Shown here piece after piece: positions 1 through 64,000 of a DNA stretch of 64,000 nucleotides (positions within the stretch are counted from its first letter, which is position 1; each line of letters opens with the position of its first letter). Source of the stretch: an uncultured Candidatus Micrarchaeota archaeon. GTDB lineage: Archaea > Micrarchaeota > Micrarchaeia > Micrarchaeales > Micrarchaeaceae. The notes beneath the pieces were generated by a model, which saw only the letters and a list, made by a program, of their open reading frames with translations, made no database searches and was not told the origin of the DNA. Position numbers and translations under genes: made by a program. The DNA lies in assembly GCA_963741095.1 (NCBI GenBank), contig CAVUGN010000009.1:62756-126755 (forward strand), read 5' to 3'.

Positions 1-309
1 GATAGATACGAGCTGCTGCCGGCCAAAGAGGTGAAGCTGGAGATAGCATCGAAGGGCAAACTGTACCAGTCGCTTAGAAATGTGATGAATCCAGGTGACA
101 AAGGGTACCTATTGGACGAAGTAGCAGAAAAGGCCTCTTTGGCAACGTGCGTGTATCGTACGTCATCGCCGGATGAACCTCTTATCCTTGTCACCGGCAA
201 GCCTGACGTTGCCGTCAAAACAGTTATCATGAGATGCACAGAACCCGGCAACAAGGCTGTTTCCCCGCAAGCCGAAACAGAGAACCTGCTCCGGCCAAAA
301 GAAGACTAA
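1..309 (+). CDS. hypothetical protein, probably 5'-truncated by the window edge
   Basis: Open frame ending at TAA 307-309; no recognisable family. Confidence 0.5.
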   Translation, partial: DRYELLPAKEVKLEIASKGKLYQSLRNVMNPGDKGYLLDEVAEKASLATCVYRTSSPDEPLILVTGKPDVAVKTVIMRCTEPGNKAVSPQAETENLLRPKED

Positions 310-478
310 ACTACTCCTACTTCTACGATTGACGAAGGCCGTCGGGAGGCATAAATATCAGGAAACCGCAAATTCATGTGATATCATACCAACAATCAGG
401 GCAGCGACTGCACTAACGCGAGTAGCCGCAAGCGGGAAGGCAACGGCATGCTAGCACAGACCTTCTCATGGAGATAAG

Positions 479-1030
479 ATGGAAAGCAATGCAAACAAGG
501 ACGGAAAGATGACTCCAGACAGAGTGGACGCGATAAAGATCTTCCTCAGGGGGGTTGAAGCAAATGGTGGCATCCCCGATAAAGCCGCGGTATCGCAAGA
601 AAAAGCAAAAAAGCCTGTTCTGAGCAAGGACGAGGCAAAAAAACTCGGCTTGGAGTTGATCACAGAGTCGAAAAAGCTGGATGCAAACCTCAACACAATT
701 AAGGAGCTGTTATCCGAAGGGGCGGACATAAACGCCCAAAACGATACCGGCATGACGGCGCTGATGTGGGCGTCTTCATGGGGCAATGGAGAGGTTATTG
801 AGATATTGTTACGCGGCGGAACCGATGTGAACTTGAGAAAGTGGGATGGAAGCACGGCTCTGATGTACGCTTCGGCGGACGACCACGAGGAGGCAGTCAA
901 AACGCTACTAAACCACGGGGCGAGCGTGGACTGCAGGAGCGCGAATGGCAAAGATGCCATAAGTTACGCCAAAACAGAAAGCACAAGGAAGCTACTTGTG
1001 GATGCGCTGCACAAAGAATCGGCATGGTAA
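479..1030 (+). CDS. ankyrin-repeat protein with shared N-terminal leader
   Basis: GADINAQNDTGMTALMWAS and DGSTALMYAS ankyrin motifs. Confidence 0.9.
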   Translation: MESNANKDGKMTPDRVDAIKIFLRGVEANGGIPDKAAVSQEKAKKPVLSKDEAKKLGLELITESKKLDANLNTIKELLSEGADINAQNDTGMTALMWASSWGNGEVIEILLRGGTDVNLRKWDGSTALMYASADDHEEAVKTLLNHGASVDCRSANGKDAISYAKTESTRKLLVDALHKESAW

Positions 1031-1031
1031 G

Positions 1032-1844
1032 ATGGAAACCAACGCGAACCAGGACGGAAAGATGACCACGCAAAGAGCGGAAACGATAAAAGCATTCATC
1101 AGAAGCGTGGAGGGGGCATTTGAAAATGCAATCAACAAAGAAATTGCGGGATCGGGGATCAGTGCAAGGATGTTCGTCGATAAGAAGGAGGCAAAAAGGC
1201 TTGGAAAAGAGCTGGTCGAAGAGGTAAAAAAGGATGTTGCGGGCATCGACAGAATCAAAGAACTCATACGCAACGGAGCAGATTTAAACGCGAAAAACCA
1301 GATCGACATGTCCGCTCTTATGTACGCTTCTTGGTATGACCAAAAAGAGATTGTTAAGATATTAATCGACAACGGCGCAGACGTCAATCTAGGAAATAAA
1401 TTTGACAATACAGCGCTTCAGTTTGCTTCAAGGATGGGGCACATAGAAACGGTCGAAATACTACTGACCAAAGGCGTCAATGTGAAAAAGTATGATCAAG
1501 GCGCGAAGTCATTGATCGAAGCTTCATTGCTCAATCACAGAGAAATCACTGAAATTATGATACGCAGCCACGTAAATCTGGATAAAATGGACAGAACTGG
1601 AATGACTGCGCTGATGCGCGCTTCAGAGGGAGGGCACAAAGAGATTGTCGAGATATTGATGTGCGCCGGCGCCGACGTGAACCTGAAGAGCGGTCTAGAC
1701 AATAATCGAAAAGAACTTGCCAAAATCTTCCCAAGTACCCGTACTCGGGTCAACCAGAGCAATGATGGCGGTAAGACCGCTGCAGATTACGCTAAAAACG
1801 AAGAAATAAAAAAAATGCTCGAAGACGCGGCAAAGTGCAAATGA
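1032..1844 (+). CDS. ankyrin-repeat protein with shared N-terminal leader
   Basis: Several GADVN..TAL..A repeats; start placed at METNANQDG by paralog comparison. Confidence 0.9.
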   Translation: METNANQDGKMTTQRAETIKAFIRSVEGAFENAINKEIAGSGISARMFVDKKEAKRLGKELVEEVKKDVAGIDRIKELIRNGADLNAKNQIDMSALMYASWYDQKEIVKILIDNGADVNLGNKFDNTALQFASRMGHIETVEILLTKGVNVKKYDQGAKSLIEASLLNHREITEIMIRSHVNLDKMDRTGMTALMRASEGGHKEIVEILMCAGADVNLKSGLDNNRKELAKIFPSTRTRVNQSNDGGKTAADYAKNEEIKKMLEDAAKCK

Positions 1845-1845
1845 G

Positions 1846-2457
1846 ATGGAACGCAACGCAGACAACAATGGAAGGATGACTACGCAGAGGGCGGACGCGA
1901 TTAAGGCATTCGTCAGGGAATCGAAGGAGATCCTGGCAAATTTACCAATACCCTCGGGCTTTAACGAAATAAAACGTTCAAGCAAGCCCTCATTATTTTA
2001 TTCGGCGCGGAAGGCGAATTATCCCGAGACAACCAAAATCCTCACCGAAGCTGGGCTTAAGGCGATCAATTATAAAGAGGCGCTATCATCGGCACAAGAA
2101 TTAATCGGAACGCTGGCAGAAAAATATGGTAAACCAGAGACCTTGAATGGAAGATGGTTCTACTTAGGAGGCAGCAGCATCTCTGGCCCCAAAGGAATGA
2201 GAAAATATGCTGCATACACCGTCACGTTTAATGCACGCGGCGAACTCTTACCCCTAACTGGAAAAGAAAAGAGTTTCGACCAGATGGTCAGCCTGTTCCC
2301 CGGCCGTGGTAGGATCGCTCTTAGCATCTATCCCGAATACTTCGGCATCAATCGATTCACCCTGGGCGTAGACGATAAAGGCAGGCGTGACATTGCTCCA
2401 TTGGTGGTCGGCCTTAGGGAAGAAGATGCCGTGAAGCAGGGGTCTGTGCAGCCGTAA
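1846..2457 (+). CDS. hypothetical protein with shared leader; C-terminus weakly resembles the DGR target
   Basis: MERNADNNGRMTTQRADAIKAF leader; PGRGRIALSI...DIAPLVVG end. Confidence 0.75.
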   Translation: MERNADNNGRMTTQRADAIKAFVRESKEILANLPIPSGFNEIKRSSKPSLFYSARKANYPETTKILTEAGLKAINYKEALSSAQELIGTLAEKYGKPETLNGRWFYLGGSSISGPKGMRKYAAYTVTFNARGELLPLTGKEKSFDQMVSLFPGRGRIALSIYPEYFGINRFTLGVDDKGRRDIAPLVVGLREEDAVKQGSVQP

Positions 2458-2605
2458 ATGCTGCCCAAAGGCCCACATCCGTGAAGTGCTTACCCTACCC
2501 GTTTCACATAGCCTTCCATGCCAGGCAAAAGGCTATAAATGTTGGCGCAGAGTATATTATTCTACTTATCACTGATAGATAATTAGCGTTAAAACGGTGA
2601 ATATA

Positions 2606-3301
2606 ATGTATCCAAACGTGCAGGCATACGACAGGGGTGTGATGTTCAGCCCGGACGGCCGGCTCTTCCAAGTCGAGTACGCGAAAGAGGCAGTCAGGAA
2701 GGGTGCTACTTCAATAGGCATAACGACGACAGAAGCGGTTGTCCTGCTGGCCCATAAGCCCAACCTGGACCCTCTGGCGCTGCCAAGCACGAGCCAGAAG
2801 ATATTCAGGATAGACTCATACATAGGCGCCACTTACAGCGGGCTGGTCTCAGACGGCCTGCACGTCATAAACACCATGCGCGGCAAGACGCAGAGCCACC
2901 GCATGGTCTACGATGAGACCGAGTCTGTGGAATCGGTCGCAAAGGAGATCTCGGAAGAGATGCAGATGGCCACGCAGTACGGCGGAATAAGGCCCTATGC
3001 CATATCATTGCTGATAGGCGGCATAGACAGCAAGCCAAGGCTATTCGAGATAGAGCCAGGAGCTTCGTACCTGGGATACATGGCTGACGCCATCGGGTCG
3101 GGTAAGAAGCTGGCCGGCGACATGCTGCTCAAGGGCTACAAGGAAGGCATGAGCATAGATGACGCGATAAACCTTGGAGTTAGCATAATAAATAAGGTCA
3201 ACGAGGCAAAACTCACCGAAAACAACATCGACATCGCAACGATAAAGAAGGATGTCGGTTTCGAGGCTTTTGGGCCGGAGAAGGTAATGAAATACCTCTG
3301 A
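2606..3301 (+). CDS. psmA: proteasome subunit alpha
   Basis: YDRGVMFSPDGRLFQVEYA signature. Confidence 0.97.
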   Translation: MYPNVQAYDRGVMFSPDGRLFQVEYAKEAVRKGATSIGITTTEAVVLLAHKPNLDPLALPSTSQKIFRIDSYIGATYSGLVSDGLHVINTMRGKTQSHRMVYDETESVESVAKEISEEMQMATQYGGIRPYAISLLIGGIDSKPRLFEIEPGASYLGYMADAIGSGKKLAGDMLLKGYKEGMSIDDAINLGVSIINKVNEAKLTENNIDIATIKKDVGFEAFGPEKVMKYL

Positions 3302-3320
3302 CCGCAGCATAGTGAAAGTC

Positions 3321-4007
3321 ATGGCTCCTTCAAAAACAGTGATAGTAAAGGTCAGCAAGAACGGGGACGATTTCGAGATATTCGTAAACGCCGACATGGC
3401 CTACGAATACATAACCGGCAAGCGAAGCGACCCGATGAGCGTGCTCGAGGACGAGGAGATCTTCAAGGACGCACGGAAGGGGGAGCGCCAGAGCCCCGAG
3501 AAGGTCAAGAAGGCCTTCGGGACCAATGAATTGCAGAAGGTCATAGAGGCCATACTCAAGAGCGGAAACGTGCCCATAACAACTGAGCAAAGGCACCAGC
3601 TCACCGAAGAGAAGAGGAAGCAGATAATAAACATAATCGCAACCAACTCCATCGATCCGAGGACGAATGCTCCCAACCCACCAACAAGGGTCGAGAACGC
3701 GATGGAGGAGGCAAGAGTTTCGATAGATCCGTTAAAGAACGCGACCGAGCAGGTTGATGCGGTCGTGAAGAAGATAAGCGTGATAATGCCGATAAAGTTC
3801 ACCACGGCGAAGATAGAGGTCACGATACCGCCGGAATTCACCAACAGGTCCTACAGCGTGCTCAAGAGGTACGGGCTGAAGTCGGAGAAGTGGCTTAGCA
3901 ACGGAAGCCTCCAAGCCCTTCTTGAGTTCCCTGCGGGCATGCAGACCGAATTCTTCGACAGGATAAACAGCGCAACACAGGGAAAAGCTGAGGTCAAGAT
4001 TTTATGA
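3321..4007 (+). CDS. ribosome maturation protein SBDS/Sdo1
   Basis: FEI..., IFKDARKGE, IDPRTNAPNPPTRVENAM; exosome superoperon position. Confidence 0.95.
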   Translation: MAPSKTVIVKVSKNGDDFEIFVNADMAYEYITGKRSDPMSVLEDEEIFKDARKGERQSPEKVKKAFGTNELQKVIEAILKSGNVPITTEQRHQLTEEKRKQIINIIATNSIDPRTNAPNPPTRVENAMEEARVSIDPLKNATEQVDAVVKKISVIMPIKFTTAKIEVTIPPEFTNRSYSVLKRYGLKSEKWLSNGSLQALLEFPAGMQTEFFDRINSATQGKAEVKIL

Positions 4008-4612
4008 GGCGCATAGTACTACCGGGAGAGCAGATCTCAGAGAAACCGATCCGAGTCGCGAACGGCTTCACCCAGGGCGGCAAGGCATACTCGAAGATAC
4101 TCGGGCTCTACGAGGACCAGGATCGCGAGGTCGTGCCCTTAGAGGGAGTCTGGGAGCCGCACATCGGAGACACTGTAGTCGGCATCATATCGGAAAGCAA
4201 GAACAAGGTCTACGGAGTCGATCTTTCATACTTCAAGAGGAGCATACTGGTCACGAGCAAGTTCGACCGTTACGAGTTCATGTACGGAGACATCGTCGAG
4301 GCCTCGATAAAGGACATCGAGGGCAACAAGACGATAATACTGTCGGAGCCCAAGCTCCTGCACGGGGGCATGCTGCTGAAGATAAAGCCGGTCAAGGTTC
4401 CAAGGGTAATAGGGAAACAGAACACGATGGTCAAGCAGATCATAGAGGCAACGCAGTCGGAGATAGTGGTCGGGGTCAACGGGATAATCTGGATAAACGG
4501 CGGCAACGACACGCTCGCGATAGAGGCGATATTGAGGATAGAGAACGAGGCGCACGTGCCCGGGCTCACCGAACGGATAAAGAGAATGCTAGAAACAAAA
4601 GAGGTTAATTAA
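4004..4612 (+). CDS. rrp4: exosome RNA-binding subunit Rrp4
   Basis: IVLPGE; S1 and KH domains (KVPRVIGK, VGVNGIIWI). Confidence 0.93.
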   Translation: MRRIVLPGEQISEKPIRVANGFTQGGKAYSKILGLYEDQDREVVPLEGVWEPHIGDTVVGIISESKNKVYGVDLSYFKRSILVTSKFDRYEFMYGDIVEASIKDIEGNKTIILSEPKLLHGGMLLKIKPVKVPRVIGKQNTMVKQIIEATQSEIVVGVNGIIWINGGNDTLAIEAILRIENEAHVPGLTERIKRMLETKEVN

Positions 4613-5362
4613 ATGGTAGCGAAAACCGACAAAAAAGAGCTCGTAAAGGACGGCAAGAGGATGGACGGAAGGGCCTTTGACGAGATGAGGAAGATAAAGA
4701 TAACCGCTTCGGTGCTCAAGAACGCCGACGGCTCTGCGTACATAGAGTGGGGCAACAACAAGGTGCTCGCAGCGGTGTACGGGCCGAAGGAGGTCATGCC
4801 AAAGCATTTGACAGACCCATCGAAGGCGATAATCAAGTGCAGGTACTCGATGGCGCCGTTCTCGAACGTTGAGGACCACGGCCGTTCTGCTCCGTCAAGG
4901 AGGAGCATCGAGATATCGAAGGTCATAAAGGAGGCCTTCGAGAACGTGGTTCTGCTGGGCGAGTTCCCGGGCAGCGAGATAGACATATTCATCGAAGTGC
5001 TTCAGGGCGACGGCGGCACAAGGGCTGCGGGCCTCACTGCCGCTTCGGTCGCGCTTGCAAGCGCGGGAATACCGATGAAGGACCTGATCTACGCGGTCTC
5101 GGTGGGCCGCATAGGCGAGCACGTCACGATAGACTTCGACATGATCGAGGACAACTACTCGGACAGCGACATGCCCATAGCGATTGCGCCAAGGAACAAC
5201 GACATAGTGCTGTTGCAGATGGACGGCGGATTGACGAGAAGCCAGTTCGCGCAGGCCGTCAAGATGGCGGTCGATGCCGGGAAGACGATAAGCGAGCTGC
5301 AGAAGAACGCGCTGAGGGACGTGTACGCGAAGGTTGCAGAGAAGTACGAAAAGGGTAATTAG
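4613..5362 (+). CDS. rrp41: exosome exonuclease Rrp41
   Basis: RNase PH fold: RMDGRAFDEMR, ADGSAYIEWG, GDGGTR. Confidence 0.96.
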   Translation: MVAKTDKKELVKDGKRMDGRAFDEMRKIKITASVLKNADGSAYIEWGNNKVLAAVYGPKEVMPKHLTDPSKAIIKCRYSMAPFSNVEDHGRSAPSRRSIEISKVIKEAFENVVLLGEFPGSEIDIFIEVLQGDGGTRAAGLTAASVALASAGIPMKDLIYAVSVGRIGEHVTIDFDMIEDNYSDSDMPIAIAPRNNDIVLLQMDGGLTRSQFAQAVKMAVDAGKTISELQKNALRDVYAKVAEKYEKGN

Positions 5363-6142
5363 ATGGACGCGATCGACATAGTCAAGGTAAACTACATCAA
5401 GGAGCTTCTTGCGAAGAAGACGCGAGAGGACGGAAGGGAGATGCTGGCGATGCGGCCCATATCGGTCCTAAAGAGCCCGATAGAGCACGCAGAGGGCTCT
5501 GCACAGGCCGACATAGGCGCCACAAGGGTTCTGGCCGGAGTCAAGCTGATGGTCGAGGAGCCGATGAAGGACACGCCGCTGCAGGGAAGCCTGAGCGTCT
5601 CCGCTGAGCTGCTGCCTCTGGCATCAGCTGATTACGAAACCGGGCCGCCAAGCCCAGAGTCAATAGAATTCGCAAGAGTGGTCGACAGGGGCATACGAGC
5701 CGGAGAATGCATAAACCTTCCCGAGCTGTTCATAGAGGAGGGCAAGGTCTGGTGCGTCTACGTCGATCTTTACGTGCTTAATTACGATGGCAACCTCTTC
5801 GACGCCGGCTCTCTGGCTGCGATGAGCGCGCTTTACAGGACGCGCATGCCGAAGTACGAGGACGAGAAGGTCATAAGGGGAGAGACCTCGAAGCAGCTGA
5901 AGATAGACAACGTAATAACCTCCACAACCTTCGCGAAGATAGGCGGCAACATACTTCTCGATCCTACGAAGAACGAGCAGGATGCGACCGATGCAAGGCT
6001 GACCATCGCGACAGACGACGAGAACATAAGGGCGATGCAGAAGGGCCTGAGCGGCAGCTTCTCCGTCAAGGAGGTGAGCGAGCTGGTCGAGGAATCCTTT
6101 AAGAAGCACAAGGAGCTTAAAAGTTATACAACCGTTGATTGA
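5363..6142 (+). CDS. rrp42: exosome subunit Rrp42
   Basis: REDGR, AEGSA, ARVVDRGIR, DGNLFDA. Confidence 0.96.
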   Translation: MDAIDIVKVNYIKELLAKKTREDGREMLAMRPISVLKSPIEHAEGSAQADIGATRVLAGVKLMVEEPMKDTPLQGSLSVSAELLPLASADYETGPPSPESIEFARVVDRGIRAGECINLPELFIEEGKVWCVYVDLYVLNYDGNLFDAGSLAAMSALYRTRMPKYEDEKVIRGETSKQLKIDNVITSTTFAKIGGNILLDPTKNEQDATDARLTIATDDENIRAMQKGLSGSFSVKEVSELVEESFKKHKELKSYTTVD

Positions 6143-6382
6143 ATGGCAAACTACAGCATAAGATACGGAGCCAGCCTCAGGAAGAGGAACGCCGAGATAA
6201 AGCGAGAGAAGACCGCGCACTACAAGTGCGAAGCGTGCGGCAAGATGACGGTCAAGCGCATAAGCACCAGCATATGGAAGTGCAAGCACTGCGGCAAGAC
6301 CTATGCGGGCGGAGCGTACACAATGACAACGCCGGCAGGAGAGGCCGCAAAGAGGCTAATCTCGGAGATGGCAAAGAAGTGA
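6143..6382 (+). CDS. rpl37ae: 50S ribosomal protein L37ae
   Basis: RYGASLRKR, two CxxC, AGGAY. Confidence 0.96.
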   Translation: MANYSIRYGASLRKRNAEIKREKTAHYKCEACGKMTVKRISTSIWKCKHCGKTYAGGAYTMTTPAGEAAKRLISEMAKK

Positions 6383-6386
6383 ACTG

Positions 6387-6749
6387 ATGGTAAAGGTAAC
6401 GTTCTCGCCGGTCAAGGAGCTGGTCGTCCACGAAGCGGTCAGGCTCGGCTACGAGGATCTGCTGATGGAGCGGATAACCCCATCGGGCAACATGCCGCTC
6501 TACTGGTGCAATGGGCTGTTGTTCAGCTTCTCGTCGGTGCCGATGACGAGGGACATAATAAAGGACTACCTCAACGGCACGATACACTGGATGGAGATAC
6601 ACTACACGGAAATGCAGGACTACAAGCCCATCCTCGAAGTCAACGACGAGAACTACAAGGCGATGCTCAAGATAAAGGTGATAGACACGAGCAAGTCCTT
6701 GCTCCACAGCGACGTCACCAAATGGCTGAAGGGCAATAAAAAAGAATGA
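6387..6749 (+). CDS. hypothetical protein (LYWCNGLLF motif)
   Basis: Co-oriented ORF with host-like codon usage. Confidence 0.75.
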   Translation: MVKVTFSPVKELVVHEAVRLGYEDLLMERITPSGNMPLYWCNGLLFSFSSVPMTRDIIKDYLNGTIHWMEIHYTEMQDYKPILEVNDENYKAMLKIKVIDTSKSLLHSDVTKWLKGNKKE

Positions 6750-6758
6750 TGTGGCAGA

Positions 6759-7313
6759 ATGGAAACCAAATCACCGCAAAAGTCGGCACAGGATCAAAGC
6801 CCTAGCATAGCCGCATCAAGCCGCATCTCCAATTTCCATTTGAACGACGGGGCGAAGTGGGGCGATTACGGCGCCAGACGCCACATGGCGGAAGTCGAAG
6901 GGAGGATAACGCACGCAATCCCGACCTACATCGGGACATGGTCCCCAAATTATCCGACCACTGGCCTGTTCGAGATGTTCGTAGAGAAAAGAGTCGGAGT
7001 GCGAATATCTGGCACGATAAAAGACGTCATAGGCACTGCAAGCTTTGATGGAATAATCAGGAGCAACACAGTACATGATGGAATAATCGGGGCTACCACG
7101 ATACATTTTTCGAAGCAGTATGACCAAGATGCGATACTGATCGGCGGCGAAAAGAACCCCATACACTACAAAGGAAAGCAAAAAGACGGGCGGACAATCG
7201 GCACCTATACGTTCGAAAGCGATAAAACAGATATAAGACCGTTCTGGATGTATGAGTTCGAGAAAGTGGCGGGGTCTGTATACCAATTATTGAGGGCTGA
7301 TAAAACATTGTGA
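6759..7313 (+). CDS. hypothetical protein
   Basis: 184-aa ORF inside the operon; no recognised family. Confidence 0.65.
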   Translation: METKSPQKSAQDQSPSIAASSRISNFHLNDGAKWGDYGARRHMAEVEGRITHAIPTYIGTWSPNYPTTGLFEMFVEKRVGVRISGTIKDVIGTASFDGIIRSNTVHDGIIGATTIHFSKQYDQDAILIGGEKNPIHYKGKQKDGRTIGTYTFESDKTDIRPFWMYEFEKVAGSVYQLLRADKTL

Positions 7314-7323
7314 TGTTGATACT

Positions 7324-7455
7324 ATGGCTTACGTATGCGCATATTGCGGAAAGAAGGCAAAGCAGTTGGACAACTTCATCAGATGCTCCTACTGCGGATA
7401 CAGGATACTGATAAAGGGAAGAACCAATCTGGCGCGGGAAGTCTCCACTGATTAG
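7324..7455 (+). CDS. rpoP: RNA polymerase subunit P (Rpo12); absent from ORF track
   Basis: Hand translation MAYVCAYCGKKAKQLDNFIRCSYCGYRILIKGRTNLAREVSTD; expected downstream of L37ae. Confidence 0.92.
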   Translation: MAYVCAYCGKKAKQLDNFIRCSYCGYRILIKGRTNLAREVSTD

Positions 7456-7531
7456 ACTCCCACAACGCTGCGGTCATCAGCTGCCTGTTCGTCCTTAAAC
7501 CGCAGAATACACTTTCAGGAAAAGCTCTGAT

Positions 7532-7547
7532 GCGAGCTTAAGCTCGC
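7532..7547. terminator. perfect palindrome between convergent genes, possible terminator
   Basis: GCGAGCTTAAGCTCGC. Confidence 0.35.
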
Positions 7548-7554
7548 AAAAGGC

Positions 7555-7800
7555 CTAATTTCTTTCGGTCCCGACTATTATGGTCTCCGAAACGCTCTTG
7601 ACCCTGTCGTAGCGCACGCTGTTCTTCGCGAGTGCCGTGCGGCTGCTCGTTCCCTTCACCAGGTCGTCTATCTTCGCCAGAAGGAGGCTCGAAACGCTGC
7701 CGTTTTCAAAATCGAGTACCACGTCCTCCACCATCCCGATCTTCTTTCCGGTGTTGCTTAGTATCTGCTTGCCGTACAGCTCTGATATTAGTATTGCCAT
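7555..7800 (-). CDS. PRC-barrel domain protein
   Basis: SELYGKQILSNTGKKIGMVEDVVLD. Confidence 0.88.
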   Translation of the reverse strand: MAILISELYGKQILSNTGKKIGMVEDVVLDFENGSVSSLLLAKIDDLVKGTSSRTALAKNSVRYDRVKSVSETIIVGTERN

Positions 7801-7809
7801 TTTTCCACC

Positions 7810-8355
7810 TTATCTTATGCGCATTATCTTCTTAGATGCGAATATTCTTAATATGTACTCCTCCAACTCGTTGACAAATGCGTCATGGTTGTCGTCCAAC
7901 TTGGCCAATTCGCCCTGTGCAAACAGGTTCTTGTTCCTGCTTATCAGATAATCCAGGTATCTGGTAGTCAGGTGATAGCTCTTCTTGCCACAGCTCTTGC
8001 AGAGATATATCGGCACGACTGGAAGCTCGTCCCCCGAAACTGATCTGTCCAATCTCTCCAAAGAGCTGCTTCCGCAGCTCGGGCACGGCTTTTTCAGCTT
8101 GACGTCCTCGTACGGCATGCTCTTCACCTCCCGCGCCGCAGCTTCCTTGAGTTCGCGCTCTATCAGCGCCTCCAATCCGTTGCCCTCCATGTCAAGCAGC
8201 TTCTGCTGGAGCACCGCGCCGTTCTCGTCGAAAACGGTCTCAAGGATGCGTTTGCCCTTCTCCTCCCATTGCTTTACGACCGCGATGCCCTTCGCGCTGT
8301 ACTCAAGCCTTACCCTGCCTTTATCCTTGGATACGAACGCTACCCCTTCGATCAT
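7810..8355 (-). CDS. hypothetical zinc-ribbon protein
   Basis: CPSCG...CKSCG. Confidence 0.75.
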   Translation of the reverse strand: MIEGVAFVSKDKGRVRLEYSAKGIAVVKQWEEKGKRILETVFDENGAVLQQKLLDMEGNGLEALIERELKEAAAREVKSMPYEDVKLKKPCPSCGSSSLERLDRSVSGDELPVVPIYLCKSCGKKSYHLTTRYLDYLISRNKNLFAQGELAKLDDNHDAFVNELEEYILRIFASKKIMRIR

Positions 8356-8568
8356 TCAATCTCCGAACTTGAGGCGATAGGTATCGACATCCTCTTCGGT
8401 CACCACGTCGCGGTTATGCGCCTTCGCCCTCTTCACCGCATATTCCGCTATCTTCTTCGCCTTGGCCTCAAGCAGCTTCGCGATCGATTCGATGGCGGTA
8501 TCGCTTATCGCTATGCCCGAGTTGTTTTTCACCAGCCTCTTTATCTCCGCCTTCGATACCTTTCCCAT
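8356..8568 (-). CDS. archaeal histone (HMf-like)
   Basis: Histone fold: IKRLVK, ISDTA, AKAHNRDVVTEEDV. Confidence 0.88.
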   Translation of the reverse strand: MGKVSKAEIKRLVKNNSGIAISDTAIESIAKLLEAKAKKIAEYAVKRAKAHNRDVVTEEDVDTYRLKFGD

Positions 8569-8792
8569 TCACGCACCGCAGCACTAAAACATTGATTTGT
8601 CTCTTCTAAGAAATAAATACGTTGCTATGCGGCAAAACATGCGACGAACAGCGTAACGGATTGCAACGCAACTTTTATAAGCAGTCTAGTACGGCGATAT
8701 TAGCAAAGATGCTGATGGAAAACGAAAATGTATTTATACCCATGCGGTTCAATTAGTTCTGTAAAAAGTGAATCCTACTTGAGCGTGTTTTG

Positions 8793-9113
8793 ATGGGCAT
8801 AACCGACGTAAACGAGGCTAACTTCGAGAAGCAGGTGCTGAAGTCAGGCGTACCAGTTGTGGTCGACATATGGGCCGAATGGTGCGGTCCGTGCAGGCTC
8901 TACGCCCCTATCATAGAAGAGGTCTCAAAGGACTATGACGGCAAGGTGAAGTTCTTCAAGATGAACGCGGACGAGAACCAGAAGACTCTTGAGAAATACG
9001 ACATCATGAGCATACCAACGACTCTGCTCATAGAAGGCGGGATAGTCAAGGCGATGAACATCGGCGCGATATCGAAGGACGCTTTGAAGAAATGGCTAAA
9101 GAGCAATCTCTAA
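8793..9113 (+). CDS. trxA: thioredoxin
   Basis: WAEWCGPC. Confidence 0.96.
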   Translation: MGITDVNEANFEKQVLKSGVPVVVDIWAEWCGPCRLYAPIIEEVSKDYDGKVKFFKMNADENQKTLEKYDIMSIPTTLLIEGGIVKAMNIGAISKDALKKWLKSNL

Positions 9114-9196
9114 TTCTTCAAAGGCAGGGAAACCTGCCCGAAACGGATATATATCTCCTAGAATGTAATATCCTCACCAGAGACAAGGTGAAAGTG

Positions 9197-9525
9197 ATGT
9201 CAGTCCAACACAACCATACCGTTCTCGTTACAACGGGAGACGGCTGTATCTGTCTGATGCCCAGCGTCTGGGAATAAGTCTAGTCATAACCAAAGCTCTC
9301 AACAAGAATCAGCTTCTTATCCTTTCAAACATCGGCGAGTACACCAACATAACAGACCTACTCGAGAGGCTCTCCGAACGGTCGTCAATTCCTCTCTCTA
9401 CTCTTAAGCTCAACGCAAGGGTGCTACGCAGCCTCGGCCTCATCAAATATGATGTGCCTCCAGTAAAGGTAACATCCACGGGCAGGACCGTACTTGAGAT
9501 TATAAACAGTGATACCAATGGTTGA
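9197..9525 (+). pseudogene. winged-helix protein, frameshifted or with non-canonical start; absent from ORF track
   Basis: Frame 9169-9525 reads ...ALNKNQLLIL...IPLSTLKLNARVLRSLGLI...VTSTGRTVLEII; ATG 9197 with GGTGA SD is in another frame. Confidence 0.6.
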
Positions 9526-10249
9526 AATAACAAAGGCGGGCAATCTGTGCAGTTCTGCACGGAATCCAGAACGCGGAGAGAGCATAGCAATAGGGCGATG
9601 CACCCAATCCTTGTTCACGGGGAATGCAAACGAAATTGCACTGCTCTACATAAAGGTGTTCGGGGGCGGGCCATGGTATGAGAAGTACCTGGTCCAAATC
9701 AACGGGAAATGGGAAAGGGTGGGGTCGCCACAAGAGCTTGAACAACTCGAAAGACTGAAGGCAAGCGGCGTTGTCAAAGAGGAGCAGATCAAATCCTACT
9801 ACCAAACGAGCGATGTGCTGGACAACATACGCAGAGTTGCAGAATCGAAAGGATTTGTGGCATCAATCGCATGGTGCAGCGGCAAGATCATAGCCGTATC
9901 GTGGGGCATGTCCGCATCGAGCATCCCTTCCGAAGAGAAAATGGCATGCGTAAAGACGGTGTTGGAAATGCAAAAACTGTCGCCGGATAGAACCACCTAT
10001 TTCGACGAAACCTTTGTTGACCCTGACTACCAGGGCAAGGGGATAGGCAAGGTGTTGGTGAAAATCAGGGGGACATTGGCTGCAAACGAGATGGGGTGTA
10101 CAAACGCGATTGTTCGCACCATCAATCCGATACAGATCAGGGCCCTTTCAAGCGAATTCGGAAAAGATAACGTCAGGCCAGTTTATCAGAACAAAGAGGA
10201 CATCCAGGCGGAAAGAAAGTATTATGTTATTAATCTTTTGAGGGGATAA
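9518..10249 (+). CDS. GNAT acetyltransferase
   Basis: FVDPDYQGKGIGK acetyl-CoA motif. Confidence 0.85.
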   Translation: MVEITKAGNLCSSARNPERGESIAIGRCTQSLFTGNANEIALLYIKVFGGGPWYEKYLVQINGKWERVGSPQELEQLERLKASGVVKEEQIKSYYQTSDVLDNIRRVAESKGFVASIAWCSGKIIAVSWGMSASSIPSEEKMACVKTVLEMQKLSPDRTTYFDETFVDPDYQGKGIGKVLVKIRGTLAANEMGCTNAIVRTINPIQIRALSSEFGKDNVRPVYQNKEDIQAERKYYVINLLRG

Positions 10250-10256
10250 TCTTGGG

Positions 10257-11363
10257 GTGCATTTTTTGGATAGCCAGGTAGCAAAAACATTCTGCGAACT
10301 TGCAGCAATACCTTCGCCTAGCGGGCGCGAATCGGAAGTGGTCCGGTACATACAAAATTATCTCAAGAAGTTGGGTTACGACTCGTACATCGACAACGCT
10401 GGAAAATTCAACAACAGCAACACCGGCAACCTGATTGCCAAGATAGGTAAGGGCAGCCCAAAACTGTGTTTTGTAGCCCACATGGACACGGTCGAGGATG
10501 GAAAATCAAAGGTCAGGCCCGTTGTACGCAGAGGCGTCATAAAGAGCGACGGCAACACGATCCTTGGCGCTGACGACAAATCCAGCGTAGCCTCTTTGCT
10601 TGAAGCGATCAAAGATCTCTCAAAAGAGAAAAATCTGCCCGCCGTGCTGCTGGCATTCACCATACGGGAAGAGGAAGGATCCATGGGTGTCAGATACATG
10701 AACATCGGCAAGATCCCGTTCGTTTTTGATGTTGACGGATCCGACAAGGTCGGCGGATTCATAAATCGGGCGCTCGGTTACCTCAATTTCGAATTGGACA
10801 TATACGGCAAGGAGGCGCACGCGGCAAAGAATCCCGAGAAAGGCCGCAACGCGATCAAGACCGCGGGCCTCCTTGTATCAAAGCTCCAGCTGGGCAGGAT
10901 GCCTGATGGCGGCACGATCAACGTGGGTAGCATCTCGGGAGGCACCTTCCCTAACGTAATCCCTGGGTATTGCAAGTTGGTCGGCGAGGTCAGGGGATTC
11001 AGCGTAAGTGCGATAAACAAAAACTTCGAAAGGGTCAGAAGGACTGCAGAAAGTGCCTGCAAGACAACGCAGTGCAGATACCAACTCAAAAAAATGAACG
11101 AGGTACCCCCATTTTATACTCCGGAGACTGGCAAGATAATCGACCTCTCAAAACGGGCGTGCAGAGCGGCTGGCATAAAGTTCATGGCCACAACGCTTAA
11201 CGCCACCATACAGGGCAACATCCTGGCAGAAAAGGGTTACACTATTTTGGGCATGTGCAAAGGCGGAAAACTTCCACACTCCAAATCGGAAAGCATAACC
11301 ATAAGGGAGCTTGAACAGACGAAGAAGCTGATCATGGCGCTGATAAAGCAGGCCAGGGAATAG
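10257..11363 (+). CDS. M20 family peptidase (peptidase T-like)
   Basis: AHMDTV, GADDK, REEEG, GKEAHA. Confidence 0.92.
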   Translation: MHFLDSQVAKTFCELAAIPSPSGRESEVVRYIQNYLKKLGYDSYIDNAGKFNNSNTGNLIAKIGKGSPKLCFVAHMDTVEDGKSKVRPVVRRGVIKSDGNTILGADDKSSVASLLEAIKDLSKEKNLPAVLLAFTIREEEGSMGVRYMNIGKIPFVFDVDGSDKVGGFINRALGYLNFELDIYGKEAHAAKNPEKGRNAIKTAGLLVSKLQLGRMPDGGTINVGSISGGTFPNVIPGYCKLVGEVRGFSVSAINKNFERVRRTAESACKTTQCRYQLKKMNEVPPFYTPETGKIIDLSKRACRAAGIKFMATTLNATIQGNILAEKGYTILGMCKGGKLPHSKSESITIRELEQTKKLIMALIKQARE

Positions 11364-11418
11364 CCATCAGTGAACTACTTATAGTTATCTGGATTAAAGA
11401 TTATGAAAGTGAACGGCA

Positions 11419-12690
11419 ATGCCTGAGATACCCTTCCCAAGAGGCGTAAGAGACCTGATGCCAAACGAAGCTCTGTTCAGGAACGAGCTGCTCAAGCGCA
11501 TAGAAGAGGTCTTCCAGCGCTTCGGCTTCATGAGCATAGACACGCCCACATTCGAGAGGCTGAGCGTGCTCAACGCGAAGGGCGGCATAGGCGAGGACGC
11601 AAAGCTAATCTTCGAGCTCAAGGACGAGGATCTCGGCCTAAGGTACGACAACACGGTGTCGCTCGCAAGGTACATGAGTATGCACCAGGAGCTGCCGCTG
11701 CCGTTCAAGCGCTATTACATCGGGAAGGACTGGAGGCGGGAGGAGCCGCAGAGGATGCGGTTCAGGGAGTTCACGCAGGCCGACATAGACATCGTCGGGG
11801 GCAAGGAGATACTCACAGATGCGGAGGTCATAGCCGCGGGCGCGATCGCGATCGAGAGCGCGGGCCTGGACTACACTATAGAGATAAACGACCGAAGGCT
11901 TACTGAGAAAGTCTTCGAGAAATTCGGGATAAACGAACTGATGTTCATGGGCGTGCTGCGCGCCATAGACAAGATCGACAAGATGGGCGAGGAGAAGGTC
12001 GCCGAAGCGCTGAAGGGGCTCGGGCTCTCCAACGAGCTCGTCGACCAGATCATCGCATTCATAAACCTGAGGGGCGATGCCGAGGAGAAGCTCACCTATG
12101 CGGACAACCTCCTGGGCAGCAAGGATTACACTGACAAGCTCCGGAAGACGCTGGAGCTATTGAAGCAGTACAACATCCGGGGCGAGGCGCGGATAAATTT
12201 CTCCCTGGTGCGCGGGCTTGACTATTACACGGGCATGGTCTTCGAATACAAACTGGCAAACACCGACCGGAAGGACACAATCTGTGGCGGAGGTCGGTAC
12301 GACACGCTCATAGGCATGTACAGCGGCAAGAACATACCCGCGGTCGGGCTCGCGTTCGGCATAGACCGCATGCTCGAGGCGCTCAAGTTCTCCGATTCGA
12401 CCGCTTACACCTACGCGAAGGTCTTCGTTGCGTTCGTGAACGACGGCAACTACACCTACGCCCTGGGCATCGCGAACCAGCTCCGGGCCAACGGGATACC
12501 CGCTGACATAAACCTGGCTTCGAGAAACCTGTCCAACCAGTTCGCCTACGCTAATTCGCTGAAAGTCAAGTACGCGGTGATAATAGGCGACATGGAGATG
12601 AACTCGGGGAAGGTGAAGCTGCGCAACCTGATAAGCGGCAACGAGCAGACCCTCTCCTTCGAGGACGCGGTTCAAGTTATAAAAGGGTAA
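11419..12690 (+). CDS. hisS: histidyl-tRNA synthetase
   Basis: PRGVRD, LRYD, RFREFTQ, VRGLDYYTG, GGGRYD. Confidence 0.97.
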   Translation: MPEIPFPRGVRDLMPNEALFRNELLKRIEEVFQRFGFMSIDTPTFERLSVLNAKGGIGEDAKLIFELKDEDLGLRYDNTVSLARYMSMHQELPLPFKRYYIGKDWRREEPQRMRFREFTQADIDIVGGKEILTDAEVIAAGAIAIESAGLDYTIEINDRRLTEKVFEKFGINELMFMGVLRAIDKIDKMGEEKVAEALKGLGLSNELVDQIIAFINLRGDAEEKLTYADNLLGSKDYTDKLRKTLELLKQYNIRGEARINFSLVRGLDYYTGMVFEYKLANTDRKDTICGGGRYDTLIGMYSGKNIPAVGLAFGIDRMLEALKFSDSTAYTYAKVFVAFVNDGNYTYALGIANQLRANGIPADINLASRNLSNQFAYANSLKVKYAVIIGDMEMNSGKVKLRNLISGNEQTLSFEDAVQVIKG

Positions 12691-12694
12691 TCTG

Positions 12695-13201
12695 ATGGCA
12701 AAATCTGACGTTGAAATATTGACCGAGGAGAAGATCTCAAAGGGCGGAGTGCTCGCCAAGCTGTACTTCGACATGCAGCACAAGGAGGGCGACAAGCTGC
12801 AGCCATTGCTTGTCGAATTGATAAACGAGCATCTGCTGAAGGAGAAGGGCGTGATATACTGCTACGGTGCAATAGAGGAGCCCATGGAACAGGGCGGCAT
12901 ATCAATCACAAGCGCTGCGCTCACGATGCTTTTCGAGAGCTTCATGCCTCTCGTGAACGTGGCATTCAACTACGCCCCGGCGGGCATAGAGATACTGAAG
13001 CCGAACAAGGAGATGACCTTCAAGATCAGTGATCTGCAGTCGCTGCTCATGGACCTCTCGCAGGTCTCTGTCAACTACTCGAAGTACATAGCCGAGCACG
13101 TGCTGAAGCCCGAGGACATGGTCGGCGTGGACGAAATGCTCACACGAAGGCTGGCGCTCGGGAAGAAACTCATTGAGAAGAAGGATGACAAGAAGGCCTA
13201 A
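12695..13201 (+). CDS. hypothetical protein
   Basis: 168-aa ORF directly after hisS (YAPAGIEILKP). Confidence 0.75.
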   Translation: MAKSDVEILTEEKISKGGVLAKLYFDMQHKEGDKLQPLLVELINEHLLKEKGVIYCYGAIEEPMEQGGISITSAALTMLFESFMPLVNVAFNYAPAGIEILKPNKEMTFKISDLQSLLMDLSQVSVNYSKYIAEHVLKPEDMVGVDEMLTRRLALGKKLIEKKDDKKA

Positions 13202-14628
13202 CCCTTCCTGTACCATACCGTGCCGTACTCCGTGTCATCAAGGCTTATCCCGCTCTTTTCCTTCAGCTCTGCGCGTATCCTGTCAGCGTCTTCGAACTTG
13301 CCCTGCTTCCTGAGGTCCTCCCGCTGTTTTATGAGCTGTTTCGCCTCATCGGTTATCGATTCCTTGTAAGTGTCCTTCTCCAGTATGCCGAGTGTCGAAG
13401 AGAGTTCCAGCACCTTTTTCATCGCATTGTCCTTCACCTCCCTGTCGATGGACACGTGCGTCTCAGCAAAATTCCTCAGCTGGTTTATCGTCTTCATAAG
13501 GATCGACTGTGCAAGCGGGGTGTTGAAGTCGTCGTTCATCGCCTCGATGAAATCTTTATTCAATTCCGCTATCACCCCATCCACAACGACGTCATCGCTG
13601 CCCCTGCTGGATTTCATGTTATAGAACATGCCCAATGCTATGTACATGTAGCTAAGCCGCTTCGCCGCGTCTTTCATCGATGCCTCCGTGTAGTCCACGC
13701 CCTTCCTGTAGTGCGTCGAAATCACGAGAAGCCTGAGCGCCTCCGGATCATAGGACTCGAGCAGCTTTCTTATGGTGATGAAGTTCCTGAGGCTCTTGCT
13801 CATCTTCACGCCCTTCATGTTCATCACGGCGACGTGCATCCAGTATTTCACGAAGGGTTTTTTGCCGAACGCAGCCTCGGCCTGCGCTATCTCGTTGGTG
13901 TGGTGCGGGAATATCAGGTCGGACCCGCCTCCATGCAGGTCGTACTGCGCTCCGAAAACCTCATGGGTCATGGCAGTGTCCTCGATGTGCCATCCCGGCC
14001 TGCCCGAAAGCTCCCTGTCCTTGCCGTCAATCTTTAGTTTTATCTTCCATGAGGGCTCTCCCGGGGTTGCGGCCTTCCACAGGGAGAAGTCATAGACGTT
14101 TATCTTGTCCGGATTCGGCTCTATCCTGTGCTTCTCCAGCTCGTCGAGCTTTACCCCGGACAGCCGGGTGTAATCCTTGAACTTAGCCACGTTGTAATAT
14201 ATGTCGTCGCCTATGGCGTACGCGTAGCCCTTGTCCAGAAGCAGTTGTATGTGGCTTCTTATCGCATCGATGTAGTCGTGCGACCTCAGGTATTCGCTCA
14301 CGCCGCGCTTGACTCCTATCGTATCCATATCATCGAGGAATCGCGCCTCAAAGTGCCTTGCAAGTTCTATCGGTTCCATCTCTACTTCTTTCGCCCTCTT
14401 GATTATCTTATCATCGATATCCGTTATGTTCTGGACGTACCTGACCTCATAACCAAGATGCCTCAGCCACCTGGCGACAACGTCAAAGAATATGTACATG
14501 CACGCGTGGCCCAGATGCGCGTCATCGTAGACCGTCTGCCCGCAGACGAACATGTTAACCTTCTTGCCGGAGATCGGCGTGAACTCCTCTTTTGATCTTG
14601 AAAGGGTGTTGTAGACAAAAAGCGGCAT
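13198..14628 (-). CDS. cysS: cysteinyl-tRNA synthetase
   Basis: HLGH, GRPGWHIE, KMSKS. Confidence 0.97.
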   Translation of the reverse strand: MPLFVYNTLSRSKEEFTPISGKKVNMFVCGQTVYDDAHLGHACMYIFFDVVARWLRHLGYEVRYVQNITDIDDKIIKRAKEVEMEPIELARHFEARFLDDMDTIGVKRGVSEYLRSHDYIDAIRSHIQLLLDKGYAYAIGDDIYYNVAKFKDYTRLSGVKLDELEKHRIEPNPDKINVYDFSLWKAATPGEPSWKIKLKIDGKDRELSGRPGWHIEDTAMTHEVFGAQYDLHGGGSDLIFPHHTNEIAQAEAAFGKKPFVKYWMHVAVMNMKGVKMSKSLRNFITIRKLLESYDPEALRLLVISTHYRKGVDYTEASMKDAAKRLSYMYIALGMFYNMKSSRGSDDVVVDGVIAELNKDFIEAMNDDFNTPLAQSILMKTINQLRNFAETHVSIDREVKDNAMKKVLELSSTLGILEKDTYKESITDEAKQLIKQREDLRKQGKFEDADRIRAELKEKSGISLDDTEYGTVWYRKG

Positions 14629-14632
14629 TTGA

Positions 14633-15718
14633 TCACAGCACGGATTGCGTATGGTAAGATTTGCTTACTTGCTTATTTAGAACCTTCAGTATGCGCTCCT
14701 TCTCGATGCCGTCGGCTTTTGTCGATTTGACTATCTCGGACATTGCCGAAACGACATCGTCGTAGTCCTTCAGGTTTATCGGGTATGGTATGCCGTCCTT
14801 CCCGCCCAGGTTGTAGGAATACATTATCGGATCGCGCTTGTACACCTCGTTGTCGTATATCAGCGACGATATTATCGCCAGAGATCGGAGCGTCTTCCTT
14901 CCTATGCCCTTGATGGACATCAGCTTCTCGTAGCTGTCGAGCTGCAGGTCGTTCGCCGTTTTTAGCAGCTCAACCGCCTTCTTCGAAATGTCCGTGTCGA
15001 TTATCTCATGCCTCTCCGGCAGCACATAGGCTTTCTTCATGTTCTCTATCTCGCGGAAATCCTCGTTCACCAGACGCAGGCTGAGCTGCTTTGCCCCGTC
15101 GTTCTTCCCGAAGGTGAGGTCCATGGTGCTCTCGCTGAAGCCCGAAGCCACGGCTGTGTTGGTCTCCCTGGTTATGTCCTTCGTGTCGACGGTCTTGCCC
15201 GATATCTGGAAGCGCACCGCCATGTTGGATTTGCCGTGCATCCCCTGCTGGATGACCGCCCAGTCCCTGCCTTTTGAGAATAGGAACGCATGATGGTAGA
15301 TGCCGAGATTGTCATAGATCAGCGCGGAATCGATCTTCGCCGCCATCCTGCTGTAATGCGCGAACTCGTCATTGCAGCCGGGTATGGACAGGTGGTCCAC
15401 GCCTTTCATTATCTGCTCGGGGGTCGATGTGCCCTGCTTGCCCTTGCCCCCAGCTATGAAAATATCGGAATTGTAGTTGAGCGCCTCCTTGAGCGCGCCC
15501 ACCACCACGGTGGTCGTGCCGCTGCTGTGCCAATCGTAGCCTATCGCGCAGGCAAGGGCCTGAAACCACATCGGGTCCGTCAGCCTGTCCATCAGCCCCG
15601 ACGTGCCGTACTCGTCGATCATCACGCCCGATATCAGAGCGCCGAGCCTGACCATCCTCGAGAATAGCCATCTGGGTGCCTTGCCCCCGTGGAGCGGCAA
15701 AACAGTCAAGTTCTGCAT
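14633..15718 (-). CDS. DUF763 family protein
   Basis: LPLHGGKAPRWL, DWHSSGTTT, GGKDGIPYP. Confidence 0.92.
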   Translation of the reverse strand: MQNLTVLPLHGGKAPRWLFSRMVRLGALISGVMIDEYGTSGLMDRLTDPMWFQALACAIGYDWHSSGTTTVVVGALKEALNYNSDIFIAGGKGKQGTSTPEQIMKGVDHLSIPGCNDEFAHYSRMAAKIDSALIYDNLGIYHHAFLFSKGRDWAVIQQGMHGKSNMAVRFQISGKTVDTKDITRETNTAVASGFSESTMDLTFGKNDGAKQLSLRLVNEDFREIENMKKAYVLPERHEIIDTDISKKAVELLKTANDLQLDSYEKLMSIKGIGRKTLRSLAIISSLIYDNEVYKRDPIMYSYNLGGKDGIPYPINLKDYDDVVSAMSEIVKSTKADGIEKERILKVLNKQVSKSYHTQSVL

Positions 15719-15724
15719 AAGCGC

Positions 15725-16780
15725 TCACCCTCCATTCATGAAGGTGAGGTTAGTTACGATGCCCAGCTGCTGCACTGGCTTGTCGGAGAGTGCGAAATCC
15801 CCAACGGCTATGAAATTCTGGCGCTGGTTAAGTATCGCAGAGACGATCCTGACCTGCACCACCTTGTTCACGAGCGTCGACAGCGGTATGCTTGCGTTGT
15901 CGAAGGTAGAAGCGGCATAGATCCCAACCGATATGTTGAACGTGTTGTAATGCACCACGATCTTCGGAGTGTTGTTCTCAAGCACCTCGACATAAATGTT
16001 CTGGTTTTCAGGGCTTATTATCCTGAAGTTCAGGAACGGATCCGAGGCGTTGACATAGAACTTGCTTGAGGTCAGATTGCCCGGCGCTATCGAAGTGCCG
16101 CAGTTGTAGGTCGTGGCGAAGAAGGTGCCGTTGTAGTTGCTCCAGGTCCTGTTAAGGTAGCAGCCTTCTGCATCCGCTGCAGTCACGTTCAGCGGTCCGG
16201 GACCCCATCCCACGCCGCTGCTCAGGAACCATCCGGTGTACTGCCCTGAGCCAAAGTCGCCGTTGTAAACGGTCTTGTGCACAGTTATGGGCAACACCGT
16301 CGTCGTGTTGAGCTTGACAAGCGCGCTGCCGCAGTTGCCTCCGGTCGTCGGCGCTGTCCTGAGTGTCATCAGGTAACGTTGCGCGGGCGCAGTGAAGTTC
16401 TTGTACAGGGTAACGCAATCGTACGGAGAACTCTGGTTAATGTACGTTTTGTTGTCAGCGCCTATCACCGTTACGAACTCGCGGCTGCTGTTCCCGCTCG
16501 CGACCCAAAGGCCAAGGATGCTGTTGCTCGCCACATTGCAATCTCCGGTGGCAATGGCGTTGAGCGCGGGCTCTTCAAGCTCGAATCCGTTGCACGGGTA
16601 CGCGTAATTTATCGTTGTGGTGGCATTGAAGACGTTGCTCGGTATGGTTGACGTCGTTGGGATGGATGTCAATACCGTCGTTGACTTCGTATGTGAAAAG
16701 TTGAAACCAGTCTCAAGGTAGCCAACCACGGCCAGCAGCACAATTATTATTATGAAAGCGATTATACCCTTGCTTGCTAT
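15725..16780 (-). CDS. membrane-anchored or secreted surface protein, probable ATA start
   Basis: N-terminal hydrophobic segment; Thr/Asn-rich with many N-x-S/T sequons; GGGTG 5 nt before ATA 16780. Confidence 0.75.
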   Translation of the reverse strand: MASKGIIAFIIIIVLLAVVGYLETGFNFSHTKSTTVLTSIPTTSTIPSNVFNATTTINYAYPCNGFELEEPALNAIATGDCNVASNSILGLWVASGNSSREFVTVIGADNKTYINQSSPYDCVTLYKNFTAPAQRYLMTLRTAPTTGGNCGSALVKLNTTTVLPITVHKTVYNGDFGSGQYTGWFLSSGVGWGPGPLNVTAADAEGCYLNRTWSNYNGTFFATTYNCGTSIAPGNLTSSKFYVNASDPFLNFRIISPENQNIYVEVLENNTPKIVVHYNTFNISVGIYAASTFDNASIPLSTLVNKVVQVRIVSAILNQRQNFIAVGDFALSDKPVQQLGIVTNLTFMNGG

Positions 16781-16883
16781 GATAACACCCGAACGTTAGT
16801 ATTGATTAACATTAGAATAAATATTTATCCCTGCTTATACATACCAAGCACAATGGTGTTATATTGGGTAGCATACCTAGAAA

Positions 16884-17117
16884 ATGGAAGAAAAAAGGAA
16901 GAATGCGCTGGAAGTGGAAGAAGAAGCGAAGAAAACGCTTGAAACGCGCACAGAAGAGGAGAGTCGGAGAGCTCTGATTCTCCTGTCTACTTTCAGCGGA
17001 AGGCTTCGGCCTTCCGCTACAGTAAGATTACAAAATGCAGGCGAAAGCAAGCTCACGGAGCGCAAAGGATCTTCTGTTGGTCCAAAGAGCGTAAAAAGCG
17101 CTTCCACTGGGCGTTAA
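16884..17117 (+). CDS. small hypothetical protein
   Basis: 77-aa ORF in an intergenic gap after an AT-rich promoter-like region. Confidence 0.4.
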   Translation: MEEKRKNALEVEEEAKKTLETRTEEESRRALILLSTFSGRLRPSATVRLQNAGESKLTERKGSSVGPKSVKSASTGR

Positions 17118-17138
17118 TCGCCTTAAACCCCGTGCCTG

Positions 17139-18608
17139 TCACTGCGCTATCTTTGCGAGGAACGGGTAGGTCTCGTACAATCTCTCCTGCTCCAACTGCT
17201 TGTAGAGCATGTAGATTATGCCCACGGTAAGAAGGATTCCCATCCCCGAGCCTATGGCTCCCGATAGCGTGGCCAGCGCAGCGAGCAGCCCTACGAATAT
17301 GCTGCCCAGCGTTGTTAGCGTCGGTATGTACTTGTTGAGAACGTTCTCGACTATCCTTGGGTCCCTCCTGAAGCCCGGTATCTGCCAGCCGTAAGTGCCC
17401 AGCTGCTCAGCGACGTTCTTCGGGCTCTGGCCCGTAAGCTCTATCCAGAACCTGCCGAAAACGACGCACAGCGCCACCAGGACGACCGTGTATATTATGA
17501 CGTGGATCCATTCGGGCACCGGTATCACTCCGCCCCATGGAAGGAAGAGCTGCGTGGTGCTCTGTGCCAGATAGGTTATGTAAGGCCCGTATCCGCCTAT
17601 GCCCCCGTAAGATGCCGAATAGGGCAGCGGGAATGTCGGTGATATGAGGTAAGCAAGCCCGCCCTTGAGCGTCAATGTTGTTGCGCCTGAAGTCGTGGCG
17701 GTCGGCTGGTAGAATGCGATGAACCTCGCCAGGCCCTGCAGCGAGCCCTGCACGCCTGCAAGGAACCTGAACCAGACCGTGAAGCTCAACTCAAGCGAAG
17801 AGGCGAGTATGACCGGCAAGACGCTAACATAAAGGAACGGCAGCGGCAGTCTTCCGCCCATGCCCCTGAACTGCTCGAACGCCAGCGGCAGCTCGACCTT
17901 CATCTCGTATGTGTATATGCTCGCGCAGAAGACCACTATCGCGAAGAAGAGCGGCCCGAAGGCTATCAGCGCGCTTGAGAGCGCGGCTGCGCCGCCGCCC
18001 TGCACCGCCGCTATGGCTTCAGGAAGCAGTATGCTGAAGGTTCCCGCGACTATCGCGTAGGAGACTCCCGCAGCGATGAACATGTTTATCCCCGAAGTGA
18101 CGCCGTACTTGGTCATCATCTCGTCTAGGTAGATTATCGTTATGGCTCCGATCGCGAGCTGCAAAACCACGATGGGTATGCTGGCCGCGTTGCCTATCGG
18201 CACGTAGCCGGTCCAGACGAATATGACTGATTCGACGACCGCAAGGCATATGGCGGCTATCTTCTGCAGGCTTTGGAAGCGCGCTTTCTGCGTCGGGTCG
18301 TTCATGTCGATGTCTATTATGCCCGAACCGGATACCAACTGAAGCACTATGCTCGAGAGCACTATCGGGCCTATTCCAACGGTTATGAGGCTGCCTATCT
18401 TCGATGCGAATATTATGCTGACCAGCTGAAGGAAAGGCTGGTTGACCGCTGCGGGATTCACTCCGATCGCGTAGGTGTTGTACAGCAGGAAATAGATCGC
18501 TATTATCGCGCCAGTCCAGTACATCTTCTCTCTGAGCGAGAGAGGGCTGGCGGGGTCCTTTATCACCGGTATGAATCTCGATATACTGTCAATAAATTCC
18601 AATCCCAT
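17139..18608 (-). CDS. secY: protein translocase subunit SecY
   Basis: GIGPIV, GVTSGINMFIAAG, IPGFRRDPR, GMGILLTVGI. Confidence 0.96.
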   Translation of the reverse strand: MGLEFIDSISRFIPVIKDPASPLSLREKMYWTGAIIAIYFLLYNTYAIGVNPAAVNQPFLQLVSIIFASKIGSLITVGIGPIVLSSIVLQLVSGSGIIDIDMNDPTQKARFQSLQKIAAICLAVVESVIFVWTGYVPIGNAASIPIVVLQLAIGAITIIYLDEMMTKYGVTSGINMFIAAGVSYAIVAGTFSILLPEAIAAVQGGGAAALSSALIAFGPLFFAIVVFCASIYTYEMKVELPLAFEQFRGMGGRLPLPFLYVSVLPVILASSLELSFTVWFRFLAGVQGSLQGLARFIAFYQPTATTSGATTLTLKGGLAYLISPTFPLPYSASYGGIGGYGPYITYLAQSTTQLFLPWGGVIPVPEWIHVIIYTVVLVALCVVFGRFWIELTGQSPKNVAEQLGTYGWQIPGFRRDPRIVENVLNKYIPTLTTLGSIFVGLLAALATLSGAIGSGMGILLTVGIIYMLYKQLEQERLYETYPFLAKIAQ

Positions 18609-18612
18609 AGGC

Positions 18613-19668
18613 TCATCTTCTGTTTACTGCCTTCTTTTCTATAAGTTTAACATTATATCTGTTTGCATTGGTCACCGCGGTCACCTCCACCCGCGAATTC
18701 TTGCCGATCGTGCCCGAAAGAAGGCCATCGAGGAAGGGCATGGCCATGCTCACGAACTCCTCCCTGGCTCTCAGTCTTGCGTAGGATACGCTCCCATTCA
18801 GTGGCCTGAGGCTCGCTATCCTCATCTCGCCGAGGCCGAGCAGCCTCACCACGTTCTCGATGTTGGACTTCGTTATCGGCATGCTGCCCGCAAGCCTGCT
18901 TCCCATTGTCATCATTATCTGTTTTACCTCGCTGGCGTAGTCCTTGTTCATCAGCATCAGCGATGCCAGCAGATAGTACTCCTCGGGCATGTGCGCGCCC
19001 TCGTTGTACTGCCTTTCAATCTCATGCATGTGCCCGCCGATGTAGCCGAAGAACCTCTCGGCGGTCTGCGGGTCTATCCAGCCCGGCGAGTACCTGTCTG
19101 AGGTAACGAACCTGCAGAACTCCGAATCGTTCTCGCTGCAGAGCACCTCGTTGACATGCACCAGCCGCCTTCTCGCCGCGGTCAGGAAGCCTGCCATGGT
19201 GCCAGCCTCGAAAGCGTGCATGTTGGTGCCGAGCTTCATGCCCGTCTTGTGGTGCAGAAGTATCTCGACCCTGCCGGGGAATACCTGGTAGGTCACCCTC
19301 CTGTAGCCCGCCCTTTCCAGGAACGAGACGAGATCGTGCACGCTCTCCTCATACCATTCGTACCTCCTTTTCTTCTCGTAGAGCCGGTAAAGCGCCCTGC
19401 CTATCGACATCCCGTACCTGTAGTTGTGGTCGCGCATGCCCTCCGACAGATTTGACAGCACGGAGCTGAAGAGAGTGGCGCATTCCGCCACGCTGTGCCT
19501 GTGCTCGGTCTCGAGTATGCTATCCAGAAGCACATCCTCATAGCTGAGAATGGGCGCGTGCGACTTCCTGATCTCTCTCGTTGCGAGAGCCTTCCTTTTA
19601 GGCTTTGGCGCCGCGGCCTTCGCCGCCCTCTTGCGCTCCCCGGCCTTTTGCCTCACTCTCGCAGCCAC
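18613..19668 (-). CDS. V4R-domain protein
   Basis: FEAGTMAGFL...EVLCSENDSEFCRF. Confidence 0.75.
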   Translation of the reverse strand: MAARVRQKAGERKRAAKAAAPKPKRKALATREIRKSHAPILSYEDVLLDSILETEHRHSVAECATLFSSVLSNLSEGMRDHNYRYGMSIGRALYRLYEKKRRYEWYEESVHDLVSFLERAGYRRVTYQVFPGRVEILLHHKTGMKLGTNMHAFEAGTMAGFLTAARRRLVHVNEVLCSENDSEFCRFVTSDRYSPGWIDPQTAERFFGYIGGHMHEIERQYNEGAHMPEEYYLLASLMLMNKDYASEVKQIMMTMGSRLAGSMPITKSNIENVVRLLGLGEMRIASLRPLNGSVSYARLRAREEFVSMAMPFLDGLLSGTIGKNSRVEVTAVTNANRYNVKLIEKKAVNRR

Positions 19669-19684
19669 TCATACACCTATGCCA

Positions 19685-20761
19685 TCATGCGATTATGCCC
19701 TCCATCGTCTTTATCGCGGGCAGGCTGCACGCCGACGCCGTGTTGTTTATGGCTATGCAAACCTCGGCTACATAAACGTCCGCAGCCGCGTACTCCTCAA
19801 CAGCGAACTCGTTTTTCATGCTGCCGATCTGGCCCAGTATGCCGCTGTGCGTCATGTAGGTCAACGGCGCCAGCTTCGTGTTCTGCTGTGTGGTGCTGTT
19901 TGCTATGCCGAAAATCACCGCATCAGCTCCGCCAACGAGCGTTGTGCCCCAGAAGCTCGTCGGAGTGCCCCTGAACGCGCTGAAATTGGCCATGTACTCC
20001 ATCGCAAGCTTGTCCGACGAGTTGCTCGCGGCCTGTATGAAGGTGTTGTAGCCCGCGCTCGGAGCCTGGAAGCTTCCATTTATCGGGGAATCATACTCTC
20101 CGGTGAAGAAGTTTATTGTGTTGCTGGTGAAGTAGTTTGCGAAGTCCACGCCCGTCCCAGTTATATCCTCACGTGCCCAGTAAAGGGTCGGCACGTCGCC
20201 GTCTCCCAGCGCACTGTAGCCCTGGTACAGGGAGCCAAAGCTGCCAAAGCGCGATAGCGCAAGGGCCATCGCCCACCTGTTCTCCGCGCAGTATATGCAT
20301 GATATCGCCCCGATGTATATGACGCTCGGCTTGCCATTGATGATGAGTGGTTTGTACTGGGTTTGCTTCATCAGGTACACCACGCCCACATAGGTGCCGT
20401 TGCTTATGGTCTCGCCCGGTATGCTCCCGTTGAGCAGCGCCGCGCCCGCGCTCTCGAAATAGCTGTTGGGCACGTTGTTTATCTCAGCGAGTTCTGTGCT
20501 GCTCAGCGGATTGTTTATCCCGGCAAGCGTGTCCCCGACCGTCGATCCCCCCGCGATCGTGGTTGTGGTCTTCCCGCCAATTCCAAAGAGCGGGTAGACC
20601 GAATATGCTACGGCAAGCACCAGCGCTATGGCCAGCACCACGCTCAGCATCTTGAACATCCTGACCTCCTCCTCAAGCTTGCGCTTGGTTTCGGCATGTT
20701 CGTGCTCCGTGTGCCCTGCATGTTCGTGTTCGGCATGCGCCGCGCTAGTATTCTCTGCCAT
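19685..20761 (-). CDS. DUF929-like membrane-anchored thioredoxin-fold protein
   Basis: GKPSVIYIGAISCIYCAENRWAMALALSRFG. Confidence 0.8.
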   Translation of the reverse strand: MAENTSAAHAEHEHAGHTEHEHAETKRKLEEEVRMFKMLSVVLAIALVLAVAYSVYPLFGIGGKTTTTIAGGSTVGDTLAGINNPLSSTELAEINNVPNSYFESAGAALLNGSIPGETISNGTYVGVVYLMKQTQYKPLIINGKPSVIYIGAISCIYCAENRWAMALALSRFGSFGSLYQGYSALGDGDVPTLYWAREDITGTGVDFANYFTSNTINFFTGEYDSPINGSFQAPSAGYNTFIQAASNSSDKLAMEYMANFSAFRGTPTSFWGTTLVGGADAVIFGIANSTTQQNTKLAPLTYMTHSGILGQIGSMKNEFAVEEYAAADVYVAEVCIAINNTASACSLPAIKTMEGIIA

Positions 20762-20832
20762 AGAATCATCTTCCTATCCCTAATCAATTGCAGCTTTCTG
20801 TATTTAACCTTTTTGCAACTATATATTTGGGC

Positions 20833-21630
20833 ATGGAAACCAAGGCTCTGCAGAAGGAAAGGGAGACGACGCAGGCAACCATAATTGAGATGGCTGACGC
20901 GCATTGCCATCTTGATCTCATGGACCCATCGGAGATAGCCGACTGCATCAAGGCCGGGGTGATGACCCTGATCACGGACGGCGTGGACACGAAATCCAAC
21001 GCCAGGGCGGTGGAACTGTCTGACGGCAGGCACATCTTCGCCGCGCTGGGCATAGACCCGGAGCATGTGCCGAACACGAGCGACGAGGAGCTCGCATTCA
21101 ACATCGGCCTAATAAGGAGCAACGCAAAGAGGATCGTCGCGATCGGGGAGATAGGGTTGGATTACAAGTACAAGCCGGACTTCAATGCCATGGAAAAACA
21201 GCGAAGATTCTTCGAAGGTTTCCTTGATTTGGCGGAGAGCCTCAAGCTGCCGGTGTGCGTGCATTCAAGGAACGCGCTTGACGACGTTCTATCGATAACC
21301 GGCGAGCGGGACAGCAAAATGGTGCAGATCCACTTCTTCGAGGGCAACGTGCAGCAGGCAAAAGAGATAGAGCGCCGCGGTTACATGGTCTCCATCCCCC
21401 CTCTCGATTCCGGCAAACGAATGAGGACATTGAAGGAGATGGCCATAGACAACATAATGGCGGAGAGCGATGCCCCGGTGGCAGTCGGTTCGCCATTGAT
21501 GGTAAGGAAATCCATAGAGATGATAGCAGCAGCAAAGGGTATGAGTTTCGAGTCCACGGCTGAGGTAGTGGTAAACAACACGAAGAGGTTCTTCAACCTG
21601 CGCGCGAAAGCGGGCCTCATGCGTGCATGA
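20833..21630 (+). CDS. TatD family nuclease
   Basis: DAHCHL, AIGEIGLD, HSR, ESDAP. Confidence 0.92.
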   Translation: METKALQKERETTQATIIEMADAHCHLDLMDPSEIADCIKAGVMTLITDGVDTKSNARAVELSDGRHIFAALGIDPEHVPNTSDEELAFNIGLIRSNAKRIVAIGEIGLDYKYKPDFNAMEKQRRFFEGFLDLAESLKLPVCVHSRNALDDVLSITGERDSKMVQIHFFEGNVQQAKEIERRGYMVSIPPLDSGKRMRTLKEMAIDNIMAESDAPVAVGSPLMVRKSIEMIAAAKGMSFESTAEVVVNNTKRFFNLRAKAGLMRA

Positions 21631-21671
21631 CCGCCCATTAATAAATATTCGGTGCGCAATACCTTATGCGT

Positions 21672-21746
21672 GGGCCTGTAGCTCAGCTTGGATAGAGCGA
21701 CACCCTTCTAAGGTGAAGGTCGTGGGTTCAAATCCCACCAGGCCCG
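21672..21746 (+). tRNA. tRNA-Arg(TCT)
   Basis: Cloverleaf GGGCCTG/CAGGCCC; anticodon loop CTTCTAA; T loop GTTCAAATC. Confidence 0.95.
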
Positions 21747-22690
21747 GCGTATTTTACGACGACAAAGCCGGGCTCGAATCTGCCAGTCAAGCAAAAGAAG
21801 ATCGTGCCAAAAGGCGGGTTCGGGGTGCGTTTTGGCCGTCTTCCAAGCATTCAGAAAGTCGGGAAAACCAGGGTTCGGGGTTGGATTTTCAGGACTTTCT
21901 GCACCAAACAGAGGATTTCAGCAACAATGTGTCAAAACACCCGTTGGAACAGATCAGAGCCATAGTTGCCAAAGTTCACACAAGACGCTTCAGACGCAGA
22001 AAAGAGCCACGTTACGGCACCATCAACAAAGGCTTCACCGAACTTGAGCTGCAACGCTTCCTAAGAAGCGTCAAGAACGACAAGTTCGGGCTTCTTTTCA
22101 AGTACCAGGCCTTCATGGGCCTTCGAGTTGGAGAAGTCAGCAAGTTGCACGTAAGCAACATCGACTTCGACAAACGAGAGCTCACAATACTTAGTGAAAA
22201 ATCTTCCAAGATGGACTCTCTCATAATTCCTTTGGACTTGTTCAAAGAGACCATATCATTCATAAATCAGAACAAAGAGGCCATTGAGTCAGCGCACGGC
22301 TTCATTTTCTTCAAAGAAAACGACAACAATCACAACGAGGTTCCGCACGTAGACCTTGATTACGTCAGAAAGGTCTTCCGAGAATCTGTAGCGCGAGCCA
22401 ATGTAGACCAAATCTATGCCTATTCAGAAGAGACAACCGTCGGGCATAAAGAAAGACCATTACATCGGCTTACAACGCACAGCCTACGCCACTACGCGAT
22501 AACACACTTCGCCAAGGCTACGAATGGAAATATCGTCTTATCCTCTAGGTTCGCCAGACATGCCAGTCCTTCCACAACTATGCGCTATATCGCAAAAGAC
22601 AAAGAACAGCTTTACAATGAGATAGATAACGCATTCACAAACAGCAAAATCGAAGCAATAAAAGTTCTAGCTAATAGACACAGATTATAA
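21710..22690 (+). CDS. tyrosine integrase (C-terminal/catalytic part; start uncertain)
   Basis: GLRVGEV, HSLRH, ARH, TMRY catalytic set; frame open through att. Confidence 0.9.
   Translation, partial: KVKVVGSNPTRPGVFYDDKAGLESASQAKEDRAKRRVRGAFWPSSKHSESRENQGSGLDFQDFLHQTEDFSNNVSKHPLEQIRAIVAKVHTRRFRRRKEPRYGTINKGFTELELQRFLRSVKNDKFGLLFKYQAFMGLRVGEVSKLHVSNIDFDKRELTILSEKSSKMDSLIIPLDLFKETISFINQNKEAIESAHGFIFFKENDNNHNEVPHVDLDYVRKVFRESVARANVDQIYAYSEETTVGHKERPLHRLTTHSLRHYAITHFAKATNGNIVLSSRFARHASPSTTMRYIAKDKEQLYNEIDNAFTNSKIEAIKVLANRHRL
21711..21746 (+). repeat. left att core (tRNA 3' part)
   Basis: AGGTGAAGGTCGTGGGTTCAAATCCCACCAGGCCCG. Confidence 0.95.
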
Positions 22691-22800
22691 TCATGCTGTC
22701 CTGCACTCTTCAAATGGCAAAACCCAAGTAATCGTCAAAAGCCGAAACTAAAAGTAAGTTATAAATATTATATAAATCACAGCACATAATAGTGATTATA

Positions 22801-23415
22801 ATGTCAGTACAAGGATCAAAAAGTGTTCCAACATCTCAGCAGGTGCGAGAAGGGATTTCCGAGGTATTTTTCACTGAAAAGACTGTAAAGAGCTCGGAGG
22901 CAGTCGCAGCAGTGCCGAAAGGCTACAGAATGGCTCGGCCCGATGAAGTTGCTTTAAACTGGAAAGAAAGTCCAGCATTTCTGAAAGCATTGTATGATCT
23001 TCCATGCGCGGTTTGGTCGGATCAAACAGGACTGACTTCTTCAGGACCTCATAAAATAGATGAGAATGGCAAATCGGTAAAGATAACAGAAGCTGAATTT
23101 ATGGCACTTGACGCTAAAGACAGAAGCTGGCATTATTCAGGAACCGGCCTTGTGGCCCTCCTCGGCTACCACTACTGGGGCGGGGGCGGGAGCTTGGACG
23201 TCAATGCGGGTGCGAGGTCTGACCTTGCTGCCCGGGTGGCTTATGTCGCCCTCGAAGAGGGCGCGCAAAAATCTGGAAACTCGAATACTGAACTAGCCTC
23301 CCTGGTTCGAGAAACTCTACCTCCGATAATTGCTGTGCTAGAGCCATCAACGAAGCCAGAAATACTAGAGAATCTAAGAAGTCTGCTAAGAGCGGCATCA
23401 GAAACGAAGGAATAA
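22801..23415 (+). CDS. DGR target (variable) protein
   Basis: Contains the VR matching TR; AT-rich TATA-like sequence upstream. Confidence 0.9.
   Translation: MSVQGSKSVPTSQQVREGISEVFFTEKTVKSSEAVAAVPKGYRMARPDEVALNWKESPAFLKALYDLPCAVWSDQTGLTSSGPHKIDENGKSVKITEAEFMALDAKDRSWHYSGTGLVALLGYHYWGGGGSLDVNAGARSDLAARVAYVALEEGAQKSGNSNTELASLVRETLPPIIAVLEPSTKPEILENLRSLLRAASETKE
23145..23241 (+). repeat. DGR variable repeat (VR)
   Basis: 97 bp aligning to TR with 16 substitutions at TR adenines, 2 other substitutions and one 3-nt gap. Confidence 0.93.
23247..23263 (+). promoter_or_regulatory. DGR cis-acting hairpin with GAA triloop
   Basis: CGCCCTC-GAA-GAGGGCG just 3' of VR, absent after TR. Confidence 0.75.
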
Positions 23416-23443
23416 ATATCTGATGCTGTCTTACTCTTTTTTA

Positions 23444-23621
23444 CCTAGGTTTGCATGGAGAAATCCTGCAAAACATCGCGGAAGCGATGGGTGTAAGCCT
23501 AGGAGCCACACACCCGTCTACAGTGCTAGCAACAATTAGGCATGCTAGACATGAAATTCAGCAGCGACACTGAGTAAGTATCAACTGAAATCGTGAAGCT
23601 GCGGTGCGCCACGAAAGTGGC
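23444..23621 (+). ncRNA. putative structured RNA upstream of TR
   Basis: Multiple stems, three capped by GNRA loops (GAAA, GGAA, GAAA); no ORF of 60 aa or more. Confidence 0.55.
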
Positions 23622-23646
23622 ATATAAAGTAGATGGATTAGCATTG

Positions 23647-23746
23647 CGGCCTTGTGGCCCTCAACGGCAACTACAACAACTGGAACAGGGACAGAAGGTT
23701 GAACGTCAATGCGGATGCGAGGTCTGACAATGCTGCTCGAATGGCT
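23647..23746 (+). repeat. DGR template repeat (TR)
   Basis: AAC-rich copy of VR, 35 nt upstream of the RT start. Confidence 0.93.
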
Positions 23747-23781
23747 CTTGTTTACATCCTAGGTCCACATTTGGTAATCCT

Positions 23782-24911
23782 ATGGAAACCTACAGAGACC
23801 TTTACACTAAGCTTTGCTCTTATGATAACCTTGAATTGGCTTGGTTAAGAGCAAGAAAAAGAAAGACACTCAAGGAATACGTCATAGAATTCGAATCGGA
23901 TTTAGACTGGAATATAAAACAGTTGAAACACGAGCTAGAAACCTTCACATATTCACCAGCTCCGCTTACTACATTCATCATAAAAGACCCAAAAACCAGA
24001 AAAATAAGCGCAGCGCATTTCAGGGACCGCATCATACACCATGCGATATGCAACATAATAGCACCCATTTTTGAAAAGGATTTCATCTACGATTCCTTCG
24101 CCAATCAAAAACACAAGGGGACGCACATGGCAATCAAGAGACTAGAGAAATTCATGAGAAAAGTAAGTAGCAACCACAAAGCGGTGCGGGGGGGCAAAGT
24201 AAACTTTTTATCAACAAAAGCAATACCGGATACGCCCTTAAAGCCGATGTGCGTCATTATTTCGACACTGTCGATCATCAGATATTATTGTACATTGTAG
24301 AACGTAAAATAAAGGATGCTAATCTTATTTGGCTAATAAAAAAGATACTTGAAAACCATAAAACCGTTATTGCAGGCAAAGGAATGCCGCTTGGTAACTT
24401 AACCTCGCAATTTTTTGCAAACGTCTACCTAAACGAATTTGACCACTTCGTTAAACAGGTGCTAAAGGCAAAATATTACATCAGGTACGTAGACGATTTT
24501 ATAATTCTCCATAAAGACAAGAAAGTGCTGGAAAAATGGAAAGTCGCGATAGACACATTCTTGAAAATTAACCTGAAGATAGAACTTCATCCAGAAAAAT
24601 CAAGAATAGTGCCCATAGTGCGGGGCATAACCATGTTAGGATTCAGAATTTTTCATCATCACAGGCTCCTTAAGAAGAGCAACGCTCGAAGAATTTGGAA
24701 ACGCTTAGAAAGATTCCAAGAAAGAACTGATACGGGCAAAATGACCGTAGACGAAGCAGCACGAAGCATGGAAGGCTGGCTTGCGTATGCCCGCTTTGCC
24801 AATACGTATAACCTGAGAAAAAGAGTTGCTGCAAGATTTAACGCTTTATTCATAAAGAATCCTTCAGTCCTTCAAGCATATCCCGTTCGCTCTGCTCCGC
24901 AAGGCCCATAA
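23782..24911 (+). CDS. DGR reverse transcriptase, split by a frameshift at G7 (24188-24194)
   Basis: PKTRKISAAHFRDRIIHHA; KADVRHYFD; GMPLGNLTSQFFANVYL; YIRYVDDF. Confidence 0.93.
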
Positions 24912-24930
24912 TAAACTCGTTTCGACATGC

Positions 24931-25191
24931 TTAAGCCAACAACCTGTTAAACTCGTCCACTGACAGGTCCGCTTCCCGCATTATAGTACGCACCATCCCC
25001 TTGCCAATCGGCTTGTGGGCAGGCACTACAATCATGTTCTCGGGATTCCTTTCTCCAAAAATAGAAGCATATCTTTCCATGTCTGCAAGCTGCATCACGA
25101 TATGGCTGCCCCTCTGGTGGCTGATAATGTAGCCTGCTCTGGTCAGGGCCTTCACCACCCTGTCATAATCTATTGGTACCAGCCTAGACAC
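24931..25191 (-). CDS. hicA: HicA family toxin
   Basis: QRGSHI, VVPAH, GMVRTIMREA. Confidence 0.9.
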   Translation of the reverse strand: MSRLVPIDYDRVVKALTRAGYIISHQRGSHIVMQLADMERYASIFGERNPENMIVVPAHKPIGKGMVRTIMREADLSVDEFNRLLA

Positions 25192-25393
25192 TTACCTGCA
25201 CCATCGCCACGGGCACAGGGTTGCCGTGTTTTTTGAGTGCTTCCAGGTATGCCTGTATCGCTTCCTTGACGTTCTTCATCAGTTCCTTGCGCGTCCTGCC
25301 TTCGGTGGCGCAGCCCGGAAGGTCAAGCACCTTTGCTACATACATGTTGTCTTCGTCCTTTTCTATTATGACCCTGTACTTCATCCTTTCCAT
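25184..25393 (-). CDS. hicB: HicB family antitoxin (short)
   Basis: DLPGCATEG, NVKEAIQAYLE. Confidence 0.9.
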   Translation of the reverse strand: MERMKYRVIIEKDEDNMYVAKVLDLPGCATEGRTRKELMKNVKEAIQAYLEALKKHGNPVPVAMVQVSV

Positions 25394-25942
25394 GGTTATA
25401 TCATGGTTGTGCGGATATTAAATCTTTTCCTCGGGTCGCACATCTCTATCGCCTTGCTTTGCAAGGCTCACGAGGTGCCTCCCTAAGCCAGCAACCTGGC
25501 AGTTCAAGGAACCTTACTGCGCCGCTTTTTGCCCCCACTCAAAAAGCGGCCGTTTCTGATGAAACTCTTTTTCAAAGAGTTTCCGCTTGAGCCCGCCGAC
25601 CGACGCCGAAGGCGTCGCTGGAGGCGGGCGAAGGCTTCTTAAGACGAACTGTGGGCGTATGTAGGTCGTAACTTAATGGTAAGTAGCTCTCTCGATAAAA
25701 TTTCGCTCCAAAAAACCTGTCGACGAAGCCGTTCTTAAGACGATTTCAAAAAATCATCTTAAGTCTCTGGCGTCATCTTTAGTTTTTTGATCGGGTCGAA
25801 ATTTGTACGGAACCGCACCCGAAATGCGTATAAATCCTAAGCGCGTAGAAACATTGAAATTCGTGGTTCAATTGCGTCAAACGATCAGGGTTCGGGGTTG
25901 CCATGGAAAACTCAAAAAGACGAGAGAATTTGCTTGGAAGAG

Positions 25943-25978
25943 AGGTGAAGGTCGTGGGTTCAAATCCCACCAGGCCCG
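25943..25978 (+). repeat. right att core
   Basis: Identical to 21711-21746. Confidence 0.95.
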
Positions 25979-25994
25979 CTGTTTCAGTGATTCC

Positions 25995-26432
25995 ATACCG
26001 GACAAAAGATTTTTCATAGGCGTAAAGGCGCTGATCACCGACTCCAAAGGCAAGTTGCTCATAATGCGTAAAGCGCCTGGGTCTACCGACAGATGGAAAC
26101 CTTTCTGGGACCTTCCAGGCGGCAAGATGCAGCAAGCCGGGATAAAAGAGACGCTGCTCAAGGAGGCGAAAGAGGAACTGGGCATAAGCAACTTGAGGAT
26201 AGGGCCCCTGTTCGATGTCGCGATATCCAATTTCAACATACATGATCGCGAAGGCGCAGTCTTGGGCGGCCTGCTCTATGTCCTGTACGAATGCAAGCTA
26301 CCCGCCGGTTCAAAGTTGAAGCTCAGCGAGGAGCACAGCGAGTACAAATGGGTCAGTCCAAACGAGGCAAAAGAGCTGCTGTCCTTCATGCTGCCCAGAG
26401 ATCTCCTCGAAAAATTGGCTACAAGTTTGTAG
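25995..26432 (+). CDS. NUDIX hydrolase, probable ATA start
   Basis: WDLPGGK...KEAKEELG; EHSEYKWV. Confidence 0.85.
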   Translation: MPDKRFFIGVKALITDSKGKLLIMRKAPGSTDRWKPFWDLPGGKMQQAGIKETLLKEAKEELGISNLRIGPLFDVAISNFNIHDREGAVLGGLLYVLYECKLPAGSKLKLSEEHSEYKWVSPNEAKELLSFMLPRDLLEKLATSL

Positions 26433-26831
26433 AAAAGACTTAAGAACGATTGCATTCTAACAAACACTTACGCGGTAGAATGTCAATAACATCATTTGAG
26501 TTTAGTCAGAGGAGTATGCCTGCCGGATGGCGGTATAGCTTCCTCTTGTAATGTCCCAGACAGCGCAAGCAGCCTCTTTCTCATGTTTCTATGGCAAATT
26601 GCATAACCCATAGAGCATCTTCTCCATCAGTTTTCGATCATAACACACCAAGCAGCTCTGCTGCTTGCGCTATTTCTCGCTAAAGTGGTTGAAATGACAA
26701 CGATGATAGGAAGAACGGATAGACAAGACACAGGGACTGTTGTAACGAACGCGGTCATGGTAGAGTCATCTTTCCAATTGTACAGCCGGCAGATCGACGT
26801 GACGCCGCATACGATGCATGGAAGAAAGATA

Positions 26832-27650
26832 ATGGAAAACGGCTGCATACTCGATACCTCAAAGCCAGTGCTGGCCAGCAGGAACTGGAAGCATGAAGAC
26901 ACAACTGTGCAAGTCGGGAATGTGAGAATCGGCGGCGATAAATTAGTCGTCATGGCCGGTCCCTGCTCCGTAGAGAGCGGGCAGCAGATGTGGGATACTG
27001 CGGTTGCCGTAAAGAGATCAGGAGCTGCGATGCTGCGCGGTGGAGCCTTCAAACCCCGCACCACACCCTACTCCTTCCAAGGATTCGGAGAAGAGGGCTT
27101 GAAGATATTGAAGGACGTGGGAATGAGGCTCGACATGCCTGTTGTATCCGAGATACTCTCGCCCAATCAGATTGAGATGTTCGAGCGCATAGGCATAGAC
27201 ATGATACAGATAGGCACAAGGAATGCGCAGAACTACGACCTGATAAGCGAAGTCGCAAGATCCGGAATACCAATGCTGCTGAAAAGAGGGCCGGGAAGCA
27301 CGCTGGATGAGTGGATGGGCGCGGCGGAGTACGCTCTGCTTAGGGGCAATGGCAACGTCGTGCTCTGCGAGCGCGGCATCAGGACCTTCTCGAACGACAT
27401 GCGATACACCTTGGATATTCCCGGGATATTCTCCATGCAGCGCATGACGCATCTTCCGATTGGCGCAGATCCGAGCCATGCTGCTGGGAAAACCGAGAAC
27501 GTGGCGCCATTGACGCTTGCTGCGAATGGAGTTGGGATTTCGTTCCTATTGATAGAGGTGCACTGCAATCCAAGAAATGCTCTGAGCGACGCCGAACAGC
27601 AGCTCAACCCCATGCAATTCGCGGATCTGATGGAAAAACTGAGAAGATAA
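26832..27650 (+). CDS. aroF: DAHP synthase, class I-beta
   Basis: [35 protein letters not shown]; start uncertain. Confidence 0.92.
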
Positions 27651-27659
27651 GATGAGAAA

Positions 27660-27860
27660 ATGGCACACGGACACCACCACTATAAAGGGCACAACCACCA
27701 CGACCACTTCGACATCAACAGGTGCTACGGGCATCTGTTGCGTAATGACGGGACGCTGCGGCCTTTCAATCCATCCTCTAATTCGGGGCGTGCATCAGAA
27801 GCGCTGAACAAGCAGCCAAACGTGGCGCCACTAAGAAATCCGCACATCCAGAAGAGATGA
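27660..27860 (+). CDS. small His-rich hypothetical protein
   Basis: MAHGHHHYKGHNHHDH. Confidence 0.4.
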   Translation: MAHGHHHYKGHNHHDHFDINRCYGHLLRNDGTLRPFNPSSNSGRASEALNKQPNVAPLRNPHIQKR

Positions 27861-27922
27861 TCAATGGCATGCAAACCAGTTAACTATAAATATCACATGC
27901 AACTGACAAGAAAGCGATGGAA

Positions 27923-28692
27923 ATGGAGAAGTCAACTGCATCGCGCGAGCAACTCGGAAAAGATATTATATCAAGCATGTATCAGGAGCGAATGGTGCTT
28001 ACCTGGTATCGAGATAAACCCGAAGGATGGACCCTGGCAAGTGGACTATGGAGTCCCTTCTATGTGAACATGAGGCTGGTATCAAGCACCAAGAATCCTG
28101 AACTTTACAGAAACGCTGGCAAGGCCATAGGTATGCTGCTTGACGACATTGGTTTTGTGCCGGACGGCAAGCACAGGGTTGTGGGCGTGGCCATGGCTGG
28201 CATACCCCTGGCAAACGCGGTTACGTTGCAGAAAGGAATACCATCCCTTTACACCAGAAAGCTGCCCGAGGACGTCAAGAACCCGGAGAAACTGAACGAA
28301 TATCTTAAGGCCCACGGCCAGCATGCCATGGTCGAAGGAGAAATTGAATCTGGCGACAGATTGGCGATAATAGACGACTGGTGACCAAATTCGACAGCAA
28401 ATTACTGGCGAAGAGCCAGATAGACCAGGAAATCAAGGCAAGAAAGCTGGTTGATGTTACAGTAAACGATATTGTCGTGCTTATTGACCGGGAGCAGGGT
28501 GGTGCTGAGAGGGCCAAGAGCCTGGGCCTCAATCTGTGCTCCTTCATTCCGTTCACTTCCAAAGGGCTGGATTGGCTGAGGGGCGATCTTGCAGACATCG
28601 AGTACAAAACGATGGCTGATTACCTGAGAGACCCGATAAAATACCAGAACAAAGAGGTTCAAAACGATCTGAAAGAAATGGCAAGAAAGTGA
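27923..28692 (+). pseudogene. pyrE: orotate phosphoribosyltransferase with a 1-nt frameshift near 28379
   Basis: LASGLWSPFYVNMR; IIDD/(L)VT motif broken; LIDREQGG. Confidence 0.85.
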
Positions 28693-28705
28693 TGCGCACA
28701 ACGCT

Positions 28706-29179
28706 TCATTCTGGCGGCAGCTTCGGCAATGTTTTCTCCTCTGCGGGCGCGCTGCCTGCAGCTTCACCAGAAGCGGTTGCCTTGCCGCCGCGCTTGTTCT
28801 GCCTCTCGACTCTCGCGTTAGCGAACTCGACATTGAGATCCTCGGACGCGGTGCTGTCCATCCATGCCTTTATGTAAGTGGCTATATTCTTGAAAGGCTT
28901 AGTGAACCGGTCAGTCATCATGTAAGCGTTGTCCTCATGCTTCAGCATTCCAACCTCGACCGCGAAATCGAGATACCTCTTTGCCGTCGATATCGGTATG
29001 TTCTTCGGTACTTGTCTCAATCTGAGCTGCCCGTTCTTTTTCACTTCCAGAAGGAGCGACGAGAACCGGTAAGCCTCGGTCTCGTTGTCGAAGAACACCT
29101 TCGCTATCTCCTTGACGTTGACGTTCTTGAGCTTCTCCTTGAGAGGAGCATCCTCGAACTCCCAGTATTTTATGGGCAA
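28706..29179 (-). CDS. hypothetical protein, possible winged helix
   Basis: IPISTAKRYLDFAVEVGML; GGTG before TTG. Confidence 0.7.
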   Translation of the reverse strand: MPIKYWEFEDAPLKEKLKNVNVKEIAKVFFDNETEAYRFSSLLLEVKKNGQLRLRQVPKNIPISTAKRYLDFAVEVGMLKHEDNAYMMTDRFTKPFKNIATYIKAWMDSTASEDLNVEFANARVERQNKRGGKATASGEAAGSAPAEEKTLPKLPPE

Positions 29180-29202
29180 AGCAACACCAACAGGTTACAG
29201 TA

Positions 29203-30306
29203 TCATTTCTCCTTTATAAAAGTTATTGTGTCCCCGTCCTTGAGCACATGCTCCGCTCCGACGCGCTGCTTGCCGAATTTCGAGCTCGGTCCGGTCACAT
29301 AAGCGCTCTTCAGCTCGTCCGCCAATTCCGTGTGCAGCTTCTTCGCGGCGTCGATCACCTTCGCGTTCCTGTGCAGTATCACCGGCATCTTATGCTCGTC
29401 TTCGGTCCTCGGTTTCAGATACACGGTTATTATGTCGAGATTCCGGTATATGCACTCCTTCAGGGCATCGATGTTCCTGTTCTGCGTTGCGCTGACCGCT
29501 ATGACCTCGATCTTGTACATTTCCGATAATTTTTTCGCTATCTTCTCGTAGTCCTTGTTCGTGTCTATTTTGTTCAACACAACTATAGCCCTCATATAGT
29601 GCGCGTTGCCCGTGGCTATGGCTATGATGTCGTCAATGCCAACCCTCTCCTCTATCTTCACTTTCGCCCCGTACATGCCGAGGCTCGTCAGCACCTCCTT
29701 CAAATAAGCGTCATCTATCCCAGACTTGTTGACCTCGAATTCCAGGCTCTTGTTCAGGCCCGTCTCGATTATCCTGAACTTCGGCCTGCGCTCGTTTATG
29801 CGCACCCCAAGCGCCTTCAGTTCCCCCAGAAGTATGCCGAGATGGTCTGTGTTGTTCACATCGATAACAAAAATGACAAGATCCGACACGCGCATCGCTC
29901 CTATTACCGCCTTTCCTCCGCCAAGTCCGATGTGCGCGCCCTCTATGATTCCAGGCATATCAAACACCTGTATGTGCGCGTCGTGGTAAACCATCGTGCC
30001 CGGTATGATCGTCGTGGTCGTGAACGCGTATTCTGCAGTCTTCGACTTGGTGTTGGTTAAGACGTTTATGAGGGATGATTTGCCGACGCTAGGGAAACCT
30101 ACCAATGCGACAGTAGCGTCTCCGGACTTCTTCACGAAGAAGCCAACGCCCTTCGCGTTCCTGCTGGTGCTGATGATCTTCTTTATCTCCGCCATCTTGT
30201 GCCGGAGTGCACCGACTGCCTTGTTGGTCGCCTTGTTGTCCTTTGTTTTAGAGTATTCCTCCTTGAGATCTTCCAGCCGCTTCTCAAGGCCCTCCTTGTC
30301 TACCAT
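29203..30306 (-). CDS. DRG/OBG family GTPase with TGS domain
   Basis: GFPSVGKS, YAFTT, DMPG, NKID, QRVGAEHVLKDGD. Confidence 0.95.
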   Translation of the reverse strand: MVDKEGLEKRLEDLKEEYSKTKDNKATNKAVGALRHKMAEIKKIISTSRNAKGVGFFVKKSGDATVALVGFPSVGKSSLINVLTNTKSKTAEYAFTTTTIIPGTMVYHDAHIQVFDMPGIIEGAHIGLGGGKAVIGAMRVSDLVIFVIDVNNTDHLGILLGELKALGVRINERRPKFRIIETGLNKSLEFEVNKSGIDDAYLKEVLTSLGMYGAKVKIEERVGIDDIIAIATGNAHYMRAIVVLNKIDTNKDYEKIAKKLSEMYKIEVIAVSATQNRNIDALKECIYRNLDIITVYLKPRTEDEHKMPVILHRNAKVIDAAKKLHTELADELKSAYVTGPSSKFGKQRVGAEHVLKDGDTITFIKEK

Positions 30307-30445
30307 GATTTCCCTTTTTTGAATGAAATTCGTATCAATTAGTAAAATCTGTTGTATGCAAGTGAATGTAAGTGTAAAATGTAAGTTGATATTTATAAGC
30401 ATTGTTAAATAAATTTGCATTGATTGCTCTAACGAAGTGACAAGA

Positions 30446-30508
30446 ATGGCAAAGAAAACAAAGAAGAAGGCAAGCAAGTCAAAGAAAGGAAAGAAGAAGG
30501 GCTGGTAA
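30446..30508 (+). CDS. 20-aa Lys-rich micro-protein
   Basis: MAKKTKKKASKSKKGKKKGW; AGTGA SD; TTTATAA upstream; T-tracts downstream. Confidence 0.5.
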   Translation: MAKKTKKKASKSKKGKKKGW

Positions 30509-30569
30509 CAACCCCGCAAAAGAAAGTTGTTGCCATTTTTGGCCTAAATTTTCTATTTTTTGTTTTCTG

Positions 30570-31865
30570 TTACATCAGTCCCTTGAATCTCTTCTTCATG
30601 TTCCTGTCGTTCTTGAACATGCCGAACATCTTCTTCATCTTGTTGAAATCAGACACGAGCGCATGAACGTCCTTCTCGCTGGTGCCGCTGCCCTTCGCTA
30701 TCCTCGCTATCCTTCCGGGCTGGTGCAGGAGCTTCTCGTCGTTTCTTTCGGCTTTTGTCATCGATGATATTATGATCCTGTACTTGTTCAGCTTCTCGCC
30801 GCCCTGCTCCACGAGCTCCTTGGGCACGTCCGGAGCTCCCATCATGCCGAAGACATTCTTCAGCGGACCCATCTTCTCAATAGCCTTCAATTGGGTGTAG
30901 AAGGTATCGAAGTTCAGCTCTTCGGCCTGCATATCCTCGGGCTTTATGTTCGCCTCCTTAACCGCGGTCTGCACGTGCTCCACGAGTGCGCTTATGTTCG
31001 GTATGCCCAACAGCCCGCCTATGAACTTGCTGGCGTCGAACGGCTCTATGTCATTGAGCTTCTCGCCCATGCCTATGAACATCGCCCTTGCCTTGGCGGC
31101 GTTGGCCGCGCTGAGCGCGCCTCCGCCCTTTCCGGAGCCATCCATCTTCGTTATCAGAACTCCGGATATCTTGACCGCTTTGTCGAATTCCCTTGCCTGC
31201 CTGCCCGCTATCTGGCCTATGTCAGCGCTTATCACGAGCAGCTTTTCGTCAGGGTTGAATGCGCCTGAGACGTCCTTGAGCTCCTTTGTGAGATTCTCGT
31301 CCAGCGCGCTCCTGCCGCTGGTGTCGCATATCACGACCTGCTTGCCCTTGAACTTCTCTAGAGCCTGCTTCACTATCTTTACGGGGTCCTTTTCCTTCTC
31401 GTCGCCGTAGAATGGCACATTGGCCTGTTCGGCCAGCGTCTTCAGCTGCCGGTAAGCTGCAGGCCTTGAGACGTCGCAGCATATCAATGCGGCGCTCAAT
31501 CCCCTGTCTTGATAGAACTTCGCGAGCTTTGCTGCGCTTGTGGTCTTCCCGGATCCATAAAGACCCAGAAGGAGTATGCGCCGCGCCGCCATGTCCGGCA
31601 CGTACGACGCGCCGAGCAGTTTCACAAGCTCGTCGTAAACGATGTTCGTTATGTAATCTTTTGCCGCCAGTCCCGAAGGCGGTTTGCTCTTCAGCGCCTT
31701 CTCCTCCACGTTCTTCGTGAATTCAAGAACCAGCGATACCTCTACGTCAGAGCTCAGCAGCGTCTTCTGGAGCTCCTTGCTGAACTCCTTTATCGTTGAG
31801 GCGTCTATTATCGTTGCCCGGGTGAGCTTCGCTATCGCCTGCCTTAGGCCCTCTCCCAAATCCAT
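30570..31865 (-). CDS. srp54: signal recognition particle protein SRP54
   Basis: GSGKTT, DTSGR, TKMDGSGKGGGALS, RIAKGSG. Confidence 0.96.
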   Translation of the reverse strand: MDLGEGLRQAIAKLTRATIIDASTIKEFSKELQKTLLSSDVEVSLVLEFTKNVEEKALKSKPPSGLAAKDYITNIVYDELVKLLGASYVPDMAARRILLLGLYGSGKTTSAAKLAKFYQDRGLSAALICCDVSRPAAYRQLKTLAEQANVPFYGDEKEKDPVKIVKQALEKFKGKQVVICDTSGRSALDENLTKELKDVSGAFNPDEKLLVISADIGQIAGRQAREFDKAVKISGVLITKMDGSGKGGGALSAANAAKARAMFIGMGEKLNDIEPFDASKFIGGLLGIPNISALVEHVQTAVKEANIKPEDMQAEELNFDTFYTQLKAIEKMGPLKNVFGMMGAPDVPKELVEQGGEKLNKYRIIISSMTKAERNDEKLLHQPGRIARIAKGSGTSEKDVHALVSDFNKMKKMFGMFKNDRNMKKRFKGLM

Positions 31866-31930
31866 ACAATCTTATAAAAGCTATGAATTTCCATTTATAT
31901 ATTTGTTTGTCTAATAGAAATCGTGGTGTC

Positions 31931-33061
31931 TTGAAGGTAATAATTGCGCAATCGAACCTGACGCTCAGGGGAGGCGCGGAGCGTATCGTGCTGAAAGTAG
32001 CGCAGCACTACGATGCGAAAATATACACTGCCGAATACGATGCCAGCGGCACCTACGAGGGATTCAAGGATCTCGACATCAGCGTCGTGAAGAAGGGCTT
32101 CGTATCGAGCATGCTCCCATACGGCCGCGTTTCGCAGGGGCTTCACTATGGGTTGTCTTTCTACGGCCTGAAAATAAAAGAGGATTACGACGTGATAAAC
32201 GCGCACATCGCGCCCAGCCACTGGATCCGGAACAGGAACGAGCGCGTCCTTTGGTACGTCCACACGCCTCTGAGGGACCTGTACGATCTTTACCAGTACC
32301 GGCTTTCGCTGAAGAAGAGCTACCAGAAGCCGATTCATATCGCCGGCACGAGCGCGGCAAGGGTGCTGGACCAGTCGGTCGTGAAAAAGATAGAGGGGAT
32401 AGTCGCTAACAGCGAGAACACCCAATCACGGGTGACGAAATACTACAAAAGGGATTCCAAGGTCATCGGCGGGGGCATAGACTACGAGGGCTACAAAAAC
32501 GACGGCGATGGCAAATATTTCCTGTATCCGTCAAGGATATCCCCAAACAAGCGCCAGGAATATGCGCTGAGGGCCTTCGAGATCTTCAAGCGAAGGACAA
32601 AGGGGTACAAGCTCGTCCTCGCCGGGGCGGTTTCAAAGGACAAGACCTACGAGAATTATTACCTGAAGATCAAGGAGCTGGCGAAGAGGGTTGGAGACGT
32701 AAAGATCACCACCAACGCAAGCGACGAGGCGCTGAAGAGGCTGTACTCAAGATCCACCGCCGTGCTCTACGCGCCGATGAACGAGGATTACGGTCTCGTG
32801 CCTCTCGAGGGCATGGCAAGCTCGAAGCCGGTCATATCCGTAAACGAGGGAGGCCCGAAGGAGACTATAACGAGCGGAAAGACCGGGTTCCTGGTCAACG
32901 ACGAGCTCGAAATGGCGAACACGATGCGGCTTCTTGCCGAGAATCCGTCACTCGCAGAGAAGACCGGCAAGCAGGCGAGAAAGAGCGTCGTGGCTGAGCA
33001 CTCATGGAAGGAATTCTTCAGGGTCTTCGACAAGGAGATGAGGAAAGTTGCCGGCCGTTAG
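31931..33061 (+). CDS. GT4 family glycosyltransferase
   Basis: GGAER, EDYGLVPLEGMA. Confidence 0.92.
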   Translation: MKVIIAQSNLTLRGGAERIVLKVAQHYDAKIYTAEYDASGTYEGFKDLDISVVKKGFVSSMLPYGRVSQGLHYGLSFYGLKIKEDYDVINAHIAPSHWIRNRNERVLWYVHTPLRDLYDLYQYRLSLKKSYQKPIHIAGTSAARVLDQSVVKKIEGIVANSENTQSRVTKYYKRDSKVIGGGIDYEGYKNDGDGKYFLYPSRISPNKRQEYALRAFEIFKRRTKGYKLVLAGAVSKDKTYENYYLKIKELAKRVGDVKITTNASDEALKRLYSRSTAVLYAPMNEDYGLVPLEGMASSKPVISVNEGGPKETITSGKTGFLVNDELEMANTMRLLAENPSLAEKTGKQARKSVVAEHSWKEFFRVFDKEMRKVAGR

Positions 33062-33444
33062 GCGTTTGCCTTCCTCTTTGCGATCCTTGCAGCGTTCTCC
33101 GCCCTTATCTGGGCCCTTGTCTGCGGAGGATTGACCGATATCACATACTTGGACACGACCTTTGATGCGTAGGCAAGCACGCGCTTGACATTCGCCTCGG
33201 ACTTCGTGCCTGTGCATATCAGCTTCCCGTTCTTGAAAAGTATGATAACTGCCTTTGGCTCGGCTATCCTGTATATCGCACCAGGGAACTGCTCCGGCTC
33301 ATAATCGACCGCCCGGATGTCCTTTGACAGCGCATAGAGGTCTATGGTCGCATGCAGGTCTCCGCTAACAACACGGTTCTGTACTTTTATCGGCGGCACC
33401 TTTATGTGCGTCAACTTCTTCACTGCAGTCTTTTCTACCGTCAA
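33058..33444 (-). CDS. TATA-binding-protein homologue with a single TBP repeat
   Basis: YEPEQFPGAIYR, ILFKNGKLICTG; only 128 aa. Confidence 0.85.
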   Translation of the reverse strand: MTVEKTAVKKLTHIKVPPIKVQNRVVSGDLHATIDLYALSKDIRAVDYEPEQFPGAIYRIAEPKAVIILFKNGKLICTGTKSEANVKRVLAYASKVVSKYVISVNPPQTRAQIRAENAARIAKRKANA

Positions 33445-33508
33445 ATCACCACAATAGGTTTTTATATGAAAAGATTTATATACTAGTTAAACTGCCACTC
33501 CTGATCGC

Positions 33509-34621
33509 ATGGACAAGCGCGTTACAATAATCGGTGCGGGCGTGATAGGGCTTACTCTCGCAAAGGAGCTTGCGCTCAACGGAATAGAGGTGGAAGTCTA
33601 CGATTCTAAGAAGAATGCATCGGAAGGGCAGGCAAAGGCCAGCGGCATACTCTCAATAACCGGCCTGGAAAGCGCCGGGCTGCCCTACAAAGAGGGCATA
33701 ATCAACACGCTCAACGGCGCGGTGCTCCATGCTGGCAATGAGACGCTCAAGATAAAATCCGACAGGGCAATGGCGTACGTGGTCGACAGGGGCCTGTTGG
33801 CCGAATCGTGCATGGGCATGGCAAAGGATGCCGGTGCAACCATAACTCTTGGAAGGAGGGTCAGCAGGAATGACGTTCTGGGCATCGCCAAGGAAAGGAA
33901 CAGCATACTCGTTGGCGCCGACGGTGCTGTTTCAACCGTCGCCAGCGCGTTCGGATTCCCGAGCATAAACGATTACGTGCTGACCTACAAGGCAGAGTAC
34001 GAGCGCGCAAACATCCGCGACAAGGGCGCGGTCAATCTCTTTTTCTCAAACGAGGTCGCCAACGGCTTCTTCGGGTGGACCGTCCCGCATTCCAGCCACA
34101 GGATGGAGGTGGGGCTCGGCATAAGCGTGAAGGCGAGAGCCGACAGCTACACTGCGTTCAGAAAATTCCTGGAAGACGAATCGCTCGGCTCGCTGCTCAA
34201 GGGTTCAAGGAAGATAAACGGCTACGCCAGCGTGATACCGCTGGGTCGCAGGAAAATCACCGCAAAGGGCAACGTGCTCCTTGTGGGAGACGCGGCTGGC
34301 CAGGTGAAATCGACGACCGGCGGAGGAATAATATTCGGATCGCTCTGCGCCAAGGTCCTCGCAAAGACGATCATAGGCAACGTCAAGCGGGGCCTGCCGC
34401 TCTCGGCCTACGATAAAGAGTGGAAGAAAAGATACGGAGCGGAGCTCAAACTCCACGGCATACTGCACGCGTATTACTCGAGCCTTGACACGAAGAGCTT
34501 CGAGATCCTGCTAAAACTCTCAAAGATGTTCGGCACGGGCGAGTTCCTTGGCAAATACGGGGACATGGACCGCCCCAGTCTGATGCTGAAGAGATTCTTC
34601 CTCAGGGGACTGGCAAAATAG
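33509..34621 (+). CDS. geranylgeranyl reductase family FAD oxidoreductase
   Basis: IGAGVIG, GADG, GDAAGQVKSTTGGGI. Confidence 0.9.
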   Translation: MDKRVTIIGAGVIGLTLAKELALNGIEVEVYDSKKNASEGQAKASGILSITGLESAGLPYKEGIINTLNGAVLHAGNETLKIKSDRAMAYVVDRGLLAESCMGMAKDAGATITLGRRVSRNDVLGIAKERNSILVGADGAVSTVASAFGFPSINDYVLTYKAEYERANIRDKGAVNLFFSNEVANGFFGWTVPHSSHRMEVGLGISVKARADSYTAFRKFLEDESLGSLLKGSRKINGYASVIPLGRRKITAKGNVLLVGDAAGQVKSTTGGGIIFGSLCAKVLAKTIIGNVKRGLPLSAYDKEWKKRYGAELKLHGILHAYYSSLDTKSFEILLKLSKMFGTGEFLGKYGDMDRPSLMLKRFFLRGLAK

Positions 34622-36029
34622 CCCGCACTTCAATTATCGATTTTGCTGCCGCGGCGGCCGCAGAGATGAGCGGCTGCGGATAGGCGCCCAGGACGACTAT
34701 CACGACGACCGCAGCGAGCGCGACCGCAAGGGCGAACATCTCCGTCTTGATCTTCTCGCTCTGCTTCTTGGCGTACATCGCGCTTATCACCTTGGCGTAA
34801 TAGTACATCGATATGAAACTGTTCAACACCCCGAGCACGGCGAGCATGACGAGGTTCGCGTCGATTGCGCTGGAGAAGAGGAGGAACTTGCCGTCGAAGC
34901 CGAGCAACGGCGGTATCCCTGCCATCGAGAGCATGAGTATCGTCAATGTGATCGCAGCATACCTGTTCCTGTTGCCCAGGCCGGTGTAATCATTAACCGT
35001 CTTCAGGTTGAGCGATTCCATCCAGAGCACTATCGAGAAGGCGCCGATTATCATGAACGAGTGCGCGAATATCTGCACCAGGCTTGCCTCCACTCCGAAC
35101 TGGGTGGCCGCTGCCATGCCCATCATTATGTAACCCGCCTGGGCTATCGAGGAATATGAGAGCATCCTCTTCACGTCGTCCTGGACCAGCGCGATGATGT
35201 TCCCGAACAGCATCGTGGCTATCGAGAGTATCATGAACACCATAGAGACCATGCTCTTCTGCGCCGCGAAGACAAGGAAGAATATGAGCATGAACGCGGC
35301 GAACGCGGCCTTCTTGTTCACTCCGGCCAGCAGCGCCGTCACGTTGCCAGGGGATCCCTGGTAGACGTCGGGAACCCAGAAATTGAACGGGAAAAGCGCG
35401 GTTTCAAACGCCATCGCAGCTGCGAAGAGAAGCATCGCCAGCGTGACAAGATAGCTCCCGCCTACGTTGATGTTCTGTATGAACTGGTTCAGCATCAGGC
35501 CGGGATTGTACGGGAATATCAGCGCCAGAGCGAAGGAGAACACCGCTATCGAAACGGAGCTGAGCACGAACAATTTCACCGCGGCCTCCATGTTCCTCTT
35601 GCCCCCAAGCATTATCATGAACGACGTTGAGACGGAGATCAGCTCCAGGCCCAGGAACACCGAGAGCAAAGAGACCGAGGCCGACACCATCACCATCCCC
35701 ATGAAGGCGAAGCTGATGAGCAGCGACATGCTCGGATAATCGTCCGAATACCTGTAGGACAGGGTGTTGATCAGCATCATGCCTGCGGACAGCAGCATGA
35801 TGAAGAACAGCGAGAACGGGTAGAAGTTGAGGGCCCCAAGCAGCAACACGCTCATGTTCGCGGCCAACATGTAGAGCGCGACGACCGAGGCCACGGCAAA
35901 AAGCGCCGTGCTCACCAGGAACTGCGCATCCTTGTTCTTCTTCAGCATAGAAACGACTGCGGAGACGATGAGGAGCATCATCGCTGCCAGAATGGTGCTT
36001 GGCATCCCAATCGCGATAATTCCGGTCAT
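34602..36029 (-). CDS. nuoN: complex I-like subunit N
   Basis: PFNFWVPDVYQGSP, KRMLSYSSI, GIPPLLGF. Confidence 0.92.
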   Translation of the reverse strand: MTGIIAIGMPSTILAAMMLLIVSAVVSMLKKNKDAQFLVSTALFAVASVVALYMLAANMSVLLLGALNFYPFSLFFIMLLSAGMMLINTLSYRYSDDYPSMSLLISFAFMGMVMVSASVSLLSVFLGLELISVSTSFMIMLGGKRNMEAAVKLFVLSSVSIAVFSFALALIFPYNPGLMLNQFIQNINVGGSYLVTLAMLLFAAAMAFETALFPFNFWVPDVYQGSPGNVTALLAGVNKKAAFAAFMLIFFLVFAAQKSMVSMVFMILSIATMLFGNIIALVQDDVKRMLSYSSIAQAGYIMMGMAAATQFGVEASLVQIFAHSFMIIGAFSIVLWMESLNLKTVNDYTGLGNRNRYAAITLTILMLSMAGIPPLLGFDGKFLLFSSAIDANLVMLAVLGVLNSFISMYYYAKVISAMYAKKQSEKIKTEMFALAVALAAVVVIVVLGAYPQPLISAAAAAAKSIIEVRAILPVP

Positions 36030-36030
36030 C

Positions 36031-37443
36031 CTACAACCTCACCAGATTCAGTATAACGAACGGCATCAACCCGAAGAAGAACAGCGAGCATGCCAATATG
36101 AGGTAACCGATGTGCTGGTCCGTGCTGATATAATTCACCGCGGTGGAGTGCTCTCTGCTCGAGAGCATGGACTTGCTTATCACGTAATAGAGGTACGCTC
36201 CAAGTAGAATCAGCGCGACCAGCGGCAGTGTCCCGATTGCGCCGAACGTCTGTGCCGAGCCCATGAATACGAGTATGTCTGCGACGAATCCGGCAGTCAG
36301 CGGCAGGCCCAGAGTCGCCACAGTGGCCACGATGAAGGCGTAGGTCGTGAAACTCGATTCTACCACGGTGCCCCTGAGCACCTTCAGGTCGCGCTCGCCG
36401 AAGGTGTACTTGAAGCAACCGACAACGAGGAACATCAGAGCCACCCCGAGGCCGTGCGCCAGCATCCCGTACGCTGCTCCGTAGGTGCCAAAGCTGTTGA
36501 GCGAGCTTATGCCCACCATTATTATGCCCATCTCCACCACTGTCGAGTAGGCCGCGATTTTCTTCATGTCCGTCTGCTTCATCAGCACAAGGACCGAGTA
36601 GAACGCCGATATCGCCGCAAGCACGACTATGTACGGCGCATACTTCGCAGATATGGGCAGCATCGTGAACAGCATCAGCATGCCAAAGGCCCCGAACTTC
36701 GTCATTATCCCTGAAAGCAGCATGGAACCCTGCGTGGATGCCTCGGTGTGCGCCGCAGGCAGCCAGAAGTGCATCGGGAAGAGCGGCATGTTGGTCATGA
36801 AAGCCAGGAACAGGACCGCAAATATCAGCTCCTGTGTCGCCTGCGGAATCTGGCTCGCGTTCACGATTATGTACTGCATGTCGAACGAGTGCAGCGGCGT
36901 GTAGAAGTATATCAGGAGTATGCCGAGCAGCAGCAGCGCGCTGGCGAAGATCTCATAGATCAAGAAGTTCATCGATGCGTTCCTCCTGTTCGCCAATCCC
37001 AGCACGTTTATCATGAAGAACATCGCTATGACGCCTATGTCCCAGAAGATGAAGAACAGGAACAGGTTGGCCGAGGTGAACAGCCCCACCGAGGCTATCT
37101 GGAACATTACTATCAGCGCGGATGATACCTTCGGCTTCTCGTTCTCCGGGTTGCCCGCTATCACGGCAGACAGCAGCACAATGGAAGACATCAAAAGCAG
37201 CATGAGCGACACGGCGTTGATCCTGAAGCTCAGGCTTATCATGAGCGATCCCAGGTAAGGATAGATCTCGAGCACGTTGACCTTGCCGTTAATGAGCGAG
37301 ACGGCAAGCACCACGAGCGTGAGCATGAACCCAAGGAACGTGGAGGCGATCGCAATCTTCCTGCTGAAGTAGCGATTCAATGAGAATATCAGCGCCAATG
37401 CCAGGGTCGGGACGAAAAGCATCCAGATTATTATCGGAATCAT
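36031..37443 (-). CDS. nuoM: complex I-like subunit M
   Basis: PMHFWLPAAHTEA, KKIAAYS. Confidence 0.92.
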   Translation of the reverse strand: MIPIIIWMLFVPTLALALIFSLNRYFSRKIAIASTFLGFMLTLVVLAVSLINGKVNVLEIYPYLGSLMISLSFRINAVSLMLLLMSSIVLLSAVIAGNPENEKPKVSSALIVMFQIASVGLFTSANLFLFFIFWDIGVIAMFFMINVLGLANRRNASMNFLIYEIFASALLLLGILLIYFYTPLHSFDMQYIIVNASQIPQATQELIFAVLFLAFMTNMPLFPMHFWLPAAHTEASTQGSMLLSGIMTKFGAFGMLMLFTMLPISAKYAPYIVVLAAISAFYSVLVLMKQTDMKKIAAYSTVVEMGIIMVGISSLNSFGTYGAAYGMLAHGLGVALMFLVVGCFKYTFGERDLKVLRGTVVESSFTTYAFIVATVATLGLPLTAGFVADILVFMGSAQTFGAIGTLPLVALILLGAYLYYVISKSMLSSREHSTAVNYISTDQHIGYLILACSLFFFGLMPFVILNLVRL

Positions 37444-39224
37444 AGCATCAACACCGCGAAGAAGATTATCATTGCGAGAACGCCCAGCAGGAAGACCAGC
37501 ATGTAGGAATTCACCTGCCCGCTCTCAACGTGCCTCAGCGCCTCCGCAAAGCCCAGGACGCTTTTTGCAAGAACCTTGACGAACCGGTACGCCTCGTAAT
37601 CAAAAGAGTCTACCGCCGAAGAGACGGCCATGACAAGGATCGCAAGATCGGCATAGAACGCATTCACAAAAACGTTGTTGTGCATGGCCCCATAGGCCAG
37701 GCTGTGGGTTGCGGACAGCTTCTTTCCGCTGCCCTTGAAATACACGAGATAGGCGATCGCAATTCCTATGACTGCCGTCACGGTCTCAAGCACAACGTTT
37801 GCAGGAGCCAAGACCTGCGCTACGCTTCCGTACGCGGAGAGATAGCCCGGCAGGTAGACAAAAGCCAGCGACCCGGCAACGGCCAACGCCGCGAGTATGT
37901 AGATCGGCAGCCGCATCTGCACCGGAGTGAAGAGGAAGTTGTTGCTTATGTCCCTCGAATTGGCCGAGGTTCTCTTGAGCGGCAGGAACAGCCACCTGAA
38001 CATGTAAACGCTGCTCGCAACTCCGAGCAGCAGCAGGACAATGTAGACCGGCAGGTTCGTTGCGGCAGAGGCCTCTATCCCCGCCTTTCCGAAGAAGCCG
38101 CTCAGCGGGAAGATGCCCGCTATCGACAGCACCCCGATGGCCGTCGCTATCAGCAGCGGCCTTTTCGCACCGCTTGATTGGAGCTTGTCTATCTGCTCCT
38201 CCTCGTTGTTGGCGTTCATTATCGCGCCCGCGGACATGAAGAGCAGCGCCTTGTAGAACGTCTGCACGAGAAAGAGCATCATCGCGGCCACGACCGCGTT
38301 GAGCCCGAGCGCGATGAACATCAGACCGAGGTCCTCTATCGTAGAATAGGCGAGTATCCTCTTCAGGCGGGTTTCGGTCAGCGCGTTAGCGGCACCGATG
38401 AGCGCCGTTACTACGCCAACAGCGAGTATGACGTTCAGCAGATGGTAGGCCGCGAAGAGCGGCAGCAGCAGAGCCGCGACAAAGACCCCGGCCTTGACCA
38501 TGGTCGAAGAGTGCAGGAACGCCGATACCGGGGTGGGCCCTTCCATCGCGTCCGGAAGCCATTCGTGGAAGGGGAACTGTGCGGACTTCGTGAAAGCGGC
38601 AATCAGTATCAAAAGCATCGGGAGCCAGGCCGCCGGAATCATGGGTGCAGCCAGTATCTGGGCGAAGCTGAACGTGTGATAAAGATTCCATATCATCAGC
38701 ATCGCCACCATCATGAGCACGTCGCCGATCAGCACGGTCGTCGCCGCCTTCCTTGCGGCATCCGGAGCCCTCTCCTTGTTGTACCAGAAGCCTATGAGCA
38801 GGTAGCTGGCAAGGCCCAGCAGTCCCCAACCCATCAGCATGGTTATGAAGTCGCCGGCCATCGCGAAGAGCATCATCGCAGCCGCGAACATGCAGAGCTC
38901 GAAATAATACCTGCTCTGCTCACTGGGGACTCGCATGAAACCTATCGAATAGGTTATCACCAACGGCGTCATCACCGCCACGATCAGCAGAAGCAGCATG
39001 TTGAGCGGGGCAGTAGAGGTGGTTATCTGGAACTGGTACCATATGAGGTAGAACCAGGTCACGCTCTGGCTGCTCGTCGCGTTCATGCTCAGCATCAGCA
39101 CGAGTGCAAGCGAGACAAGGCTTGCAATCAGCGCGATGTACTTTATCGGCTCGGGGAGCTCGTTGCCCAGCAGTGCGATGAATGCTGCGAAGATCAGCGG
39201 CACCACGACGAGCAGGGCGAACAT
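37440..39224 (-). CDS. nuoL: complex I-like subunit L
   Basis: KSAQFPFHEWLPDAMEGPTPVSAFLHS. Confidence 0.95.
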   Translation of the reverse strand: MFALLVVVPLIFAAFIALLGNELPEPIKYIALIASLVSLALVLMLSMNATSSQSVTWFYLIWYQFQITTSTAPLNMLLLLIVAVMTPLVITYSIGFMRVPSEQSRYYFELCMFAAAMMLFAMAGDFITMLMGWGLLGLASYLLIGFWYNKERAPDAARKAATTVLIGDVLMMVAMLMIWNLYHTFSFAQILAAPMIPAAWLPMLLILIAAFTKSAQFPFHEWLPDAMEGPTPVSAFLHSSTMVKAGVFVAALLLPLFAAYHLLNVILAVGVVTALIGAANALTETRLKRILAYSTIEDLGLMFIALGLNAVVAAMMLFLVQTFYKALLFMSAGAIMNANNEEEQIDKLQSSGAKRPLLIATAIGVLSIAGIFPLSGFFGKAGIEASAATNLPVYIVLLLLGVASSVYMFRWLFLPLKRTSANSRDISNNFLFTPVQMRLPIYILAALAVAGSLAFVYLPGYLSAYGSVAQVLAPANVVLETVTAVIGIAIAYLVYFKGSGKKLSATHSLAYGAMHNNVFVNAFYADLAILVMAVSSAVDSFDYEAYRFVKVLAKSVLGFAEALRHVESGQVNSYMLVFLLGVLAMIIFFAVLML

Positions 39225-39228
39225 TTTA

Positions 39229-39528
39229 TCAGTTTTTAAGGTTTGACATCTTGGTCACATCGAGGCCGGCCTCCAGCTTGGTCAGGTACCTGTACACGAC
39301 CACGAGGGTTATGACCTCCATCGCCGCGACCGACCACAGCGACAGGAGCAGCAGAATTATGTTGCCGCTGGCGCTGAAATAGAAGAAAGCCGTCGACAGC
39401 AGCGTCGACGCCATTATCGCCATCTCCGACGACATCATCATCACGAGAAAATGCCTGCTCGCCGCCATGCCGCAGACCCCCACTGCGAATATCACAAAGC
39501 TCAATCCCATGAAATATATCGGAATCAT
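39229..39528 (-). CDS. nuoK: complex I-like subunit K
   Basis: Three TM segments, SEM and AAME motifs; synteny. Confidence 0.85.
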   Translation of the reverse strand: MIPIYFMGLSFVIFAVGVCGMAASRHFLVMMMSSEMAIMASTLLSTAFFYFSASGNIILLLLSLWSVAAMEVITLVVVYRYLTKLEAGLDVTKMSNLKN

Positions 39529-39998
39529 CTTATCACGCTTATCCGCTTCAACAGCGCTATGGCGCCCAGCGCCACCCCGAACAGCGCAAAGATCATCAGG
39601 TAGAGCTGCCCGGCACCGGAGGAAAGCTGGCTGACTATCGCGTCTCCCGTCAGGAGATTCTGCTGCGGAGTCGGGAACGGCGTGCTCGCCGCCAGGTAGA
39701 ACGAAACCATGAAGAAAACTGCTGCAAGTATGAGCAGGAGCAGCAGGTTCGTGTGCTCGAAGCGCGAGATGCTGACCGAAGCCACGCCGACGAAGAGGAA
39801 GGTGGCTATGCCGCCCACCATCACGAACAGCTGAAGGAGCGCGAGCAGCGGCTGGTCGAGCGCGAGGAACATGAGCGAGTTCACGAAGAACGCCATCGCA
39901 AGGGAGAGCACCGAATGAAGCACGTCCTTGAAGACGAACACCAGGGCTATGGACAGGAGCTCCGCCAAAGCCAGTGCGATAAACAAGATCGGGTACAT
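39525..39998 (-). CDS. nuoJ: complex I-like subunit J
   Basis: LQLFVMVGGIATFLF; synteny. Confidence 0.85.
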   Translation of the reverse strand: MYPILFIALALAELLSIALVFVFKDVLHSVLSLAMAFFVNSLMFLALDQPLLALLQLFVMVGGIATFLFVGVASVSISRFEHTNLLLLLILAAVFFMVSFYLAASTPFPTPQQNLLTGDAIVSQLSSGAGQLYLMIFALFGVALGAIALLKRISVIR

Positions 39999-40006
39999 CA
40001 CTACAC

Positions 40007-40369
40007 CTACTCCAACTCCTCCGGCCTCCTTATGAAATCCCTCCGGTCATACCTCTCAAGATCGTGCTCCTTCGTAAGCACAAGGCACTTTGTAGGGCAG
40101 ACCTCCTCGCAGAGCGCGCAGAAGAGGCACCTCTCGAAGTTTACCTCTGGCATCAGCTTGGTGCCGTGCTCGGTCTCCGTCTCCACCATCGTTATCGTGA
40201 CGTTCGGGCATATCCTTGCGCATGCCGAGCAGCTTATGCAGGTCTTCATGTCGAGCTTGTGCATGCCCCGGTAATTGTCGGCGAGCTGCTGCTTCTCCTC
40301 CGGGAATTCCAGGGTGGAAGGCTTCTTCGTGAGCGCCCCAAGGACCTTTATTATCGGTTTTATAGTCAT
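40007..40369 (-). CDS. nuoI: complex I-like subunit I
   Basis: Two CxxCxxCxxxCP motifs. Confidence 0.93.
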   Translation of the reverse strand: MTIKPIIKVLGALTKKPSTLEFPEEKQQLADNYRGMHKLDMKTCISCSACARICPNVTITMVETETEHGTKLMPEVNFERCLFCALCEEVCPTKCLVLTKEHDLERYDRRDFIRRPEELE

Positions 40370-40378
40370 AAAAGTGCC

Positions 40379-41416
40379 TCATTTTACAAATAAGATGAAC
40401 GTGATTAATAAGTTAACTACTGCCAGCGGCATCAGGTAGAGCCAGCCGAGCCTCAGGACCTTGTCTATCCTCATGCGGACCATCGCTGCCCTTATCACCA
40501 CTATCAGCAGCGCGAGTATTACGACCTTCAGCATGAGCCACGCAAACTGGGGCACAATGGCGGGACCCAGCCAGCCTCCAAGGAAGAGCAGCGACATCAG
40601 CAGGGTGCCTACGAAGACGCGCGTGTAGTCGAGGAAGAGCGCCAGGCCGAAGTACGGGGCACCAACGTCCGTGAGCCACCCCGCTATGAGCTCGTTGTCC
40701 GCCTCTCTCAGGTCAAAAGGGGATCGCTCCAATTCCGCGAGCATCACCACGAAGAACACCGCGAAGCCGAGCGGCATCATCAGTATCAGCCAGTGACTCT
40801 GCTGCAGAGCCACTATCGCGCTTATCCCGTAGCCGTTCGCCAGCATCGCCACCGAGGCGACGACGAGTATCAGCGGTATCTCGTAGCTCATGAGTATCAT
40901 GACCGATCTCTGCGCGCTTATCGAGCTGAACTTGTTGCCGCTCGTCCATCCCGCAAGGAAGAGCAGCAGCGGCGTGAACGAGAGTATTATGAAGACCGCG
41001 AGCAATCCCCAGGTGGTGTTTATGCCGATGAACGAGCCCGTCAGCGGCAGGAACCCTATTATCAGTACGAAGACCGCGAATATCATCGGAAGCACAAGCA
41101 GGAACAGCGGCTTGTCCGCGTTGTCAGGTATTATGTTCTCCTTCGACAGCAGCTTCACGATGTCGGCAAGGTTCTGCAGTATGCCGTACTTTCCAACATA
41201 GGTCGGCCCGTGCCTCGACTGCGCCCTTGCGACCACCTTCCTTTCAACCCAGCCGAACAGATACGCGAACACGCTGACGACAACCCCAATGATTATCGCA
41301 AAGACGACCAACGCCAGCAGCAGAGACAGCGCTCCGCCTCCGGCCATCATGGATAGCCTCGCATAGAAGTAAGAGAAGTAAGATGCGACCGGCTGCGAGG
41401 AGATGTCAATAGCCAT
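40379..41416 (-). CDS. nuoH: complex I-like subunit H
   Basis: ERKVVARAQSRHGP, PFDLREADNEL. Confidence 0.95.
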   Translation of the reverse strand: MAIDISSQPVASYFSYFYARLSMMAGGGALSLLLALVVFAIIIGVVVSVFAYLFGWVERKVVARAQSRHGPTYVGKYGILQNLADIVKLLSKENIIPDNADKPLFLLVLPMIFAVFVLIIGFLPLTGSFIGINTTWGLLAVFIILSFTPLLLFLAGWTSGNKFSSISAQRSVMILMSYEIPLILVVASVAMLANGYGISAIVALQQSHWLILMMPLGFAVFFVVMLAELERSPFDLREADNELIAGWLTDVGAPYFGLALFLDYTRVFVGTLLMSLLFLGGWLGPAIVPQFAWLMLKVVILALLIVVIRAAMVRMRIDKVLRLGWLYLMPLAVVNLLITFILFVK

Positions 41417-41460
41417 ATAAGCCTGATTGCACATCTTAACTTTAAATTAATGTGTGTTGC

Positions 41461-41724
41461 ATGCCAAACGAAAAGGCAAAGGAGGCGATCAAGGCAGGGG
41501 GCATATCCATAAGGATAAAACGGGCGGGGATGCTCCAATTCCAGACCTTCAAGGTAAGGAGGATAACTTTGGGCAGCGAACAATTCGTCGAACTCTACCT
41601 TCCGAAGATAGTCGACATCAGCGAGCTTCACAGGATAGCCAACGAATTTGACCTGCCTGTAGAAGCCGAGAACGGCCGCGCATTCCCCGAAGGGAAGGGC
41701 GCAAAGGACTTCACGAATCTATGA
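41461..41724 (+). CDS. small hypothetical protein
   Basis: ORF divergent from nuoH with host-like codon usage. Confidence 0.65.
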   Translation: MPNEKAKEAIKAGGISIRIKRAGMLQFQTFKVRRITLGSEQFVELYLPKIVDISELHRIANEFDLPVEAENGRAFPEGKGAKDFTNL

Positions 41725-41732
41725 TTCCCCGA

Positions 41733-42539
41733 TCACTGATGCCTTCCCTTCCTGTACTCGTGCCTCAGTATGGCGTGCATGTTAATGCTCGTTTCTGGCA
41801 CACCCTCATCGCCGTTGGAGCAGCTAGACCTCAATTCCGCGAAGAAGGCGTCCAAGCGGTCCATGTAACCTTCATGTGCTTCGAGCCACGCGCTCTTTTC
41901 CTGCTCGCTCCACTTGGCGTAGAAGGCGTAGGTCCCCTTCTGGCTATAACCTCCGACTCCAAATCCCTTCAGCCATGGCTCCACCCTGCGGATCGCGTAC
42001 TCCATGTACTCCTTTTTTCCTGAGAAATCGACGTCCTTCAGCGCGATCAGACCCGCCAGCACCTCGACATCATTCGCCAAGTGCGCCCTCAGCAGAATCG
42101 AACCATCGGACAGCAACGACGGTGCGCTCAGGCATTTTGCCCATACCGACCTATTCGGCCCACGATTATTCGTATCCCAGTAGGCCTTGCTGTGCAGTAC
42201 CCTCTGGGCCTTGTCAAACGATTTTATCCGACCGGCACGTTCCGCAGCTCTGACTGTAGCATCATACAGTGCGGTGACACGGCTGTACCTGCCCAGACCT
42301 TCCTTGGAATCGTCAGCGGCTGTCATCTCGCTTCCCACCATGAACGCATTCAGCGTGGTTACATACTCCCTGTCCACCACCTCCACGACCTTCCAGTCCC
42401 TGCCGGGATCGCAGATGGGGCTCAACCATGGAGGCGCCTCCCTAAGCAAACCAGCAAATCGATTGAGCGTGCCGTTGACTTCGGTGGGCAGGCTCTGTAT
42501 CATAATCGAACCATCCGTCTTCTGTGCTACCTTTTCCAT
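41733..42539 (-). CDS. hypothetical protein, 'DxDF..K...KG[YF]G' paralog family
   Basis: KDVDFSGKKEY...WLKGFG. Confidence 0.7.
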   Translation of the reverse strand: MEKVAQKTDGSIMIQSLPTEVNGTLNRFAGLLREAPPWLSPICDPGRDWKVVEVVDREYVTTLNAFMVGSEMTAADDSKEGLGRYSRVTALYDATVRAAERAGRIKSFDKAQRVLHSKAYWDTNNRGPNRSVWAKCLSAPSLLSDGSILLRAHLANDVEVLAGLIALKDVDFSGKKEYMEYAIRRVEPWLKGFGVGGYSQKGTYAFYAKWSEQEKSAWLEAHEGYMDRLDAFFAELRSSCSNGDEGVPETSINMHAILRHEYRKGRHQ

Positions 42540-42632
42540 GCTTTCACCCGGTACCAGGGATTAGCACTTTCCAGATATTTGTAGCTATCGGTGGGATTCT
42601 GTGGGTACCGAATGCCTTCTACGGCTGCGCTT

Positions 42633-44333
42633 TCACGGCGGGAATCCGCTGGTAGTGACGTTGAGAATTCCTACGGCCACGCTGTTGACGTTGTTGCGCG
42701 TGTAGTTCACGGTTATCTGATAGTTCTGCACATTGATGGGCAGGTTCACCATGTTGTAGCACGGAAATGGCAACGAGATTGCCGAATTGCCCTTGACCGT
42801 TGTCGCGTTCAGCAGTGCGGTGTACTTGACCCCAGGAAGGTGGCACCCGACTCCTGTTATGTTTATCGAAGAGCCGAGCCTGTTTGTTATGGTCAGGTTT
42901 GCTATGCTGTCGTAATAGTCGAAGCTGTCGTAGCTGCATCCGAGGCTGTTGCTGCTGTTGAAAAGGCAGAAGTTCGCGGGGGATTCCACCCAGCGTTCGG
43001 TGGAGCCGTTGATCATGAGCGCCGCTATCAGCGCTGCGCCATTGCTGTGCGCAGGAAGCAGATTGCTTGCGTTGACAAGCGAGTAGAGCGTCACGGTGTA
43101 GTTTGGCGTTATCTCTGTGGTGTTCACCAATCCGTAGCCCGCAGTCTGTGAGCGGTTTATTGGCACCACGATGTAGGAGCACGCATGCATCCTGCCATTG
43201 TCGTAGGTGATGCCGTAGCACGTCCTGTTGGAGGAGATGTTGATTGCGCTGTTGGATTTCTGCACGTAGCCCGCGAAGACCCCATAGCCGTTCTGGAAGA
43301 AGTTCACGACTCCGACGCCGGAACCCGAGTATGGCAGCGACGAGCCGAGCTTGGAGGAATTGATGTACGCGAACACCGATTGGTAATGGGAGAGGGCGTT
43401 GTTCGTGTTCAGCGCGTCGACCAGCGAATTGCTTTCCGTCGGCGTGTACTCCCTGCCCATGAACGAGAGGCAGGTCGTGTTCTTGCTGTTGTTGTAATAG
43501 ACGAGCATCTTGGTCCAGCCGTTGCTGTAATCGGTGCACATGCTGGTCCGGTTATCCACCCTCGCGAAGCTTACCCCAGTGCCATTTATCGTCATGTTGG
43601 ACATCGGCACCCTGAACGTCGAAGTCACATAATCGACCAGCCCCGGAGTTACCGTGCCCTGGAGCCACACTATGTAGGATGAGGTCCCATTGGCATAGCT
43701 GGTGTACGCGCCGAAAACATCAGCGATGTAGCCGTACAGGTTGTCGAAGATCTTTACGGTCATGCCCTTCGACGTGCCGAACAACGCATCGATCATGTCG
43801 AGGTTGTAGGCCTGTGCCACGGCCGAGGCCGAATACATTCCCGTGCCTGACAGGACGAAGCTCTGCGTGCTCGTCACGTTCTCATTCGGGATCGACTTGT
43901 AAACGTTCGGGAGCTCCGGAACGCTGATATCGACAGGCACGCTGCTCACCGTACTGTTCCTGTTCACCACATTCAGCAGCCTGCCCGGATCCGCCACGGC
44001 CTGGAAAGAGGTGTTGCCTATCAGCCTGTAAGTGTAATTCCCTTTAAGGGTCACATTGCTGTGCCCGGGTATCGTGACCGTGTAGTGCCTCAGCTCAGTG
44101 CCGTTCTGGTAAAGCCCCACGGTCAGCCCCTTCACCGTTGCGCCGCCCTCGTTGATTACCTTTATTGTGAAAATGGAAGTCTGGTACGGGAAAATGACTC
44201 CAGTACGGTTGTTGCTCATGATGACGTTCAGCGAATAGCTGTTCGTGCTGAATTCGATTGCTATCGCTGCAACCAGCACGATCACCACCACCGCCGATGC
44301 TATGTACGGCAAAAGATTTTTTTTGGATGACAT
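42633..44333 (-). CDS. membrane-anchored surface protein with Ig/CARDB-like domain
   Basis: N-terminal TM; VINEGG...VADPG; many N-x-S/T sequons. Confidence 0.75.
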   Translation of the reverse strand: MSSKKNLLPYIASAVVVIVLVAAIAIEFSTNSYSLNVIMSNNRTGVIFPYQTSIFTIKVINEGGATVKGLTVGLYQNGTELRHYTVTIPGHSNVTLKGNYTYRLIGNTSFQAVADPGRLLNVVNRNSTVSSVPVDISVPELPNVYKSIPNENVTSTQSFVLSGTGMYSASAVAQAYNLDMIDALFGTSKGMTVKIFDNLYGYIADVFGAYTSYANGTSSYIVWLQGTVTPGLVDYVTSTFRVPMSNMTINGTGVSFARVDNRTSMCTDYSNGWTKMLVYYNNSKNTTCLSFMGREYTPTESNSLVDALNTNNALSHYQSVFAYINSSKLGSSLPYSGSGVGVVNFFQNGYGVFAGYVQKSNSAINISSNRTCYGITYDNGRMHACSYIVVPINRSQTAGYGLVNTTEITPNYTVTLYSLVNASNLLPAHSNGAALIAALMINGSTERWVESPANFCLFNSSNSLGCSYDSFDYYDSIANLTITNRLGSSINITGVGCHLPGVKYTALLNATTVKGNSAISLPFPCYNMVNLPINVQNYQITVNYTRNNVNSVAVGILNVTTSGFPP

Positions 44334-44338
44334 GTGAA

Positions 44339-44797
44339 TTACCTGCCTTTCAATTCCTTAAGCGCCGATATCATCTTCTCCTTTATGGGATTTACCTGCG
44401 AATCGAGATAGTTGACCACCCACAGGTTCGCGTCGTATCTGTCGCCGACTTCCGGCATCAGCAGGAAATACTTGCCCTTCGCGTTGTCCACTATGTTCGC
44501 CTTCTTCAGCTGCAGCAGATGGTACCTGAGCGTTTTTTCGTTTATCACGCCCCAGCTGCCTGTTATGTAGTTCATCAGCTCCTCCACGCTCGGGTCCTTT
44601 TTCTCTGAGAATTGGAAGTACAGCACAGCATCGAGCACGGACACTGCGCTAAGCCTCGATTCCCCGGGGCTTATAACTCCCAATGAGAGCGCAAGCCATC
44701 TGACAAGAGACCTTCTCGTCTCAGTGACCTCCTTCGTTATCCTGAGATTCCTGATAGTCAGCTCATGCTCTATCAGTTTCGATTCGTTCACTTCCAT
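44339..44797 (-). CDS. putative winged-helix regulator
   Basis: EKTLRYHLLQLKKANIV...KYFL. Confidence 0.7.
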   Translation of the reverse strand: MEVNESKLIEHELTIRNLRITKEVTETRRSLVRWLALSLGVISPGESRLSAVSVLDAVLYFQFSEKKDPSVEELMNYITGSWGVINEKTLRYHLLQLKKANIVDNAKGKYFLLMPEVGDRYDANLWVVNYLDSQVNPIKEKMISALKELKGR

Positions 44798-44872
44798 AGC
44801 TGCACCAAGCAAAAACTTATCAATAGCGATTCGAACAAATAAATATCTTCTTGTTTAAAAGGTAGTGATAGA

Positions 44873-45235
44873 ATGCCGATAGTCAGCATAAGCATGCGGT
44901 TCGAGCCCGCCGTGCTCAAGGCGTACGCAAGGAACGAGGCGTCGATACACATAACGCTCAAGAATACCGATACTGCAAAGACCTACTGGTGCGAATGCGA
45001 CGTCTCGGTCAAGGCACCTCTCTCATTGGCTCACGACAAGGAGCTCACCGTGGGCAGGTCAAGGGTCGGCATACTCAAGCCGGGCAACGAAAGGGAGAAA
45101 GAGCTGAGGCTCTACACCAGCCCCAACAACTTCCCTGACGAGTACGCGCTGACCGTGACATCCTACGTCTACGACGAGGACGGCGCCATAGCGGAGCGCA
45201 CCGAGCAGCCGGGAAGCATAAAGTGCGAGGGCTGA
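44873..45235 (+). CDS. hypothetical protein
   Basis: 120-aa ORF with SD-like GGTAGTGA. Confidence 0.7.
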   Translation: MPIVSISMRFEPAVLKAYARNEASIHITLKNTDTAKTYWCECDVSVKAPLSLAHDKELTVGRSRVGILKPGNEREKELRLYTSPNNFPDEYALTVTSYVYDEDGAIAERTEQPGSIKCEG

Positions 45236-45315
45236 ATTCCCTATTCCTAACTCCAGGTTCACGCCACAGATAAGGATAAATATTAGGAAAACTTCATCAA
45301 CAAACGGGAAGCGAG

Positions 45316-45966
45316 ATGGAACTAAAAGCGAACATGGATGGAAGGATGACTCCCGAGAGGGCGGAGGCGATAAAAGCGTTCGTCAGGCAGACTGGCGAGT
45401 CATCGAGTAATACCGTCAATGATCAAACCGCGAGTTTGAGGAATGCCGCAAAGAGGCCTTCCATGAGCGAGTCGGAGGCAAACCGATTAGGAAAAGAACT
45501 GGTTGAAGGATCGGCAAAACAGGGCGTAGACACAGTCAAAATCCATAGACTGATACGCGAAGGTGCGAACGTAAATTCGACGAACGATTATGGCTTTACC
45601 GCGCTGATGTACGCTTCACAGGACGGCTATGTCGCGGTTGTCGAAGCGCTGTTAAACAACGGGGCGGATGTGAATCTGAAGAACGTGTACAATCATAATT
45701 CAATGGATTATGCCATAGGGACCGACCGCATAGAGATTGTCGAATTGCTGATACACGGAGGAGTGGATGTGAACGCACCGACGGGCAAGATCGGCATGAC
45801 CCCACTGATGTGTGCATCAAAATACGGTGATTACATGATCGTCGACGCACTGTTGAGCAACGGAGCCGATGCCAATATAATAGACGGCAACGGCAAGAAA
45901 GCGGTGGATTATACTGAAGACAGGGATATAAAGATGATGCTTGAAGCCGCAATGCAGGCGAAATGA
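45316..45966 (+). CDS. ankyrin-repeat protein with shared leader
   Basis: GFTALMYAS, GMTPLMCAS. Confidence 0.9.
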   Translation: MELKANMDGRMTPERAEAIKAFVRQTGESSSNTVNDQTASLRNAAKRPSMSESEANRLGKELVEGSAKQGVDTVKIHRLIREGANVNSTNDYGFTALMYASQDGYVAVVEALLNNGADVNLKNVYNHNSMDYAIGTDRIEIVELLIHGGVDVNAPTGKIGMTPLMCASKYGDYMIVDALLSNGADANIIDGNGKKAVDYTEDRDIKMMLEAAMQAK

Positions 45967-45967
45967 G

Positions 45968-46612
45968 ATGGAGATAAAGGCAAATATCGACGGAAGGATG
46001 ACAATACAAAGAGCCGACGCGATCAAAGCGTACCTCCATGCGTTGTACGCAACTCCTGATTACATATTCAACAACAGTCTCTCAGATTTCAAGCTGAAGA
46101 ATGCTCCTCCTAGCATACAGAACAACATCAACGATTTCATCATGGGCATCAGGGGCGTCATGGCGATTCCAGAGCCGGATGGAAAGCCGAGACCGGAATG
46201 GAAGGTGTTCTACGGGAAAACGTGGGAAGAGGCGAGAAATGCAGCGCATCAAAAAGCGATGGACGACGAAAAAGTTGCCGGAGAGTATGGCAGAGCACAG
46301 ACCGAAGCGCAACGTGCATTCTCCGGAGCAGCCGGAAGTAACTGTAATGCTGATTTTTGCGCCGTCGTCAAAATGATCGGAAGTGGATGGGCTCAACGCT
46401 GGGACGAGCCGGCGATAATGTACGCTAGCATGCTGCTTGTCGAAGACCGGGATTTCCTAAACAAGGAGAAGCACATCGCATTTGCAAAGTCAACCTGGGA
46501 GATCTGTCAGAAGGGCTACGGCTGGTTCGTGGATGTCGCTGGCGTGCAATACGTCTATGCAAAAGGCAAGCCGCCAAGAATCAGCGAGGCAAAGAAGATG
46601 ATGCGGAATTGA
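45968..46612 (+). CDS. hypothetical protein: shared leader plus 'KG[YF]G' family body
   Basis: MEIKANIDGRMT; EDRDFLNKEK...QKGYG. Confidence 0.75.
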   Translation: MEIKANIDGRMTIQRADAIKAYLHALYATPDYIFNNSLSDFKLKNAPPSIQNNINDFIMGIRGVMAIPEPDGKPRPEWKVFYGKTWEEARNAAHQKAMDDEKVAGEYGRAQTEAQRAFSGAAGSNCNADFCAVVKMIGSGWAQRWDEPAIMYASMLLVEDRDFLNKEKHIAFAKSTWEICQKGYGWFVDVAGVQYVYAKGKPPRISEAKKMMRN

Positions 46613-47185
46613 TCAAAGTAGGCAGCTGTTCGAATTCAGATAATCCTTTTTGGTGAGGGTCCATATCCTAAGCTGCCTGTCCTTCGGCCCTATGTCGAAG
46701 AACTCCTTCGGAACGCCCTGCTGTATTACCTCGATGGAAATGCCGCGCGCGACAAGCACGAAGCCAAGGCTTTTCAGAAGCCGCGCGCCCCTGCTCGACT
46801 CGTTCTTTACCACAACGATCTTCCCATTCGGATATTCCCTGAACGTCTCCTCTATGTGCAACCTGGTCATCTTGCTGTATATGCCGTGATTCCTGTAGTC
46901 CGGATGGACCACGACGCCCCTTATCTCAAGCCATCCGCTCTCCGGCCACACGTGCATTGCGGAATGGCCGACTATCCTGTTGTTGTGCTTGGCGACGAAC
47001 GATAGGCCGAAGCCGACCCACGACTTTACCTCGTCATGGCTCACATCAAGCACAGCGTTGGATCGGTTGTGCTCGTCGTTTATGAGGCTGACAATCTCCT
47101 TGACGTCTCCTTCAATTGCCCTTGTCATTGCGACGTTCTGCGCGCTCAAGCCCGCTGGTAGCGAATCGTCGGTCAATTTCGGCAA
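46613..47185 (-). CDS. GNAT acetyltransferase (ArgA-like)
   Basis: EIRGVVVHPDYRNHGI. Confidence 0.85.
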   Translation of the reverse strand: MPKLTDDSLPAGLSAQNVAMTRAIEGDVKEIVSLINDEHNRSNAVLDVSHDEVKSWVGFGLSFVAKHNNRIVGHSAMHVWPESGWLEIRGVVVHPDYRNHGIYSKMTRLHIEETFREYPNGKIVVVKNESSRGARLLKSLGFVLVARGISIEVIQQGVPKEFFDIGPKDRQLRIWTLTKKDYLNSNSCLL

Positions 47186-47271
47186 CCCTTTTTCCTGAGA
47201 TTAGCAGTTGAAAAGCAGAAGGAAGAATCGCATCCCAAATAGTCGTTCATCTTTATCGGGTATCCGGAAGG

Positions 47272-47433
47272 TTACTTCCTTGATTCGAGAAGCTTCTTGT
47301 TTATCTTCTTGTGCAGCAGGATGGAATTTCTATAGCACCTGTTGCTGCAGAAATAGTTCAGCACGCCCGTCTTGTGCACGTACATGGTGCCGGTGCCCTT
47401 GGGTATGTCCGTGGAACAGTATGAGCATCTCAT
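47272..47433 (-). CDS. rpl24e: 50S ribosomal protein L24e; absent from ORF track
   Basis: Hand translation MRCSYCSTDIPKGTGTMYV...FCSNRC. Confidence 0.93.
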   Translation of the reverse strand: MRCSYCSTDIPKGTGTMYVHKTGVLNYFCSNRCYRNSILLHKKINKKLLESRK

Positions 47434-47440
47434 TGGAACA

Positions 47441-47716
47441 CTACTTTACTCTTATCTCCCTTGCCTCCCTGCTTGTGTCCGGCAGCCTTATCACGTCTCC
47501 TGCCTTTATCGGCCCGAGGACGTTCCTCTTTATTATGCGGTTTTCGTCCTTGCCTTCGAGTATCCTGCATGAGACAAGATAGACCTCGCCGGATATGCCT
47601 GTCTTCTGGGCCCTGTTGACCTCTATTATCTCCGCCAGGAAGCCAGCGAACTGCGGCTTCTGCTGTTGCTGCACCTCCGCAGGTTTCTGCTGCTGTTGTG
47701 GCTGTTCTTCCGGCAT
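47441..47716 (-). CDS. rps28e: 30S ribosomal protein S28e
   Basis: TGISGEV, IKRNVLGP, REAREI. Confidence 0.95.
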   Translation of the reverse strand: MPEEQPQQQQKPAEVQQQQKPQFAGFLAEIIEVNRAQKTGISGEVYLVSCRILEGKDENRIIKRNVLGPIKAGDVIRLPDTSREAREIRVK

Positions 47717-47728
47717 CGATCTCAACTA

Positions 47729-48235
47729 TTATTGCTTTGCCTCCGCAGGCTTCGCCGCTTCGGGCTTTGCCTCCTTGGCCTCTTTAGGCTTCTCGGTCTT
47801 CGGCTTCTTCGCCTCTGCCGGCTTGGCCTCCTTCGGCTTTTCAGCTGCAGCAGCCTTCGGCGCCTCGGCAGATGCCTTCGGGGATCCTATCCTCGCAGTT
47901 ATGTCCTTTATGGCAGCGGCAGCCCCGCCCGCGCTCTCGACCGCGATTGCGGCGCACGGAACAGTCATGCCTATTGCCTTTCCGAGATCAAGCTTGCTCG
48001 GGACGAATGTGTAAGCGATCTTCTTCTGCTTGCAAAGGACCGGCAGGTGCATCACGACCTCCTCCGGCTTCACGTCTGTTGCGACGACCACGAAAGAAGC
48101 CAGTCCGCGCTCAACGCTCTTTGTGACCTCGTTGGCGCCTTTTCTGATCCTTCCGTTCTGCCTTGCGAGCTGCAGGGCTTCGTACGTCTTCGCGACGACC
48201 TCATTCGAGACTTCGATATCTACGTAGCTTGGCAT
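47729..48235 (-). CDS. rpl7ae: 50S ribosomal protein L7Ae
   Basis: IRKGANEVTKSVERG, DVKPEEVVMHLP. Confidence 0.96.
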   Translation of the reverse strand: MPSYVDIEVSNEVVAKTYEALQLARQNGRIRKGANEVTKSVERGLASFVVVATDVKPEEVVMHLPVLCKQKKIAYTFVPSKLDLGKAIGMTVPCAAIAVESAGGAAAAIKDITARIGSPKASAEAPKAAAAEKPKEAKPAEAKKPKTEKPKEAKEAKPEAAKPAEAKQ

Positions 48236-48357
48236 AGTAACACCATCGTTTGCACTCATTCGGTATTGCCTTTAGGACAGAGAATACCTATTGCAAATGA
48301 TTCTTTATTGTTAGCTTATTTAAACCTTATGCTTCTCGGTGCAACGGAAAATATCGA

Positions 48358-50556
48358 CTATTCAAGGAACTGCTCCGGCTTGGGCGGCTCTTCCGGCTGG
48401 CCCTTCCTCTTTCTTATCTCCCTGACTATCTTTTCCTGCAGTTCCCTCGGCAGCTTCTCATAGCCGGCGAACTCGTAGTACCAGATGGCCCTGCCCTGTG
48501 TCGTGCCCCTGAGCTCGTTCGAGAATCCTTTTATGACCTCTGAGACTGGCATCTTCGCTATTATCGAGGCCTGCTGCCTGTCGGTGTTGATGTTCTGCAC
48601 CTGGCCTCTCTTGCTCTGCAAAAGCGTTATCACATCCGACAGATAATCCTGGGGTATGTTCACGGTGAACATCTGCTTTGGCTCCATCAGGTAGACCCCG
48701 GCAGTGAGCATTGCGGCGTATATGCCCCTTCTCATCGCGGGTATTATCTGGGCCGGGCCCCTATGCACCGGATCCTCATGTATGACCGCATCTTCCACTG
48801 TGACTATGACTCCCGAGCATTTTTCTCTTGCCAGCGGGCCGTCCCTCACCGCCTCTTCGAATCCGTCTATCAGGAGCTCCATGACCTCGTTCATGTACTG
48901 GACCCCCTTTGTCGTATCGATGAGCATGCAGTTGTTTGATATGTCCATGACCTCCTTTGCCTTCGCCCTTTCGAGACCTGCGGCAATCATTGCCTCAATG
49001 GCAACCTGGCCCTTTGGCTTTCCTTCACGTATCTGGCCAAGGTCGAGAGCCTTCTGCACCGATTCTGGCATCGGCTCCACGTTGATGTAGAACTTCGAGT
49101 GCCTGTTCGGCGTCTTTCCCTCTATCGGGCCTGCAGGAGACTCTATTGTTTCATGATAAACAACAATTGGTTCGCTGGTTGTTATCTGAACTTCAAACTC
49201 GTCCCTGAGCTTTGTCTCTATGACTTCAAGATGGAGCTCTCCCATTCCGCTGACAAGATGCTCCCCCGTCTCCTGATTGATTTCGACTTTTATCGTCGGA
49301 TCCTGTTTTGAAAGGACTCTCAAAGCGTCAATCAGCTTGGTTGTGTCCCTTGAATCTTTGGCCTCTATTGCCTTTGTTACGACCGGCTTCGAGTAGTGCG
49401 TTATCTGTTCGAACGGCTCTATGACCTCCTCTCCAAGCGTGTCTCCGACTGAAACATCCTTGATTCCGATGAGCGCAGCTATGTTGCCTGCGGGTATCTC
49501 TTCGACAAGTACTCGGTCCTGACCCATGTATATGCCGACTTGCTGGATCTTCTGGGTCGCGGATCTTCCCGATATGTGCAGTTCTGTGCCCTTCCTGACT
49601 ATGCCCGAGAAGACTCTTCCCACTGCGACCTCGCCCGCATGCGGATCGTACATTATGTTAAACACTACCATGTTTGCCGGAGCCGTCATGTCCACTGCCA
49701 TCATTGCCTTTCCAGCAGCGCTGGTCAGGTCCCCGTGCCATATCTGAGGTATCCTGTAGGCCTGTGCCACCGTCGGCGTCGGCAGGTGGTCTATGATCAT
49801 CGACAGTGCAGCGTCGTCTATCGGCGCTATCTCCTGCAGTTCCGCGAGGCCTGCCTCGCCCTTTGCCATAAGGTCAAATACCTGCTTGAAGTTGACCTTG
49901 TTCTTCTCCATGATGTACTTCGATATCGCCCACTTGTCGTAAGCGGAACCGAAGCAGACGCTTCCTCCCTCAACGCTGACCTTCCACTTCTCCGCGAACT
50001 CGACGGGTGCGTACTGCTCTATCAGCTTGTTAACGTCGTTGATGAGCGTTAGAAGTCGTTCAAACGTCTGTTCGGGAGTCAATCGCAATTCGTTGATGAG
50101 CCTGTCCGTCTTGTTGACGAAAAGTACGGGTTTTGCCTTTTCCTTCAGCGACTGCCTCAGCACGGTTTCGGTCTGTGGCATCACTCCTTCTACTGGATCT
50201 ACGACCAGCACGGCTCCGTCAACGGCCCTCATGGACCTTGTGACGTGCCCGCCGAAGTCAACGTGACCTGGCGTGTCGATGAGGTTTATAATGTAATCCT
50301 TGCCTTTGTAAGTGAATCCGAGCGATATGTTCGCGGATTTTATCGTCATTCTCCTGTCCTTTTCGATCGCCTCGTAGTTCGTGTAAAGGACGTCTCCGGC
50401 AGCCTTCTTCGATATCAATCCTGCCCTTGCGAGAAGCGAATCCGTGAGCGTTGTCTTGCCGTGGTGGACGTGAGCTATGATCGCGATGTTGCGTATGCTT
50501 GTTGGGTCGCTCATCAGCTTTGTTATTTCCTCTACAACGTACTCTTTCCTTACCAT
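48358..50556 (-). CDS. fusA: elongation factor EF-2
   Basis: DTPGHVDFGG, GMGELHL, HEDPVHRGPAQ. Confidence 0.97.
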   Translation of the reverse strand: MVRKEYVVEEITKLMSDPTSIRNIAIIAHVHHGKTTLTDSLLARAGLISKKAAGDVLYTNYEAIEKDRRMTIKSANISLGFTYKGKDYIINLIDTPGHVDFGGHVTRSMRAVDGAVLVVDPVEGVMPQTETVLRQSLKEKAKPVLFVNKTDRLINELRLTPEQTFERLLTLINDVNKLIEQYAPVEFAEKWKVSVEGGSVCFGSAYDKWAISKYIMEKNKVNFKQVFDLMAKGEAGLAELQEIAPIDDAALSMIIDHLPTPTVAQAYRIPQIWHGDLTSAAGKAMMAVDMTAPANMVVFNIMYDPHAGEVAVGRVFSGIVRKGTELHISGRSATQKIQQVGIYMGQDRVLVEEIPAGNIAALIGIKDVSVGDTLGEEVIEPFEQITHYSKPVVTKAIEAKDSRDTTKLIDALRVLSKQDPTIKVEINQETGEHLVSGMGELHLEVIETKLRDEFEVQITTSEPIVVYHETIESPAGPIEGKTPNRHSKFYINVEPMPESVQKALDLGQIREGKPKGQVAIEAMIAAGLERAKAKEVMDISNNCMLIDTTKGVQYMNEVMELLIDGFEEAVRDGPLAREKCSGVIVTVEDAVIHEDPVHRGPAQIIPAMRRGIYAAMLTAGVYLMEPKQMFTVNIPQDYLSDVITLLQSKRGQVQNINTDRQQASIIAKMPVSEVIKGFSNELRGTTQGRAIWYYEFAGYEKLPRELQEKIVREIRKRKGQPEEPPKPEQFLE

Positions 50557-50564
50557 AGAATCAG

Positions 50565-51326
50565 CTACTTGGCACTCCTGGCCATGCGCTCAATCTCGTT
50601 CTTCCTCTTTATCGCATAGCTGTTGATGTCCATGTTCGACGCGAGGATCATCTCGTTCGCCAGTGCCTGTGCAAGCGTCCTCTTGTTCTTGAATGCGTTT
50701 ATGATGGTCGCCATAGCCACGTTCCTGAGCGCTATGTCCAGTCTCCTGCTCGCGCTTATGTCGACCGCGACGTTCGATGTTATGCCTCCGTAGACCACCC
50801 TTGTGGTGTCCTCTATCGGGGCGCTGTTCTCAAGCGCGCGTATGAAGACCTGTATCGGGTTCTTCCCGCTCTGCTTTGAGATTATGTCAAAAGCGTTCTC
50901 TATTATCTTCGTGACCTTCATCTTCCTTCCCTGCAACCTTCCCTCGGTTCTTATGACGTGCCCGCCGACCTTGCCTCCGGTGCCGCCCCTCATGAGCGAG
51001 TTCTCCAATCTTTCTATGATGTTGATGCTCGCCTTGGCGAAGCTCTTCTGGCTCAACCGCCCGTGGCTGACAGGGTAGGCGATGGCCCTCAGGTTTATCT
51101 GATTCCTCAGGCTGAGATCGGCTACCTCGACGTCAAAACTGTACTTGTTGAACAGCAATGGCTTGTTCGTCGGAGCTGCGGAGTAGGCTGCCTTTTCCGG
51201 CGCTGCCTTCGGAGCCCTTATCTTCTTCACGGGCTTCACGGCTACCGGCTGCACTTCGGCCTTTGCAGGAACCTGCTTCTCGCCGGCCTTCTTCTCTGAA
51301 ACTACCACAGCGTTATCTTCAGCCAT
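50565..51326 (-). CDS. rps7: 30S ribosomal protein S7
   Basis: NPIQV, AVDISASRRLD, ERMARSA. Confidence 0.96.
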   Translation of the reverse strand: MAEDNAVVVSEKKAGEKQVPAKAEVQPVAVKPVKKIRAPKAAPEKAAYSAAPTNKPLLFNKYSFDVEVADLSLRNQINLRAIAYPVSHGRLSQKSFAKASINIIERLENSLMRGGTGGKVGGHVIRTEGRLQGRKMKVTKIIENAFDIISKQSGKNPIQVFIRALENSAPIEDTTRVVYGGITSNVAVDISASRRLDIALRNVAMATIINAFKNKRTLAQALANEMILASNMDINSYAIKRKNEIERMARSAK

Positions 51327-51327
51327 A

Positions 51328-51756
51328 TCATCTCTTCGGTTTCTCTTTTCTGCCTGACCTCACCATCTTGAGGTTCACGCCGTTGACTTCTATTACCTTG
51401 TACTTCCATCCCGGTATGCAGCCCATCTGGCCCCTCTGGGATCCTCCCATGCCTTCGATGGTGACCTCATCGTGCTCATCGATGAACCCAATGGATCCGT
51501 CTCCGGGCACATAAGCGCTTACGGTCTTTCCGTTCTTCACGAGCTGTATCCTTACTCCCTTTATCTGGCCCGAATGCGGCTGCTTCTGTCCTGTTGCAAT
51601 CTTTTGGAGCACCAGGGCCTTTGCCCTAGGTACAGTTCCCATCGGGTCGTACTTGTCCTTGAGCTTGAACATCTTTCGCCTCAGCCACTTCTTGAGCAGC
51701 CTCTGGTGTTTTCTCTGTTTCAGCAATTTTCTAGCGGCAAATTCTCCATTCGGTAT
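51328..51756 (-). CDS. rps12: 30S ribosomal protein S12, probable ATA start
   Basis: (I/M)PNGEFAARKL, KQPHSG, PGDG, IDEHDEV. Confidence 0.95.
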   Translation of the reverse strand: MPNGEFAARKLLKQRKHQRLLKKWLRRKMFKLKDKYDPMGTVPRAKALVLQKIATGQKQPHSGQIKGVRIQLVKNGKTVSAYVPGDGSIGFIDEHDEVTIEGMGGSQRGQMGCIPGWKYKVIEVNGVNLKMVRSGRKEKPKR

Positions 51757-51760
51757 AAAA

Positions 51761-52060
51761 TCACTTTGTGTCTTCTAGTATCTTTGAGTTGCCCTGCTCT
51801 ATTATGGAGACGGCGGACACGGAGAACGGCTTGCCGCAAACCGCGCCAAGCTCCATCGACGTGCCTTCAAACATTACCACTTTGATATTAGATATCTTTG
51901 CCATGTGCTCTATGTCCTGGACGTTGTCGCCCTTGTTCTTCGATGCGACAACGAGCAGCTTGGCGGTGTCGTCCTTTATCGACGCCAGGACGCTGTTTAT
52001 GCCTAACGCTGCCTTTCCGCTGTCTACAGCTAAGCGTATATCATTTGCAATGTCTGCCAT
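51761..52060 (-). CDS. rpl30e: 50S ribosomal protein L30e
   Basis: GTSMELGAVCGKPF. Confidence 0.95.
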   Translation of the reverse strand: MADIANDIRLAVDSGKAALGINSVLASIKDDTAKLLVVASKNKGDNVQDIEHMAKISNIKVVMFEGTSMELGAVCGKPFSVSAVSIIEQGNSKILEDTK

Positions 52061-52160
52061 GAAAACACAGTCAAATGCGAAGAAAAGGAATCCTTCGTAT
52101 GATTTATTATCACGCAAAAGTATATAAAACAATACAGCCGACGCCTCCAGCCTTGTCCAA

Positions 52161-52736
52161 CTATCCCGCGTACAGGATGATCTCCGGTTCCTCCTCCTCG
52201 GCTTCTGTCCGCAGCTTTACACCATCGAGATTCCTGATGCAATAGACGTGGAGAATGCCCTCGATGTCTGTGAGCACTCCGTAGCCCTTCTTCCATGCCA
52301 TCATGCGCTCGTCAGCATGCTTGAGGTATTTCACCTTGCCGGAGAAATCCAGGTCCTTCACGACCAGTAGCTCGGCCATCATGCCCGCGTCGCGCCCTGC
52401 GTCCTCAAAAGAGCTGTCGCCCACCGCAACGCCCTCGGCGTTTATGGCAGCTATCATTGCCTTGGATGCCGCCGCTTTCGCTGCCGCTTCGGCCACCGGC
52501 GCCACGGAAGGGACCAGCCTCTTTATGTTTTCAAGCACGCCCTTCTCCTCGTCTTCAACCGATACGAGTTTCCTGCTCCCTGCCGCGGCGTTCATCCTCT
52601 TCCGGTGCACCTCTCTCAAAGCGTTCTTCCTCGCATCGGGCAGCGTGCTCCCATAGTGCACAACCCATTTCGGGTTTGGCTTGTTGTCGGGAATGAAATA
52701 GCGTATCTCGTTTATGCTGGAATACAGTTTATCCAA
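52161..52736 (-). CDS. hypothetical protein, 'KG[YF]G' paralog family
   Basis: PDNKPNPKW; KDLDFSGKVKY; WKKGYG. Confidence 0.75.
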   Translation of the reverse strand: MDKLYSSINEIRYFIPDNKPNPKWVVHYGSTLPDARKNALREVHRKRMNAAAGSRKLVSVEDEEKGVLENIKRLVPSVAPVAEAAAKAAASKAMIAAINAEGVAVGDSSFEDAGRDAGMMAELLVVKDLDFSGKVKYLKHADERMMAWKKGYGVLTDIEGILHVYCIRNLDGVKLRTEAEEEEPEIILYAG

Positions 52737-52937
52737 GCCATTTTGCTGCGGTCGATCCTGTCTCGTCCCTATCCACCCATGCTGTAACTTTTCTATGCTC
52801 TAAACATTATTTATACCCGTATGCTTGCACTGGCTCCGCACTGCCGCACGCGTTCTCCGCCGATCAAAACACGTCGTCAGACGTGGGTGGACATAAGGCA
52901 TATATATCCGAACAAACGGAAGGAATAATGCGATATC

Positions 52938-53258
52938 ATGGTGACAAAATCGGCAGCAGTAGTGGCGTTGCCTTCCAAGGAGATAATGATCCAGCAGCTG
53001 AGCGAACATTCACTTTCCTATGGGGCATTCGGAGGCAAATTCGACAGAATCTACAACGATTACATAGGAAGCATTGCCAATAGCCAAAAAACCGCCAAGG
53101 ACCTGGCAACGGCATGGAAAATGACGATTGACGACTATACCGGCATGTTCCATCCACTCGATCTCGTAAACGTCAGCATGAAGTTTGGCGAGATAGTCGA
53201 AGTGATCGCGCCAAAGATAGCCGAGCAAGCAGTGATGATAAGATTCGCCGATCTGTGA
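52938..53258 (+). CDS. hypothetical protein
   Basis: 106-aa ORF downstream of an AT-rich TATA-like stretch. Confidence 0.6.
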   Translation: MVTKSAAVVALPSKEIMIQQLSEHSLSYGAFGGKFDRIYNDYIGSIANSQKTAKDLATAWKMTIDDYTGMFHPLDLVNVSMKFGEIVEVIAPKIAEQAVMIRFADL

Positions 53259-53271
53259 CCGGCTTTACTAA

Positions 53272-54258
53272 TTAACCGACAGGGTAAGAGTCGCACCCGG
53301 CGGGTTCGCTGAACTGGTTGCTCAGCACAAGCTTGAGATATCCGAGGTACGGCACCGAGGCTATGACCTTGCCCTCTATCTGGCTCAGGCTCGCAGGGAT
53401 GTTCCCGTACTCGATGTCGAGCCCGGCGTTGTTGTCGCCCTTTGTCAGCGCGTAATAACTGCCATTGACATCAATTACTGCGTAAATCCTGTGAACGACG
53501 TACTGGTCTCCGAGCCTGTAGAAAGCGTCTTCCGGCACGGTCTGATAGACCACCCTCGTGTTGTTCGCATCGCCTATGATTGTGGTGCCAGCCACGGTTA
53601 TCGCAGAGGTGTAAACCTCATTCCTGATGGTCCCATCGGTGTACTTGATCCTTCGAACGCCGCAGGTGTACGTTATCAAACCGGTCTGGCTGCCCTGCGG
53701 CACAATCGTTCCGCCGCTGCCCGTGTTCTGGTAAAGCCCCACGGAATAATTCGGCATGAGTATCTGCGAGACGTTGGTCTCGCCACCTGATCTGCTGTAA
53801 GCGACGCAGAGCAGCTGCTCGTTGGCCATGCTGTTTATCATGCTGTTGTACGCTGCCGCGCTGACGTCCACGACCGGCGCCTTTATCCCGGTTGCGCCTC
53901 CAATGCCCTGCAGCAGTATCATGTCGCCTCTCTGCAGGTTCGGCAGCATGCTGCAGCTCGGCACAACATCCAATGGATAGTTCGTGTTGAGCACGAATTT
54001 CAGCGCAAACCAGAAGACCAGTATCAGGCCTATGGCAACGATCAGCTCCAGTATGTTCTTTACATAATCGCCCTCCTTCAGGCTGTCCAGCAATTCAAGA
54101 GAGAGCAAAACCGCTATCACGAAGAACAGCGCCACGCCCAACACCATCGACAGTGCCTGCACGTGCTGGAAGTAGACGTAAAGGACGAAAATAACCACGA
54201 GTACGAGATAGATCGGCCAGATTGGAAAGCCCTTGCCCCGCTTAGCCTTTTTTGCCAT
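53272..54258 (-). CDS. signal peptidase I (S26) with large insertion
   Basis: SCSMLPNLQRGD, VVHR, TKGDNN, VPYLGY. Confidence 0.88.
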   Translation of the reverse strand: MAKKAKRGKGFPIWPIYLVLVVIFVLYVYFQHVQALSMVLGVALFFVIAVLLSLELLDSLKEGDYVKNILELIVAIGLILVFWFALKFVLNTNYPLDVVPSCSMLPNLQRGDMILLQGIGGATGIKAPVVDVSAAAYNSMINSMANEQLLCVAYSRSGGETNVSQILMPNYSVGLYQNTGSGGTIVPQGSQTGLITYTCGVRRIKYTDGTIRNEVYTSAITVAGTTIIGDANNTRVVYQTVPEDAFYRLGDQYVVHRIYAVIDVNGSYYALTKGDNNAGLDIEYGNIPASLSQIEGKVIASVPYLGYLKLVLSNQFSEPAGCDSYPVG

Positions 54259-54289
54259 TTGCTCAACATTAGATTGAAAGGAAAGTAAG

Positions 54290-57200
54290 TTATGCGCTCT
54301 TCTCGATCGCTTCGGCGTTCAGCGTGTTAAGCTGCATGCCCACCGCCTGCGATTCGTCGTCCTTTCGCACCACGCCTATCGCGGTGTCCGCCGCGGTTAT
54401 CATGGAGTCGTTGTGGCTCACCATTATGACCTGCGAGCTCCTGCTCAGCTCCTTCATGAGCCTGGACAGCTTCTTCGAGTTCTCCTTGTCGAGCGAGGCG
54501 TCTATCTCGTCGAAGATGTAGAAAGACATCGGGTTGCGCATCTGTATCGCGAATATCAGCATCAGCATCAATAGTGACTTCTCGCCTCCCGACAATTGTT
54601 CGGAAGCGCGCTCCTTCTTCGACGCCGAGGTCATGTGTATCTGCAGCCCGGAATTGAACGGGTCCTTCGGGTTCTCCAGGTACAAGTAAGCGGCTCCCTC
54701 GAATATGTTGTTGTAGAGGCTCTTGAAGTTCTCGTTCACCACCTTCAGCGTGTCAACGAATATGTTCAGCTTCTTCGATTCTATCTCGTTTATCATGGCC
54801 ACTATGGAGCCCTTCTCGCTGTCAAGGACCTGCAGCTTCTGCCTCGCCATGTCAACATCCTGCTTCTTCGATTCGTATATCTCCGGAGCCTTCAGGTTCA
54901 CGTTGCCCAATCTCTCGATCTCGGATTTCGCGACCGCAAGGCTAGCCTCCAACTGTTCGATGCTCTTGCCCTCGATGGCCTTCATTCCGGAGTAAGAAAG
55001 CAGCTCCGCCTTTATGTCGTTCATCCTCGTTTCGGACTGCTCCTTCTTCATGCTCAGCTCTATGAGGTCGCGCTCTATTTTATCCATGTCGCTCGAGAGC
55101 CTGCCCCTCTCCATTGATATCTTCGTCAATTTTTCCTCCAGCGCCTGCAATTCCTTGAGCTGCCCTGCAGATTTCGTGTCGTGGCTGCGTATCTTCTCCT
55201 GCAGTTCCGCTTTCGATTTGTTTATCTCCGCGATATCCTTGCCGAGGCCCGAAACGCTCTTCTTGAGTCCGGCCAGCTCCTCGGTCTTCTTGCCGGTTTC
55301 CTCCTCTATCTCGCCAATCCTGCCCGCGCGTATCTCGTTCTCCTTCGTCATCGTGGCTATCCTTATCTTCAGGCCCTCGGCCTCCTCGCGCAGCGCCTTC
55401 GCGTCCTGTGTGGCGCCGGAAGGCTGCTGCTTGCCCTTGTGCTGCTGCACGGTCTTGGTGGAGTACAGCTTCTCGTTCTCCAGCCTCAATGCGGATATGC
55501 CTGCCTCGACCTTGTCCCTCTCTGTCTTGAGCCTTTCGAACTCGACCTTCATCTGCGCCAATTTCGATTCCATCGACGCCAGTTCCTTCTTCCCGGAATC
55601 GATCTCGCCGTTTATCCCGTCGACCTGCTGCTGCAGGTGCCTGATCTCGTTGCTGCGGTTGGCCTCCTCGGTCTGATACGAAGCCAATTTTTTCCTTATC
55701 GAATCCGCTTCAATGTTCAGCTCGTAGAGCCTGCCGTTCGCCGCTTTCTTCTCATCCTCGAGCTTCCTCAATTTCGATTCAAGCAATGCCGGAGACTGCG
55801 TCACACGCATCGTCCCTCCCGTTATCACGCCCGACTGCTCTATCAGCTCACCCTCTAGGGTTACGAACCTGCAGCTTCCCATGCCCGCCTTCTTCGCTGC
55901 CTCTATGCTATCAACAAGGTAGGTGTTCGAGAATATGTAATCGAATGCGGCTCCGTACCTCTTGTCGAACTTCACGTTCTCTATGAATGGCTTCAATCCC
56001 TTCACTGCGGCGGTCGGCTTCACCTGCATGTCCTCTATGGGTATGAACGACGCCCTCCCAAGGCTTTTTTCCTTCAGCAGCTTTATCGCGCGGCTCGCCG
56101 TTTCGCTGGAATCTACGACAAAATAGTTCATCCTCTGCCCGGCCGCGGCCTGCACCGCGGTGGAGAATTTGTCGTCGTAACTGCACAGCTCGTAGGCCCT
56201 GCCGTAGAATCCCTCCTTGATGCTCCTGCCGAGCGTCTCGGCGCTCCGATCAGAGCTGTGGCCGATGCTCGCGAGCTGCTCCCTGAGGTTAACATTGTCC
56301 AAATATATCCTATTGATCGTGTCGTTGACTCGCGCCGCCTCCGCAGCATTCTCCGCCAGTTTCTTCTGTGACTCCGCGATGCCCGACGCCACCGGCTGGA
56401 TCTTCTCCTTCTCCGTTTCTATCGACTTTAGCCTGAGGTCGCGCTCCTTGAGGTGGTTGCTCACCGCACTGCTCAGTTCGCCGATCCTGCTGGTCGCGCC
56501 CTCGATGGCGAACGACTGCTGCATGTGCGCATTCGTGGCCTTTCCATGCTCCGCTTCCAGCTCGTCCAGCCTCTTCTGGTTCTCGCCGTACTTGCTGAAC
56601 AGCGAAGACGTGCCCGCATCATCATAAACGTCCACCAATTTGAGTTTCTTCGCCTTGTCGTCCAGTTCCCCCTTCAGGCCCTTGACGGTTCCCTCGCTCG
56701 CCTCTCTCTCTTCGAGCATCTTCGCCCTTGCGGTCTTCAATTCCTCTATCGCCTTATCCAATTCCAAAATGCTGTTCTTCGCCGAATTGAGCTGCGACTC
56801 CTTGACCGCGATGTCGCGGTTCGCCGATTCGAGCAGCTTGTTCGTCGATCCTACCTCGATCGACCTTTCGTTCAGGCTCTTGGCCGCGGTCTCCCTCTTT
56901 GTCGTGAGGCTCTCTATCTCGATGTCCGTCTCCTTTATCCTGCCGTCGATGTCGTTCCTCTTCTTCTCTTTTTCCTTGATGAGCGCGAACGAATTGTCAT
57001 ACTCAGACATTATGCTCTTCTCCCTAGACTTCAGTATGGTGTAGCTCGTCTCCTTGACCGTGTTCGTGAGCGCGATGTGCTTTTCCGCGTCCTCCTTTTC
57101 CTTCTCCAGCTCGTTCAGGAACCCCTGGCGCTCGCTCAGCATTATGCCCGCCTCGCTTATGCTCCCCTCGACCTTCTCCAATTCCTTGAGCGACGCGGCC

Positions 57201-57701
57201 TTCTTGTCGTCGAACTCCTTTATGCCCGCCGCGACGTCTATCAACCCTCTTCGCTCCTTCGCGTTGAGCGCCAGCAGCGTTCCGATCTCTCCCTGCGTTA
57301 TCGCGTTCGTCTCGTTGATCTCGCACTTCTTTGCCCTCAGCACGTCGATGACGTCCTGCCTGCTCGCGTGCCGGTCGTTCAGCCTGTAGCCGACCTTGTT
57401 GTTCGATTTTATTATCCTTGCAATCTCAAGGGGCTCCTCCCCCCTGAATGAAAGCTTCACGTAGGCCCTTTTGACGTTGTCCTCCTTCTTCGGCTTTGCG
57501 TGGCTGTTTATCAATTGGGGGAACGAGGTGAGCCTCATCCTTCGCAGTGAACTTTCTCCCAACGCAAAGAGCAGAGAATCGCAGATGTTCGACTTGCCGG
57601 AGCCGTTCGGTCCGACTATGCAGTTGAATCCCTTTCCGAATTTTATGTTGGCGTGCCTGAAGGACTTGAAATTGTGGAGTATGATGCTGTCTAAGTAGAG
57701 C
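54290..57701 (-). CDS. smc: chromosome segregation protein SMC
   Basis: GPNGSGKSN, hinge GRASFIP, LSGGE, FDEID; start approximate. Confidence 0.96.
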
Positions 57702-57776
57702 ATGTGTCGCACCGGTTCGCCCATAGTTTATCGACGCTACTATTATTATTTATTTGCGTTGTGCCCGATGATTGCG

Positions 57777-58853
57777 TTAAACCTTTCCCGTCGCCCTTTT
57801 GTGCGACAGGTACAGCGCTATGACCGATTCGACGTGCTGCGCCAGAAGGATCCCGACCAGCCGTTTTCCTTTCATCACGGCCACCATGCCAGTCTCTTCG
57901 GTCCGCATCTTGTCTATCGCGCCGAAAAGCTTTGCGCCGTACTGGATCTGGGGTATCTCCTTCCCCAGCGGCTTCACGTCCGCCAGCGCCCTGTCCTTCC
58001 ATGGTATCCTGTCCAACGTCAGGTTCGATACCGCCTTCACCGCGCTGCCTTCCCTGTACAGTATTATGTTGGTGCGGTGCTTGAGCATGGTCCTGTACAG
58101 CTGCGGTATGGTCGTGCCTTTATTCACCTCAACATAACTCTCGCTCATAGCGTCGCTCGCATGAAGTCCCGATACGTTGTCCTTTATGTAAGCATTCTGC
58201 AGCTCGGCCTTGGCCCCGCTGTACACGAACAGCCCCAGCACCACGTCCCAAAGAACTATGAACTCCTTGTAGAAGAACGTGCCAGGTATCAGCAGGACAT
58301 AAACGAACGTGCCCACAATGAAGAGCGCCGTGATCGCGTTGCTGGCCAAGACCGCGATCCTTGTCGCTTCGAAGTAGCTCCTCTTCTCCTGAAGATAGGC
58401 CCTCAGGGCCCTACCTCCGTCAAGCGGCAGCCAGGGCAGGATGTTGAACACTCCAAGGAAGACGTTGAGCTCGAAGAGAGTCTGCACGGTGTACCTCACG
58501 ATGCCTGCGGGCGAGTACACCGCAAGAATTCCGAACACCGCAGCGAGCAGCAGGCTCGATATGGGCCCGACTATGGATATGCGGAACTCGGTCTCCGGCT
58601 TGACCTTCTCGAAGTCTATCACCGACCCCCCGCCGAACGGATAGAGTATTATCTTCTTGACCGCTATGCCGTTCCTCCTGGAGGTTATGGAGTGAGTGAG
58701 CTCATGAATCAGCACGCACACGAACAGCAGCACCCATATCAGGAAATAGTACGCGCTGAGCGTCAGTATCAGCAGAAGCAAAAGTATGAACGACCAGTGG
58801 AGCTGTATGCGTATCCCGTCTATGCTCCCTATGTAGGGCGAAAGTTCGACCAT
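57777..58853 (-). CDS. site-2 (M50) protease with CBS-like C-terminus
   Basis: HELTH, FNILPWLPLDGG. Confidence 0.92.
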   Translation of the reverse strand: MVELSPYIGSIDGIRIQLHWSFILLLLLILTLSAYYFLIWVLLFVCVLIHELTHSITSRRNGIAVKKIILYPFGGGSVIDFEKVKPETEFRISIVGPISSLLLAAVFGILAVYSPAGIVRYTVQTLFELNVFLGVFNILPWLPLDGGRALRAYLQEKRSYFEATRIAVLASNAITALFIVGTFVYVLLIPGTFFYKEFIVLWDVVLGLFVYSGAKAELQNAYIKDNVSGLHASDAMSESYVEVNKGTTIPQLYRTMLKHRTNIILYREGSAVKAVSNLTLDRIPWKDRALADVKPLGKEIPQIQYGAKLFGAIDKMRTEETGMVAVMKGKRLVGILLAQHVESVIALYLSHKRATGKV

Positions 58854-58904
58854 GGTAACCTCTCTATGTTCAGCCTTATTAATTTATTGCTGTCAGGTAT
58901 TACC

Positions 58905-59654
58905 ATGGCGCTTCCAAAGGTAAAGTTCATCTACAACGAGCCCGCGATGGTCATACGCGCGGGCAAGACCCCCTATCTCGTGGTCGGCGACCTGCACATG
59001 GGCATGGAGCGGAGCCTCCATGAACGCGGTGTGCACGTCTTCAACGCGACCGAGTTCATGTCAGAGCAGATAAAGAGGATGATGAGGGAGTTCTCGCTCA
59101 AGAAAATCATTATGCTAGGGGACATAAAGGAGAGCGTGCTCTATCCCGATGCCTCTACGGCAAGGACGATAAAGAGCTTCTTCGAGAGCCTCAGCGAATT
59201 CGAGATACAAATAGTTGCGGGCAACCACGACGCGCATCTTGGCGACATTGTCAACCTTCCGATAACGAAAGAACTTATCATCGGCGAATTTGCGCTTCTT
59301 CACGGTGAAAAGAACCCGAGCGAGAAGGCGATGCTTTCCGATTATCTGATAACCGCGCACAACCACGCGATGGTCAGGATAACGGACAGCAACGGCGCGA
59401 CCTACGACCAGAAGGTCTGGCTGATAGCGAGGCTCAACCAGGCGGGAGCGCATCGCGCCTACGAAGCGGTGAACAAGAACATCAAGCTGATAATGATGCC
59501 GGCGTTCAACAGCCTGATAATGGGTTCGGAGCTCAGCAGATTCTACAAGAACAACGCAAACCCCTCGCTGAGGAACAAGGTCTTCGATTACGGCAGCGCC
59601 GAGATTTACAACCTGATGGGTCAGCGCATAGACAAAAAAGCAGTGCTCAAGTAA
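58905..59654 (+). CDS. metallophosphoesterase
   Basis: DLH, GD, GNHD, HG motifs; true start 58905. Confidence 0.9.
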   Translation: MALPKVKFIYNEPAMVIRAGKTPYLVVGDLHMGMERSLHERGVHVFNATEFMSEQIKRMMREFSLKKIIMLGDIKESVLYPDASTARTIKSFFESLSEFEIQIVAGNHDAHLGDIVNLPITKELIIGEFALLHGEKNPSEKAMLSDYLITAHNHAMVRITDSNGATYDQKVWLIARLNQAGAHRAYEAVNKNIKLIMMPAFNSLIMGSELSRFYKNNANPSLRNKVFDYGSAEIYNLMGQRIDKKAVLK

Positions 59655-59655
59655 G

Positions 59656-59823
59656 TTACTTGAGTATCGTTATCGGTATCGCGTCCTTCTCGAACTCTAT
59701 CGCAGCGAGGTCTATCGGGTTTATCATGCCCGCAGGCACCTTCACCAGCGGTGGAGCGCCGTAAGCCAGCTGCAGAGCCCTCGCGCCTATTATCCTAGCC
59801 TTTTCGAATTTAGTGTATTCCAT
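59656..59823 (-). CDS. rpoK: RNA polymerase subunit K (Rpo6); absent from ORF track
   Basis: Hand translation MEYTKFEKARIIGARALQLAYGAP. Confidence 0.95.
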   Translation of the reverse strand: MEYTKFEKARIIGARALQLAYGAPPLVKVPAGMINPIDLAAIEFEKDAIPITILK

Positions 59824-59832
59824 TTGATCACG

Positions 59833-61269
59833 TCATACTGGATTCGGTCTGAAGCGTTCTTTTGCTTCCTTCATGCTGCTGTTGACTGCCTCTCTCCATT
59901 GTGCAAAGCCCTCAGGAGTCTCTGGATACTTGGTATACAAAGCATTTAACTCTTTCATCTTCTTGACCGCGTAGAGCAGGTTGTTGAATGCGCCCACGTT
60001 CGACGCCCCTTTCAGCACCATCTTGAATTTCGAGGCAAGGCTGAGCTCGGGAACCAGTCCGTAGCTGAGGTTCTCCGCCTCCTTTGACGTCATGAATGTC
60101 TTCATGCCGTAGTTTATCACGTCGTTGTTGAGCGATTGGAGGTAGACCCTAAGGACTTCGAGGCCCGCGGTCTTCTTGCCGTAGGCATTGTTGTAGTCTA
60201 CGTTGTACTTCCACAATCCCTTCAGGCTGACGTCCTTGTTGCCTATCGCGCTCGCCGCATGCTCTCCTGCAAGTATCCCGGCTATCATCGCCGAGCCTAT
60301 GCCTCCCGCGCTGAGCGGATTCGGCATCGCCACGCTGTCTCCGGCTCCCATGTAGCCGTTGAAGACTATGCTCTCCATCTGCCTTCTCACGGCGACGGAC
60401 CAGTAACCCTTGCCGTTGTTGTTCTTGTTGTAAAGCCTGAGGTTCTTCAGGACCGGGTTGCGCTTCACGTACTCGTCCATCAGCGTTATCAGCGTGTCCT
60501 TCCTGTTGAGCTTCTTGTTCCTGATGTTGAGGCTCTCCATCTGGACCCCTATGCCTATGTTGACCATGTTCTTCTCCTTCGGGAAGACCCACCCGTAGCC
60601 GCCGGGCGCTATGTTCTGGTCGAGATGTATGAGTGCGCTCTTAGGATCAAAGAAGTTGAGGTCCTCGTGATCGAGGTCAAACTCGTAGAGATACCTTCCC
60701 GTGGCTTCAAGGTCGCTTATGTCAACCTCCCTGTCGACATAAGGATTCTCTGGGAGCTTCCTCCTCAATGAGGTTGCGACTCCCAACGCGTCTATGACTA
60801 TCTTTGCGCGTATGTTCTGGTGCTCCTTTGCCTTGTTCTTGCCCGACACTCCTACGACGAAGTTGTTCTCGATCATCGGCGCCTCGACTTCGAATTCTTG
60901 GACGTACTCCGCTCCGCTTGCGAGCGCGCATTCAAGCAGCCTGTGCTGGAAAGAAGGCCGGTCAAGAACGTAGCCAGTGCCATCGAACCTGTACCTGTGC
61001 TCCAGGTTCGGTGACAGCGCGAATATGCCGTCGACCTTGAGCTCTATCTCCGGGTACTTGAAATCTATGTTGAACTTCGATTTGACGTAATTAAGGTGCT
61101 CTTCCGCAACCGCCTCGCCGCAGACCCATCCCCAATTGGTCTTCTTACCGACCTCGCTTTCCTTGTTCCTGTCCAGAAGCAGTACCTTCAGCCCCTTCTT
61201 AGCGGCCGAAGCTGCCGCCAGCGAGCCTGCCAGCCCCGCGCCTGCGACTATAACGTCATAGTTATCCAT
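59833..61269 (-). CDS. geranylgeranyl reductase family FAD oxidoreductase
   Basis: GAGLAG, PGGYGWVFP, NPLSAGGIG. Confidence 0.9.
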   Translation of the reverse strand: MDNYDVIVAGAGLAGSLAAASAAKKGLKVLLLDRNKESEVGKKTNWGWVCGEAVAEEHLNYVKSKFNIDFKYPEIELKVDGIFALSPNLEHRYRFDGTGYVLDRPSFQHRLLECALASGAEYVQEFEVEAPMIENNFVVGVSGKNKAKEHQNIRAKIVIDALGVATSLRRKLPENPYVDREVDISDLEATGRYLYEFDLDHEDLNFFDPKSALIHLDQNIAPGGYGWVFPKEKNMVNIGIGVQMESLNIRNKKLNRKDTLITLMDEYVKRNPVLKNLRLYNKNNNGKGYWSVAVRRQMESIVFNGYMGAGDSVAMPNPLSAGGIGSAMIAGILAGEHAASAIGNKDVSLKGLWKYNVDYNNAYGKKTAGLEVLRVYLQSLNNDVINYGMKTFMTSKEAENLSYGLVPELSLASKFKMVLKGASNVGAFNNLLYAVKKMKELNALYTKYPETPEGFAQWREAVNSSMKEAKERFRPNPV

Positions 61270-61463
61270 CGAAACACTGCCATCAACAACAAATTAGAGC
61301 CGTACCTTTCGTTGTTATTGCATAAACTTTGTCGTAAGAGTTTAAAAGGTTACCTATAACACCAGAACATTCCACATTCGGCGCCAATTCCGGCCCCCAA
61401 ATTCCTGACGTGAGAGGGGGCAAGGCTTAAAAAGATATGCTGTTAAAAGCATCAAAGGGTGTC

Positions 61464-61787
61464 GATGTGGCTAAAAAGAGAGGCAAGTATGCTGCTGAGC
61501 TTGCCAAGATAAAGGAGCTGAGCACACTCGAAAGCATAATCAAGAAGGGCGACGTCGAGAACGCCCTGCTGACCAATTCTGCCAAGGAATCTGAGCCCGT
61601 TAGCGAGAACGTGATAGACTCGATACTGAGCTCCGTGGACAAGGGCAAGATCGGGGAGAAGGACATGGCGCTCATAGAGAAGCTCACCACAAAGAGCGCA
61701 AAGCACCACCACCCTGCAAAGGCATCAAAGCCTAAGAAGGCGCTCCACAAGCACGTCCAGAAGAAGCCGAAGAAGCACAGAAGATAG
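61464..61787 (+). CDS. hypothetical protein with Lys/His-rich tail
   Basis: ORF with GGGTG SD; start approximate. Confidence 0.65.
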   Translation, partial: DVAKKRGKYAAELAKIKELSTLESIIKKGDVENALLTNSAKESEPVSENVIDSILSSVDKGKIGEKDMALIEKLTTKSAKHHHPAKASKPKKALHKHVQKKPKKHRR

Positions 61788-61821
61788 CAATAAAAATACA
61801 ATCGCACTAATCCTATTGATT

Positions 61822-61893
61822 GGGCTCGTGGCTCAGTAGTAGAGCGTCCGCTTTGCAAGCGGAAGGTCGCGGGTGCGATCCCCGCCGAGTCCA
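61822..61893 (+). tRNA. tRNA-Ala(TGC)
   Basis: Acceptor GGGCTCG/CGAGTCC with G3:U70; anticodon loop TTTGCAA. Confidence 0.92.
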
Positions 61894-62015
61894 TGAAATT
61901 CTGCTCCTCCGCGTCCAGTCTGGGCTGTGCACACCGGTTTATATCCCAGGATGCCATTCCCTGTGCGTGTGGAAACATATAAGTTATTTGTGAGAAATAA
62001 GTCTAGGGTGGTAAA

Positions 62016-62987
62016 ACGGCGCGCAGGCTAAAAAAGAAGGCCAGAAGCAGATCCGTTCGCACCGCGAGCTCGCGGGCGCAGCCCACAAAAGGCTCAAAGC
62101 TAAAGTACTATTTCAACGAGGCGATAGAGCCCGCGCTCGTTTTTGCTCCACTGTGTGCACTGCTTGGAATCATAGTGGCAAGCGCCTATCGCACGATTGA
62201 TTTCACAACCGGTTTACTGTTGATCCTCGGCGTCCTGTTCGCCCAGATGGCGGTCAACGTGCTGAACGACTATGTAGATTACAGGAGGGGCATCGACCAA
62301 GAAACCACCGCGACAAGGTTCAGCGGCGGCAAGAAGCTGATAGTCGACGGCTGCGTCTCCCCCAACGGAACATTGGCCATAGGCCTGCTCTCGCTTGTTA
62401 TCGCTGCCGCGATAAGCTTATACTTCGCAGTGAACAATCCGGCGATCATTCCGTTCCTTGTTGTTGGCGCGCTTTCGATACTGTTGTACACTTCATGGTT
62501 GCTCTACGTGCCCTTCGTTGCTGAGCCGATAGTGATCATGAACTTCATGATGATCGGCATGGCGAGCTTCATAGTCGCCGGCTCTTCTGCGGCGCACATG
62601 CCCGCCATAATATTGCTGACCTTCCCTGCAGGCGCGGTTATAGGGATGGCCCTGCTCATCAACGAGATGCCCGATAGGAAGGTCGATGCGGCCCACGGCA
62701 GGAAGAGCGGCGCGGTGCTGCTGAAATCCAACGAGAACAACGCCCAGTACTACCTGTTCTGGCAGATCGCAGCCTACCTGTCCATAGCCTTCGGAGTGAT
62801 CTACAAGATCATCCCGTCAACCGAGCTCATCGCCATTGCGGCAGCACCCCTGATGATAACGTGCGTGTTCGGCATGCTGAACTATTCCGATCCAAAGAAG
62901 TTCGAGAAGTTTATGGGCCTCAACGCAGTCTACTGCATGCTCTTCATATTCCTGCTGATCGCGGGATACATACTCCCCCTTGTGTGA
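62016..62987 (+). CDS. UbiA/MenA family prenyltransferase, possible ACG start
   Basis: NDYVDYRRGID, NEMPDRKVDAAHGRK. Confidence 0.88.
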   Translation, partial: TARRLKKKARSRSVRTASSRAQPTKGSKLKYYFNEAIEPALVFAPLCALLGIIVASAYRTIDFTTGLLLILGVLFAQMAVNVLNDYVDYRRGIDQETTATRFSGGKKLIVDGCVSPNGTLAIGLLSLVIAAAISLYFAVNNPAIIPFLVVGALSILLYTSWLLYVPFVAEPIVIMNFMMIGMASFIVAGSSAAHMPAIILLTFPAGAVIGMALLINEMPDRKVDAAHGRKSGAVLLKSNENNAQYYLFWQIAAYLSIAFGVIYKIIPSTELIAIAAAPLMITCVFGMLNYSDPKKFEKFMGLNAVYCMLFIFLLIAGYILPLV

Positions 62988-62999
62988 GCGGCGCTGGAA

Positions 63000-63689
63000 G
63001 TGAGCAGCCAAAACCATAGGATGTTCTCCGAAATAACGGGAAGCTATGATCTGATGAACTGGATCATGAGCCTGGGCTTCGACGGTCTGTGGCGGAAAAG
63101 TGCAGCAAAGGAATCCCTAATCGAAAAGAAAATTTATTCAGTCATGGACATCGCCGCCGGTACTGGAGACTTCTCGATCGCAATCAACAAGGCGTGCATC
63201 AAAGAGGGCAAGAAAGTAGTTATAACCGGCATCGATTTCAACAACAAAATGCTGGAAATCGCAAGAAGAAAGACGAAGCATCTGGGGGTTAAGATAAACT
63301 TCGAAACGGGCGATGCGCTGGCGCTCCAGTTCCCCGATCGCAGCTTCGATGTCGTCGCAAGCGCCTTCGGGCTGAGGAATTTCGACAGTCTGGAAAAATT
63401 CGTAGGAGAGGCGAACAGGGTTCTCAAGAAGGGAGGGAAGCTTGTGCTGCTTGACATGGCTGCGCCAGATAACGGCCTCATGAAGTATGCATTCAGATTC
63501 TATTTCAAAATCATTCTCTTAGAAGGTGCGCTTGTCAATCGAAAAGCCTACTCCTACCTGGTCAGCAGCATAAACGAGTTCGATAAGAACAGGCTGCCCA
63601 GGCTCCTAAGCAAAAGCGGATTCTCAGAGATAAAAATCACGGAATTGCCGACCAGAGTCGCATTCATGGTCACGGCCCGCAAACCCTAA
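63000..63689 (+). CDS. UbiE/MenG family methyltransferase
   Basis: YDLMN..MSLG, DIAAGTGD, AFGLRN. Confidence 0.92.
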   Translation: MSSQNHRMFSEITGSYDLMNWIMSLGFDGLWRKSAAKESLIEKKIYSVMDIAAGTGDFSIAINKACIKEGKKVVITGIDFNNKMLEIARRKTKHLGVKINFETGDALALQFPDRSFDVVASAFGLRNFDSLEKFVGEANRVLKKGGKLVLLDMAAPDNGLMKYAFRFYFKIILLEGALVNRKAYSYLVSSINEFDKNRLPRLLSKSGFSEIKITELPTRVAFMVTARKP

Positions 63690-64000
63690 TCCAAATGGAG
63701 CTCTGTAATTTTTGCGTAGTTGCCCAAAATCTGCATCCGCTTTTGATCCAATCCACGCACTGCATCCTTGGCGTATCTGTTGTTCAGCTCGACAGCCTTT
63801 GCGACAGCCTTGTTCATGTCCATGCCGTACCTTTTTTTCATGGATGCAACGATGTTGGCGCCAGAATACTCGTCGGAGTTCACAAAATCGAGCACGTCGT
63901 CCCGTATCTGAAACGCGATGCCCAAGCTTGTGCCGTACCTGCGCAATGCCCGCGTCATTGCGCTGCCCTTGCAATAAGCCACGATGCTGCATGAAGACAT
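63686..64000 (-). CDS. polyprenyl diphosphate synthase, 3' part
   Basis: LGIAFQIRDDVLD. Confidence 0.8.
   Translation of the reverse strand: MSSCSIVAYCKGSAMTRALRRYGTSLGIAFQIRDDVLDFVNSDEYSGANIVASMKKRYGMDMNKAVAKAVELNNRYAKDAVRGLDQKRMQILGNYAKITELHLD

What the first reader, a model, noticed from the sequence alone, without database searches (positions are those of the whole stretch)
21711..25978. Minimal 4.3-kb tRNA-integrated element carrying a DGR and a toxin-antitoxin pair
Seen: 36-bp identical repeats of the tRNA-Arg 3' part enclose only an integrase, a target gene, TR, RT and hicBA. No capsid, replication or conjugation genes are recognisable. Known: tRNA 3'-end duplication plus a tyrosine recombinase marks site-specific integration, DGRs occur in DPANN archaea, and TA modules stabilise mobile elements. 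Inference: a small excisable vehicle for a hypermutation cassette, possibly a satellite of a helper element.
Basis: partly seen in the sequence, partly recalled or inferred. Interest (0 to 1): 0.9.

Follow-up and report, generated by a model that had tools for sequence, protein, structure and literature searches.

The report
Tiny tRNA-integrated element carrying gated DGR
A 4.2-kb mobile-type island sits in a tRNA-Arg gene of a tiny Micrarchaeota archaeon and carries a protein-hypermutation cassette whose reverse transcriptase is knocked out of frame by a run of G's, a feature shared by most of its relatives.

Summary
Exact 36-bp copies of the tRNA-Arg(TCT) 3' part (21711-21746, 25943-25978) enclose a tyrosine integrase, a DGR (C-type-lectin-like target with VR, RT-16 RNA, TR, RT) and hicBA. 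No replication, capsid or transfer gene was found.

It belongs to a family of small tRNA-targeting integrase islands in Micrarchaeota. Relatives carry other cargo (AbiE, R-M, Cu-ATPase). A 125-bp arms-only remnant lies at tRNA-Lys in the same genome.

- The RT is split into two frames at a G7 run.
- Three copies of an 11-nt motif lie only in the element arms.
- A new structured RNA motif lies upstream of hicB.
- No Avd gene is present.

The frame break is not private to this element. Of 44 close RT relatives, 34 carry a simple repeat (G7-G22, C9-C12, (AG)7-8) at that spot, and 33 of those 34 are out of frame. All 10 without a repeat are in frame. Tract length differs between near-identical loci. 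I read this as a repeat-gated, default-off hypermutator.

Current excision is unproven: no circle junction and no clean empty site were found. The satellite idea has no support.

The parts
21671..21748 (+). tRNA-Arg(TCT), intact. It is the only TCT isoacceptor found in the genome. Its 3' part is the left att copy.
21711..21746 (+). attL core: 36-nt exact repeat, the 3' part of the tRNA
21747..21928 (+). Left arm, conserved and probably non-coding. It holds two direct copies of GGGTTCGGGGT (21816-21826, 21871-21881), candidate integrase arm sites.
   Evidence: (D6). It is 72% identical to the arm behind tRNA-Lys in G017, with 1- and 2-nt indels.
21929..22690 (+). Tyrosine integrase, 253 aa from GTG 21929. 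TTG 21881 is an alternative start. The frame is open back to 21623 through the tRNA.
   Evidence: Pfam PF00589, PHROG integrase. R66, K91, H184-x-x-R187, H211 and Y220 are invariant in 9 homologues.
22801..23415 (+). DGR target (variable) protein. The database copy starts at ATG 22801. Residues 20-157 have a C-type-lectin-like fold, followed by a C-terminal helical hairpin.
   Evidence: (pLDDT 90.6)
23145..23246 (+). VR (residues 118-152 of the target)
   Evidence: (D1, D4)
23248..23262 (+). 6-bp GC-rich hairpin with a GAA loop directly 3' of VR, as at the VR end of known DGRs (the comparison is recalled)
   Evidence: Read
23444..23646 (+). RT-16 RNA (Rfam RF03019), abutting the 5' end of TR
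   Evidence: 74.4 bits, gathering 50. The same position in 12 of 12 related DGR loci.
23647..23751 (+). TR (template repeat), rich in AAC codons
23782..24911 (+). DGR reverse transcriptase in two frames: 23782 to the G run, then 24195-24911 in the -1 frame. The halves abut in the PHROG RT profile (positions 96-226 and 229-441).
24188..24194 (+). G7 run at the frame break. One more G, or two fewer, would restore the frame.
24931..25191 (-). hicA toxin, 86 aa
   Evidence: (PF07927, E 7e-12)
25184..25393 (-). hicB antitoxin, 69 aa, overlapping hicA by 8 nt
   Evidence: (PF15919, E 2e-11)
25415..25545 (-). New conserved structured RNA motif (model R1), ending 22 nt upstream of the hicB start
25888..25898 (+). 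Third copy of GGGTTCGGGGT, in the right arm
   Evidence: The right arm 25888-25942 is 96% identical to the remnant on contig C1.
25943..25978 (+). attR core: 36-nt exact repeat

Best explanation
The region is an integrated copy of a small (4,232 bp including one core) site-specific integrative element. It belongs to a Micrarchaeota family of tRNA-targeting tyrosine-integrase islands.

Shown:
- The element's attP carries a tRNA-Arg-like segment, so integration rebuilt an intact tRNA-Arg(TCT) at attL and left a 36-bp copy at attR.
- An 11-nt motif repeated in both arms is a candidate integrase arm site.
- The cargo is a DGR: a C-type-lectin-like target with VR, the RT-16 RNA, TR and RT.
- A hicBA pair and a conserved leader-like RNA are also carried.

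Inferred:
- hicBA stabilises the island.
- The DGR has worked, because VR and TR differ mainly at adenines. It is now held off, because the RT is out of frame at a G7 run.
- This break is a lineage-wide design rather than a private lesion. Most close RT relatives have a G/C or AG repeat at the same codon position and are out of frame across it. Full-length RT would then arise only in the minority of cells or transcripts where the tract slips by one unit. Slippage could be DNA-level phase variation, polymerase slippage or ribosome slippage.
- Hypermutation would therefore be rare and reversible.

Excision and transfer would need the integrase plus an unknown vehicle.
For: Integration:
- Exact 36-nt repeat equal to the tRNA 3' part, integrase next to the tRNA, and a 7-point GC drop.
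- All six catalytic integrase residues are conserved.
- GGGTTCGGGGT occurs 3 times in 64 kb, all in the arms; 0.65 expected with up to 1 mismatch.

Mobility of the family:
- Integrase homologues (39-67% identity) lie beside tRNA-Lys, Leu(TAG), Leu(CAG) and Glu genes in relatives, with different cargo.
- G004 has a 4.6-kb element bounded by a long repeat of tRNA-Leu.
- On contig C1 of the same genome, tRNA-Lys is followed by 125 nt made only of left-arm-like and right-arm-like sequence (96% identity to the right arm), then an Arg-type, not Lys-type, 36-nt copy. The Arg-like segment therefore travels with the element.
- The congeneric G001 has none of the element's parts.

DGR:
- 17 of 28 TR adenines changed against 4 non-adenine changes.
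- CLec-like fold with VR on its last strands.
- RT halves contiguous in one profile.
- RT-16 found in 12 of 12 related loci.

Gate (162 loci examined, 17 duplicates and 6 incomplete dropped, 139 usable):
- 44 RTs are at least 60% identical. 34 of them have a repeat and 33 of those 34 are out of frame. 0 of the 10 without a repeat are out of frame.
- 95 more distant RTs have no repeat, and 2 are out of frame.
- Family census by taxonomy: RT found in 19 of 129 genomes (20 loci). All 12 repeat-bearing loci are out of frame; 7 repeat-less loci are in frame and one more is in frame at the linker but shifted further downstream.
- In 372 kb of related loci, 32 of 33 G/C runs of 8 or more lie at this one spot.
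- Tract length differs between loci at least 97% identical: G9/G11 against G10, and (AG)8 against (AG)7.
- L043 has an interrupted tract and is in frame.
Against: - No circle junction, no empty attB and no read-level tract heterogeneity could be seen. Only low-depth (2-6x) Logan contigs were available.
- VR is identical in the two runs whose contigs cover it.
- VR and TR also differ by a 3-nt indel and 4 non-adenine changes. The cassette may not have homed for a long time.
- G7 is short for a slippery tract and is not unusual in this genome: there are 12 G/C runs of 7 and none longer. This copy could be stuck off.
- No Avd-like gene and no excisionase were found.
- Under unbiased phase variation about one third of alleles should be in frame. 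Near-total 'off' needs selection or a non-DNA mechanism.
- In the protein database about 29 of the 120 best clusters are full length, and about 11-13 of those show GGG(G) or RERE at the tract position. In-frame alleles may therefore exist that my DNA sample missed.
- Relatives are not independent samples.
Confidence: 0.78

Rival explanations
1. Decaying, immobile remnant. The island integrated once, its DGR is dead (the RT frameshift is an ordinary pseudogenising indel at a mutable G run), and it is kept only by the hicBA addiction module.
For: - The RT is out of frame.
- There is a 3-nt indel and 4 non-adenine VR/TR differences.
- No VR variation in 2 runs.
- No Avd gene.
- Truncated integrases and an arms-only relic show that these islands do decay.
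Against: - Apart from the one shift, both RT halves (135 + 227 aa) are free of stops and keep 60-79% identity to relatives.
- The integrase keeps all catalytic residues and the att copies are 36 of 36 identical.
- Random decay does not explain 33 of 34 independent-looking loci broken at the same codon by repeats of differing type and length, while 10 of 10 repeat-less ones are intact.
Confidence: 0.15
2. The frame break is a sequencing or assembly error at a homopolymer. The RT is really intact and the DGR is constitutively on.
For: - Homopolymers are error-prone, especially in Nanopore-based MAGs. Several relatives appear to be long-read assemblies; this is my reading of their record names, and no call shows it.
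- Contig depth here is low.
Against: - G7 is not a problem length for short reads.
- Breaks occur in assemblies whose contig names point to SPAdes and MEGAHIT as well as in those I take to be long-read.
- Poly-C and (AG)7-8 tracts are also out of frame.
- Both +1 and -1 offsets occur.
- No indel variant at the run was reported in the contigs laid, although cover there is thin.
Confidence: 0.05
3. Satellite of a helper virus or plasmid. The element excises and is packaged or transferred by a helper, with the conserved RNA motif or the arms serving as the hijack signal.
For: - No replication or transfer genes are present.
- Related islands are spread over many genera and several tRNA targets.
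- A conserved non-coding motif of unknown role travels with them.
Against: - No packaging, capsid-redirecting or helper-sensing gene was found.
- The viral-contig scan with the integrase found nothing.
- The RNA motif usually sits 20-130 nt upstream of a co-directional cargo ORF, which looks more like a leader.
Confidence: 0.08

Closest known systems
Diversity-generating retroelements of DPANN archaea and Bordetella phage BPP-1 (the prototype; features recalled, not from a call)
   Same: - TR/VR pair with adenine-specific differences.
- RT of the DGR/group-II-like kind.
- VR on the last strands of a C-type-lectin-like domain.
- GC-rich hairpin 3' of VR.
- A structured RNA next to TR.
   Different: - No Avd gene.
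- The structured RNA (RT-16) lies 5' of TR, not between TR and RT.
- The target has a C-terminal helical hairpin after VR.
- The RT reading frame is interrupted by a simple repeat in this and most related loci.
- The whole cassette sits on a 4.2-kb integrase island.
tRNA-integrating archaeal and bacterial integrative elements (pNOB8-type intact-integrase elements; genomic islands)
   Same: - Tyrosine recombinase next to an intact tRNA.
- Direct repeat of the tRNA 3' part.
- Lower GC.
- TA module as cargo.
   Different: - Very small, and no replication, transfer or excisionase gene.
- The integrase frame stays open through the tRNA. In an in-silico circle it would reach an ATG in the right arm, which resembles SSV-type split integrases. 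A close homologue (L119) starts after the tRNA, and the arm shows 1- and 2-nt indels, so that reading is weak.
Simple-sequence-repeat contingency loci (phase variation in Neisseria, Campylobacter, Haemophilus) and programmed frameshift or transcriptional slippage in transposases and retroviral pol (abstracts seen in the listings; the rest recalled)
   Same: - Homopolymer or dinucleotide tract inside an ORF.
- Length varies between near-identical loci.
- One unit of slippage restores the frame.
- The effect is to limit expression of a risky DNA-modifying enzyme.
   Different: - The host is an archaeon.
- The gated gene is the RT of a targeted hypermutator.
- Consensus alleles are almost always off rather than a mix.
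RT-16 RNA motif (Rfam RF03019; Weinberg et al. 2017, PMC5737381: passages of the section 'RT motifs' read)
   Same: A structured RNA found next to RT genes. The authors guessed that further RT motifs besides RT-10 work in DGRs.
   Different: Here it is placed precisely, between the target gene and TR in 13 of 13 Micrarchaeota DGRs looked at. The paper's supplements, which may list its genomic contexts, were not seen.

Membership tests
Diversity-generating retroelement | TR/VR pair whose differences fall at TR adenines | tested here: met
   17 of 28 adenines changed against 4 non-adenine changes inside the homology, plus one 3-nt indel
Diversity-generating retroelement | RT gene next to TR with RT motifs | tested here: met
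   RVT_1 on both halves. PHROG RT profile positions 96-226 and 229-441. YVDD and LGNLTSQ are read in the translation; their status as the DGR hallmark is recalled. The frame is broken at G7.
Diversity-generating retroelement | VR at the end of a ligand-binding (C-type-lectin) fold in the target | tested here: met
   AF2 pLDDT 90.6. VIA Z 6-8.3 to many CTLD/Link chains over residues 20-157. Foldseek is weak, E 0.03-0.1. No solved DGR variable protein was among the rows listed.
Diversity-generating retroelement | Accessory protein Avd | tested here: not met
   No ORF in the element hits PF05635. A relative, L041, has one. Avd is not universal in DGRs (recalled).
Diversity-generating retroelement | Ongoing mutagenic homing | not testable with these tools
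   Only contigs were available, and VR is identical in 2 runs
Tyrosine recombinase / integrase | Catalytic R, K, H-x-x-R, H/W, Y | tested here: met
   R66, K91, H184, R187, H211 and Y220 are invariant in 9 sequences. PF00589 E 3.7e-12.
tRNA-integrated mobile element | Direct repeat of the tRNA 3' part bounding DNA of foreign composition with the integrase at one end | tested here: met
tRNA-integrated mobile element | Presence/absence polymorphism or an excised form | tested here: inconclusive
   The element is absent from congeneric G001, but the locus there is broken at the tRNA. No circle junction in 4 runs of contigs. A related relic lies at another tRNA in the same genome.
HicAB type II toxin-antitoxin | Adjacent small HicA and HicB genes | tested here: met
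   PF07927 and PF15919 above cut-off, with an 8-nt overlap. Toxicity was not tested.
SSV-type integrase (gene split by integration) | attP inside the int ORF, with the N-terminal piece at the far end | tested here: inconclusive
   The in-silico circle gives a 339-aa ORF from ATG 25903. However, the arm has 1- and 2-nt indels against G017, the G004 circle offers no ATG, and L119 int starts after its tRNA.
Simple-repeat phase-variable (contingency) gene | Repeat tract inside the ORF whose length varies between otherwise identical copies and sets the frame | tested here: met
   For the lineage. For this very copy, G7 with no variant seen: inconclusive.
Integron | Array of cassettes each with an attC next to the integrase | tested here: not met
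   The RNA/DNA motif R1 is single-copy per genome and conserved in sequence
Phage satellite (PICI/P4-like) | Genes for hijacking helper capsids or sensing a helper | tested here: not met
   None in Pfam, NCBIfam or PHROGs scans of all element ORFs

The most novel reading that the evidence does not exclude
In Micrarchaeota, targeted protein hypermutation is itself under a stochastic switch. A hypermutable G/C or AG tract inside the DGR reverse-transcriptase gene keeps the enzyme off by default. Rare slippage, in DNA, RNA or on the ribosome, turns it on briefly. Such gated DGRs can ride on minimal 4-kb tRNA-integrating islands that also carry an addiction module and a dedicated leader RNA.
Probability: 0.5. 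Interest if true: 0.85.

Novelty: new variant of a known kind. Interest (0 to 1): 0.72.

Why it matters
DGRs are the only known natural machines for targeted protein hypermutation. How cells restrain them is poorly understood.

A repeat-gated RT would be a second-order switch: a mutable tract that controls a mutator. It would give DPANN symbionts rare bursts of surface or ligand-binding diversity without constant mutational load.

It is directly testable, because tract length and VR lie about 1 kb apart and can be phased on single reads.

It also matters for annotation. About 70% of these RTs are called as 'partial' or split genes and may be discarded as pseudogenes.

The 4.2-kb island shows that a complete DGR can move on one of the smallest integrative elements described, to my knowledge. 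The island family is a handle on gene flow in Micrarchaeota.

Tried and rejected
Circle junction, empty site and tract heterogeneity in reads:
- One search found 6 DNA runs. No RNA holder was listed.
- Four runs were laid, but they are Logan contigs at depth 2-6 that break at the 36-nt repeat. No 'goes back' joint and no indel row at 24188-24194 appeared. This is no evidence either way.
- One X4 contig joins a tRNA 3' end to 26428, skipping the NUDIX gene, as in G001. It comes from a related strain.

Empty site in relatives:
- G001 contig C2 ends inside tRNA-Arg(TCT).
- G001 C37 carries ArgRS, then a tRNA-Arg(CCT) with a TCT-type acceptor, then DAHP synthase, without NUDIX.
- G001 C59 starts in a CCT tRNA.
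- I could not decide between a real rearrangement and an assembly tangle.
- Seven family relatives keep TatD-tRNA, but other genes follow it.

Other steps that led nowhere:
- The viral-contig scan with the integrase found nothing.
- Split (SSV-type) integrase: considered and left as weak.
- Integron reading of the R1 motif: rejected, because it is single-copy.
- The 40-aa ORF at 23451-23573 looked like an HTH peptide. I rejected it in favour of the RT-16 RNA that covers it.
- Foldseek against the PDB gave no match at E 0.001 or better.

Literature:
- Four full-text searches listed no paper linking a DGR RT to a repeat tract, frameshift or phase variation. None described a tRNA-integrated DGR island in DPANN.
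- The library lacks most subscription journals, and supplements were closed.

Full report
**1. Observation**

ARAGORN and Rfam place an intact tRNA-Arg(TCT) at 21671-21748. Its last 36 nt before the discriminator region (21711-21746) recur exactly at 25943-25978, with a spacing of 4232.

Between the two copies lie:
- a Phage_integrase ORF;
- a 207-aa ORF without a Pfam hit;
- two RVT_1 ORFs in different frames;
- a convergent hicA/hicB pair.

The GC content of the enclosed 4196 nt is 45.3%. The genome is 52.1% and the flanks are 56.0% and 50.2%.

The window is contig C9:62756-126755 of a 1.08-Mb, 11-contig, 94%-complete genome. Titles of the closest RT loci name Candidatus Micrarchaeota.

**2. 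Integration module**

From GTG 21929 the integrase (253 aa) aligns with eight homologues. R66, K91, H184-x-x-R187, H211 and Y220 are invariant.

The frame is open upstream through the tRNA to 21623. In a circle modelled in a script it would reach an ATG at 25903. Three results make a split, SSV-type gene unlikely, and I put it at roughly 15%:
- the 180-nt arm 21747-21928 differs from its G017 counterpart by 1- and 2-nt indels;
- the G004 circle offers no ATG;
- a close homologue (L119) starts after its tRNA.

The arm carries two exact copies of GGGTTCGGGGT, and a third lies 45 nt before attR. These are the only three in 64 kb. They are read in different frames, so they are DNA sites. I take them as candidate arm-type integrase sites (inference).

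**3. Evidence for mobility**

(a) Integrase homologues lie beside tRNA genes in other genera, each with different small cargo:
- G003: tRNA-Lys, with a TdeIII restriction enzyme and a methylase.
- G017: tRNA-Lys, a truncated integrase with a conserved arm.
- G004: tRNA-Leu(TAG). This element is 4.6 kb, bounded by a repeat covering 79 nt of the tRNA plus 40 nt beyond it, and carries an archaeal ATPase and AbiEii.
- G040 and G026: a Cu P-type ATPase (G040 beside tRNA-Leu(CAG)).
- G012: tRNA-Leu(TAG), with a ParE-like pair.
- G033: tRNA-Glu, with hicBA.

(b) On contig C1 of the same genome, tRNA-Lys(TTT) is followed by 125 nt. This stretch is the left arm (about 82% identical) fused at the 11-nt motif to the right arm (96%). 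An Arg-type 36-mer with one mismatch follows. It is an arms-only relic of a second insertion. It shows that the Arg-like segment belongs to the element's attP, and that crossover lies in the last roughly 13 nt shared by both tRNAs (inference from the sequence).

(c) The congeneric genome G001 (84% complete) shows none of the element's parts: not its DNA, not the R1 motif, not the RT.

What is missing is a clean empty site and a circle:
- G001's contigs break in the tRNA and look tangled between two near-identical tRNA-Arg genes.
- Family-level relatives have other genes to the right of TatD-tRNA.
- The only reads available were low-depth Logan contigs that stop at the repeat.

**4. The DGR**

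VR (23145-23246, residues 118-152 of the target) and TR (23647-23751) differ at 17 of 28 TR adenines. They also differ at 4 other positions and by one 3-nt indel. TR is rich in AAC codons.

A 6-bp GC hairpin with a GAA loop follows VR (23248-23262, read).

The target has 98 homologues in the representative library. An AlphaFold model built with 61 of them has pLDDT 90.6. Residues 20-157 align to many C-type-lectin-like and Link domains at Z 6-8.3, which I judge to be nearly all of the 50 listed rows. Foldseek is weak. Residues 154-207 form a helical hairpin.

Rfam RT-16 (RF03019) covers 23444-23646 and abuts TR. It holds the same place in 12 of 12 related DGR loci scanned. It is absent from a target-plus-hicBA locus that lacks an RT. 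The describing paper gives no function and guesses that further RT motifs serve DGRs (PMC5737381, passages read).

No Avd gene is present.

**5. The RT frame break**

The N-terminal 135 aa and C-terminal 227 aa match positions 96-226 and 229-441 of one PHROG RT profile. They lie in frames that differ by one base, and the switch falls in a G7 run (24188-24194).

The three homologues first found in relatives are broken at the same place, by G10-G11 runs. I then examined the window, one more relative, 80 genome-contig loci and 80 metagenome loci. That makes 162 loci. I dropped 17 as duplicates and 6 as incomplete, leaving 139.

| RT group | Loci | With a repeat | Out of frame |
|---|---|---|---|
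| At least 60% identical, repeat present | 34 | all | 33 (the in-frame one has (AC)5) |
| At least 60% identical, no repeat | 10 | none | 0 |
| Below 60% identical | 95 | none | 2 |

The repeats are G7-G22, C9-C12, (AG)7-8 and one (AC)5. They lie in the linker between the GTH..RF.KF.RK block and the GYALKAD..HYFD block. I checked three-frame translations by eye for 48 loci.

A sample defined by taxonomy gives the same picture. The RT occurs in 19 of 129 genomes of the family, as 20 loci. All 12 repeat-bearing loci are out of frame. Seven repeat-less loci are in frame. One further repeat-less locus (G048) is in frame at the linker but shifts frame further downstream.

At order level the RT occurs in 31 of 248 genomes. 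Nine loci match a full-length query in one piece, and the rest are split near residues 113-149. The unpublished genome G164 counts among the split ones.

Other points:
- In 372 kb of related loci, 32 of 33 G/C runs of 8 or more sit at this spot.
- Tract length varies between loci at least 97% identical. One scaffold holds G9 (in frame by my reading) and G11 around a gap, where another assembly has G10. (AG)8 stands against (AG)7.
- L043 has GGGGGTGGGG and is in frame, while L083, with near-identical flanks, has G11 and is not.
- Both +1 and -1 offsets occur.

**6. Reading of the break**

- Random decay does not break one codon position in dozens of loci with repeats of three kinds.
- Assembly error does not explain (AG)n or poly-C tracts, breaks in assemblies I take to come from different methods, or G7.

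I conclude that a mutable tract was selected at this loop, and that the DNA consensus is 'off'. How 'on' arises is open. My estimates:
- DNA slippage (phase variation): about 0.5. The length polymorphism supports it.
- Transcriptional or ribosomal slippage: about 0.35. The near-absence of in-frame consensus alleles supports it.
- A recurrent pseudogenisation hot spot: about 0.15.

Caveats:
- Among the 120 best protein clusters, about 29 are full length. About 11-13 of these show GGG(G) or RERE at the tract position, so they may be 'on' alleles.
- Relatives are not independent.
- In this very genome G7 is the longest run class and occurs 12 times. This copy may have contracted and become stuck.
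- The non-adenine VR/TR differences and the invariant VR in two runs fit a long silent phase.

**7. Other cargo**

hicA (86 aa) and hicB (69 aa) overlap by 8 nt and pass the Pfam cut-offs.

A 131-nt motif (25415-25545, minus strand) ends 22 nt upstream of hicB. It recurs once per genome in 9 of 41 genomes searched, this one included. In seven of the nine genomes it lies within about 4 kb of a match to the integrase, two of these only fragments. It usually lies 20-130 nt upstream of a co-directional ORF, and these ORFs are of varied kinds. In G035 that ORF is the DGR target.

Across 10 aligned matches (the nine plus a weak one in locus L024), 95% of cells pair and 14 of 28 pairs show compensatory change. 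Slid controls give about 40% paired and at most 5 such pairs. The alignment was fitted to the model, which favours it. Rfam has no match. I read it as a leader or regulatory RNA that travels with these islands (inference).

**8. Comparison and novelty**

Each module is of a known kind: tyrosine integrase at a tRNA, DGR, HicAB.

Three things are new relative to what I could find in four literature searches (listings and abstracts only) and from recall:
- the packaging of a whole DGR on a 4.2-kb island in a DPANN archaeon;
- the placement of RT-16;
- above all, the lineage-wide repeat tract that takes the RT out of frame.

The exact int-DGR-hicAB unit was not seen elsewhere. int+DGR occurs in 3 of 26 Micrarchaeota DGR loci (L041, L046, L051). 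int+hicBA occurs in G020 and in two G033 loci, and target+hicBA in G024.

**Verdict**

This is a real integrated element and a real DGR. It is currently off, its present mobility is unproven, and the satellite idea is unsupported. The gate on the RT is the most interesting part and is readily testable.

Noticed in passing
G000 contig C1:106519-106757 (locus L017:3020-3258, minus strand): tRNA-Lys(TTT) is followed by a 125-nt arms-only relic of a related element and an Arg-type 36-nt repeat with one mismatch. The relic is fused exactly at the GGGTTCGGGGT motif.
   Followed up: yes
Loci L037-L060, L121-L145 and L212-L229 (RT linker), e.g. L037:5934, L045:5947, L052, L143: Most Micrarchaeota DGR RT genes carry G7-G22, C9-C12 or (AG)7-8 at one codon position and are out of frame there. 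L042 is a scaffold with G9 and G11 copies around an NN gap, where L123 has G10.
   Followed up: yes
Window 25415-25545 (-); L117:1046-1176, L118:6932-7060, L119:5583-5735, L201:5079-5206, L029:10159-10281: A previously undescribed structured RNA motif of about 130 nt, single-copy, linked to these integrase islands. In G035 it lies just upstream of a DGR target gene.
   Followed up: partly
Window 25590-25640: A GC-rich inverted repeat, also conserved (77%) next to the R1 motif in G019. One run's contig skips 25515-25590.
   Followed up: no
Window 25979-26432: The NUDIX domain starts about 40 nt after attR, with no ATG, GTG or TTG between the repeat and the domain. The first ATG (26066) would cut off the first strands. 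The gene is absent from G001 and from a related strain's contig in run X4, where the tRNA end joins 26428 directly.
   Followed up: partly
G001 loci L019, L020, L021: The sister species has a tRNA-Arg with a CCT anticodon but a TCT-type acceptor stem, lying between ArgRS and DAHP synthase. Contig breaks fall in both tRNA-Arg genes. This is either recombination between tRNA-Arg genes or an assembly tangle.
   Followed up: partly
L033:8376-8969, L034:7054-7715, L035:1190-1791: Close hicBA homologues (67-90% identity) lie directly downstream of tRNA-Glu genes in three other genera, with no integrase hit within the fetched loci.
   Followed up: no
L032:6556-8555 (G024): A target-protein homologue (46% identity) lies 1 kb upstream of hicBA. 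No RT, TR or RT-16 is present. It may be an orphaned DGR target.
   Followed up: partly
Window 21623-21928 and 25903-25942: The integrase frame is open through the whole tRNA. In a modelled circle it would start at ATG 25903, 13 codons before the core. The same peptide start is kept in the C1 relic. This hints at an SSV-like split gene, but the support is weak.
   Followed up: partly
L205-L211 and window 20788-21748: TatD followed by a tRNA is conserved across the family. The DNA just after the tRNA varies; in G002, for example, it holds a ParE-antitoxin-like gene. The site looks like a hot spot for insertions. ARAGORN misses the tRNA in several of these loci.
   Followed up: partly

Follow-up and report, generated by a model that had tools for sequence, protein, structure and literature searches.

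Probable phase variation of the reverse transcriptase in a DGR carried on a tRNA-Arg island of a Micrarchaeota-related genome

The locus described here raises the question of how a DGR can be of a working type when its reverse transcriptase (RT) gene is split between two reading frames. The window, by which we mean the whole 64,000-nucleotide stretch of DNA that was analysed, belongs to a 1.08-Mb genome whose relatives are Micrarchaeota, and contains a template repeat (TR) and variable repeat (VR) pair followed by an RT gene broken at a run of seven G. To our knowledge the control of DGR activity is largely unknown, and many natural DGRs look dormant while others are hypervariable. We consider it probable, at roughly two chances in three, that the RT is phase-variable and that it gates mutagenesis of a working-type DGR on a tRNA island.

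A first-pass annotation of this DNA had proposed, from an alignment made by hand, that the VR departs from the TR specifically at TR adenines and lacks one whole AAC codon. Both claims were borne out by a computed local alignment, which together with a repeat finder delimited the two repeats (Table 1). Across TR positions 23647-23741 there were 18 substitutions, of which 16 fell on a TR adenine, and a 3-nt gap in the VR corresponded to one missing AAC codon of the TR. Because adenines make up 27 of the 102 aligned TR bases, the probability of at least 16 of 18 substitutions falling on A is 5e-8; mismatches without enrichment at TR adenines, the pattern that would speak against the proposal, were looked for in the same alignment and the enrichment was found. 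The two non-A substitutions in this interval were G to C at 23698 and T to C at 23737, and two extra non-A mismatches (23747 and 23748) lay at the 3′ edge of the TR, a symmetric-score alignment of the whole repeat giving 16 A, 4 non-A and 3 gap columns. The AA to GG change at 23740-23741 is probably a difference between IMH and IMH* and not a product of mutagenesis. The codons on which the hand alignment was based are in the frame of the target ORF, whose translation contains LLGYHYWGGGGSLDV. Codon-sized indels beside AAC are documented for 7% of DGRs in the data given in PMC5758913, where 74% of the indels adjoin AAC. No further VR-like copy of the TR was present in the whole 1.08-Mb genome. 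Logan contigs from four soil runs of a single study covered the locus in pieces of 170-835 nt at a depth of 3-9, which is uninformative on rare VR or tract variants; the VR was identical in the X1 and X3 contigs and one X4 contig stops at 23144.

The interpretation of the pair as part of a DGR, also put forward in that annotation, is supported by its surroundings, as a C-type-lectin-like target, a GAA-loop hairpin after the VR, a GGG/GAA difference between the 3′ ends of the repeats and a DGR-type RT supply cis and trans parts all around it. In the AF2 model of the target (mean pLDDT 84.9), residues ~17-153 adopt a predicted C-type-lectin-like fold, after which come two helices as a tail. When the model was compared by VIA-align, all 50 matches listed, over residues 17-153, were CTLD or Link-type folds with Z values of 6.0-8.4, those under 8 being modest, and included the C-terminal domain of Legionella Lcl (8q4e, Z 7.1). 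The fold call rests on VIA-align because Foldseek against the PDB returned nothing at E <= 0.001 and only weak matches at E about 0.03. The target protein had no Pfam match, and Pfam searches of 16 target homologues gave scattered single matches only, which therefore leaves the target without a family assignment. The VR occupies the C-terminal portion of this predicted variation-tolerant fold, as expected of a DGR, with ~56 target residues downstream of it.

The hairpin that follows the VR has a 7-bp stem and a GAA loop, and the stem was present in the centroid structure of the DNA fold. As the VR 3′ region folded no better than shuffled sequences (z-score -1.25), the hairpin claim rests on recurrence in relatives: of 35 related loci, 16 had a 6-7-bp GC stem following the VR and two had one following the TR, with stem sequences that differ and, after the VR, mostly a GAA or similar 3-nt loop. 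The 3′ ends of VR and TR are CCCGGGTGG and CTCGAATGG, respectively, giving the combination of IMH, IMH* and downstream inverted repeat that characterises DGRs. The cassette is without Avd, as no Avd- or HRDC-type accessory protein was identified with NCBIfam among the 22 ORFs of at least 50 aa in or overlapping the island, a search that a very divergent small protein could escape.

Table 1. Coordinates of the island and DGR features in the 64-kb window.
Feature	Position	Strand	Basis and remarks
tRNA-Arg(TCT)	21671..21748	+	ARAGORN; its 3′ 36 nt (21711-21746) are the island attL
11-mer GGGTTCGGGGT	21816..21881	+	two copies, 21816-21826 and 21871-21881; third copy 25888-25898 near attR; candidate integrase arm sites
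Tyrosine recombinase (integrase)	21929..22690	+	Pfam Phage_integrase, E 3.7e-12
DGR target gene	22801..23415	+	translation; 204 aa from ATG 22801
Variable repeat (VR)	23145..23246	+	repeat finder, alignments; target residues ~115-148; last ~20 nt (GCTGCCCGGGTGGCT...) IMH-like
Hairpin/cruciform CGCCCTC-GAA-GAGGGCG	23247..23263	+	DNA fold; directly 3′ of VR, within target ORF
Template repeat (TR)	23647..23751	+	repeat finder, alignments; non-coding; IMH*-like end GCTGCTCGAATGGCT
RT gene, N-terminal part	23782..24187	+	translation; frame 1, ending KGTHMAIKRLEKFMRK; Pfam RVT_1 positions 7-67
G7 homopolymer, RT frame break	24188..24194	+	sequence
RT gene, C-terminal part	24195..24911	+	translation; frame 0, open from 24171; Pfam RVT_1 positions 78-205, E 7e-14
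HicA toxin and HicB antitoxin	24931..25393	-	HicA 24931-25191, Pfam HicA_toxin E 7e-12; HicB 25184-25393, Pfam HicB_lk_antitox E 2e-11
attR, exact copy of tRNA-Arg 3′ end	25943..25978	+	repeat finder

The RT gene adjoins the TR, starting about 30 nt (31) downstream of it, and is of the DGR clade. Its N-terminal frame runs on to a stop at 24298-24300, and in 28 of 30 loci the N part shared 63-79% identity with relatives across 125 aa, the other two giving shorter partial matches (55% and 74%). The C part carries GYALKADVRHYFD, LGNLTSQ and YVDD motifs and is 79% identical to the closest full-length RT homologue (P0008). No NCBIfam model reached its cut-off with the RT. Against the PDB, P0008 matched chain 8ub7_A (328 aa) best, with E 1e-43, and group II intron RTs with 2e-20; the entry is labelled just 'Reverse transcriptase' and we take it to be the bRT of BPP-1. 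An intact RT ORF is lacking in the window, since the N and C parts lie in different frames at the G7 run, and one more G, or two fewer, would rejoin them. The part of the gene that holds the tract encodes a loop, with the KGTH motif before it and the first catalytic motif after it. Evidence of switching in the window itself is thin, consisting of one X4 Logan contig with G9 in place of G7 at depth 3.4, which may be an error or a related strain.

Our analysis of relatives showed that a repeat at this spot and a shifted frame go together. Across 30 loci of same-order genomes, all 20 with a G7-G12 run here were out of frame, in either direction, all nine with an interrupted or absent run were in frame, and one run-less locus was shifted elsewhere. 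When genome, metagenome and GTDB loci were pooled, 132 could be measured, and these formed 119 clusters at 97% nucleotide identity: a simple sequence repeat (SSR) was present in 36 out-of-frame and three in-frame clusters and absent from 77 in-frame and three out-of-frame clusters (Fisher p=2e-23, the clusters being phylogenetically non-independent). The probability of three or fewer of 39 repeat-bearing clusters being in frame, given an expectation of 1/3, is 1.8e-4. G7-G12, C9-C12 or (AG)6-10 occupied the spot in 38 related clusters and the 39th had A8 only; among the 36 out-of-frame loci the repeat was poly-G in 27, poly-C in four and (AG)n in five, at the same spot and dependent on lineage, and one (CA)n repeat there was deduced from proteins. 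As a control, the phage-type RTs of viral contigs were in frame at the junction in 77 of 77 measurable cases. The RT tract was the sole G/C run of at least 9 in four of five relatives' genomes, the fifth having one more. In the host genome itself there are 11 other G7/C7 runs, which, with a tract of no more than G7 in this window, speaks against a switch at this particular locus.

As in phase-variable genes, the repeat thus occupies a conserved coding position, and in relatives its length alleles alter the frame of near-identical sequences. The RT genes of two loci (L050 and L142) were identical over 1045 of 1047 nt save one AG unit, (AG)9 being out of frame and (AG)10 giving an uninterrupted RT. 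Full-length RTs together with N and C fragments were found in four of ten protein clusters at 90% identity, the fragments sharing one contig in three of these four, and two protein clusters at 90% identity each contained two different OFF alleles. Among the best 120 protein clusters found with the C part, 91 were 190-277 aa and 29 were 313-382 aa long, although contig ends may have truncated part of the 91 short ones.

These observations suggest the following mechanism. The TR would be transcribed and copied by the RT into cDNA with random bases opposite adenines, and this cDNA would replace the VR in the C-type-lectin-fold protein, its transfer guided by the IMH-like end and by the hairpin with a GAA loop downstream of the VR. 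Slipped-strand mispairing would add or remove repeat units and so place the catalytic part of the RT in or out of frame, with the consequence that most cells, like this assembly, would carry the DGR in a heritable OFF state and a minority in an ON state. OFF alleles would make no RT, the VR would be diversified in bursts, and a favourable variant of it would be retained once the RT falls out of frame again. Such a switch would operate at a high rate within populations, and the G7 tract of this window may still take part in it. The adaptive logic proposed here is putative, and so is any account of the excess of OFF alleles over the 1/3 ON of neutral drift, an excess that counts against the reading. 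On balance we also favour, with somewhat less assurance than the reading of this locus, the broader view that a DPANN (mainly Micrarchaeota) DGR clade repeatedly evolved a hypermutable tract of poly-G, poly-C, (AG)n or (CA)n in one RT loop and thereby a phase-variable diversifier, in which an OFF majority keeps the protein, rare ON cells rewrite it and a return to OFF fixes a variant that has succeeded.

The same frame pattern would be given if OFF alleles were expressed by transcriptional slippage, for which long homopolymers are known sites, or if the tract were one of programmed ribosomal frameshifting. OFF alleles would then constitutively yield a little full-length RT and the tract would set a dose and not act as a switch. 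The out-of-frame share of the tract-bearing loci (36 of 39), above the prediction of a neutral DNA switch, fits an out-of-frame working state, and G_GGG_GGC in the N frame of this window is formally a slippery heptamer of the type X_XXY_YYZ. Against this, the required shift is not conserved, being one base fewer in 25 loci and one more in 11; the motifs are G, C or AG repeats and, with (CA)n, share instability in DNA replication and not a slippery codon pair; and near-identical DNA alleles differ in both repeat units and frame. We therefore regard slippage as unlikely in place of a DNA switch, although the two are not exclusive and both could act on the same tract.

A still less probable interpretation is that the RT is a pseudogene and the DGR dead or dying, its TR/VR differences being left over from earlier mutagenesis. 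In the assembly the RT ORF is broken, the tract is short here (G7), two to four TR/VR mismatches are non-A, and the same VR occurs in contigs from two runs, all of which would suit such decay. Yet the lesion is single, lies exactly at the repeat and is one base off, with no stop in either RT half of this window, and P0008 reads ...GGQ.KLF... over the break in agreement with the residues encoded before and after the G run. The arrangement also recurs in 36 distinct out-of-frame loci, where the N part had a pN/pS of 0.23 and the C part one of 0.27 and dN/dS, downstream of the break as elsewhere, was about 0.09-0.10 where dS was finite; judged by these ratios both RT halves are under purifying selection. 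One locus (L010) has an internal stop in its N part. TR/VR differences remained adenine-pure, with 367 substitutions at A versus 24 elsewhere in 26 out-of-frame loci and 445 versus 47 in 37 in-frame loci, so that the adenine specificity of out-of-frame loci is as clean as that of in-frame loci. Finally, it is very improbable that the breaks are sequencing or assembly errors in intact genes, since, even though MAG consensus and homopolymers of 9-12 G are error-prone on several platforms, contig names of some relatives suggest long-read assemblies, and Logan contigs break at the tract (one X1 contig begins there), such errors would have had to strike 36 of 39 tract-bearing loci in both directions across many studies and assemblers, dinucleotide repeats that are not error-prone break alike, other homopolymers (A8-A9, T8-T10) are present in the host genome, and the frame is kept in 77 of 80 loci with repeat-free RTs as well as in all of the viral-contig controls.

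Phase variation of the RT, which we thus prefer, would act in a mobile setting, as the DGR rides on a 4.2-kb tRNA-Arg(TCT) integrative island with an integrase and HicAB. This island and the frame break at the G7 run were both seen beyond what the first-pass annotation had recorded. Four features mark a tRNA-integrated island, namely an integrase by the tRNA gene, an exact 36-nt direct repeat, deviant composition (G+C 0.35-0.48 versus 0.52-0.59 in the flanks) and absence in a same-genus relative (G001). The tRNA-Arg of that genome is 96% identical and is followed after 5 nt by the homologue of window positions 26428-27858, with no match to 21747-26427 at this site, in a genome that is 84% complete and fragmented and has a different left flank. 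The 11-mer GGGTTCGGGGT had three matches in the 64-kb window, all within the island ends, versus 0.01 expected, and its copies are candidate integrase arm sites. The integrase gave a weak XerA-type NCBIfam match under the cut-off; its start must lie after 21748 because the open frame from 21623 crosses the tRNA, and GTG 21929 is one candidate. The HicA/HicB pair probably stabilises the island. The empty-site junction 21746-25979 was in no Logan contig (depth 3-9), which speaks neither for nor against activity or excision. By tblastn an integrase was beside relatives' DGRs in only two of 80 loci (L123 and L128) and HicAB in none of the 80, and tRNA genes were close to five of 23 relatives' cassettes; the setting on an island is therefore peculiar to this lineage and not a feature of the clade. 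A viral nature of the element was considered and rejected, as viral contigs held only two relatives of >50% identity, both in frame and without the repeat.

No description of a repeat or frame switch in a DGR RT was found in the literature on DGRs with homopolymers, frameshift, slippage, phase variation or DPANN/Micrarchaeota, and 'frameshift' and 'homopolymer' do not occur in the main texts of PMC8144416, PMC11661182 and PMC4372165. If the phase-variation reading is true, no genetic on/off switch of a DGR would have been described before this one, which would serve as a two-tier device for bet-hedging and be a candidate for the first SSR phase variation known from DPANN archaea. A stochastic switch hard-wired in the RT gene would offer a simple, testable answer to the question of DGR control in one large archaeal clade, and would link contingency loci with targeted retro-mutagenesis in ~1-Mb genomes with few regulators. 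Surveys that accept a DGR only with an intact RT would then count too few in this clade. Of the best 120 RT protein clusters in public protein sets, about three quarters are called as half-length ORFs, and split RTs would be missed or labelled partial by annotation pipelines and DGR finders that insist on a whole RT. One MAG survey reported DGRs in only 20 of 3,038 archaeal MAGs (PMC11661182). The 4.2-kb island in turn shows a minimal self-contained mobile DGR, made up of integrase, target, TR, RT and a toxin-antitoxin pair.

Among known systems the closest are the nanoarchaeal (DPANN) DGRs of Paul et al. 2015 (Nat Commun 6:6585; PMC4372165), which, as described there, share a compact target-TR-RT cassette in a small-genome archaeon, a target that is an orphan by sequence and a hairpin with a GRA trinucleotide loop inside the target gene. 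The GGG/GAA difference between the VR and TR 3′ ends matches their description as well, IMH and IMH* differing by GG/AA in TGGGGT/TGGAAT there and in CGGGTGG/CGAATGG here (PMC4372165). Unlike them, as far as that main text goes, the present cassette has a repeat and frame break in the RT and is carried, in a Micrarchaeota-related genome, by an island that is integrated at a tRNA gene and also holds an integrase and HicAB. The DGR of Bordetella phage BPP-1 (mtd / avd / TR / brt) is alike in its adenine-specific TR-to-VR transfer, C-type-lectin-fold target, IMH with a hairpin 3′ of the VR and RT of the same family, but has a GRNA tetraloop (PMC4372165) where the loop here is 3 nt. It differs further in that here no Avd-like gene was found, the TR-RT spacer is about 30 nt, ~56 residues follow the VR and the RT is interrupted by a repeat. 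In published accounts of the SSR phase-variable (contingency) genes of Campylobacter, Neisseria and Haemophilus, poly-G/C tracts or repeats of short units within the gene likewise switch the frame by their length, and the near-sole long G/C run of the relatives' genomes and the length alleles in near-identical sequences add to this likeness. The contingency genes of those accounts switch bacterial surface structures, restriction-modification enzymes or receptors, whereas here the mutagenic enzyme of a targeted hypermutation system would be switched, in a DPANN host and with OFF far above ON. Reversible mutator switches, in which repeats lie in mismatch-repair genes or mobile elements are inserted into them, also place a mutation-generating function under heritable, reversible control and supply mutations in bursts; they do so by turning repair off and raising a genome-wide rate, whereas the switch proposed here would turn a site-specific diversifier on.

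The computed local alignment recovered the adenine-specific TR/VR pair claimed by the first-pass annotation, down to its count of 16 in 18 substitutions at TR adenines and its one deleted AAC codon. Between TR 23647 and 23741 the two non-A substitutions, at 23698 and 23737, are G>C and T>C respectively, and with 27 adenines among the 102 aligned TR bases the probability of at least 16 of 18 substitutions falling on A is 5e-8, an enrichment at TR adenines. Two further non-A mismatches (23747 and 23748) lie at the 3' edge, and aligning the full repeat with symmetric scores gave 16 A, 4 non-A and 3 gap columns. The pair, which the repeat finder returned as families D1 and D3, shares in its quoted codons the frame of ORF 22801-23415, most TR adenines lie in AAC codons and no second VR was found in the whole genome (1.08 Mb, 94% complete). 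Passages of Wu et al. (PMC5758913) state that lengths differ in 7% of DGRs, usually by a multiple of three, and that 74% of indels adjoin AAC; multiple-of-three TR/VR gaps are common in this clade as well. The codon indel is ordinary for DGRs, and the pair taken alone is an ordinary finding.

Features of the DGR and its surroundings (window positions)
Feature	Position	Strand or placement	Source
tRNA-Arg(TCT)	21671-21748		ARAGORN
Tyrosine integrase	frame ends 22690		Pfam
Target gene	22801-23415		
VR	23145-23246		computed local alignment
Hairpin CGCCCTC-GAA-GAGGGCG	23247-23263	directly 3' of VR	
TR	23647-23751		computed local alignment
RT in two ORFs	23782-24300 and 24249-24911		Pfam
HicA + HicB	24931-25393	strand opposite to preceding genes	Pfam
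Exact 36-nt copy of tRNA 3' end (attR)	25943-25978		repeat finder

Interpretation of the pair as part of a DGR is supported by the RT, CLec-fold target, IMH and hairpin around it. The target protein has no family in Pfam or NCBIfam. Its AlphaFold model (mean pLDDT 84.9, residues 20-150 mostly >94) gave C-type-lectin-like or Link-type folds in all 50 matches listed by a search independent of Foldseek (Z 6.0-8.4), the Legionella Lcl C-terminal domain among them, and the Foldseek matches were weak and of the same fold. VR corresponds to residues ~115-148, after which ~56 residues form two helices. Among the targets of related loci (e.g. L012, L015, L016, L124, L129 and L131) the N-terminal parts are very different, a VR module (...PLSL...RRF.L.A...P..AA.VVVGV...) is shared and a C-terminal helical tail ending ...AL.IKE is found in many; Pfam on 16 members of this unnamed family gave no match assigning a family. 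GC stems of 6-7 bp follow VR in 16/35 related loci and TR in 2/35, most of the post-VR stems having GAA or a similar 3-nt loop and a sequence that varies by locus. The 3' ends read CCCGGGTGG in VR versus CTCGAATGG in TR. For nanoarchaeal DGRs, sections of Paul et al. 2015 (PMC4372165) describe an IMH TGGGGT versus an IMH* TGGAAT and GRA trinucleotide-loop hairpins within the target gene, and on these sections the IMH and hairpin of the window are of the same kind. Because of this match, the AA>GG pair at 23740-23741 probably belongs to IMH/IMH* rather than to mutagenesis.

The RT carries LGNLTSQ and YVDD, motifs expected of DGR enzymes, and the full-length relative closest to it is P0008, with 79% identity to the C part. 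In the PDB, P0008 matched 8ub7_A (a 328-aa chain named 'Reverse transcriptase') at E 1e-43 and group II intron RTs at 2e-20. We take 8ub7 to be the Bordetella bRT. A scan of 22 ORFs that lie in or overlap the island found no Avd-like gene. The RT gene itself is broken, with an N part from 23782 onward ending ...KGTHMAIKRLEKFMRK... and a C part running from GYALKADVRHYFD... to 24911 in a different frame; they meet at a G7 run (24188-24194), where one extra G would join both. P0008 reads ...GGQ.KLF... across the break, and the same residues are coded on either side of the window's G7 run. Taken by itself this break could pass for decay or a sequencing error, and the relatives contradict both.

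Homologues of the C part (54-71% identity) were found in 34 of 248 same-order genomes. Among the 30 same-order loci returned, all 20 with G7-G12 at the spot of the break were out of frame there (11 needing one base fewer, 9 one more), all nine with an interrupted or absent run were in frame, and the remaining locus had no run and was shifted elsewhere. Enlarging the survey by 80 metagenome loci and 80 named genome loci, and merging sequences >=97% identical, yielded 119 distinct RTs from 132 measurable loci. RTs with no repeat were in frame in 77 cases and out of frame in 3, whereas those with a repeat at the spot were in frame in 3 and out of frame in 36 (35/38 without L010, from genome G060, which is flagged unpublished). 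The association of repeat with frame state (Fisher p = 2e-23) and the probability of <=3/39 in frame where one third is expected (1.8e-4) both overstate independence, because the loci are mutually related. As a control, phage-type RTs on viral contigs were in frame at the same junction in 77/77 measurable cases.

Other repeats occupy the same spot, namely C9-C12 in four loci and (AG)7-10 in five, one of the latter from a Woesearchaeota record, and 9/9 of these are out of frame. The shift needed is one base fewer in 25 of the 36 out-of-frame loci and one more in 11, and since its direction is not conserved a common ribosomal slippery codon pair is excluded; the property common to these tracts is instability in DNA. 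The RT tract is the sole G/C run >=9 in 4/5 relatives' genomes (0.7-1.0 Mb), the fifth having one other. The window's G7 tract is less exceptional in its own genome, because the longest G/C runs there are 7 and twelve such runs occur. Just one poly-G RT (G8) proved to be in frame; it lies on metagenome contigs of the same sequence (L099/L103) and belongs to a more distant branch with 54% identity to the C part.

Alleles differing in repeat length were observed directly. RT regions of L050 (metagenome contig) and L142 (MAG contig) are identical over their 1045/1047 nt save one AG unit, the (AG)9 allele being out of frame and the (AG)10 allele an uninterrupted RT. Of ten protein clusters at 90% identity, four contain full-length RTs (359-375 aa) together with separate fragments of the N part (141-166 aa) and the C part (216-233 aa); in three of these four the fragments share a contig. 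One poly-G and one (AG)n cluster each hold two different OFF alleles beside an ON allele. In a wider protein search the best 120 clusters comprised 91 of 190-277 aa, some of which may be cut short by contig ends, and 29 of 313-382 aa. A fourth repeat type at this spot of the RT, (CA)n, would fit the allele pair suggested by the proteins P0136 (...STHTQQ..., full length) and P0138/P0139 (...STHTHNK...stop). The window's own population was represented by Logan contigs (depth 3-9) of a single study with four soil runs. One X4 contig, of depth 3.4, has two extra G at the tract (G9, still out of frame), one X1 contig begins exactly at the tract and the VR of X1 and X3 contigs is identical to that of the window, which together is thin evidence on switching or VR diversification in this population.

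The mode of action of DGRs is established for the family, and the window's DGR would act as DGRs generally do. Gating of the RT by slipped-strand changes in the intragenic repeat is the most likely reading, under which the element would be heritably OFF in the majority of cells and ON in few. OFF alleles are in strong excess over the neutral one third. A lineage with a useful VR variant would fare better once the RT is off, so that OFF alleles would hitch-hike with successful VR variants while selection would preserve the tract and both RT halves for a further round. In the principal rival reading OFF alleles would be expressed at low level through RNA polymerase slippage on the tract, which would account for the OFF excess no less well than a DNA switch; the two are not exclusive and could hold together.

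RT decay is unlikely. Among the 36 out-of-frame loci pN/pS was 0.23 (N part) and 0.27 (C part), and dN/dS was ~0.09-0.10 from the finite-dS pairs only (22-26 of 630), synonymous sites being mostly saturated. Five C-part stops were seen, three at the natural C-terminus and two at the beginning of short C parts truncated by contig ends, in out-of-frame stretches; an internal stop is present in the N part of one locus, L010. In 26 out-of-frame loci, 367 TR/VR differences fall at adenines versus 24 elsewhere (18/26 loci with 0 elsewhere), and in 37 in-frame repeat-free loci the counts are 445 versus 47; the RTs of the out-of-frame loci were therefore at work recently. Judged from these sequences, the broken genes do not appear to be decaying. 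An assembly error, which a single broken gene might suggest, is also unlikely given the recurrence of the break in repeat-bearing relatives and the intact frame of repeat-free RTs (77/80).

The gene order is tRNA-Arg(TCT), integrase, target, TR, RT, HicA/HicB and tRNA 3'-end copy, with a G+C of 0.35-0.48 in this stretch versus 0.52-0.59 outside. Three copies of the 11-mer GGGTTCGGGGT are present in the 64-kb window versus 0.01 expected, all of them near the two ends of the stretch. In G001, a genome of the same genus that is fragmented and differs in its left flank, a tRNA-Arg 96% identical is followed after 5 bases by the homologue of window 26428-27858, with no counterpart of 21747-26427 there; this sequence comparison supports insertion, short of proof. 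We read 21747-25978 as a 4.2-kb integrative island with a whole DGR and an addiction module. Between attR and the DAHP-synthase region, window 25979-26427 holds a NUDIX hydrolase gene (Pfam match in ORF 25803-26432); the gene has no counterpart in G001, whose tRNA directly precedes the homologue of 26428 onward, and may be left over from an earlier insertion at that tRNA. One X1 contig skips 74 bases in 25515-25590, in a non-coding island stretch between HicB and attR that contains short inverted repeats; the skip may be a small between-strain indel variant. Short imperfect tandem-like repeats with 36-nt and 24-nt spacing lie at 20462-20741, within the minus-strand ORF 19685-20761 (DUF929 match).

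Known features of DGRs include the codon indel, CLec target, IMH and hairpin, and the sections of PMC4372165 covered here place the window's DGR in the DPANN-archaeal type as a new member. Full-text literature searches turned up no account of an RT gated by a repeat in any DGR. 'Frameshift' and 'homopolymer' have 0 occurrences each in the main texts of PMC8144416, PMC11661182 and PMC4372165, and the frameshift and slippage passages seen of PMC5758913 deal with TR/VR indels. The finding is of interest for the conserved, polymorphic repeat at which the RT is broken and for the minimal mobile island carrying the system. A repeat-gated RT is similar in mechanism to bacterial contingency loci and alike in logic to reversible mutator switches.

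Follow-up and report, generated by a model that had tools for sequence, protein, structure and literature searches.

The RNA segment between the target gene and the template repeat (TR) of a DGR in an uncultured Micrarchaeota archaeon is a member of the catalogued Rfam family RT-16 (RF03019) and forms the 5′ leader of the DGR RNA. It abuts the TR, and its first part is complementary, with covariation among relatives, to the last bases of the TR and to the spacer beyond. Both the identity of the RNA and its long-range pairing can be stated with high confidence, and no Avd protein is detectable in the host genome. The reading preferred here, to which a probability of about 0.6 is given, is that RT-16 serves an Avd-independent DGR RNA as the scaffold that binds the RT, primes cDNA synthesis in cis and stops it. 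What appears to be new is that RT-16 abuts the TR and pairs with the end of the TR and the spacer; the RNA family itself was known. The features of the cassette, in coordinates of the window (the whole 64,000-nucleotide stretch of DNA that was analysed), are as follows.

22792..23415, + strand: DGR target gene, an open reading frame of 207 aa that contains the variable repeat
23145..23241, + strand: variable repeat (VR), from the TR/VR alignment
23248..23262, + strand: hairpin GCCCTC-GAA-GAGGGC just 3′ of the VR, within the target gene, read from the sequence
23412..23417, + strand: ATAAAT, a TATA-like box overlapping the target stop codon, 32 nt upstream of the first base of RT-16
23434-23443, + strand: T-rich run between the TATA-like box and RT-16
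23444..23646, + strand: RT-16 RNA (RF03019), 5′ leader of the DGR RNA, from cmscan
23450..23489, + strand: P1a (23450-72, GAAA loop) and P1b (23474-89, GGAA loop), from covariation; lineage-specific insertions in P1
23490..23508, + strand: 5′ strand of helix B (23490-98, GGUGUAAGC) and 5′ strand of helix C (23502-08, GGAGCCA), from RNAalifold, pair counts, the duplex test and MFE
23506..23512, + strand: CCACACA at the junction of helix C and P2, invariant in 28/28 and 26/26 aligned sequences
23514..23636, + strand: RT-16 core, P2-P5, 92-97% paired
23514-21 with 23629-36, + strand: P2, ending 10 nt upstream of the TR
23526-31 with 23543-48, + strand: P3, with compensatory pairs
about 23548-60, + strand: conserved single strand GACAUGAAAUUCA between P3 and P4
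23561-65 with 23598-602, 23568-70 with 23593-95 and 23577-79 with 23584-86, + strand: P4, a long stem with two internal loops
23608-12 with 23617-21, + strand: P5, with compensatory pairs
23647..23748, + strand: TR, from the TR/VR alignment; last bases UGGCUCU (23742-48)
23750..23763, + strand: post-TR spacer; 23750-58 (GUUUACAUC) is helix B's 3′ strand and 23758-63 is the third CCUAGG
23773..23778, + strand: GGTAAT, a Shine-Dalgarno-like box 4 nt upstream of the RT start codon, conserved in the post-TR alignment
23782..24911, + strand: DGR reverse transcriptase (RT), in two frames (23782-24300 and 24249-24911); RVT_1 7.4e-14

The match of 23444-23646 on the + strand to RF03019 scores 74.4 bits (E 1e-11), above the gathering cut-off of 50 bits, and takes in the entire model (1-158 of 158). 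RT-16 is present as a single copy in the host genome (1.08 Mb in 11 contigs, 94% complete). In the Rfam scan it is the sole RNA match besides tRNA; RT-10 is absent at E<=1, and neither group II introns nor retron RNAs are matched. The idea that this might be a new RNA is ruled out by its being catalogued already. RT-16 was published in 2017 among 19 RT-associated motifs (Weinberg et al., PMC5737381), and the main text of that paper gives it no function and ties RT-10 alone to a DGR. An earlier note, made from the sequence alone, had described the 231-nt gap before the TR (23416-23646) as structured and non-coding, and had proposed that it is part of an extended structured DGR RNA. The sequences it quoted are all present at their coordinates. 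The gap folds better than shuffled counterparts (+ strand z -3.93, 0/200 as good; - strand z -2.88) and its longest ORF is at most 44 aa. Alignments of relatives bear out the extended RNA: covariation is found in their leaders, and the RNA is conserved, is part of the DGR and runs into the TR.

RF03019 is present at 28 places in 20 of 151 related genomes, that of the window among them. In a sample of 151 genomes spread over the phylum 19 have it, and these 19 belong to 5 of 20 families. An RT 58-75% identical to that of the window lies 122-141 nt downstream at 18 of the 28 places (the window RT begins 136 nt past the RT-16 match), with 326-361 nt between the first base of RT-16 and the RT start codon in these 18 loci. 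One of the 28 is the first unit of a tandem pair. The tandem copies (L024 and L017, genome G008, contig 18) are 1.2 kb apart, in the order target, RT-16, TR-like segment, second target, RT-16, TR and a single RT; one RT may there serve two leader-template units. A degenerate pattern scan of genome contigs returned at least 119 loci. The CCACAC context is present in 38 among the matches listed, and the remaining loci, those without it among the matches listed, were discarded as chance matches in bacteria. The same pattern has three matches in viral contigs, 0/3 being RT-16 by Rfam. In the literature, as far as the incomplete coverage goes, no paper was found that places RT-16 at the 5′ edge of a TR (one may be in print), that pairs it with the TR end and spacer or that ties it to Avd-less DGRs.

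The order of the cassette is target gene, VR, RT-16, TR and RT. The window's VR aligns with positions 23647-23746 of the TR, and the two differ by 18 mismatches at TR adenines, two other substitutions and one 3-nt indel. Among relatives, in the 15 loci with a visible VR, there are 13-22 mismatches at adenines as against 0-3 elsewhere, and the IMH/IMH* difference, GGGTGG in the VR versus GAATGG in the TR, is present in 15/15. The TR starts -2 to +3 nt from the 3′ end of the RT-16 model in 13 of these 15 loci; in the other two the local TR alignment begins 22 and 27 nt further on. From the TR end to the RT start the distance is 27-42 nt in relatives and 36 nt in the window, and GGTAAT within this interval would serve as the Shine-Dalgarno box. 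The split of the RT is due to a frameshift at a G7 run (24188-24194). YVDD and LGNLTSQ are read in its translation, YxDD and I/LGxxxSQ being the motifs of DGR-type RTs, and against retron RT models it scores 46 bits, the cut-off being 235. The target protein has no Pfam or NCBIfam match, and weak matches to antibody chains among PDB sequences (best E 0.006) were taken as chance. The hairpin just 3′ of the VR reads as the DGR target-recognition hairpin with a GRA triloop, a type described for nanoarchaeal DGRs (PMC4372165).

Within the leader, the helices of the Rfam model P2, P3, P4a/b and P5 are kept by compensatory changes; all core helices have compensatory pairs except the 3-bp P4c (78% paired), and inner P1 is weaker in this lineage. 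As in the model, there are conserved single strands besides P2-P5 and the RNA is on the same strand as, and just upstream of, the RT. Unlike the model, this lineage has a 45-nt insert in the P1 loop that holds two extra hairpins. The 158-position model covers neither the junction with the TR, nor the promoter box, nor the base pairs made with the TR end and spacer. More distant RT-16 members (L169, L171, L173, L174 and others) have large extra hairpins within P3, P4 or P5, and L169 has one inside the otherwise invariant CCACACA junction. To judge by these sequences, the core evidently tolerates insertions at defined points.

Three of the five hairpins proposed in the earlier note are upheld by covariation. 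The first (23450-72) changes on both sides in 8/9 pairs, the second (23474-89) in 6/6, and the fifth (23608-21) has 4/5 pairs compensated with 94.9% of cells paired. The first two, P1a and P1b, are missing from ‘minimal’ relatives. The third and fourth, GGGTGT/ACACCC and GTCTA/TAGAC, had to be given up: they are 75.4% paired versus a shuffled mean of 75.3%, with 242/500 shuffles as high, and their bases belong to helices B and C and to P2/P3. The note had also paired CCTAGG at 23444 with CCTAGG at 23498 as a possible pseudoknot. The pairing stands (92.4% paired, two compensated pairs) but not the pseudoknot, the helix being the outer stem of the Rfam model's P1, nested in the ordinary way. Inner P1 (columns 7-15 with 71-77 of alignment A3) is 70.7% paired with one compensated pair, and was set aside because an extended first hairpin and helix B explain those bases better. 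The 3′ strand of P1 (23498-503) sits between the 5′ strands of helices B and C.

RNAalifold on 18 complete leaders does not return P1. Instead the 5′ part of the leader pairs with the TR end and spacer. In alignment A4 (26 distinct leaders, one near-identical row having been dropped) the combined structure of helices B, C and P2-P5 has 94.1% of cells paired and 29/44 pairs compensated; 0/500 shuffles are as high and slid controls reach 26-37%. Helix B (23490-98 with 23750-58) is 95.4% paired, with one pair that is CG in 12, UA in 12 and UG in 2, and a second varying pair that is GC in 12 and AU in 9. Helix C (23502-08 with 23742-48), in which the last bases of the TR itself are engaged, is 95.5% paired, with one pair GC in 15 and AU in 9; it has a C.A mismatch in 7 of the 26 aligned leaders, and inspection by eye shows this mismatch in the majority of more distant ones as well. 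The covariation rests on 26-38 sequences and its statistics ignore phylogeny. The alignments include L022 and L028 (genome G126, flagged unpublished), on which no conclusion depends.

Consistent support comes from an alignment-free comparison of 38 leaders. Pairing of a leader with its own post-TR sequence scores -11.4 kcal/mol versus -8.1 for mismatched partners, and for helix C the values are -7.1 versus -5.3 kcal/mol; 0/2000 permutations reach either value. More distant members have a plain P1 hairpin whose loop is complementary to the spacer, with loops UGCAAG, UGUAAG, UUGCAGG and AAACC facing spacers CUUGCA, CUUACA, CCUGCAA and GGUUU, among others. In 14 ‘minimal’ leaders all of the first 19-34 nt can pair with the TR end and spacer, at -17 to -39 kcal/mol, as against -4 to -14 kcal/mol for the local hairpin. 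The 341-nt leader of the window adopts the closed long-range form by energy alone (MFE -121.2, z -4.03). The spacer CCUAGG (23758-63) is complementary to the first 6 nt of the leader. That pair is 88.9% paired in alignment A3 with no compensations, MAFFT misplacing the variant loci, and is supported solely by non-palindromic cases seen by eye, duplex energies and MFE. Just upstream of the TR a near-invariant GGGUUA (window 23629-23640) could, by eye, pair with the TR end instead, and fits all its variants (UGGCU, UGGUU and UGACC) by means of G-U/U-G wobbles; it could take the place of helix C or act alongside it.

In the mechanism preferred here, transcription would start at a promoter overlapping the target stop codon, cross RT-16 (about 200 nt), the TR (about 100 nt) and the 34-nt spacer, and run on into the RT mRNA. 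The first part of the leader would then pair with the last bases of the TR and the spacer through helices C and B and the CCUAGG pair, and in doing so close the TR into a loop anchored on the P2-P5 core. It is this core that most likely binds the RT. The clamp would bring the 3′ end of the TR beside the invariant CCACACA, a candidate priming site, so that cDNA synthesis could be primed in cis, and P2, with its end close to the TR, may stop synthesis at the TR 5′ end. The two adenines beside helix C are always GG in the VR, which makes the exact first templated base uncertain. A single RNA would thereby do the jobs which in the Bordetella phage fall to the Sp RNA, 3′ of the TR, and to Avd, and would do so in a retron-like geometry of closing stem, primer, RT-binding hairpins and template.

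To our knowledge the DGR of the Bordetella phage BPP-1 is the only one with a dissected RNA. According to the preprint on it (10.1101/2023.10.23.563531), the TR 3′ end is paired with a primer strand whose last base is A56, and 2 nt on a Stop strand pairs with the segment directly upstream of the TR; next come a small stem-loop, then the thumb ring, which is single-stranded, and then a long stem that binds the RT. The same source describes the RNA around the TR as wrapping RT and Avd, with a separate stem-loop after the TR binding Avd. RT-16 has the same order: GGAGCCA paired to the TR end, the CACA linker, P2, the P3 stem-loop, the single strand GACAUGAAAUUCA and P4. In both, the TR 3′ end forms a duplex with a primer strand (in RT-16 the putative one) that ends in A. 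This match is by element order only, there being no sequence or model likeness between the two. In layout, RT-16 resembles a circularly permuted Sp RNA. The BPP-1 DGR RNA is made up of the 3′ segment of avd, the TR and Sp, the last being Rfam RT-10. Its scaffold is 3′ of the TR, in a TR-RT spacer of 140 nt, whereas in RT-16 it is 5′ and the spacer is about 34 nt, and the RT-16 locus has neither Avd nor the Avd-binding stem-loop.

The local P1 hairpin and the long-range pairing partly exclude each other. An explanation other than the scaffold is that RT-16 is a regulatory leader, switching between the two pairings to govern RT translation or transcript stability. RT-16 does lie within the 5′ untranslated region of the RT, its 5′ strand covaries with each of two alternative partners (L023, L088 and L036), and the long-range helix ends 10-20 nt upstream of the Shine-Dalgarno-like box. 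However, that box and the start codon are outside the conserved helices, and no terminator-like site was found. Engagement of the TR's own last bases, together with a core whose end is at most 3 nt from the TR start in 13/15 loci, is not required for regulating the RT alone. Regulation as the role of RT-16 is improbable.

With few exceptions among the loci, the true start of RT-16 reads CCTAGG or nearly so, with a T-rich run upstream; the Rfam matches of shorter relatives begin too late in relation to it. Of 25 distinct upstream regions, 22 have a WTAARW box whose first base is between -29 and -32, and two more have GTAAAA or CTAAAA in its place. Archaeal TATA boxes have this spacing from the start of transcription, and on that basis the predicted start is placed at 23444 or immediately upstream, with ATAAAT as its candidate promoter element. 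Public runs contain low-depth contigs only. One RNA-library contig alone (X17, 23310-23479) crosses the predicted start, and reflects either read-through from the target gene or DNA in the library.

That contig takes in the stop codon and reaches 36 nt into RT-16, as would also suit a different assignment, in which RT-16 is a stability or termination element in the 3′ UTR of the target gene and its adjacency to the TR is incidental. RT-16 is always behind a target-like ORF and has been kept in 8-9 places that lost the RT. Against this, a TATA-like box at fixed distance and a T-rich run separate the stop codon from RT-16, RT-16 covaries with sequence beyond the TR, and the RT-less copies look decayed. 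Ownership by the target gene is very unlikely. The RT-less places number 9 of the 28, one of the nine being cut by a contig end, and a query with the window RT finds no RT genome-wide in 3 of 5 checked genomes that have such places. RT-16 can thus persist without an RT, probably as remnants: past it the DNA appears decayed and the TR is lost or hybrid. In seven of these loci (L003, L018, L019, L025-L027 and L029) RT-16 is retained behind a target-like ORF with the RT gone, and in L018 the segment behind RT-16 ends in the VR-type GG (IMH) where AA would be expected of a TR, which would fit a recombination between VR and TR.

In retron msr-msd RNA, summarised in PMC8867640, as in the RT-16 leader on the preferred reading, a stem joins the 5′ end to a region 3′ of the template, a candidate priming nucleotide follows the 5′ strand, and RT-binding hairpins precede a template that is read from the closing-stem end. 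Retrons differ in that here the RT is of the DGR clade, there is an adenine-mutagenised VR copy and there is no sign of a 2′-5′ branch. Weinberg et al. speculated that many RT motifs are parts of retrons (PMC5737381) and the closed-stem geometry is retron-like, but that RT-16 is the RNA of a retroelement other than a DGR (an intron fragment, say, or a retron msr/msd) is barely credible, given the DGR-type LGxxxSQ motif of the adjoining RT, the lack of a match to group II intron or retron RNA families in the Rfam scan and the TR/VR pairs, mismatched almost only at adenines, that flank RT-16 in 15/15 assessable loci.

Avd was sought in the 94%-complete host genome with PF05635 and TIGR02436, which gave 0 matches at E<=1, and no ORF of the element matches Avd in Pfam; the earlier note's remark that the element lacks an avd gene thus holds genome-wide at the level of detection. 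With PF05635, 0/19 of the other RT-16 genomes have a match above cut-off, and one has a 13.6-bit match. Avd proteins are poorly conserved, so that profile searches can miss one. In nine wider loci there is no shared neighbour gene beyond target and RT, the neighbours being unrelated housekeeping or mobile genes. DGRs lacking Avd were known before this locus: in the survey of Wu et al. (PMC5758913) 275/372 DGRs have avd and 75/372 have no accessory gene, and these authors conclude that an Avd-independent mechanism must exist. Avd is thus missing from about a quarter of the DGRs catalogued. The earlier note's suggestion that the structured RNA replaces the accessory protein may be correct. Such a replacement is consistent with the lack of an Avd-binding-type stem-loop directly after the TR and with the extensive RNA-RNA clamp around the TR.

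The nanoarchaeal (DUSEL4) DGRs described by Paul et al. 2015 (PMC4372165) share with the present locus a DPANN host, an orphan target protein, a GRA-triloop hairpin in the target gene, the GG versus AA difference of IMH and IMH*, and the order target-TR-RT. By the description in that source, small ORFs between target and RT were marked there as Avd-like by size and charge. Unlike in DUSEL4, and comparing by description, the interval here is RNA with no ORF above 44 aa.

The frameshift in the window's RT is at a site that recurs. A repeat tract (G7-G12, C9-C10 or a GA repeat) is present at one fixed position, between the fingers and palm motifs, in the window and in L004, L007, L009, L011, L012, L014, L016, L017, L021, L022, L028, L081, L163, L165, L167, L169, L171, L173 and L174. 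Of these 20 tract-bearing RT genes 19 are out of frame across the tract, the exception being L169 (G10). Among tract-less RT genes 10/11 are open, L109 having a stop at codon 152. With random frames the probability of at most one in frame of 20 is about 0.003, a value to be read with the related genomes not being independent. That one site has three kinds of repeat makes sequencing error an unlikely cause. The pattern suggests that the tract switches the diversifier on and off by phase variation, with consensus assemblies mostly showing the OFF state; transcriptional slippage is an alternative. Contigs from public runs break at the G tract. A literature search found no report of such a tract. 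The window copy may be inactive at present, since its RT is out of frame and its TR and VR differ by the 3-nt indel and two non-adenine changes.

The DGR is carried by an integrated element with these further features.

21671..21748, + strand: tRNA-Arg(TCT), from ARAGORN and Rfam tRNA
21623..22690, + strand: tyrosine recombinase/integrase ORF; Pfam Phage_integrase 3.7e-12, NCBIfam XerA-like 5.5e-13 (below cut-off)
24931-25191, - strand: HicA, at the far end of the integrated element; Pfam HicA 7.3e-12
25184-25393, - strand: HicB-like, forming a toxin-antitoxin pair with HicA; HicB_lk_antitox 2.1e-11

The 3′ part of the tRNA (21711-21746) recurs as an exact 36-nt direct repeat at 25943-25978, and the two copies are the att borders of a 4.2-kb element integrated at tRNA-Arg(TCT) with the DGR aboard. 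The true start of the integrase is probably downstream of the tRNA. Close to both ends of the element (21809-21888 and about 25888-25903) there are AGGGTTCGGGGT-like repeats, which may be recombinase arm sites. No tRNA/att frame like that of the window was seen in the wider neighbourhoods of nine related DGR loci. Archaeal neighbours flank the related loci: Cdc6, Rpp14, S28e and tRNA-intron endonuclease.

A bolder reading goes beyond the scaffold proposed above and is held only tentatively, as a good deal less probable. In it RT-16 would be a protein-independent start of DGR reverse transcription. A closing stem like that of the a1/a2 repeats of retrons would form between the first 20-60 nt of the leader and the sequence directly after the TR, CCACACA at the end of this stem would supply the priming hydroxyl and P2-P5 would hold the RT, which together would make Avd dispensable. 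The Bordetella arrangement, with its scaffold 3′ of the TR and its Avd, and the present one would then be circular permutations of one ancestral ribonucleoprotein, and the RT would be switchable by its hypermutable tract.

For the RNA family, the finding shows where the orphan Rfam motif RT-16 belongs, as a leader that abuts the TR and is joined to the sequence beyond by covarying long-range pairs. For DGRs, the question of Avd-independence becomes testable with an RT and an RNA of roughly 340 nt. A compact two-part system of one RT and one RNA would be of interest for DGR-based targeted diversification.
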